From IMG/VR virus record IMGVR_UViG_3300035661_000046, positions 64,001-77,928 of that record: 13,928 nt of DNA; one strand, written 5' to 3'. This document shows positions 1-13,928 of the stretch, piece after piece (position 1 is the stretch's first letter; each line of letters starts with the position of its first letter). The notes under the pieces were generated by a model that was not told the DNA's origin, made no database searches, and saw nothing but the letters and a program-made list of their open reading frames with translations. The stretch comes from a virus (lineage: Duplodnaviria > Heunggongvirae > Uroviricota > Caudoviricetes). The translations under genes and the position numbers were made by a program.

Positions 1-330
1 TACATAACATCTCATTGCTGCCTCCATAGGATTAGATCCAATAGTGAGTACTAGGGATACCTCATCCTTCACGCTATTATGCATAAGTGCTATCCACCCT
101 CCCTTTATATGTTCATCTAATTGTGTTTCTATACTCTCTCGTACTATAATAGGGTAAGCTTGGTTTGGTGTTCGAGATGGAGTGAAGTTTTTAATAGTAT
201 AATAAGGGCTGCTCTCTGACATTAACCACTCCCCGCTAACGGTGTCAAACATAGGAGAATATCCTTCTGCCACTGCAACAGCATAGTCTAAGGCTGTGCC
301 AGTTAGGTTTTTAACTTTTGTGCTTTTCAT
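1..330 (-). CDS. DUF2591 / NinX-like phage protein (partial, runs off window start)
   Basis: Manual translation from ATG at 330: MKSTKVKNLTGTALDYAVAVAEG...FTPSRTPNQAYPIIVRESI...GGWIA...GSNPMEAAMRCYV, open to base 1. It matches the remembered family pattern (L.G.ALD.AVA.AEG / PII.RE.I / AAMRCYV). The start overlaps the stop of the upstream ORF (ATGA). Not in the supplied track. Confidence 0.75.
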   Translation of the reverse strand, partial: MKSTKVKNLTGTALDYAVAVAEGYSPMFDTVSGEWLMSESSPYYTIKNFTPSRTPNQAYPIIVRESIETQLDEHIKGGWIALMHNSVKDEVSLVLTIGSNPMEAAMRCYV

Positions 331-563
331 TCCAAGTCCTCCACTGCTTCTATGAAGCTATATACTTTGCTTTTAATACCTCTTAACTCTTTTTCTACCT
401 CTTGTAGCCTTTCTTGATAATAGGTAAGAGCTTCGACGAAAGCGGCCTGTTCAGACTTTGCTCTCATGCTTAGGTTCATTCTTCGCGTCTTATCATATAA
501 CCAGAATCCTGTGTTCCCACCTGTTCCTACTTCAGTTAGGGATAATGTGTCTGTAAGCTTCAT
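327..563 (-). CDS. Hypothetical phage protein (~78 aa, C-terminal coiled-coil-like)
   Basis: The track ORF starts at 602, but the ATG at 563 (MKLTDTL...) follows a purine-rich SD-like AAGGAAAG and lies just after the helicase stop, so it is the likelier start. GFWLYDKTRRMNLSMRAK...AFVEALTYYQ looks like a phage-type hypothetical protein. Confidence 0.7.
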   Translation of the reverse strand: MKLTDTLSLTEVGTGGNTGFWLYDKTRRMNLSMRAKSEQAAFVEALTYYQERLQEVEKELRGIKSKVYSFIEAVEDLE

Positions 564-564
564 A

Positions 565-2289
565 CTATTCTTTCCTTCCTTGTTGACGATGAATAAAATC
601 AATTAACATTTCTTGGTTTACAGTTAGTTTGCTATCTAATGTATCTACAATATGATTGTCAATATAACTACTACTAATCAGCCTATAATACTCACAATCA
701 TTTTTCTGACCAATACGATGAACTCTGTCTTGTTGTTGAAGGTATACCTCTAAGCTGAAGTTGAGGCTATAGAAGATTTGAGTAAATACTTTCGTGTCGA
801 TGCCAGGAGGTATGTCTATCTCCATTTCCTCTAGTTCGTCTTCTGAAGAACCGAGAATAGTCACGCCATAGTTAACCGCTTTAGCCTGGCATAGTAAAAA
901 GGATATATTAGGGTTTGTGTTAAACTCTCGTACTTTCGCTCCAACATCCTTTTCTCCGCCTTGAATGATCAAGTAGTTATAACCTGCAGAGTCTAACCCT
1001 TTAGTAATAATGTCTCTTTCACCAGCCATGTTATACCAGATTATACAGCGTCTACCTTTAAGCTTGCCAGATGCTAGATTAATCAAAGCATCCATTTTTG
1101 GCTGCTCATCAAAAGTAACTGTTACTCGTTTTGGTTGTCTCTTCTTAGGAGCTTTTTCTCCATTTAATTCTTCTAGGGAGTCGTCGTTCTTAATATAGAT
1201 AAACCCATTGGATATCTGTACCAGCTTACTAGCCAAAGCCAGAGGGTTGTCTACCTCAACAGTAAGGTCTCCAATAGTGGCCATGTAGTTAGCAGCTAAC
1301 ATATTAAAGACTTCTCTCTGCTGCTCTCCCATAGGAACTCGAACATCAAAAAAGTTCTTTTCAGGTAAACCTTTAAGCCATTCTTTCTTAGTCATTACTA
1401 TAGAAGCAGACTCTAGAATAGACCTAACCTCGGCAACTCTACGATAACCTACTATTAAATCACGCTCTCCAACCTTAACCTTTACGGCGTACTCATCTTT
1501 AAACCTAGTGTAACTTTCTCCAATCAAGGCAGGCTCTAAGAATCGTATTGGAGAACAGATGTCAGAAGGGGCTTTAGTTACTAGAGTACCAGACATGATG
1601 CTACCATAAGGAATGCCTTTACGAAGGCGTAGAATCGACTTGGTTCGATTTGATTTAGGATCTTTGATCAAGCCCTCATCAACTCCGATAAAGTCAACCT
1701 TGACCTTCTTGAGCTGTTCTTCAAATATCACAGCTTTATTATAGTTAATAACAACAATATCATGCGATAATATTCCAGCTACTTCTGATTCCCAGTCGGT
1801 AGTTTTAACTATATAAATGGTCTTGTCTGGACGATGAACCTTTAGCTCTTCTTGCCACACAAACAGTAGAGGTCTAGGACATACTATTACAGATTTCTTA
1901 AATTCCATAAGCGCAATAAAATCTAAGATTACTTTAGTCTTACCCATTCCAGGTTCTAACAATAGCCCTCCACCGCCTATTGTGTATAAATACCTTAAGG
2001 CTATTTCCTGATGAACTAAAGGAGTCGTAAAGAATTTAAAGGACTCGGGTATTGGTTTAAGTTTGAAGTCTGCTTTCACAAGTGCAGAAATCTCTGGGTC
2101 TATTTTTAATGCAAACTTCTTAAACATAAGTCTGCTTATTAAGTTGTGCAGTACCACTGGTTTAGCAGGGCTAAAAAAGTAAGGACCCTTCCTTAGAAAC
2201 CCAGGAAAAGCCAAAGCTTTTTTCATTTCAGCTTGGCTTTCCGGAGTGAATACTACTGTTGTTTTATTATCTGTAAAAGTTATCTTCAT
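565..2289 (-). CDS. SNF2-like (superfamily 2) helicase/ATPase
   Basis: Walker A-like LLLEPGMGKT, motif Ia VIVCP, Walker B VDEG..IKDPKSNRTK, motif III MSGT, motif VI QQQDRVHRIGQ; 574 aa. Confidence 0.9.
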   Translation of the reverse strand: MKITFTDNKTTVVFTPESQAEMKKALAFPGFLRKGPYFFSPAKPVVLHNLISRLMFKKFALKIDPEISALVKADFKLKPIPESFKFFTTPLVHQEIALRYLYTIGGGGLLLEPGMGKTKVILDFIALMEFKKSVIVCPRPLLFVWQEELKVHRPDKTIYIVKTTDWESEVAGILSHDIVVINYNKAVIFEEQLKKVKVDFIGVDEGLIKDPKSNRTKSILRLRKGIPYGSIMSGTLVTKAPSDICSPIRFLEPALIGESYTRFKDEYAVKVKVGERDLIVGYRRVAEVRSILESASIVMTKKEWLKGLPEKNFFDVRVPMGEQQREVFNMLAANYMATIGDLTVEVDNPLALASKLVQISNGFIYIKNDDSLEELNGEKAPKKRQPKRVTVTFDEQPKMDALINLASGKLKGRRCIIWYNMAGERDIITKGLDSAGYNYLIIQGGEKDVGAKVREFNTNPNISFLLCQAKAVNYGVTILGSSEDELEEMEIDIPPGIDTKVFTQIFYSLNFSLEVYLQQQDRVHRIGQKNDCEYYRLISSSYIDNHIVDTLDSKLTVNQEMLIDFIHRQQGRKE

Positions 2290-2813
2290 GGGTTGATGTT
2301 AAAGAGTACTTTAGCTGACTTATAGCTAAGAGCTTGAGGTAGTATGTTGTTCCAAGTTACTAGATTTCCATTTTTAAATCCATATGCTACTGCAAAGGAG
2401 TTATCAATAGAGTCAGTTAAATCTAGCAGGTTATCATCTGTATCACAATGTAATACTACAATGTCATCCTGAAACGCTTGTCGGTTATAATGTGGTACTT
2501 TATCCCAAAAAGAAGCAGACTTAGCAGTTACATCTATATCAGTTAAGACAACTACTCTTTGACCACTGAAGTTAATTTTCACCCATGCTAGTAAAAGATC
2601 TTCGAAGAGGTACCCTTTTACTTTTGGCGCACGATGCACCATTTCAGTAGTACTCAGGAACTCTTTGTAACCACGTTTTGAAGTAAAGTACCTATCATGA
2701 ACGGTACTATAATATTTATATAGTCCTGACGTGTCTCTAGCCCAAGGCCAGATTCTTACTAAAACGTCTCCATTTTTTTGAGTAAAATGAATTCCAAGCT
2801 TTGTAATCTTCAT
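2286..2813 (-). CDS. Hypothetical protein (175 aa)
   Basis: ORF with SD-like AAAGGA upstream; its stop overlaps the helicase start (ATGA), suggesting translational coupling. No recognised motif. Confidence 0.75.
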   Translation of the reverse strand: MKITKLGIHFTQKNGDVLVRIWPWARDTSGLYKYYSTVHDRYFTSKRGYKEFLSTTEMVHRAPKVKGYLFEDLLLAWVKINFSGQRVVVLTDIDVTAKSASFWDKVPHYNRQAFQDDIVVLHCDTDDNLLDLTDSIDNSFAVAYGFKNGNLVTWNNILPQALSYKSAKVLFNINP

Positions 2814-2839
2814 ATCGTTCCTTTGGTTGACAAAATAAA

Positions 2840-2867
2840 TAGGGTATTATATAGTACTTATACCCTA
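2840..2867. other. Inverted repeat (8-bp stem, 12-nt loop) containing the leftward promoter-like motif
   Basis: TAGGGTAT (2840-2847) and ATACCCTA (2860-2867). Confidence 0.6.
2848..2866 (-). promoter_or_regulatory. Putative phage promoter motif, variant copy
   Basis: Minus strand AGGGTATAAGTACTATATA aligns with TTGATATAAGAGTAATGTA (5653-5635). It lies upstream of the 175-aa/helicase genes and also includes part of a TATAAT hexamer. Confidence 0.5.
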
Positions 2868-2890
2868 AATACAGGAATTATTTATAGTGC

Positions 2891-2900
2891 TAAAATAAGC
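2891..2900 (+). promoter_or_regulatory. Putative rightward (late) promoter motif TAAAATAAGC
   Basis: The identical 10-mer occurs at 6461-6470. Both copies lie 30-50 bp upstream of a rightward structural-type gene. Confidence 0.5.
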
Positions 2901-2938
2901 TCATGAAACTAACTTCACTTACCGTAGGAAAATAATAA

Positions 2939-4075
2939 ATGACAACACCAGTATACAGTAACGTGTCTGCAGCTTTTCCAGCTGTCAGTTACTACACCCA
3001 GTTTGACCCCTACTTTTATACAGTAGATAACAGACCTTTATATAACTTAGCCAGTGTGGATAGTGTATTAGGAACAGGAGTAGATGCAGCTGCTAGGGCC
3101 ACACTAATTGATGCGTTGAGTGCAGCAGCCTCTTATAAAAACTTATATGGTGCTTCTCCTTTTATTACAGGTCTTGAATTAACTAATCCTGCGGCTAACG
3201 TAGTAAGAGTAGACATTGGTGCGCTATATGCTCCTTTAGCTATATCTTCTAGTGATACTAGAGTAGTAATTAAGCAAGGAGTACATGCAGTAACAACTGA
3301 CTTTTCTATTCCACCACCAGCAATTGTTGGACAGTCTGTTACTTATCTAATACAAGGTCTATACGTCGACTTTGGAGCGTCTACCTCCAGTACTTTCCCT
3401 TTCTTTGATGCAACTAACACTGTATTACCTAATACTCTGTTTAACGGAGAACTTCAGTTGCAAATAGTTACAGGTGTCGCAGCAACTACAGGAACTCAGA
3501 CTACTCCAGCGCCTACCGTAGGATGGACTCCTCTTTACGTTCTAACGGTTGACTACGGTGCTACTTCTTACTATAACGCAGCTTATGCAACAAATGCCCC
3601 TGCTAGCAAATGTTTCCCTAGAACAGGCATACCTCTGTCTAACCTAACCAGTACATCGGCTAGTATCGGTGATACTCCAGTAACAGCTTTTGCTGACGCA
3701 GCTACCCAAGGTGCTATTGGTAGAGTTCAAATACACCCATCAGCTTCACTAGTCAATCCGTACAAGCCAGTGCGTGTAAAAGTAGACTACGTTCCTTCAG
3801 TTACAGGTAATGCTTTTGCTGTAAGACTGAAATATCAAGTATTGGATGTAAGTACTTTGCTGACACCTGTGAGCTACACCGTAGGGGCTATAGAGAATAT
3901 TACAGTCACTGCTGCTGCTAACAGTATAGCCTCTTACACGTTTACCGCTAGTGTTCCAGGCTACTTAGTAAATGGAAAGAACACAATAAATTTAGTAATG
4001 GAAAGAGTTGGCGCTGATGCTAGTGATACTAATACTGGCATACTTAATGTTATGAACTTCACAGTGTATCAATAA
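2939..4075 (+). CDS. Putative virion structural protein (tail/baseplate/fibre-associated)
   Basis: 378 aa, rich in T/A/V/S/G with beta-strand-like patterning. The segment GVAATTGTQTTPAPTVGWTPLYVLTVDYG resembles motifs recalled from phage tail-associated proteins. SD-like AGGA upstream. Confidence 0.55.
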   Translation: MTTPVYSNVSAAFPAVSYYTQFDPYFYTVDNRPLYNLASVDSVLGTGVDAAARATLIDALSAAASYKNLYGASPFITGLELTNPAANVVRVDIGALYAPLAISSSDTRVVIKQGVHAVTTDFSIPPPAIVGQSVTYLIQGLYVDFGASTSSTFPFFDATNTVLPNTLFNGELQLQIVTGVAATTGTQTTPAPTVGWTPLYVLTVDYGATSYYNAAYATNAPASKCFPRTGIPLSNLTSTSASIGDTPVTAFADAATQGAIGRVQIHPSASLVNPYKPVRVKVDYVPSVTGNAFAVRLKYQVLDVSTLLTPVSYTVGAIENITVTAAANSIASYTFTASVPGYLVNGKNTINLVMERVGADASDTNTGILNVMNFTVYQ

Positions 4076-4382
4076 TATGATTGCATAATACATAAAGATT
4101 GCGTAATTCAGTAAGAATCAACGGTGCCGACCCTTCATTGAACGTCGGCATTTTTGTGCCTATACTAATTGCAATCTCTGCCAGTGATTGAATAGGATAA
4201 CCTGTAATATTCTTAGCTAGGATATGCTTCGCAGTAGTTACCAATAATGCATCTACTTCGTCTAAAAAAGTAGGGTGTAACATTGGATGAGAGTGAATGT
4301 ATATAAGCTCTGACACAGGAGGGTCTGTATCATCTCCTTTAAAGTATGCTTCTACTTTCGGGTTTGTTAAAGTGTAATTCAT
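4059..4382 (-). CDS. Hypothetical protein (107 aa)
   Basis: ORF with SD-like AAAGGA. Its 3' end overlaps the convergent 378-aa gene by 17 bp. Confidence 0.65.
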   Translation of the reverse strand: MNYTLTNPKVEAYFKGDDTDPPVSELIYIHSHPMLHPTFLDEVDALLVTTAKHILAKNITGYPIQSLAEIAISIGTKMPTFNEGSAPLILTELRNLYVLCNHIIDTL

Positions 4383-4402
4383 GTTTGTTCCTTTGAGTAA
4401 AA

Positions 4403-4434
4403 AATAAGGTAGAGTATATCACATCTACCTTATT
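4403..4434 (-). terminator. Stem-loop, terminator-like, overlapping a degenerate promoter-like motif
   Basis: AATAAGGTAGA (4403-4413) and TCTACCTTATT (4424-4434), 11-bp stem, followed by a T run on the minus strand, just downstream of the 108-aa gene. Confidence 0.6.
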
Positions 4435-4458
4435 ACTGCTATTTCCGGAGAAAATACA

Positions 4459-4785
4459 TCATAACCCACGTATGTTTGCCGGAGGTGGGTTATGACTAAA
4501 CTCACTTAATCCATAAGGTATAGTATCTGTAGATACGCCTAGATGTACCACATCAGAAGAGTCTATATAGTAGCACCCGTGGGCAGTATGTACTATTCCA
4601 TTGCTAGACACAGTCATAAGCATTATCTTCTCATTTGAATCCGATAAACACGTAGTATCTAGCAACTCTATATACCCTCCATCACTATAGTAGAATAGAG
4701 GTGAGGCAGGTTTAGTAACTACGTATAAGGCTACTCCTACTATTATAGATACAACTAATATTACAAGTGTTTTAAAAGTTTTCAT
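4459..4785 (-). CDS. Small membrane-anchored or exported protein (108 aa)
   Basis: Basic N-terminus followed by hydrophobic LVILVVSIIVGVALYVV; two Cys in the soluble part; SD AGGAG upstream. Confidence 0.75.
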   Translation of the reverse strand: MKTFKTLVILVVSIIVGVALYVVTKPASPLFYYSDGGYIELLDTTCLSDSNEKIMLMTVSSNGIVHTAHGCYYIDSSDVVHLGVSTDTIPYGLSEFSHNPPPANIRGL

Positions 4786-4807
4786 TCTGTTCTCCTAAAT
4801 TAAGGTA

Positions 4808-4833
4808 AAAAACCAGGGTAACACCTGGTTTTT
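4808..4833. terminator. Intrinsic terminator-like hairpin (potentially bidirectional)
   Basis: AAAAACCAGG-GTAACA-CCTGGTTTTT, 10 bp downstream of the stop of the 80-aa gene. Confidence 0.75.
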
Positions 4834-4843
4834 GTTTAGCGGA

Positions 4844-5086
4844 TTACTCCGCGTCAGGAATGTCACAGCTACAGCTTCCTTTAAGGAAGTGCATCCCTAC
4901 TGCTGCTGCTCCAGCAGCTACCACCGCAGCGATTGCATTGTGCTTTATGTTAAACCCCGCAAAGAAGCCTGTCTTAGCATCTTCCTTTGCATTAGCGTTG
5001 CTGGCTTTGCCCTTGGCATACGCATCTGCGTAGGTTGTTTCAAGCATCGATTCTAATTCTTTCTGGGTATATGTTTTTTCCGACAT
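4844..5086 (-). CDS. Small membrane protein, CxC-tail paralog 1 (80 aa)
   Basis: GFNIKHNAIAAVVAAGAAAVGMHFLKGSCSCDIPDAE is clearly homologous to the ORFs at 5392-5583 and 5710-5892; SD AAGGAG. Confidence 0.8.
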   Translation of the reverse strand: MSEKTYTQKELESMLETTYADAYAKGKASNANAKEDAKTGFFAGFNIKHNAIAAVVAAGAAAVGMHFLKGSCSCDIPDAE

Positions 5087-5141
5087 TTTACTGCTCCTTA
5101 ATATTTAAATTTAAATGCGCGTTTAAACACGCTACTATTAG

Positions 5142-5171
5142 AATTAGGCACAGGTCTTGCTGTGCCTAATT
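5142..5171. terminator. Perfect 12-bp stem-loop (terminator or RNA-stability hairpin)
   Basis: AATTAGGCACAG-GTCTTG-CTGTGCCTAATT, 12 bp downstream of the 47-aa ORF stop; the U-tract is weak. Confidence 0.6.
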
Positions 5172-5183
5172 TATAAAACACTA

Positions 5184-5327
5184 CTACCGTCCTGAAGCCG
5201 CATCTACTGCGCCGTTACAACGCCCAATCTTGTATGCTAATACGCTTAGGACTACTGTCACCAATAGTACAACTACGCCACCAGTCGCTACTTGAGCCTG
5301 CTCTGTTTTCTTTGAATCATTATTCAT
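5184..5327 (-). CDS. Small single-pass membrane peptide (47 aa)
   Basis: Manual translation MNNDSKKTEQAQVATGGVVVLLVTVVLSVLAYKIGRCNGAVDAASGR; SD AGGGAG; tandem TAG TAG stops. Not in the supplied track. Confidence 0.7.
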   Translation of the reverse strand: MNNDSKKTEQAQVATGGVVVLLVTVVLSVLAYKIGRCNGAVDAASGR

Positions 5328-5362
5328 GATAGTTCTCCCTAAATCAAATTAAGAAATTAAGT

Positions 5363-5384
5363 AAACCGGGTGTTACCCCGGTTT
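5363..5384 (-). terminator. Terminator-like hairpin after paralog 2
   Basis: AAACCGGG-TGTTAC-CCCGGTTT. Confidence 0.65.
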
Positions 5385-5391
5385 GTGTTTG

Positions 5392-5583
5392 TTACTCTGA
5401 GTCCGGCATGTCGCACTCACACTTACCGCTTATAAGGTACATCCCTGCTGCTGTTGCTGCTCCAGCTACTACCGCAGCAATTGCGTTATGTTTCCAATTG
5501 AAGCCCTTAAGAAAACCCTCTTTCTTAGCTTCAGCTTGTTGGTTTGTGTTGTTTGCGTTGTTTGCGTTGTTTGCGTTTGACAT
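5392..5583 (-). CDS. Small membrane protein, CxC-tail paralog 2 (63 aa)
   Basis: N-terminal NAN repeats, KHNAIAAVVAGAATAAGMYLISG hydrophobic helix, KCECDMPDSE tail; GGAG SD. Confidence 0.8.
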   Translation of the reverse strand: MSNANNANNANNTNQQAEAKKEGFLKGFNWKHNAIAAVVAGAATAAGMYLISGKCECDMPDSE

Positions 5584-5634
5584 GATGTATTACTCCATTA
5601 TGAAATTAAGGTTATTTAGAAAAGGTGCTTCTAC

Positions 5635-5653
5635 TACATTACTCTTATATCAA
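5635..5653 (-). promoter_or_regulatory. Putative phage promoter motif TTGATATAAGAGTAATGTA
   Basis: Related copies at 5944-5962, 6131-6149 and 6323-6341, all intergenic or at gene ends and all pointing left. Confidence 0.6.
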
Positions 5654-5682
5654 GTTCCAGGACGGAAATTGAAATTAAGTAA

Positions 5683-5700
5683 ACCGGGTATTACCCCGGT
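5683..5700 (-). terminator. Terminator-like hairpin after paralog 3
   Basis: ACCGGG-TATTAC-CCCGGT, homologous to 5363-5384. Confidence 0.6.
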
Positions 5701-5709
5701 CTATGTTTG

Positions 5710-5892
5710 TTACTCTGCGTCTGTCATGTCGCACTCACACTTCCCACCTATAAAGTACATACTCGCTGCCGTTGCAGCACCAACAAGTACTGCGCTGATT
5801 GCATTGTGCTTCCAGTTGAATCCAGACAAGAAGCTATCTTTCTTAGCTTCAGCTTGTTGGTTTGCGTTGTTTGCGTTGTTTGCGTTTGACAT
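5710..5892 (-). CDS. Small membrane protein, CxC-tail paralog 3 (60 aa)
   Basis: Near-identical architecture to paralog 2; ends GGKCECDMTDAE. Confidence 0.8.
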   Translation of the reverse strand: MSNANNANNANQQAEAKKDSFLSGFNWKHNAISAVLVGAATAASMYFIGGKCECDMTDAE

Positions 5893-5943
5893 TATGTATT
5901 ACTCCATTATGAAATTAAGGTTATTTAGAAAAGGTGCTTCTAC

Positions 5944-5962
5944 TACATTACTCTTATATCAA
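5944..5962 (-). promoter_or_regulatory. Putative phage promoter motif (copy in the duplicated unit)
   Basis: Identical to 5635-5653. Confidence 0.6.
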
Positions 5963-5985
5963 GTTCCAGGACGGAAATTGAATTC

Positions 5986-6090
5986 TCACAGCGCTTTGAA
6001 TGCAGCCACCTGGCTGTCACTCATGCTTTTTAATGCACCTAAGCCTAATACAACTAAGCATAAGACAACTATTACTTCTGCTGCTTTCAT
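5986..6090 (-). CDS. Small single-pass membrane peptide (34 aa)
   Basis: Manual translation MKAAEVIVVLCLVVLGLGALKSMSDSQVAAFKAL; strong SD AAGGAG. Not in the supplied track. Confidence 0.7.
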   Translation of the reverse strand: MKAAEVIVVLCLVVLGLGALKSMSDSQVAAFKAL

Positions 6091-6130
6091 ACTACTTCTC
6101 CTTAGTGTGGATAATAGGGTATACTTCTCC

Positions 6131-6149
6131 CATATTATCCTTATATCAA
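6131..6149 (-). promoter_or_regulatory. Putative phage promoter motif TTGATATAAGGATAATATG
   Basis: Shares TTGATATAAG-N4-ATRTR with the other copies; its TGA is also the stop codon of the 42-aa ORF. Confidence 0.55.
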
Positions 6150-6274
6150 TTTGTTACTTCATTATTGGATTCTGCATCCATCTTCCCTATGGTGTACGCA
6201 TAGCCGAATGTTCCCATTAACAATAATGGAAGGGATACCGCGAAGCTGATCATAGTGCGTGTATCTATAAACAT
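6146..6274 (-). CDS. Small single-pass membrane peptide (42 aa)
   Basis: Manual translation MFIDTRTMISFAVSLPLLLMGTFGYAYTIGKMDAESNNEVTN; SD AAAGGAG. Not in the supplied track. Confidence 0.7.
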   Translation of the reverse strand: MFIDTRTMISFAVSLPLLLMGTFGYAYTIGKMDAESNNEVTN

Positions 6275-6322
6275 GGTGTAGCTCCTTTAAATGTAATTAA
6301 TAAGTAAGAGACGTATTTCCCC

Positions 6323-6341
6323 TACATAATTCTTGTATCAA
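6323..6341 (-). promoter_or_regulatory. Putative phage promoter motif TTGATACAAGAATTATGTA at the head of the leftward cluster
   Basis: With flanks it reads AACTTGATACAAGAATTATGTAG versus AACTTGATATAAGAGTAATGTAG in the duplicated units, in otherwise unrelated sequence. Confidence 0.6.
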
Positions 6342-6381
6342 GTTGGGGATCCATTATTGACTTTTATCAGATATTGCTCCA

Positions 6382-6416
6382 AGAAACCCCGTCCTTCAGG
6401 GTGGGGAGGATGTCAA
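6382..6416 (+). mobile_element. Orphan IS200/IS605-family right-end-like remnant (no transposase or TnpB here)
   Basis: AGAAACCCCGTCCTTCAGGGTGGGGAGGATGTCAA: a GC-rich imperfect hairpin (CCCCGTCC-TTCA-GGGTGGGG) followed by GAGGATGTCAA, matching the remembered IS605/tnpB right-end pattern. It stands out in an AT-rich intergenic region. Confidence 0.65.
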
Positions 6417-6420
6417 GAAG

Positions 6421-6449
6421 TTGCATAACCTATTTTTTAGAGGTATACT
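6421..6449 (+). promoter_or_regulatory. Possible sigma70-type promoter
   Basis: TTGCAT (6421-6426), 17-bp spacer, TATACT (6444-6449), upstream of the portal gene. Confidence 0.4.
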
Positions 6450-6460
6450 GCGGTAACAAT

Positions 6461-6470
6461 TAAAATAAGC
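6461..6470 (+). promoter_or_regulatory. Putative rightward (late) promoter motif TAAAATAAGC
   Basis: Identical to 2891-2900; begins 32 bp before the portal ATG. Confidence 0.5.
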
Positions 6471-6492
6471 ATATTCATCAACTGGACAAAAT

Positions 6493-8385
6493 ATGGCAAC
6501 CTATCAAGATCAAATATCTACATTCGGCAACGTTGGGGGGCAAGCAAGTCCCTGGTTCACTGTTGCGAACCAATTCTTACCAAGAAACTTGCACGACGTT
6601 ATACGTTGGGTTCGTTATATTACTATACAGTCTCCGGTAACTACGGAGGTTATTCGTAAGCAAGCTACTTACCCTATTACGGATTTTGTAGTAGAGACTA
6701 ACAGTGATGCAGTTAAAGCTAAGTATAAAGAAATATTTGATAGCTTTAAGATGAAGCAGGTATTACAGGATATCGGATTTGATCATTACACAATAGGTAA
6801 CGTTTTTGTGTCTGTATTCTTTCCGGTACATAGAACCCTTACCTGCCCTTCTTGTGCTACAGCATACAACGCTAAGAAGGCGACTTTCTTAAAGTTTCAA
6901 AAGTTCTCCTTTCACGGAGAGTGTCCCGCATGTAGCTATATCGGAGACTTCCCTAGAAAAGATACTAAGTCTTTAGATATTAAAGACATGAACCTTATTA
7001 AGTGGAACCCACAGCACATCTCAGTTAACTATAATCCAATAACAGGTGAGGCTGAATACTACTACACAATTCCAAATGATATTCGCCGCAGAGTATTGCA
7101 GGGGGATAAGCTGTTTGTTAATAGTATTCCTTGGGCTTTTATAGAAGCAATTAAATATAACCAAGACTTCAAATTCGACTCAGAAAACATATTCCATTTG
7201 AGAAACGTATCTACAGGTACGGTTATTGAGGGCATCAGTATGCCTCCGTTAATAAGCTTGTTCTCTCTAGTATTTTATCAGGCTACATTACGCAAAGCTA
7301 ACGAGGCTATTGCCACCGAATACCTAAATCCAATGCGAGTTGTATTTCCTCAGGCACAGACTGGTAACTCAGACCCTGTAGTAGGAATGAGCTTGAAGAA
7401 CTTTGCTGGAAACATGAAGCAAGCTTTAGAACAGCATAAACGTGATAAGAACCACTTCATGATAGCTCCTGTACCAATCGGGTATCAGACTATTGGCGGT
7501 GAAGGCAAGAACTTACTAGTATCTGCTGAGATTGATCAGGCTGAACAGTCTATTCTTTTAAGTCTAGGTGTATCCCAAGAATTACTAAGTGGAACCACTA
7601 ACTGGACTAGTTCTACAGTCGGATTGCGTATGTTAGAAAATACAATGAATAGCTACGTCACTCAACTTACTGACCTTATTAACTGGGTTATGAGTAAAGT
7701 AACTACATACTTGTCTGTAGAGACTTGTGCTGTCAGCCTTACCCCATTCAAGTTAATGGATAACGATGCTTTGAAGCAGACCATCGAAGGCCTTATTAGT
7801 AGCGGAGACGGTTCTATTAGTAGTCTATATGAGTTGTTAGGCATGGACTATCAAGAAGAACTCGACAAGATAACTAAGGATAAAGTATCTAAGGCTAAAT
7901 TTGATATTGAATCTCAGTTTGAAGTTGAACAAGCTCAATTCCTAGCGTCTAAGGACATTAATACTAGACTGGATGGAAATCCTCATTATAAAGAATTGCT
8001 CACTCAAGCTACTGACATTGCTAGTCAATTATCTGGTGCCGATCCTTCTACTCTTAACTCTCTGATGGTTAATTTAAAATTAGAAAACTATCCGTTATAC
8101 ATGCTTACTGTTAAGCTTATGAATGAGGGCGCTATGACTACTCCAGGCCAAGATCCTAATCAGCAAGGTCAGCAAGGTCAGCAAGGTCAAGGGGATGATG
8201 GCTCTGGGGGTGCATCTCAGCCAGGAGGTAGCGCTGGACAAGCTCAATCGGAAGGTGCTTCTACTTCTCCTGGACAAGCTGGCACTGGTTCTGCAGCTAA
8301 ATCTAATAAACCGGCGGGTACTGCACCTAAGGTCAGTAAAGGTAAGTCTCCCGTTAAACAAGTTTCTAGTACAGGAGGTAAATAA
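6493..8385 (+). CDS. Probable portal protein with a CxxC...CxxC insert and a low-complexity tail
   Basis: 630 aa. Portal-like layout: QDIGFDHYTIGNVFV, the EAEYYY / NIFHLR beta region, GISMPPLISL, and EIDQAEQSILLSLGVSQELLSG (I...LGV...LL.G pattern). Q/G/S/K-rich C-terminus. Confidence 0.7.
   Translation: MATYQDQISTFGNVGGQASPWFTVANQFLPRNLHDVIRWVRYITIQSPVTTEVIRKQATYPITDFVVETNSDAVKAKYKEIFDSFKMKQVLQDIGFDHYTIGNVFVSVFFPVHRTLTCPSCATAYNAKKATFLKFQKFSFHGECPACSYIGDFPRKDTKSLDIKDMNLIKWNPQHISVNYNPITGEAEYYYTIPNDIRRRVLQGDKLFVNSIPWAFIEAIKYNQDFKFDSENIFHLRNVSTGTVIEGISMPPLISLFSLVFYQATLRKANEAIATEYLNPMRVVFPQAQTGNSDPVVGMSLKNFAGNMKQALEQHKRDKNHFMIAPVPIGYQTIGGEGKNLLVSAEIDQAEQSILLSLGVSQELLSGTTNWTSSTVGLRMLENTMNSYVTQLTDLINWVMSKVTTYLSVETCAVSLTPFKLMDNDALKQTIEGLISSGDGSISSLYELLGMDYQEELDKITKDKVSKAKFDIESQFEVEQAQFLASKDINTRLDGNPHYKELLTQATDIASQLSGADPSTLNSLMVNLKLENYPLYMLTVKLMNEGAMTTPGQDPNQQGQQGQQGQGDDGSGGASQPGGSAGQAQSEGASTSPGQAGTGSAAKSNKPAGTAPKVSKGKSPVKQVSSTGGK
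8161..8187 (+). repeat. In-frame (CAGCAAGGT)x3 repeat encoding QQG
   Basis: Three perfect 9-bp copies in the portal tail. Confidence 0.9.
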
Positions 8386-8639
8386 TGTCTATGCCTGGGA
8401 TTAATATAGAAGAATTTGCAATGCCAAACCCTACTGGTAAGACTACTGGATCTGTGAATCCGGAGGATTATCGTGTAAGGTATTTCAAGGCTGATATAGA
8501 TGAGCCTGGTGATTTGGCAGAGCTAGAACTTATAGAAACAGAAGCTCTAGAAGGTAAGACGAAAGTTTTACTTAAAAAGGACAGTTTTACTTTTCAATCA
8601 AGCTTCTTCGTAGTTATAACCTTTTTGGAAAAACGTTAA
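8385..8639 (+). CDS. Hypothetical acidic protein (84 aa)
   Basis: SD AGGAGG; TAATG overlap with the portal stop; ends 3 bp before the RNAP gene. Confidence 0.8.
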   Translation: MSMPGINIEEFAMPNPTGKTTGSVNPEDYRVRYFKADIDEPGDLAELELIETEALEGKTKVLLKKDSFTFQSSFFVVITFLEKR

Positions 8640-8642
8640 TAA

Positions 8643-11600
8643 ATGTCAGACTCCTTATACCCTATATTTTCTTCTCCTCATGCTATTAATAAACAGGCAG
8701 ATGATGCCTTAATAGAAGGGCTACAGACTCAGTTCCCTATCGAGAATAAAAACTTTGAACTTAAGCTAAGTAACGTTCATGCGGATAAAAAAGAATTCTC
8801 TCAGGAAGACGAGAAGCAAGCTATTCTTAAATCCAAGTCTTTAACCTATCCTATTAAGGGAGACCTTACCCTTATTAGTAAGGCTACTGGTAAAGTAGTA
8901 GACGTAGAGAAGAACTTCACTCTTATGGATTCTTTTTCCATGACTGGAAAGCATACTCTTATTTATAATGGTAACAACTACGTAGTTGCTAACCAGTTAC
9001 AGTTGCGTCCTGGCGTGTACACTCGTAGTAAAGAGTCTGGAGAGTTAGAGTCACATATAAACACGGCTACTGGTCGTAGCTTCTCTATTACTCTGGATCC
9101 TAAGTCTAGCCTGTTTTACATCAACGTTGCCTCCTCTACTATTCTACTAGCCCCTTTGCTATATAGAGTATTTGGAATAGGGAAGACTGAAGTATACAAA
9201 TATATACCTCCTGCTGTCTGGGACGCCAATGTGAAAGCGGCTGAGGGTAAAGAGACTAAGCTGATCGGAGACATGTACAACAAATTAGTCTCTACTGCTC
9301 TACGAACCAAGAATGCCAATACTGATCAGATGGCTTTAGATATTAAAAACTCTCTTGAGCAGTCTCAATTATCTACACTTACTACTAAGATTACTTTAGG
9401 TAAATCTATTGATGCTGTTCGTCCAGAAGCTATTCTTCTAGCACTACATAATTTAGTACAAGTTCATACTGGTGAAAGAGAGGAGGATAACCGCGACTCC
9501 CTGCAGTTCAAGCGTGTCCAAAACCTACCTGATTACTTGTCTAGAAGATTTGAGAAAGAACACGCCTCTATTGCTAAAATTAAAAGCAAGCTCTCTTTTA
9601 ACCTAGAGAAACTGGATGCTAACGCTCCTAGAATACGTGCAGCTATACCAGCCAAGCCTTTTAACAAGGTGTACTCGAGTTATATTCTAGATTCCCCACT
9701 GGTGTCTACACCTAGTGAAACAAATCCACTAGAGAGCCTTGAGAACGTCGGTAAGGTAACAGTTCTTGGTGCAGATGAAGGTGGTATAGGAGATGAGCGT
9801 GGAGTACCTATGACCGCTCGTAATATTGATCCTTCTCATCTAGGTATCATAGATCCGACTCGTACTCCAGAATCAAGCCACGCCGGTATTGATCAACGTT
9901 TTACTATTAATGCTAGACGTGACCGTGCAGGGAACTTGTACTCTAGAGTGCTAGACTTGCAAGGTAAGCCTTATAACCTATCAGTATCTGACCTTATGAA
10001 TTCTGTGGTAGGTTTTCCTAACCAGGAAGGTAAGAAAGTTGTTCAGGCTCAAGATCATGGCCAGTTAAAAGAAGTACCTCGTAGTACTGTGCAATACTGG
10101 ATACCGGATGCTACTAGCCTGTATACCGTTACTACAAACTTAGTGCCCTTCCTGAACAGTAACCATCCTGGTCGTTTAACTATGGCGGGTAAAGCCTTAC
10201 CTCAAGCATTGTCATTAGTTAATAGAGAGATACCTTTAGTACAGACTATGTCTGAGAGCAAAGGTGCTTTTATTAAACAGTTGGGTGCAGTTGTTAGTAC
10301 TATTTCTCCAGTACATGGGGTGATACATTCTGTCAGTGATAAAAAGATAGTTATCAAGGGTGATGACGGTAAGAAGACCGAGGTTATTCCAGTAAAGAAC
10401 CTGCCTTTTAACATGAAAGGATTCTTGGATGATGAAACTCCTTTGGTTAAAGAGGGAGACCGAGTTAAGCCAGGACAGGTGTTACTAGATAATAACTATA
10501 CTAGAGACGGTAACCTAACCTTAGGTAAAAACCTGACTGTCTCCTACCTACCATATAAAGGCTACAACCACGAGGACGGTATAGTGATCTCTCATTCTGC
10601 TGCCGCGTCACTATCTAGCCATCACTCCTATAAAGTGGACTATGACGTAGTGTCAGACTCTATAATGAAGAAGGGGCTACTACGTCGCTATTACCCTAAC
10701 AAGTTTACTAAAGAGCAGTTGGATAACCTGGATGATGCAGGTTTCGCTAAGGTAGGCTCCACAATGCACCACGGAGATCCTATATACGCTGTCCTAGAGA
10801 AGCGCGAAGCTACTCCAGAGGACAAGATGTTAGGAAGACTACACAAGACCTTGGTTAACCCCTACAGACTTGTTACAGAGGAGTGGAATCACCAAGAGCC
10901 TGGCTTAGTTGTTGACGCACATACCGAAGGTAAATCTATTCGTATTCTACTGCGGTCTGTTAAAGAATTAGAAGTTGGTGACAAACTAACTGGCTTACAT
11001 GGCAATAAAGGTATTGTATCTTTAGTGCTTCCAGACCATGAGATGCCTTATAACAAAGATACTGGTAAACCAGTAGATATGTTGCTTAACCCTGCTTCTG
11101 TTACAAGTCGTATTAACTTAGGACAAATTATGGAAACTGTTGCTGGTAAGCTTGCGCTAAAACGAGGCACTCCTTACTTGTTGCATAACTTCTCTAATGA
11201 AAACAACCTTACGGCATTGAAGAAGCAACTAGCTGACGAGGGTGTTTCCGATACAGAAACATTGATAGATCCTAAGTCAGGCAAGCAGTTAGACAAAGTA
11301 CTCACTGGTCCTCAGTATATACTTAAACTATATAAAACCTCTGATCAAAACCTTTCAGCTCGTAACGTTGGTGCGTATGATAACGTTCTACAACCTACAA
11401 AAGGTGGCGAGCAAGGTTCTAAGTCTGTTGGATATATGGAGATGCTAGGTCTACTAGGTTCTAACTCTCGCCACAACTTAAAAGAGATAGCTACTACTAA
11501 GTCAGAGGATAACTCAGAGTACTGGTCTAAGTTTCTTAATGGTCAAGCGTTGCCTAAACCTAAAACTACTTTTGCTACTAACAAGTTCTTTAATTATCTA

Positions 11601-11984
11601 ACCGGTGCAGGGATTAAGGTTAGTCACGAGAATGGGAACATAATAGCCTCTCCTCTTACAGACCACGATATTATGGGAATGAGTAACGGGGCGTTAACAG
11701 AACCTCTTATGCTTAGTGCAAAGAATACAGAGCCAGAAGAGGGTGGGCTATTCGACCCAAGCATAACTGGAGGTATTAAGGGTAATAAGTGGTCTCATTA
11801 TAAATTAGCAGAGCCTATTGTAAACCCTGTCTTCGAGAATCCTGTTCGTTCTATTCTAGGCCTAAGCTCTAATGATTTTGAAAAGATTACTTCTGGAGCA
11901 TACGGTATTCAGAAGAACGAAAAAGGAAACTTTAACATAATTGATACTGCTAGTGGTAAACTTATTAAAGAACACAAGATATAA
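8643..11984 (+). CDS. rpoB: Phage multisubunit RNA polymerase beta subunit fused to the N-terminal segment of beta-prime
   Basis: Beta motifs in the expected order: NGNNYVVANQLQLRPGVY, SETNPLE, DPSHLGIIDPTRTPES, LVPFL, YKGYNHEDGIVIS, GDKLTGLHGNKGIVS, DMLLNPASVTSRINLGQ, YILKL, VGYMEM. From ~11640 the sequence is beta-prime-like: SPLTDHDIMGMSNG, EPEEGGLFDPSITG, WSHYKLAEPIVNP. Confidence 0.93.
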   Translation: MSDSLYPIFSSPHAINKQADDALIEGLQTQFPIENKNFELKLSNVHADKKEFSQEDEKQAILKSKSLTYPIKGDLTLISKATGKVVDVEKNFTLMDSFSMTGKHTLIYNGNNYVVANQLQLRPGVYTRSKESGELESHINTATGRSFSITLDPKSSLFYINVASSTILLAPLLYRVFGIGKTEVYKYIPPAVWDANVKAAEGKETKLIGDMYNKLVSTALRTKNANTDQMALDIKNSLEQSQLSTLTTKITLGKSIDAVRPEAILLALHNLVQVHTGEREEDNRDSLQFKRVQNLPDYLSRRFEKEHASIAKIKSKLSFNLEKLDANAPRIRAAIPAKPFNKVYSSYILDSPLVSTPSETNPLESLENVGKVTVLGADEGGIGDERGVPMTARNIDPSHLGIIDPTRTPESSHAGIDQRFTINARRDRAGNLYSRVLDLQGKPYNLSVSDLMNSVVGFPNQEGKKVVQAQDHGQLKEVPRSTVQYWIPDATSLYTVTTNLVPFLNSNHPGRLTMAGKALPQALSLVNREIPLVQTMSESKGAFIKQLGAVVSTISPVHGVIHSVSDKKIVIKGDDGKKTEVIPVKNLPFNMKGFLDDETPLVKEGDRVKPGQVLLDNNYTRDGNLTLGKNLTVSYLPYKGYNHEDGIVISHSAAASLSSHHSYKVDYDVVSDSIMKKGLLRRYYPNKFTKEQLDNLDDAGFAKVGSTMHHGDPIYAVLEKREATPEDKMLGRLHKTLVNPYRLVTEEWNHQEPGLVVDAHTEGKSIRILLRSVKELEVGDKLTGLHGNKGIVSLVLPDHEMPYNKDTGKPVDMLLNPASVTSRINLGQIMETVAGKLALKRGTPYLLHNFSNENNLTALKKQLADEGVSDTETLIDPKSGKQLDKVLTGPQYILKLYKTSDQNLSARNVGAYDNVLQPTKGGEQGSKSVGYMEMLGLLGSNSRHNLKEIATTKSEDNSEYWSKFLNGQALPKPKTTFATNKFFNYLTGAGIKVSHENGNIIASPLTDHDIMGMSNGALTEPLMLSAKNTEPEEGGLFDPSITGGIKGNKWSHYKLAEPIVNPVFENPVRSILGLSSNDFEKITSGAYGIQKNEKGNFNIIDTASGKLIKEHKI

Positions 11985-11995
11985 AAGGGAATTTT

Positions 11996-12017
11996 AGTGG
12001 AAAACAAGTATTTAGTA
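11996..12017 (+). repeat. 22-bp direct repeat, copy 1 (AGTGGAAAACAAGTATTTAGTA)
   Basis: Exact match to 12797-12818; covers the start codon and first codons of the 266-aa gene. Confidence 0.95.
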
Positions 12018-12797
12018 AAGATAGCGGAAGATTACAAGAAAAAGAAAGTTGGATTAGGTAAGAGTCTAGGCATAGCGGCTCTTACTGGAACAGTAGCAGG
12101 ATCAGTTGCTCAAGTAGCGGGTTCTGCAGGGCTTATGAACTCAGGCCTATATACGGGAGAGGGTTATAATCACGAAGCAGACGGTCATACCATTCGTAGA
12201 TTCATAAAGGATAACAAATTAAAAGTAAGTTTTAATGATAAAAATCCAGATATACATAAAGTAAAGTCTACTAGATTTGGAGCACGTATTAGAGATATGA
12301 TAAAAAACCATGGTGCTCCTGCATATATTCATGCTCAGCATCATGGGTATTCCAAGAATTTTATAACTAAAAACAAAGGAAGGTTCCCTAATAAGAAAGT
12401 CAATGATGCTATAATGCACGAACTGGGGCACGCTAAAAACTGGAAGCATATGCCTGCATCCGTAGGACTAGCCTATAGTATTAACAGGGGTGCTTTAGGT
12501 ACAGCAGGGTCATTCGGTACCTCTGCTGCCCTTTTATCCAATGAGAAAACTGAAAAATATGCTCCGTTAGCTGCAGTTGCCCACCAGTCTCCTATTCTAT
12601 TGGATGAGACTATGGCTCACGTACATGCTTTCGGAGCCATTAAAAAAGCTAAAGGATTAAAAGCTGCTCTTAGATTTGCTAAGAATACCGTAGCTCCTGC
12701 TCTAGGTACATATGGTGCGGCAGCGGCGGGGGAAATAGGTGGTGCTATGTGGGCGAAACATATAGTGCATAACATTAGAAATAAAGGAAATAAGTAA
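11997..12797 (+). CDS. Putative zincin-type (HExxH) metallopeptidase-like protein with Gly/Ala-rich hydrophobic segments
   Basis: AIMHELGHA (HExxH) with a downstream Glu candidate in ILLDETMAH; GTG start after an AAGGGA SD; N-terminus MENKYLVKIA. Confidence 0.6.
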   Translation: MENKYLVKIAEDYKKKKVGLGKSLGIAALTGTVAGSVAQVAGSAGLMNSGLYTGEGYNHEADGHTIRRFIKDNKLKVSFNDKNPDIHKVKSTRFGARIRDMIKNHGAPAYIHAQHHGYSKNFITKNKGRFPNKKVNDAIMHELGHAKNWKHMPASVGLAYSINRGALGTAGSFGTSAALLSNEKTEKYAPLAAVAHQSPILLDETMAHVHAFGAIKKAKGLKAALRFAKNTVAPALGTYGAAAAGEIGGAMWAKHIVHNIRNKGNK

Positions 12798-12818
12798 GTG
12801 GAAAACAAGTATTTAGTA
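12797..12818 (+). repeat. 22-bp direct repeat, copy 2
   Basis: Exact match to 11996-12017, 801 bp downstream; its last base is the A of the next ATG. Confidence 0.95.
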
Positions 12819-12821
12819 TGA
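12798..12821 (+). other. 7-codon mini-ORF (M)ENKYLV whose stop overlaps the next start (ATGA)
   Basis: GTG GAA AAC AAG TAT TTA GTA TGA, with AAAGGA 9 nt upstream. Confidence 0.45.
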
Positions 12822-13222
12822 AAGACTTGGGTACTGTAGCTGCGGGAGTAGGCATAGCAGGTGCCGTCGGTGGTGGCATATATGGTCTTAGCAAACTACT
12901 TAGCAAATGGCAGAGAGAAGCTGAAGAAAGACGTAAGGCGGCATTTGAGGCTCACGTAGATAATCACAAGTTAGCCCCTACTATGGAGAGTTCTAATGTA
13001 ACCTATGAGGATATTAAAAAGCTTCCAGAGGATCACGACTTTTATAGAGGTGGTGATATTAGTAAGGCAGTTACAACCCTAATCGGGGCTCATAAAGCTG
13101 CTGGAACCTTTAGTAGCTACGCTGAAGGAGAGCGTAAGAAAAGCGACTATGACTCCTTGGAGAATGAACGCGATGAGCTAGAGGATGAAGTGTCTAGACT
13201 TCGGTATAGAGCCTACCCATAG
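12818..13222 (+). CDS. Hypothetical protein (134 aa): N-terminal Gly-rich hydrophobic segment and C-terminal coiled-coil-like region
   Basis: LGTVAAGVGIAGAVGGGIYGL followed by charged helices; no recognised domain. Confidence 0.75.
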   Translation: MKDLGTVAAGVGIAGAVGGGIYGLSKLLSKWQREAEERRKAAFEAHVDNHKLAPTMESSNVTYEDIKKLPEDHDFYRGGDISKAVTTLIGAHKAAGTFSSYAEGERKKSDYDSLENERDELEDEVSRLRYRAYP

Positions 13223-13225
13223 ATC

Positions 13226-13232
13226 TAAAATA
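13226..13232 (+). promoter_or_regulatory. Possible third copy of the TAAAATA motif
   Basis: CTAAAATA begins ~30 bp before the beta-prime ATG, matching the copy at 2890-2897. A short AT-rich motif, so it could be chance. Confidence 0.35.
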
Positions 13233-13255
13233 TGTACAGATAAGAGAACCTATAA

Positions 13256-13928
13256 ATGACAGATGAATTAAAAGTTGGTGGAGACGCCTTTGAGGAAATG
13301 CTGAAGCATGTGAATGTGGACGCTCAGATAAAGTCTATTAAGGAGAACGTGCCTACAACTACGTCTGTGTCTAAGAGAGACGTCCTTATTAAAAAACTTA
13401 AGTATCTCTCCGGATTAAAGAAGGTAGACCTTAAACCTGAAGATGCATATATTCTACACAATCTTCCCGTGTTACCTCCTACTTCTAGACCAGTAATGAT
13501 TCAGTCTGGGAACCGCATTGAGTTCAGTGATGTGAATCAGTTATATAGAGATCACATGCTAGTCAATAACTCTCTAAAAGACATTAGAGATGTTCTACCT
13601 CCAGAAGAACTTATAAGTGAACGTAGAGATTTATACGCAGGAGCTAAAGCTATTTCCGGATTAGGTGAGGCTATTTCAGGCGCAAGTAGAGGTAGAAACC
13701 TTAAAGGTATTCTTCAGCAAGTTGCAGGAACGACTGGTCCTAAGACTGGTTATTTTCACAGCAAGCTTTTATCCAAGAAACAAGACTTCTCTGGGCGCGG
13801 TACTATTTACTCCGAGCCTAATCTTGGTTTTAATGAGATGGCAATGCCTAAGGATTCTCTATGGACAATGTACAAGTTTCATATAATCAGAGATTTGGTT
13901 AAGAAAGGATATCACTACGTTGATGCTG
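13256..13928 (+). CDS. rpoC: Phage RNA polymerase beta-prime subunit, main part lacking its N-terminus (partial, runs off window end)
   Basis: Manual translation from ATG 13256, open to the end: MTDELKVGGDAFEEMLK...YILHNLPVLPPTSRPV...SDVNQLYR...KTGYFHSKLLSKKQDFSGRGTI. This matches beta-prime LPVLPPDLRP / SDLNDLYR / [20 protein letters not shown]. The preceding in-frame codon is TAA. Not in the supplied track; the NADFDGD motif is not reached in this window. Confidence 0.92.
   Translation, partial: MTDELKVGGDAFEEMLKHVNVDAQIKSIKENVPTTTSVSKRDVLIKKLKYLSGLKKVDLKPEDAYILHNLPVLPPTSRPVMIQSGNRIEFSDVNQLYRDHMLVNNSLKDIRDVLPPEELISERRDLYAGAKAISGLGEAISGASRGRNLKGILQQVAGTTGPKTGYFHSKLLSKKQDFSGRGTIYSEPNLGFNEMAMPKDSLWTMYKFHIIRDLVKKGYHYVDA

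Follow-up and report, generated by a model that had tools for sequence, protein, structure and literature searches.

In sigma-70-family extended -10 promoters (TGnTATAAT), a TG abuts an A/T hexamer with A at its second position (-11), the -35 box is unneeded, and a pyrimidine-purine start follows the hexamer by about 6 nt. The T4 late promoter TATAAATA, which gp55 recognizes together with gp33 and the clamp, is a -10-only, phage-specific element of the TATAA type. The early promoters of jumbo-phage virion RNA polymerases (phiKZ/AR9 type) bear a conserved phage-specific motif near -10 that can be computed before non-structural operons; these promoters are active early and insensitive to rifampicin, their motifs are purely AT-rich, and the enzymes, whose beta and beta-prime subunits are split, lack a sigma homologue. 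Polymerase is also present in the virions of Salmonella phage Arash, which contain gp206 (beta), gp216 (beta-prime), and the sigma factor gp10 (PMC10585845). Phages with a bacterial-type RNA polymerase and sigma-like factors are barely studied; we found no paper defining their promoters, and literature searches on a promoter role of TATAAG or GGTATAAG in phages returned nothing relevant.

Here we describe a repeated leftward motif in a phage genome fragment (the window, in what follows, is the whole stretch of 13,928 nt that was analyzed). The repeated motif is real. Most likely it is a local variant, TTGATAYAAG, of the promoter signal G-N-TATAAG, which precedes the non-structural genes in a large group of phages that encode sigma factors and a bacterial-type RNA polymerase of their own. 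The class would comprise an invariant G at -14, usually as TG, the hexamer TATAAG at -12 to -7, a 4-nt spacer, and wTRTR, with no -35 element; the probable start is the central purine of wTRTR, 6 nt after the hexamer. It shares with extended -10 promoters the TG abutting the hexamer, the A at -11, and the unneeded -35 box, and its predicted start would lie at a similar distance. Unlike them, it has G as the last hexamer base (fixed by our search patterns) rather than a near-invariant T and a conserved start region (wTRTR plus a purine tract), and it is probably read by a phage sigma, which may work on a phage core enzyme. From the T4 late promoter it differs in the final base, in the upstream G/TG requirement, and in preceding non-structural rather than late genes. 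From the phiKZ/AR9 type it differs in the TG and G(-7) of the motif and in a polymerase nearer the bacterial type; the clade has an unsplit beta of 1113 aa and sigma-family proteins.

Strand and intergenic bias of the motif

Four of the six sites listed by the initial annotation are exact, far beyond chance: they match TTGATAYAAGRRTWATRTR with no mismatches on the minus strand (6341-6323, 6149-6131, 5962-5944, and 5653-5635), whereas shuffles averaged 0.01 matches and none of 200 contained four or more. In the flank alignment the resemblance among these strong sites spans about 27 nt and includes a G-rich purine tract 3' of ATRTR. Sites 5962 and 5653 were correctly taken as copies from one event: they lie within a single tandem duplication and have near-identical flanks, so the independent strong sites number three. 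The distance of 35-55 bp to a start codon given in the same annotation fits roughly, the motif 3' end being 34-51 nt away from the start codons. As for the two weaker sites on its list, 2866 is real and 4438 proved to be a terminator. Site 4438-4420 has two mismatches at motif positions that are invariant among members (T to A at -15 and at the first hexamer position) and forms the 5' arm of a terminator hairpin with U6, directly 3' of the stop of a 108-aa gene; it was therefore rejected as a motif member.

The bias extends to the 78-kb contig. All 15 copies of GGTATAAG point leftward, and 11 of them lie within non-coding DNA, which makes up 10% of the contig; TGNTATAAG occurs 14 times leftward (3.2 expected) and once rightward (2.4 expected). 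The initial annotation had held that its promoter reading would fall without intergenic or strand enrichment genome-wide; in the contig both are present, and the reading survives. Of the 15 GGTATAAG sites, 12 have T at -15, as do all four strong sites. Upstream of -16 the information content is near zero in this genome, in Arash, and in Vibrio phage D69, indicating that there is no conserved -35 element, and sigma-70-type -35/-10 sites are not enriched in positions 2600-6600 (7 found, 10.8 expected). TTGATA as a -35 box was ruled out, as no copy has a -10-like hexamer 16-18 nt downstream. The earlier statement that the motif lacks -35/-10 geometry thus stands for the -35 box, although the core itself is a -10-like hexamer after TG.

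The same signal is found in relatives. In Arash, GGTATAAG occurs 30 times leftward and once rightward, almost always with a ribosome-binding site and ATG directly after it; 18 of the 30 have T(-15). In D69, TGNTATAAG occurs 24 times leftward and once rightward. The search patterns imposed G(-14) in our genome and in Arash; when it was left free in D69, G was found in 11 of 11 leftward sites. The D69 form is TG(T/C/G/A)TATAAG, so the invariants common to all three are G(-14) and TATAAG. TATAAG-N5-TRTA gave 17 leftward and no rightward matches in Arash and 10 and 1 in D69, with none for a reversed-pattern control. Of 44 related loci, 38 have a leftward G-N-TAYAAG no more than 400 nt upstream of the portal gene (5 have a rightward one), and the window's own copy divergent from the portal gene is the site at 6341. 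Together with the strand and intergenic enrichment, these copies make the promoter reading of the initial annotation well supported. The core, the strand logic, and the place divergent from the portal gene are shared with the GGTATAAG motif of Arash, D69/D181, and uncultured relatives. In Arash the motif stands before nearly all non-structural units rather than a small early set, and thus it is not specifically early.

The spacing between hexamer end and ATG goes down to 16-20 nt, with a median of 30 nt in Arash; start codons this near place the hexamer at -10. In the shortest cases the ribosome-binding site begins 7 nt after the hexamer, which argues for a start within about 7 nt of it.

A single-sequence portal search of viral contigs gave no match, and a scan of viral contigs with the pattern CTTGATAYAAGNNNNRTRTAG gave 20 single matches, about the chance number, with no motif enrichment in any contig. 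DNA contigs from four mat or sediment runs show strain variants.

Promoters and genes of the window

The features, all on the minus strand, are as follows; start sites and promoter-gene assignments are predicted.

6315..6341, minus strand: candidate promoter P1, variant TTGATACAAG-N4-ATGTA with purine tract (exact pattern match, flank alignment); start at about G6325
6146..6274, minus strand: hydrophobic 42-aa membrane-protein ORF, presumably driven by P1; no PHROG family
6123..6149, minus strand: candidate promoter P2, TTGATATAAG-N4-ATATG (pattern match, flank alignment); start at about A6133
5986..6090, minus strand: hydrophobic 34-aa ORF, presumably driven by P2; no PHROG family
5936..5962, minus strand: candidate promoter P3, TTGATATAAG-N4-ATGTA (match and alignment), upstream of the 60-aa ORF; start at about G5946
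5710..5892, minus strand: 60-aa ORF whose product has an Asn-Ala repeat at the N terminus, a GFNWKH motif, and a single hydrophobic helix
5627..5653, minus strand: candidate promoter P4, the duplicate of P3 in a tandem duplication of about 309 bp, upstream of the 63-aa ORF; start at about G5637
5392..5583, minus strand: 63-aa paralogue of the 60-aa ORF, followed by a terminator at 5384-5363
4059..5327, minus strand: four further small ORFs (47, 80, 108, and 107 aa)
4400..4438, minus strand: intrinsic terminator after the 108-aa gene (hairpin of -13.4 kcal/mol, z -3.25, then U6)
2848..2866, minus strand: putative canonical promoter, AGGGTATAAG-N4-ATATA, one of the 15 leftward GGTATAAG sites; start at about A2850
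565..2813, minus strand: operon of a 175-aa gene and a 574-aa SNF2-family helicase, downstream of the canonical promoter

The four array promoters would fire leftward from the portal gene, from which P1 is divergent, each ahead of a tiny membrane-protein gene. One of the four has TACAAG as its hexamer. The TGA of P2 (-15 to -13) doubles as the stop codon of the 42-aa ORF, and a hairpin at about 6139-6108 overlaps this promoter. A terminator at 5703-5680 closes the 60-aa ORF, and with the one after its paralogue, terminator hairpins close two array genes, so the array looks like a row of small independent units. No G-N-TATAAG was found upstream of the 47-, 80-, 108-, and 107-aa ORFs; transcription probably gets to them by reading through the hairpins. 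Site 2866 has G at -13, unlike the array sites; its hairpin was rejected as a terminator, being not significant (z -1.65). The layout seen here, with the 175-aa gene and the SNF2-family helicase in one operon, recurs in the related loci L070 and L074.

None of the small array proteins matched a PHROG family, homology to Arash gp202 was unsupported by BLASTP, and megablast of the window against deposited phages gave no match. The 63-aa ORF is homologous to a 62-aa ORF of the related locus L018 that lies behind TTGATACAAG (43% identity over 37 aa, E 6e-11).

The TTGATAYAAG form of the array promoters

All four array promoters carry A(-13) and T(-16), whereas the sites in the remainder of the genome have G(-13); TGA is thus found in 4 of 4 array promoters and in 0 of 15 other sites. 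As the array sites bear A and not the class-typical G, we file them as a sub-class. Judged by its distribution among the compared genomes, TTGATAYAAG appears to be a conserved sub-class, new here, and distinct from the GGTATAAG motif of Arash and D69/D181. In the six closest relatives (portal identity 61-74%), TGA is present in 11 of 14 array promoters, and more distant relatives have TGG; L018, L069, and L070 retain TTGATACAAG at the corresponding array. The A(-13)/T(-16) form therefore seems to be kept only in this closest sub-clade, at the same array of small membrane proteins.

It is quite possible, if on balance doubtful, that TTGATAYAAG is a neutral variant at -13 and -16 that was spread by duplication of promoter-gene cassettes within the array, so that there is no functional sub-class. 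P3 and P4 are a recent duplication, position -13 varies freely in D69 (T, C, G, or A), so that an A there could be tolerated, and the form is restricted to one sub-clade. However, A(-13) and T(-16) persist in those 11 of 14 array promoters at this portal divergence, and G(-13) is retained at all 15 other sites of the genome. Taken together, this persistence and this retention make both states look selected, in keeping with a conserved sub-class.

The reader of the motif

We think it likely that the four strong sites and site 2866 belong to a lineage-specific promoter class that would be read by a phage sigma-70-family protein, with a phage polymerase as the probable core enzyme. The layout is that of an extended -10 promoter with G at -7, where sigma-70 needs T, and thus a phage-encoded sigma-70-family protein is the most likely reader. 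Our contig carries a sigma gene (Sigma70_r2, 38.9 bits) whose product is 40% identical to Arash gp196. Arash gp10 matches Sigma70_r3 (profile positions 4-40 of 78), the region that contacts TG; no sigma of the gp10 type was found on our contig, which is only about 44% complete. The sigma-family proteins of the clade, together with the beta, beta-prime, and sigma found in Arash virions, make a promoter for phage machinery likely, and we infer that such a reading of the motif is plausible. The putative sigma would probably work with a bacterial-type RNA polymerase encoded by the phage itself; virions of the cultured relative Arash carry such a polymerase along with one sigma.

It is quite unlikely, in our judgment, that the sites are ordinary extended -10 promoters of the host sigma-70 holoenzyme and that the phage polymerase serves other genes. 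TGnTATAAG is only one base from the textbook TGnTATAAT, and the hexamer lies at the right distance from the start codons. However, the host optimum would be TATAAT, as the sigma-70 pocket binds T(-7) (PMC7598289), whereas G is the last hexamer base in all pattern-defined sites of our genome, Arash, D69, and the 44 loci (the patterns fix this G), and these sites come from phages of different hosts (Salmonella, Vibrio, and mat or sediment phages). Moreover, the rightward structural genes of the window bear a different, sigma-70-like -35/-10 signal, of which two candidates were noted. Finally, it is highly improbable that the motif is no promoter but a regulator binding site or, in long leftward transcripts, a signal for RNA processing or stability. 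Hairpins directly follow some copies, but many copies come after terminators and ahead of the gene that opens a unit, and one stands beside a divergent gene as the first element in the leftward direction, where no transcript should arrive from upstream. The -10-like composition and the constant spacing to a Y-R start motif likewise agree with initiation.

If a phage-encoded sigma is indeed the reader, positions -13 and -16 might constitute a second promoter code, with TGG and TTGA read by different phage sigmas (of the virion gp10 type and the gp196 type). The array would then have its own timing in a sigma cascade on a phage-borne bacterial-type RNA polymerase. We offer this as a speculation, and a rather unlikely one.

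A clade-wide signal with a diagnostic G(-7) and a two-state -13 provides a handle for annotating transcription units in hundreds of uncultured genomes. The same signal gives access to the question of how the specificity of a sigma pocket is shifted away from host promoters, and of whether two phage sigmas divide the transcription programme, which is feasible to address since Arash is cultured.

Sites in the window and their genomic setting

The four strong sites proposed in the initial annotation are real: all are exact matches to TTGATAYAAGRRTWATRTR on the minus strand, with 0.01 expected by chance, and in an alignment of their flanks the similarity runs for about 27 nt, with a purine tract at the end. 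One tandem duplication holds both site 5962 and site 5653. The two weaker sites, claimed for the same class, are to be separated. Site 2866 reads AGGGTATAAG-N4-ATATA and belongs to the class, being among the 15 genome-wide GGTATAAG sites, whereas site 4438 is mismatched at two positions invariant in real members and is instead a terminator, forming the 5' arm of a hairpin (-13.4 kcal/mol, z -3.25) that is followed by six U and lies directly past a stop codon.

Leftward sites in the window
6341-6323, minus: predicted promoter P1, ahead of a 42-aa ORF
6149-6131, minus: predicted promoter P2, ahead of a 34-aa ORF
5962-5944, minus: predicted promoter P3, ahead of a 60-aa ORF
5653-5635, minus: predicted promoter P4, ahead of a 63-aa ORF
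4438-4420, minus: terminator hairpin, 5' arm
2866-2848, minus: promoter preceding, and predicted to serve, a 175-aa gene and an SNF2-family helicase

A hydrophobic helix is found in each of the ORFs behind P1-P4, and a strong hairpin lies 3' of both the 60-aa and the 63-aa genes. The following four ORFs (47, 80, 108, and 107 aa) lack the motif and are probably reached via read-through; none of these small ORFs has a match among the PHROG families. At P2, the TGA at -15 to -13 (6146-6148) also ends the preceding 42-aa ORF as its stop codon, and a hairpin (z -3.3) covers the spacer and the early transcribed region. The N-terminal Asn-Ala repeat of the 60-aa and 63-aa paralogues (5859; 5540-5583) varies in length, with a one-unit difference between the two and an extra 9-nt unit at 5859 in one metagenome contig.

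A viral contig of 77.9 kb (39% G+C, estimated completeness 44%), detected in metagenomes from microbial mats and sediment, ends with the 13.9 kb of the window. Nearly all genes at approximately 3.5-70.4 kb of the contig are leftward; a rightward block begins at window 6493 with the portal gene, followed by the RNA polymerase genes, a beta homologue of 1113 aa and then beta-prime pieces. Among deposited phages, those with the most similar beta protein are Salmonella phage Arash (54% identity) and Vibrio phages D69, D181, and D148 (52%). Arash and the window have a common local gene order: leftward helicases, a rightward structural gene, leftward small genes, and rightward portal and beta genes.

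Strand bias, layout, and the -13 position

As the initial annotation had expected of a true promoter class, the motif is enriched genome-wide on one strand and in intergenic DNA: all 15 copies of the core GGTATAAG in the contig are leftward, and 11 of them fall within the non-coding 10%. TGNTATAAG occurs 14 times leftward and once rightward, where a first-order Markov model predicts 3.2 and 2.4, and the strict 10-mer TTGATAYAAG is confined to the four array places. The same bias was observed in the relatives, where the reversed-pattern control for TATAAG-N5-TRTA gave zero matches in Arash and D69 alike.

Motif counts by strand in Arash and D69
Arash, GGTATAAG: 30 leftward, 1 rightward
Arash, TATAAG-N5-TRTA: 17 leftward, 0 rightward
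D69, TATAAG-N5-TRTA: 10 leftward, 1 rightward
D69, TGNTATAAG: 24 leftward, 1 rightward

In Arash, most sites immediately precede a non-structural gene's ribosome-binding site and ATG. The proposed formula G-x-TATAAG-N4-ATRTR fits the class well; since D69 prefers TGT or TGC ahead of TATAAG, the invariants shared across genomes are G at -14 and TATAAG. The sole rightward GGTATAAG in Arash (record 11589, plus strand) is located at the gp8 end; gp9 starts 4 nt beyond it, and the virion sigma gene gp10 about 300 nt beyond it. G+C-rich hairpins located directly 3' of several class promoters (at about 4063 and 47831 of our contig; 42623, 68711, and 87303 of Arash) would occupy the extreme 5' end of the transcript.

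Where units are shortest, the hexamer is 16-20 nt from the ATG and the ribosome-binding site starts 7 nt past the hexamer, so any start site lies within about 7 nt of it. The hexamer is thereby put at -10, and +1 is likely the central purine of wTRTR, which has a pyrimidine before it. Because, in addition, no conservation was found upstream of -16 and 2600-6600 shows no enrichment of sigma-70-type -35/-10 pairs, the layout is that of an extended -10 promoter. The single systematic difference from the sigma-70 version is at -7: the class has G, whereas sigma-70 binds a flipped-out T there (PMC7598289). Overall, we regard the sites as very probably real promoters.

Portal protein homologues numbered 496 at E < 1e-30; 46 related loci were retrieved, and the 44 with sufficient DNA upstream of the portal gene were scored. 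Of the 44 loci, 38 have a leftward G-N-TAYAAG no more than 400 nt upstream of that gene, and 5 have one on the other strand; over the whole upstream DNA the counts are 87 leftward and 10 rightward. Among relatives, the variant form (A at -13, T at -16) is present only in the six closest (portal identity 61-74%), in 11 of their 14 array promoters, including TTGATACAAG, while all more distant relatives have TGG. Within our genome, it is carried by 4/4 array sites and 0/15 sites elsewhere. This split and its persistence in relatives, one of which (locus L018) has a homologue of the 63-aa gene downstream of TTGATACAAG, make both states of -13 look maintained, and suggest that they may differ in strength, timing, or sigma choice.

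Candidate rightward signals and a 34-nt stretch between divergent promoters

A near-consensus sigma-70-type promoter (TTGACA-17-TATAGT, 11/12) at 2827-2855 (plus strand) faces a 378-aa gene at 2939-4075, the gene-order counterpart of Arash gp199. The -10 of this promoter shares bases with the spacer and start region of the leftward GGGTATAAG promoter (2866-2848), and the two candidates could be mutually exclusive. At 6421-6449 (plus strand), upstream of the portal gene, TTGCAT-17-TATACT forms a weaker pair of -35/-10-like elements. Rightward structural genes and leftward genes seem to differ in promoter type.

Between the divergent promoters, a 34-nt stretch at 6383-6416 (plus strand) reaches 20-100 times the surrounding depth in four metagenomes, with varied flanks. 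Its 22-nt core was found in 29 places in highly diverse genomes, over 12 of them in a single Saccharopolyspora and others in haloarchaea and proteobacteria, and is followed by GATGTCAA in 3 of the 29; Rfam gave weak matches to HgcC and sot0042. The stretch, not present in the related loci L018 and L019, resembles the last part of an IS200/IS605 (TnpB omega-RNA) right end, left behind as a footprint or captured as a fragment.

Candidate reader of the motif

Our contig encodes a sigma-family protein of 284 aa (Sigma70_r2 and a weak region 4) with 40% identity to Arash gp196; a second Arash sigma, gp10, matches region 3 and, weakly, region 2. Phages of Salmonella, of Vibrio, and of unknown mat hosts all share the invariant G at -7. 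This points away from host sigma-70 and towards a dedicated factor, and it is fairly likely that the motif is read by phage-encoded specificity factors. According to the Arash paper, gp206 (beta), gp216 (beta-prime), and gp10 rank with the most abundant proteins of the virion, and gp196 is not in the rows covered of its virion-protein table (PMC10585845). A gp10 homologue was not found on our contig, which is itself incomplete (about 44%) and hence uninformative either way. Early transcription by a virion-delivered enzyme, as the initial annotation had suggested, is a tentative proposal; we infer the sigma, the core enzyme, and the timing alike.

RNAP-encoding jumbo phages have AT-rich early motifs centred on -10 that are read by sigma-less virion enzymes (PMC7598289, review). 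The outline is alike in the Arash-like clade, which differs, however, by its sigma homologues and its TG-plus-hexamer signal. No description of this signal emerged from literature searches. What is new from the window is the reclassification of both weak sites, 2866 as a canonical member and 4438 as a terminator, and the recognition of TTGATAYAAG as a conserved sub-class in the array next to the portal gene.

Follow-up and report, generated by a model that had tools for sequence, protein, structure and literature searches.

We found that seven consecutive leftward open reading frames (ORFs) beside the portal gene of an uncultured phage are, judged by comparison with related genomes, real and fast-changing coding genes, including a 34-aa ORF that is conserved but for which selection is not significant. 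The reading that we prefer, with somewhat less than even confidence, is that the array serves as a pre-late cassette directed at the envelope, for exclusion or counter-defence, and that it sits in a fixed slot prone to recombination. Lytic phages commonly have clusters of small pre-late membrane genes, and the array alone is therefore ordinary. It is distinctive in that one slot keeps this protein type across a whole phage family and in that its genes are demonstrably selected; it includes two undescribed protein families. The family has cultured members (Salmonella phage Arash and Vibrio phages D69/D148/D181), which makes the question approachable via three or four tiny genes. Study of the slot could yield new proteins of exclusion or counter-defence, or a membrane anchor used by phages with an RNA polymerase of their own.

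Seven small ORFs next to a portal gene

The window that we examined is the last 13.9 kb of a 77.9-kb contig from a large uncultured phage. Its RNA polymerase beta-like gene shares 54% identity over the full query with gp206 of Salmonella phage Arash and 52% identity with its counterparts in Vibrio phages D69/D148/D181. Beta, synteny, the portal tree and a promoter word all agree that the phage is, by sequence, an Arash-like myophage with its own multisubunit RNA polymerase. The array occupies the gap between two plus-strand genes: the 630-aa portal gene (6493..8385; PHROG portal matches at E 4.5e-11; Arash gp204 is syntenic), which forms the divergent upstream border of the slot, and a 378-aa gene whose Arash counterpart carries a structural annotation. 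It is transcribed leftward, in the same direction as the replication and metabolism genes of the contig. The conserved downstream border is a minus-strand gene for a 107-aa soluble protein (4059..4382; dN/dS 0.10), which has alignable counterparts in seven loci (L003, L021, L022, L023, L025, L031 and L066), and the slot is therefore orthologous among them.

The positions and lengths that the initial annotation gave for the seven ORFs were borne out. Leftward along the minus strand, they encode proteins of 42 aa (6146-6274), with a marginal N-terminal hydrophobic helix and an acidic tail; 34 aa (5986-6090), with a single clear transmembrane (TM) helix and an ORF that is open in L062, L071 and L072; 60 aa (5710-5892) and 63 aa (5392-5583), both short paralogues in a tail-anchored family, the former consisting of a polar N-tail, a K/F amphipathic stretch, an Ala/Gly helix and an acidic tail with CxC; 47 aa (5184-5327), with a clear central TM helix; 80 aa (4844-5086), the long paralogue in the same family, with an additional N-terminal helix; and 108 aa (4459-4785), with an N-terminal signal or anchor helix followed by a small beta domain with two invariant cysteines. 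Three of these ORFs are shorter than 60 aa, which would account for the three described as absent from the ORF track. A clear Shine–Dalgarno (SD) word had been assigned to every ORF; AAGGAG, AGGAG or GGGAG is present in five, whereas the 60- and 63-aa ORFs have merely GGAG. A plus-strand 270-aa ORF at 5408-6220 is a shadow frame, which is broken in L062, L071 and L072, selection being on the minus frames.

Each of the seven ORFs contains one hydrophobic 19-mer on the Kyte-Doolittle scale, as described, with values of 1.63 (42 aa), 2.34 (34 aa), 1.70 (60 aa), 1.78 (63 aa), 2.60 (47 aa), 1.71 (80 aa) and 2.75 (108 aa). Among the other small leftward ORFs with an SD on the contig, 10 of 44 reached a value of 1.4, and the hydrophobic enrichment of the array over this background was significant (Fisher p 1.7e-4; ~0.002 with the three paralogues counted once). 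On a crude implementation of an insertion-energy scale, the description of all seven as predicted membrane proteins holds for the 34-, 47- and 108-aa products, which have clear TM helices, but the stretches of the 42-, 60-, 63- and 80-aa products, which are rich in Ala/Gly, are marginal (+1.7 to +1.9).

The ORF order was the same in the close relatives L062, L071 and L072. Purifying selection among homologs, on which the initial annotation had made its reading depend, was found for six of the seven ORFs. Compared with L062, dN/dS was 0.19 for the 42-aa ORF (p 3e-4), 0.22 for the 60-aa ORF, 0.28 for the 63-aa ORF, 0.18 for the 80-aa ORF and 0.21 for the 108-aa ORF, all significant, and L071 and L072 agreed for these five; across strains, the values for the last four were 0.21-0.27, 0.23-0.28, 0.18-0.21 and 0.21-0.27, respectively. 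The 47-aa ORF gave 0.31 against L062 (p 0.007) and was not significant against L071 or L072. The 34-aa ORF is conserved among close relatives, with a dN/dS of 0.31 against L062 (p 0.07, not significant) and of 0.27-0.57 across strains, none of them significant. Because dN/dS is below 1 throughout the array, these values are no demonstration of positive selection. Synonymous divergence reached 0.8-1.2 in parts of the array compared with 0.09-0.15 in the portal and structural neighbour, and the slot is therefore a recombination or divergence hot spot, although recombination alone may be sufficient for the high dS. The portal hardly varies (dN/dS 0.01-0.03), in contrast to the turnover in the array.

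A tail-anchored family and its tandem duplication

The 60-, 63- and 80-aa ORFs are paralogues, so the seven ORFs are not seven independent genes. On their sequences, they appear to form a new C-tail-anchored family, with 16 sequences known, in which a polar N-tail is followed by a K/F amphipathic stretch, then by an Ala/Gly/Val helix with Met-aromatic at its end, and lastly by a short acidic tail. The hydrophobic segment, basic N-flank and acidic tail are kept in all 16 members, and the CxC in the tail is confined to the nearest clade. Hydropathy, alignment and a low-confidence helical model (pLDDT 60 for the 63-aa protein) all predict a C-tail anchor with a small-residue helix. No longer or fused forms were found by a search that is weak evidence. 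The label "Ignisphaera" of P0017/P0022 derives from a 3-kb contig in a metagenome-assembled genome and is probably the result of misbinning.

Relatives with available context always have one short and one long paralogue in tandem, whereas this genome has two short copies. The 60- and 63-aa genes form a tandem duplication in which the repeated 312/321-nt unit comprises promoter, SD, ORF and hairpin. Unit 1 (5671..5982, minus strand) contains a promoter motif at 5953-5961, a leader, the 60-aa ORF and a hairpin at 5680-5703; unit 2 (5353..5673, minus strand) contains a promoter motif at 5644-5652, a leader, the 63-aa ORF and a hairpin at 5363-5384. The two units share 99% identity from the promoter through the leader to the first codons, and the remainder has a dS of ~1. 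This pattern suggests that two alleles were joined by unequal recombination, or that gene conversion occurred recently. In different strains the amphipathic segment has been exchanged between short and long paralogues while the tails stay true to type: that of the 63-aa gene has an identity of 0.93 to the long L062 gene compared with 0.59 to its own short orthologue. The initial annotation named neither the paralogy nor the tandem duplication, and it also missed that the 108-aa protein is probably exported and that the slot is conserved family-wide.

The 42-, 60-, 63- and 80-aa products, whose helices are marginal, might instead be non-spanning, surface-bound or released amphipathic peptides, with the extra copy a near-neutral by-product of unequal recombination. 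Their positive insertion energies, the single short copy of the relatives and the near-identity of the two units up to the first codons would all agree with this idea. Both copies, however, are intact and each has its own promoter, SD and hairpin, and the 16 members share a conserved hydrophobic segment with a basic N-flank and an acidic tail; we give this explanation only a slight chance.

The build of the family is also that of the ribosome-binding proteins YqjD, ElaB and YgaM (DUF883), which have a C-tail anchor, a small-residue helix and a variable N-terminus. YqjD and ElaB have been described as having a glycine-rich helix, a poorly conserved N-terminus, a conserved Pro-Trp and a C-terminal Arg-Arg or Arg-Lys (10.1101/2024.08.16.608256). 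By analogy, the phage proteins could be tail anchors that dimerise through their TM helices and bind ribosomes with their N-termini, tethering the ribosomes to the membrane or silencing them there, and a proline stands directly before the helix in the slot proteins of L023, L005 and L021. We nevertheless doubt this strongly: the phage-encoded family is without Pro-Trp before the TM segment, its tail is acidic in place of the terminal Arg-Arg or Arg-Lys, and the short paralogues offer only a low-complexity Asn/Ala tail. The DUF883 and DUF883_C profiles gave no match at E<=1 for 12 family members, nor at E<=10 for 10 slot proteins.

The slot and its promoter-like word across the Arash-like family

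We scored the 2.2 kb divergent from the portal in portal-anchored loci for at least one short tail-anchor-like ORF, that is, a basic stretch followed by a small-residue helix. Among 19 loci with portals of 44-79% identity, 17 had such an ORF, a count that is descriptive because the rule was set after viewing the slot proteins and the loci are not independent (six of the 19 come from one Arash-like subclade, and the L014 match is doubtful). The controls gave none in 29 tiles elsewhere on the contig, 17 adjacent tiles or 11 loci with portals near 33% identity. Slots contained one to seven hydrophobic ORFs. Outside the nearest clade, the distant slot proteins had no detectable homology to the 60/63/80-aa family, and it is therefore architecture and position that are conserved, not sequence.

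The Arash paper was the only literature that we found on this phage group. Arash gp201c-gp203c (OQ632216) and VPHD69_0257 of Vibrio phage D69 lie in the same portal-divergent slot as the array; like the array proteins, they are small and have an Ala/Gly/Val helix after a basic amphipathic stretch, and the Arash slot has the same promoter-like word. They differ in that no significant homology links them to the array (best E 0.7; hhalign probability 10%) and in that their C-flank is basic, whereas that of the array family is acidic. Mass spectrometry of an Arash particle preparation identified the slot protein gp202 (6 peptides, 125 spectra), along with many soluble enzymes (PMC10585845). This detection is evidence of translation but weak evidence of a structural role.

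These observations raise the question of whether the tail-anchored protein is a core factor that tethers phage machinery, either the portal/prohead or a site of transcription and replication, to the inner membrane, with the other ORFs as passengers. A qualifying ORF beside the portal throughout the portal tree (17/19, against 0/29 and 0/17 in the tiles) is what such a role would leave, gp202 is present in particle preparations, and in T4 the prohead begins to assemble on the membrane, with gp40 and host YidC (PMC9958956). The N-terminal helix of the long paralogue recalls scaffold proteins, but the capsid scaffolding family DUF4355 was matched by just 1 of 12 family members, at E 0.47, under the cut-off. 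We consider tethering unlikely, given that array and portal are on opposite strands with different promoter classes, that the portal hardly changes while the array turns over, that the same Arash preparation held so many soluble enzymes and that the slot proteins of distant relatives share no detectable homology. Complex prediction for the portal with the 80-aa protein (score 0.00) gave no answer and carries no weight here. A wider proposal, for which we see about the same limited chance, is that the portal-linked slot is devoted family-wide to a C-tail-anchored protein whose architecture is kept while its sequence changes until it is no longer recognisable and tandem duplication adjusts its copy number. 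That protein, of a kind not described for phages, would serve as a core membrane anchor for transcription, replication or head assembly, or would block host functions at the membrane in general.

On the minus strand of the contig the word TGRTATAAG, similar to an extended -10 element, is present 13 times, and on the plus strand not once (~1.5 expected); the strand bias is 18:0 in Arash and 16:0 and 13:0 in two IMG/VR genomes. The copies are mostly intergenic, and eight or nine of them precede an SD-bearing ATG by 51-69 nt. Most relatives have the word or a close variant of it in their slot. A packaged polymerase that reads TGRTATAAG is plausible because beta, beta-prime and a sigma factor have been found in Arash particles (PMC10585845). 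The promoter-like motif of the initial annotation is supported as a class used on the non-structural strand only, but it is genome- and family-wide and not particular to the array. It also stands before replication and metabolic genes and is therefore no proof of early timing; the "early" class of the array is an inference, and its timing may be early or middle. Four of the 14 copies of TGRTA[TC]AAG lie within a 700-nt part of the array, and this dense packing would fit high dosage.

The initial annotation described many genes of the array as having a promoter-like motif or hairpin of their own. TGATA[TC]AAG is found 58-69 nt before the ATGs of the 42-, 34-, 60- and 63-aa ORFs, but not before those of the 47-, 80- and 108-aa ORFs. 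The first copy, TGATACAAG (6332..6340, minus strand), lies 66 nt before the 42-aa ORF and is retained in L063; the second, TGATATAAG (6140..6148, minus strand), overlaps the 42-aa stop and lies 58 nt before the 34-aa ORF. Hairpins occur 3' of five of the seven genes, those of 60, 63, 47, 80 and 108 aa (z -2.5 to -4.1). On the minus strand, these include two hairpins between the 47- and 80-aa genes (5117..5171; z -4.1), a terminator-like hairpin followed by a T-run 3' of the 80-aa gene (4810..4831) and a terminator-like hairpin 3' of the 108-aa gene (4403..4434; z -2.6).

A possible role at the envelope

The 108-aa protein is, from its sequence, probably exported. Its family has two invariant cysteines, and several members have signal-peptide-like N-termini, which points to a periplasmic location in a diderm host. 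The predicted structure is good (pLDDT 84) and beta-rich, and the fold resembles uncharacterised 87-124-aa proteins of many phages (TM 0.55-0.68; BFVD/ESM Atlas). Secreted-type proteins of Pantoea phage Kyle (A0A514A8J9), Erwinia phage phiEaP8 (A0A3G1QTR8) and Serratia phage SMP (A0A9E8G4W5) have the same predicted fold as the 108-aa domain, at 10-20% identity and E 6e-3 or weaker. Among solved structures, the best match by VIA was the putative lipoprotein 3lhn (Z 4.9, rmsd 3.7, 67 aligned), and the best Foldseek match in the PDB was weak (E 0.35); no clear solved fold was found in these comparisons, which does not make the fold new.

A small protein predicted to be exported, combined with marginal, small-residue-rich helices that have a basic N-flank, could also belong to a cassette that controls lysis timing, by antiholin action or lysis inhibition like T4 rI/rIII or by SAR-type released anchors. 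On this reading, superinfection would be sensed by the weak Ala/Gly helices and a periplasmic partner, which would keep a holin in check. The 65-min latent period of Arash and its burst of 425 would agree with this. We rate control of lysis as improbable, however: Pfam, PHROGs and NCBIfam gave no holin or antiholin match, although short divergent holins can escape such searches, no endolysin or spanin was recognised adjoining the slot, and the beta-rich model of the 108-aa protein is unlike T4 RI, which is helical.

Profile scans with Pfam, PHROGs, NCBIfam and PADLOC returned nothing meaningful for any of the seven ORFs, and no exclusion, inhibitor, holin or anti-defence family was matched by sequence in Pfam, PHROGs or NCBIfam. 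Weak matches to EbpS and SipA fell far below the cut-off. Nothing was found by tblastn of the 80-aa protein and one 108-aa relative against cultured phages, or by a scan of viral contigs with the 63-aa protein, and the feature matches in ESM Atlas were all under 0.9 and unnamed. Exclusion proteins are commonly small and early-expressed, and T4 Imm and Spackle and T5 Llp are membrane-bound or periplasmic and expressed before the late genes (PMC9586334). The array has no sequence match to these proteins or to Cor, lacks in all seven ORFs the N-terminal lipobox pattern of exclusion lipoproteins such as Llp and Cor, and differs in being multi-gene and paralogous.

The envelope cassette that we tentatively favour would work as follows. 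The phage RNA polymerase with its sigma factor would read TGRTATAAG to produce several short transcription units, with a raised dosage for the duplicated short gene. The 60-, 63- and 80-aa proteins would be C-tail anchors in the inner membrane of the host, with the basic amphipathic stretch inside and the acidic CxC tail outside, and the Ala/Gly faces of their helices would pack against each other or against a host membrane complex. The 34-, 42- and 47-aa products would be single-span membrane peptides, and the 108-aa protein would be exported and disulfide-bonded in the periplasm. Together, the proteins probably have their effect at the infected cell's envelope; their net function may be to block the entry of secondary phage DNA, as do T4 Imm/Spackle and T5 Llp, or, alternatively, to silence membrane-located host defence or transport proteins.

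In part, the results bear out the initial annotation, which saw a high-expression early module that remodels the host envelope: the genes are under purifying selection (six of the seven) and their predicted products are membrane-bound or exported. A conflict role would agree with the fast turnover, the shuffling and the change in copy number, and the raised dS, the swapping of segments between paralogues and the one to seven hydrophobic ORFs per slot would fit a conflict locus. Against the envelope-cassette reading, a near-universal tail-anchored gene at the slot suits a housekeeping function equally well, the 42-, 60-, 63- and 80-aa helices are marginal for insertion, and there is no match to a known family.

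The upstream end of the array also varies. The initial annotation placed the array first behind the head-of-cluster motif, which is the case in this genome, but in relatives another 80-aa gene stands ahead of it. In place of this gene, which is unrelated to the array, the present genome has a 58-nt remnant on the minus strand that resembles an IS200/IS605 end (6359..6416) and coincides with a break in the alignment to L063. The remnant matches the two ends of a TnpB element in L062 at 21/27 and 22/27 positions.

Mobile-element-like sequences in and around the slot

On the minus strand of the window, an IS200/IS605-end-like remnant that begins with TTGAC (6359-6416) stands in place of the approximately 320 nt, with an 80-aa gene, that are present at this site in the relatives L062, L063, L064 and L071. 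No second copy of the remnant was found in this contig. The close relative L062 carries an IS605-family TnpB element (3614-4870; 366 aa) immediately past the 378-aa structural gene, which lies at the far side of the slot from the portal gene, and the corresponding position in the window is empty. In Vibrio phage D69, an inserted homing endonuclease gene (12317-12916, plus strand) separates the slot from the portal gene.

Repeats and duplicated genes

A perfect 22-nt direct repeat (window 11996-12017 and 12797-12818), which codes for an NKYL start motif, flanks both sides of a 266-aa gene sited between the RNA polymerase pieces, suggesting that this gene was inserted by duplication. In L015, a Vibrio-phage-like relative, three multi-span membrane proteins of 140-148 aa are tandem paralogues (approximately 2744-4034, minus strand) and sit slightly farther from the portal. 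The gene for the exported two-cysteine protein also duplicates, as the relative L066 encodes two tandem paralogues of 108 and 93 aa (673-1277).

Slot end and promoters

The slot ends with a 107-aa soluble protein (window 4059-4382, minus strand) that is kept in many relatives with a dN/dS of 0.10; a search for a family match to it returned none. Upstream of the 378-aa structural gene lies a near-consensus sigma-70 promoter (11/12; window 2827-2855, plus strand), which differs from the minus-strand promoter-like motif of the window. In Salmonella phage Arash, an unannotated 43-aa hydrophobic ORF (12506-12637, minus strand), conserved in L006 and L009, immediately follows the promoter-like motif TGGTATAAG.

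What the first reader, a model, noticed from the sequence alone, without database searches (positions are those of the whole stretch)
8643..13928. Re-partitioned phage RNAP: beta fused to the beta-prime N-terminus, with the rest of beta-prime as a separate gene
Seen: the 1113-aa ORF runs past the normal beta end (FFNYLTGAGIKVSHE, ~11630) into beta-prime region A-like sequence and stops at 11984. Beta-prime resumes at 13256 with DELKVGGDAFEEMLK, which aligns by eye to E. coli DEFDAKMGAEAIQALLK, so little or nothing appears lost. Established: phiKZ/AR9-type phage RNAPs are split at other positions, some bacteria carry whole beta-beta-prime fusions, and this beta-prime region between conserved regions A and B carries a large lineage-specific insert in Thermus. 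Inference: an ancestral fused polypeptide was re-split at an insertion-tolerant surface site, giving a two-chain enzyme with a non-canonical boundary. Membership of the described mReC lineage of RNAP-encoding Caudovirales is plausible but unverified.
Basis: partly seen in the sequence, partly recalled or inferred. Interest (0 to 1): 0.85.

Follow-up and report, generated by a model that had tools for sequence, protein, structure and literature searches.

The report
Three-piece phage RNA polymerase genes
This uncultured large phage encodes its own bacterial-type RNA polymerase cut at unusual places: all of beta is joined to the first ~115 residues of beta-prime, and the rest of beta-prime follows as separate genes; the layout is real but shared by a whole clade of related phages.

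Summary
ORF 8643-11984 (1113 aa) is a complete beta subunit. It continues into about 120 residues that a profile matches only to the beta-prime N-terminus, without its zinc-binding domain. ORF 13256-end resumes at E. coli beta-prime residue ~178, with nothing lost. This point is exactly where Thermus beta-prime carries its large insert.

More distant relatives (Salmonella phage Arash gp206, Vibrio phage D69, many metagenomic phages) have an unbroken beta::beta-prime-N gene of ~1525 aa, or a full ~2000-aa fusion. The break is therefore a secondary gene fission in a hypervariable linker.

It is not peculiar to this window. More than 50 distinct relatives share it, with spacers from 38 nt to over 8 kb. 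The two closest relatives have only a 38-39 nt spacer, so the 1.27 kb with two orphan genes arrived after the split.

Intron, intein, read-through and pseudogene readings are rejected. Relatives show a third chain (beta-prime C, ~606 aa) that lies beyond this contig's end, so the enzyme has three chains, not two. mReC membership is unverified.

This scan has already noted the same three-piece layout on other DNA. I found no paper that describes it. I class it as a new variant of a known kind, of moderate interest.

The parts
8643..11984 (+). Gene for beta::beta-prime-N1 (1113 aa). Beta runs to about base 11630. Residues ~993-1113 are the beta-prime N-terminus (about Taq beta-prime 8-157) lacking the zinc-binding domain.
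   Evidence: Purifying selection against the closest relative L046 (pN 0.11, pS 0.61-0.74).
11631..11981 (+). The beta-prime-derived tail of the fusion protein.
   Evidence: A tail-only profile hits only beta-prime chains at residues 8-54 and 89-128. It contacts the next chain in the complex model.
11985..13255 (.). Spacer between the two polymerase genes, enlarged here by a ~1.24 kb cargo insertion. It is 38-39 nt in the two closest relatives.
   Evidence: No Rfam match.
11997..12797 (+). Cargo gene 1 (266 aa). It has glycine-rich hydrophobic segments and an HELGH motif, and no Pfam, PHROG or NCBIfam family. It is weakly homologous to part of a 634-aa J-domain protein at the same site in relative L007.
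   Evidence: (E 8e-7).
11996..12017 (+). Left copy of an exact 22-bp direct repeat bracketing cargo gene 1.
12797..12818 (+). Right copy of the 22-bp repeat. It repeats the first seven codons of cargo gene 1 (VENKYLV) and runs into the ATG of cargo gene 2.
12818..13222 (+). Cargo gene 2 (134 aa). It has an N-terminal glycine-zipper-like hydrophobic segment and a C-terminal coiled-coil-like segment, and no family.
13223..13255 (+). Retained original spacer just upstream of the next polymerase gene. It contains CTAAAATA, also present in the short spacers of L046 and L047.
   Evidence: The motif is not enriched in the window.
13256..13928 (+). Gene for beta-prime-N2 (the middle piece). It starts at E. 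coli beta-prime ~175 and is cut by the contig end after 224 aa. It is ~385 aa in relatives and there carries the catalytic NADFDGD loop.
6493..8385 (+). Portal protein gene (context). Its order is syntenic with Arash gp204-gp205-gp206.
   Evidence: 47% identity to Arash gp204; Arash annotation.

Best explanation
The window holds the first two genes of the phage's own sigma-dependent multisubunit RNA polymerase. The phage is an Arash-like tailed phage of roughly 170-185 kb.

In this family beta and beta-prime were already joined in one gene. In the window's clade that fused gene underwent a fission inside a short, hypervariable surface linker of beta-prime, between conserved regions A and B. 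This is the site where Thermus carries a ~290-residue insert.

The products are:
- chain 1: beta plus beta-prime residues ~8-157 without the zinc-binding domain (1113 aa);
- chain 2: beta-prime ~175-555, including the catalytic loop (~385 aa in relatives);
- chain 3, by inference from relatives: beta-prime ~570-end (~606 aa).

The chains are translated separately and assemble non-covalently. The beta-prime stub stays covalently attached to the beta C-terminus, with which it forms one structural module of the clamp. Its strand around WSHYKLAEPIVNP pairs with LPVLPPTSRP of chain 2.

After the fission the new intergenic spacer became a permissive landing site. Different lineages have put different cargo there, and this phage acquired two small membrane-type orphan genes.

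Shown here: the homologies, the position of the break, its sharing by a clade, selection on both pieces, and the absence of an intron or intein. Inferred: separate translation, assembly, the order of events, and virion packaging (by analogy with Arash).
For: Homology and position of the break:
- The tail is homologous to the beta-prime N-terminus.
- The second ORF starts at E. coli beta-prime 178. In a full-length relative the piece starts at T. thermophilus 456 and at residue 165 of the insert-deleted Taq construct.
- Unbroken relatives read straight through the break...LIKAINVTGVMHKEAEAGETLVGGHALKAML... in Arash. The linkers there are 15-36 residues long and unrelated in sequence.

Distribution:
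- Every IMG/VR relative at 60-67% identity with enough sequence (27 loci) stops at this point.
- 31 of 38 database hits to the tail are 1093-1153 aa long.
- The split forms cluster on the tree (96 SH-aLRT). With wider sampling a single origin is not rejected (AU p 0.335).
- Fused forms dominate the wider family: most of the best 150 cluster representatives are ~2000 aa, with beta-prime starting near residue 1000.

Function of both pieces:
- Against the closest relative L046, pN is 0.11 and pS 0.61-0.84 for beta, the tail and chain 2. Synonymous sites are at or near saturation.
- Complex model of the beta C-terminus plus tail with chain 2: score 0.82 against a best control of 0.00. That mark was reached by 58 of 80 solved complexes and 2 of 110 mismatched pairs. 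The runs agree in at least 96% of contacts and partner pLDDT is at least 81. Solved RNAP structures exist, so this pass shows likeness, not proof of binding.

No splicing element:
- No Rfam hit in the window at E up to 1, and none at the gathering score in seven relatives' loci.
- The same search finds a group I intron at 107.7 bits inside the beta gene of relative L037, which serves as a positive control.

Context:
- The closest relatives have 38-39 nt spacers.
- A sigma70-family gene lies on this contig and in 5 of 5 relatives' genomes. No alpha subunit (PF01000) was found in those five.
- In Arash, the unbroken homologue gp206 and gp216 are among the most abundant proteins in purified virions (PMC10585845).
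Against: Separate translation is therefore inferred.

Chain 2 is truncated by the contig end and chain 3 is not on the contig. The three-chain statement for this phage rests on relatives.

The Shine-Dalgarno-like sequence before 13256 is weak (AAGAGA, about 9 nt upstream).

In the wider tree three unbroken forms (1506-1517 aa) fall nominally inside the split group. The history may therefore be more complex than one fission.

The direction of change (fused first) depends on rooting with the full-fusion relatives.
Confidence: 0.85

Rival explanations
1. The two pieces are rejoined into one chain. The 1.27 kb would be a group I or II intron, the proteins would carry a split intein, or ribosomes would read through or bypass the gap.
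For: This genome and family do carry self-splicing elements. Relative L037 has a group I intron with an HNH gene inside the beta part.
Against: There is no Rfam match across 11500-13928 at E up to 1, nor at the gathering score in seven relatives' loci.

The two closest relatives have spacers of only 38-39 nt, too short for an intron.

The reading frames of the two pieces differ inconsistently among relatives, and the gap ranges from 38 nt to over 8 kb.

The homologous sequence runs to within a few residues of both new termini, leaving no room for intein halves, and no intein domain was found.
Confidence: 0.03
2. The break is damage: a pseudogene in decay or a metagenome assembly chimera, with no functional split enzyme.
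For: The contig is a metagenomic fragment estimated at 44% complete. The second piece is truncated.
Against: The same break occurs in more than 50 distinct sequences from independent samples and databases.

Both sides are under strong purifying selection.

Complete genomes of the clade keep all three pieces.
Confidence: 0.02
3. The fission was caused by insertion of mobile cargo DNA into the linker, and it happened several times or was reverted. Short-spacer forms would then be secondary deletions, and the site a recurrent fission/re-fusion point.
For: Spacers hold very different cargo in different subclades: J-domain and glycine-zipper proteins, DUF4183, and CBM5/12-bearing proteins that I read as fibre-like.

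Three unbroken forms nest nominally among split ones.

The acidic C-terminal tails of many split forms resemble the acidic linker of the unbroken form P0032.

An exact 22-bp repeat brackets cargo gene 1, which indicates recent recombination.
Against: A single origin of the split is not rejected (AU p 0.335).

Short spacers (38-370 nt) occur in several subclades, including the window's own, which is most simply read as the older state.

No transposase, integrase or homing endonuclease was seen in any of the gap proteins tested.
Confidence: 0.1

Closest known systems
RNA polymerase of Salmonella phage Arash (gp206, 1525 aa; gp216, 606 aa; sigma gp10/gp196) and of Vibrio phages D69, D148 and D181
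   Same: Same family: 52-54% identity over the whole 1113-aa protein. The gene order portal / small gene / polymerase is the same. Beta is joined to a beta-prime N-terminus that lacks the zinc-binding domain. Beta-prime C is a separate gene, the phages carry their own sigma70-type factor, and no alpha was detected. The Arash proteins are abundant in virions (PMC10585845).
   Different: In Arash and D69 the fused gene runs unbroken through the region A-B linker to about E. coli beta-prime 555 (two chains). Here and in the window's clade it is cut once more at ~150/175 (three chains), with a variable spacer. The Arash paper annotates the genes simply as beta and beta-prime and, in the passages I searched, does not mention the fusion.
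Full-length beta::beta-prime fusions: phage forms of ~2000 aa (L039-L043 and most of the best 150 cluster representatives), and bacterial ones (Wolinella, Ca. Adlerbacteria per PMC11515920; the NCBIfam beta/beta-prime models NF007172 and NF011417)
   Same: The beta C-terminus is joined directly to the beta-prime N-terminus. The second ORF matches the bacterial fusion model NF007172 at positions 1568-1780 of 2890.
   Different: Those are single chains. The window keeps only the junction and the first ~115 beta-prime residues on the beta chain. The scores lie far below the NCBIfam cut-offs, so this is not a member of the bacterial fusion families.
Natural splits of beta-prime in cyanobacteria and chloroplasts (gamma / beta-prime, rpoC1/rpoC2) and in archaea (A'/A'')
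   Same: A large subunit is encoded as separate genes whose products assemble. The family's second break (~E. coli 555-570) lies some tens of residues upstream of the cyanobacterial gamma / beta-prime break.
   Different: The break studied here (~E. coli 150-178) matches none of these split sites. It corresponds instead to the lineage-specific insertion site used by Thermus and by mycobacteria (alignment offset).
phiKZ/AR9-type virion and non-virion multisubunit RNAPs of jumbo phages (PMC7598289, PMC7824862)
   Same: These are phage-encoded beta/beta-prime-type enzymes made of several polypeptides cut at non-cellular positions. One set is packaged in virions.
   Different: In those phages beta is itself split into two or three proteins, beta and beta-prime are not fused, and no sigma factor is encoded (PMC7824862). 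Here beta is whole and fused, and sigma is present. Similarity of P0001 to phiKZ-type phage proteins is marginal: the match to phiR1-37 covers 11% of the query.
mReC lineage (Weinheimer and Aylward 2020, PMC7481178)
   Same: Uncultured tailed phages of large genome size with beta and beta-prime recognisably related to cellular ones. The size classes in the supplement (beta ~1000-1050 with beta-prime ~900-975) add up to the ~2000-aa fused forms seen here.
   Different: The mReC entries in the part of the supplement that I read have beta and beta-prime as separate genes, and the paper does not mention fusion or this split in mReC. No mReC sequence was available for a tree.

Membership tests
Arash-like phage RNAP (beta::beta-prime fused family) | Whole beta joined in one ORF to the beta-prime N-terminus, which lacks the Cys4 zinc-binding domain | tested here: met
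   GGLFDPSITGGIKGNKWSHYKLAEP joins the two conserved blocks with no cysteines.
Arash-like phage RNAP (beta::beta-prime fused family) | High full-length similarity to Arash gp206 / D69 and the same gene neighbourhood (portal, small gene, polymerase) | tested here: met
   54% and 52% identity over 99-100% of the query. The portal protein is 47% identical. Annotation.
Arash-like phage RNAP (beta::beta-prime fused family) | Separate beta-prime C-terminal gene (~606 aa) | not testable with these tools
   The contig ends inside the middle piece and no copy lies elsewhere on the 78-kb contig. The gene is present in split-clade relatives L003/L004, L007 and L032.
Arash-like phage RNAP (beta::beta-prime fused family) | Phage-encoded sigma70-family factor; no alpha subunit | tested here: met
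   Sigma70_r2 at contig position 43266-43460, 38.9 bits. Sigma is present in 5 of 5 relatives' genomes and PF01000 in 0 of 5, with the control genomes positive. Alpha was not searched on the window's own incomplete contig.
mReC lineage | Beta and beta-prime as two separate genes, each matching COG0085 / COG0086 | tested here: not met
   Here beta is fused to part of beta-prime and beta-prime is fragmented. The mReC entries in the supplement part I read have separate genes.
mReC lineage | RNAP sequences fall inside the mReC clade of the RNAP tree | not tested
mReC lineage | T4-type major capsid protein (PF07068) | tested here: inconclusive
   No match in five relatives' genomes, but the control rang nowhere, so the search is uninformative.
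Group I / II intron | Catalytic RNA fold between two exons that join in frame | tested here: not met
   No Rfam hit in the window at E up to 1 or at the gathering score in seven relatives' loci. Positive control at 107.7 bits in L037. Spacers of 38-39 nt in the closest relatives.
Intein / split intein | Hint-domain halves flanking the break, with a nucleophile at the +1 position | tested here: not met
   No intein domain in Pfam. Homology to unbroken relatives runs to the last residues of chain 1 and begins at residue 4-5 of chain 2.
phiKZ/AR9-type split RNAP | Beta split into two or three polypeptides, beta and beta-prime unfused, no sigma | tested here: not met
   Beta is one piece and fused. 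Sigma is present. The family features are as described in PMC7824862.

The most novel reading that the evidence does not exclude
The region A-B linker of beta-prime in this phage family may be a recurrent breakpoint, so that the gene was cut there more than once or was re-fused in some lineages. The genes that settle in the gap would then not be random cargo. J-domain / glycine-zipper / HExxH membrane proteins in the window's neighbourhood of the tree, and the large CBM5/12-bearing proteins I read as fibre-like elsewhere, would be co-expressed factors tied to assembly or virion packaging of the multi-chain polymerase.
Probability: 0.12. Interest if true: 0.6.

Novelty: new variant of a known kind. 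Interest (0 to 1): 0.45.

Why it matters
Cellular RNA polymerases keep the beta / beta-prime boundary fixed. This phage family shows that the boundary can be erased and redrawn.

Here the first ~115 residues of beta-prime travel with beta, and the chain is cut at a surface loop that other lineages use for large insertions. This is a natural experiment on which polypeptide boundaries the enzyme tolerates. It suggests that the covalent beta::beta-prime link may replace the alpha-dimer assembly platform, since no alpha was found in relatives. It also offers a graded series (one, two and three chains) within one family that includes cultivable phages (Arash, D69) for biochemical comparison.

It also illustrates how a newly created intergenic gap inside an essential gene becomes a hotspot for gene gain.

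Practically, annotation pipelines label these pieces 'beta' or 'hypothetical protein' and miss the architecture.

Tried and rejected
- Single-sequence search of the tail against the PDB gave only E ~1.4 for beta-prime. It needed profiles.
- Pfam, PHROGs and NCBIfam give no family for the two cargo proteins. The protein atlas places cargo gene 1 only in unnamed viral clusters.
- The spacer motif CTAAAATA, shared with L046 and L047, is not enriched in the window (2 matches against 2.5 expected). I make no promoter claim.
- The sigma70-type promoter and terminator scan of 11700-13500 gave nothing above chance.
- The search for T4-type capsid PF07068 in relatives was uninformative because the control was silent.
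- Sample numbers of six relatives were looked up in the mReC supplement. Two sample numbers occur there, but none tied a relative's contig to an mReC contig.
- Read-through or bypass is rejected because frame offsets between the pieces are inconsistent among relatives.
- Beta-prime C was searched for elsewhere on the own contig and not found.

Full report
**What is in the sequence.**
The window is the last 13.9 kb of a 77.9-kb IMG/VR phage contig estimated at 44% complete. On the + strand it holds:
- a 630-aa portal gene (47% identical to Arash gp204);
- an 84-aa gene;
- the 1113-aa ORF 8643-11984 (P0001);
- two ORFs of 266 and 134 aa (11997-12797, P0002; 12818-13222, P0003);
- an ORF from 13256 that runs off the contig after 224 aa (P0004).

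**Identity of the pieces.**
P0001 carries Rpb2 domains 2, 3 and 6 up to residue 921. The beta C-terminal motif FFNYLTGAGIKVSHE ends at base 11630.

The remaining ~120 residues gave only a weak single-sequence match to beta-prime. A profile of this tail from 29 relatives hits nothing in the PDB except beta-prime chains (31 sequences, best E 1.3e-5). It aligns to T. aquaticus beta-prime 8-54 and, colinearly, to 89-128, so the Cys4 zinc-binding segment is absent.

A profile of eight unbroken relatives spans the break in one match to beta-prime (E 1e-76, B. subtilis 19-53 and 90-482).

P0004 aligns from its residue 5 to E. coli beta-prime 178 (E 3e-24) and to rpoC models.

**Where the break lies.**
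A complete middle piece from relative L007 (385 aa) aligns from residue 6 to E. coli 180, to T. thermophilus 456, and to residue 165 of the T. aquaticus construct lacking its insert. It ends near E. coli ~555. The break is thus precisely at the lineage-specific insertion site between conserved regions A and B.

For mycobacterial chains the alignment likewise restarts at this point, about 75 residues later in the chain.

Comparison with unbroken relatives shows that only a short linker is involved. Arash reads ...LIKAINVTGVMHKEAEAGETLVGGHALKAML... where the window has ...LIKEHKI(stop) and then MTDELKVGGDAFEEML. Linkers in unbroken forms are 15-36 residues long and unrelated in sequence.

**Family context.**
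Salmonella phage Arash gp206 (1525 aa) and Vibrio phage D69 (1527 aa) are 52-54% identical to P0001 over its full length and continue unbroken through the P0004 region. A separate ~606-aa beta-prime C gene follows 0.6-5 kb downstream.

Among 42 IMG/VR loci, the architecture tracks identity to P0001:
- relatives at 30-33% identity have a single ~2000-aa beta::beta-prime ORF;
- one locus at 36% identity (L036) has a ~1470-aa beta::beta-prime-N ORF;
- relatives at 50-56% have the ~1525-aa beta::beta-prime-N ORF;
- every one at 60-67% identity with enough sequence (27 loci) stops at the window's break point.

In the split forms with enough flank, the middle piece is ~385 aa and beta-prime C lies further on. 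The enzyme is therefore three-chain in this clade.

A whole-library profile search shows that fused forms are the rule. Most of the best 150 cluster representatives are ~2000 aa, with beta-prime beginning near residue 1000. In a search with the tail, 31 of 38 hits are 1093-1153 aa long and four are 1450-1517 aa.

**History.**
On a tree of the beta part rooted with the full fusions, the 27 split loci form one group (96 SH-aLRT), nested among beta::beta-prime-N forms.

With 64 rows, three unbroken proteins (1506-1517 aa) fall nominally among the split ones. The support is weak, and a tree with all split forms together is not rejected (AU p 0.335).

The simplest reading is: fusion first, then the break near residue 555-570, then one fission in the A-B linker. 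More than one fission, or a re-fusion, is not excluded.

**The 1.27 kb between the pieces.**
The two closest relatives are P0005 (85% identical over the aligned beta part and the tail up to the break) and P0006. They have the same stop and restart separated by only 39 and 38 nt. The window's two extra genes therefore came after the fission.

Elsewhere the spacer is 120-370 nt, or holds 0.7 to more than 9.9 kb of different genes:
- J-domain and glycine-zipper proteins in the L007, L013 and L032 loci;
- DUF4183 proteins;
- large proteins that I read as fibre-like, one of them bearing CBM5/12 modules.

P0002 has an HELGH motif and matches part of the 634-aa L007 protein (E 8e-7). Otherwise P0002 and P0003 have no family. 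An exact 22-bp repeat brackets P0002.

**Rivals rejected.**
- Intron: there is no Rfam hit in the window at E up to 1, nor at the gathering score in seven relatives' loci. The same tool finds a group I intron (107.7 bits) carrying an HNH gene inside the beta part of relative L037.
- Intein: no domain was found, and no spare residues exist at either new terminus.
- Read-through or bypass: frame offsets and gap lengths are inconsistent among relatives.
- Pseudogene or artefact: against the closest relative L046, pN is ~0.11 and pS 0.61-0.84 for beta, the tail and the middle piece. Synonymous sites are at or near saturation. The break recurs in independent datasets.

**How it probably works.**
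The three chains are made separately and assemble.

A complex model of the beta C-terminus plus tail with P0004 scored 0.82 against a best control of 0.00. That mark was reached by 58 of 80 solved complexes and 2 of 110 mismatched pairs. The runs agree in at least 96% of contacts and partner pLDDT is at least 81. The tightest contacts pair WSHYKLAEPIVNP of the tail with LPVLPPTSRP of P0004. Many RNAP structures are solved, so this pass reflects likeness to them.

The contig and five relatives' genomes encode sigma70-type factors. No alpha (PF01000) was found in those five genomes, three of which are 92-100% complete. The idea that the covalent beta::beta-prime link substitutes for the alpha platform is my inference.

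In Arash, the homologous proteins are among the most abundant in purified virions (PMC10585845). Virion packaging is therefore plausible here but untested.

**Literature and novelty.**
The Arash paper calls the genes beta and beta-prime and, in the passages I searched, does not mention the fusion. The mReC paper does not mention a fusion or this split in mReC, and the supplement part I read lists separate beta and beta-prime genes. The jumbo-phage reviews describe only the phiKZ/AR9 type. A 2024 survey of RNAP insertions lists bacterial fusions and the cyanobacterial split only.

Earlier notes of this scan already record the fused layout many times, and the three-piece layout on several other genomes.

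My verdict is that the architecture is real and undescribed in print. It is a clade-wide variant of the known theme of split and fused RNAP subunits, and it is not unique to this window.

**Limits.**
- The middle piece is truncated and beta-prime C is absent from the contig.
- mReC membership and the root of the family were not tested.

Noticed in passing
L037:11515-11796 (intron core), ORF 11810-12427: In relative L037 the beta part is interrupted after ...MVPFFNS by a group I intron (Rfam RF00028, 107.7 bits) carrying a 205-aa HNH-type endonuclease gene. Vibrio phages D181 and D148 show the same two-piece match with an annotated homing endonuclease.
   Followed up: partly
window 11996-12017 and 12797-12818: An exact 22-bp direct repeat brackets the HExxH gene. 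The second copy encodes a mini-ORF, VENKYLV-stop, whose TGA overlaps the ATG of the 134-aa gene. Gap genes of relatives L007, L013 and L032 start with the same MNKYLEKIA motif, which suggests a rearranged ancestral gene.
   Followed up: partly
L007:13327-15231; L013:4678-5340; L032:11779-12360: At the same inter-polymerase site, a neighbouring branch of the split group carries glycine-zipper proteins ending in a J-domain-like HPD motif (below the Pfam cut-off). The 634-aa L007 protein combines two NKYLEKIAE starts, an HExxH region homologous to the window's 266-aa protein, and the J-domain-like end.
   Followed up: partly
genomes behind L044, L045, L004, L026, L035: None of five complete or near-complete relatives (168-187 kb) has a detectable alpha subunit (PF01000). 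All encode one or two sigma70-family proteins.
   Followed up: partly
P0023, P0032, P0038 (database proteins of 1506-1517 aa): These unbroken beta::beta-prime-N forms have tails ~60% identical to the window's and sit nominally inside the split group on the tree. One of them has a long acidic linker that resembles the acidic C-terminal tails of many split forms.
   Followed up: partly
one search hit list (P0045-P0193): Many fused phage polymerases are 2350-3370 aa long and match the profile in two stretches, or have beta-prime starting near residue 1340-1750. This suggests inteins, large inserts or a larger beta class. They were not examined.
   Followed up: no
window 1-330 (-), 565-2289 (-): A NinX-like protein (PF10765) and an SNF2-family helicase lie upstream on the opposite strand. 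Arash has two helicase genes at the corresponding place.
   Followed up: no
window 11760-11850 (P0001 residues ~1040-1070): The beta-prime zinc-binding domain is cleanly deleted: GGLFDPSITGGIKGNKWSHYKLAEP contains no cysteine. The deletion is shared by the whole family, including the full fusions.
   Followed up: partly
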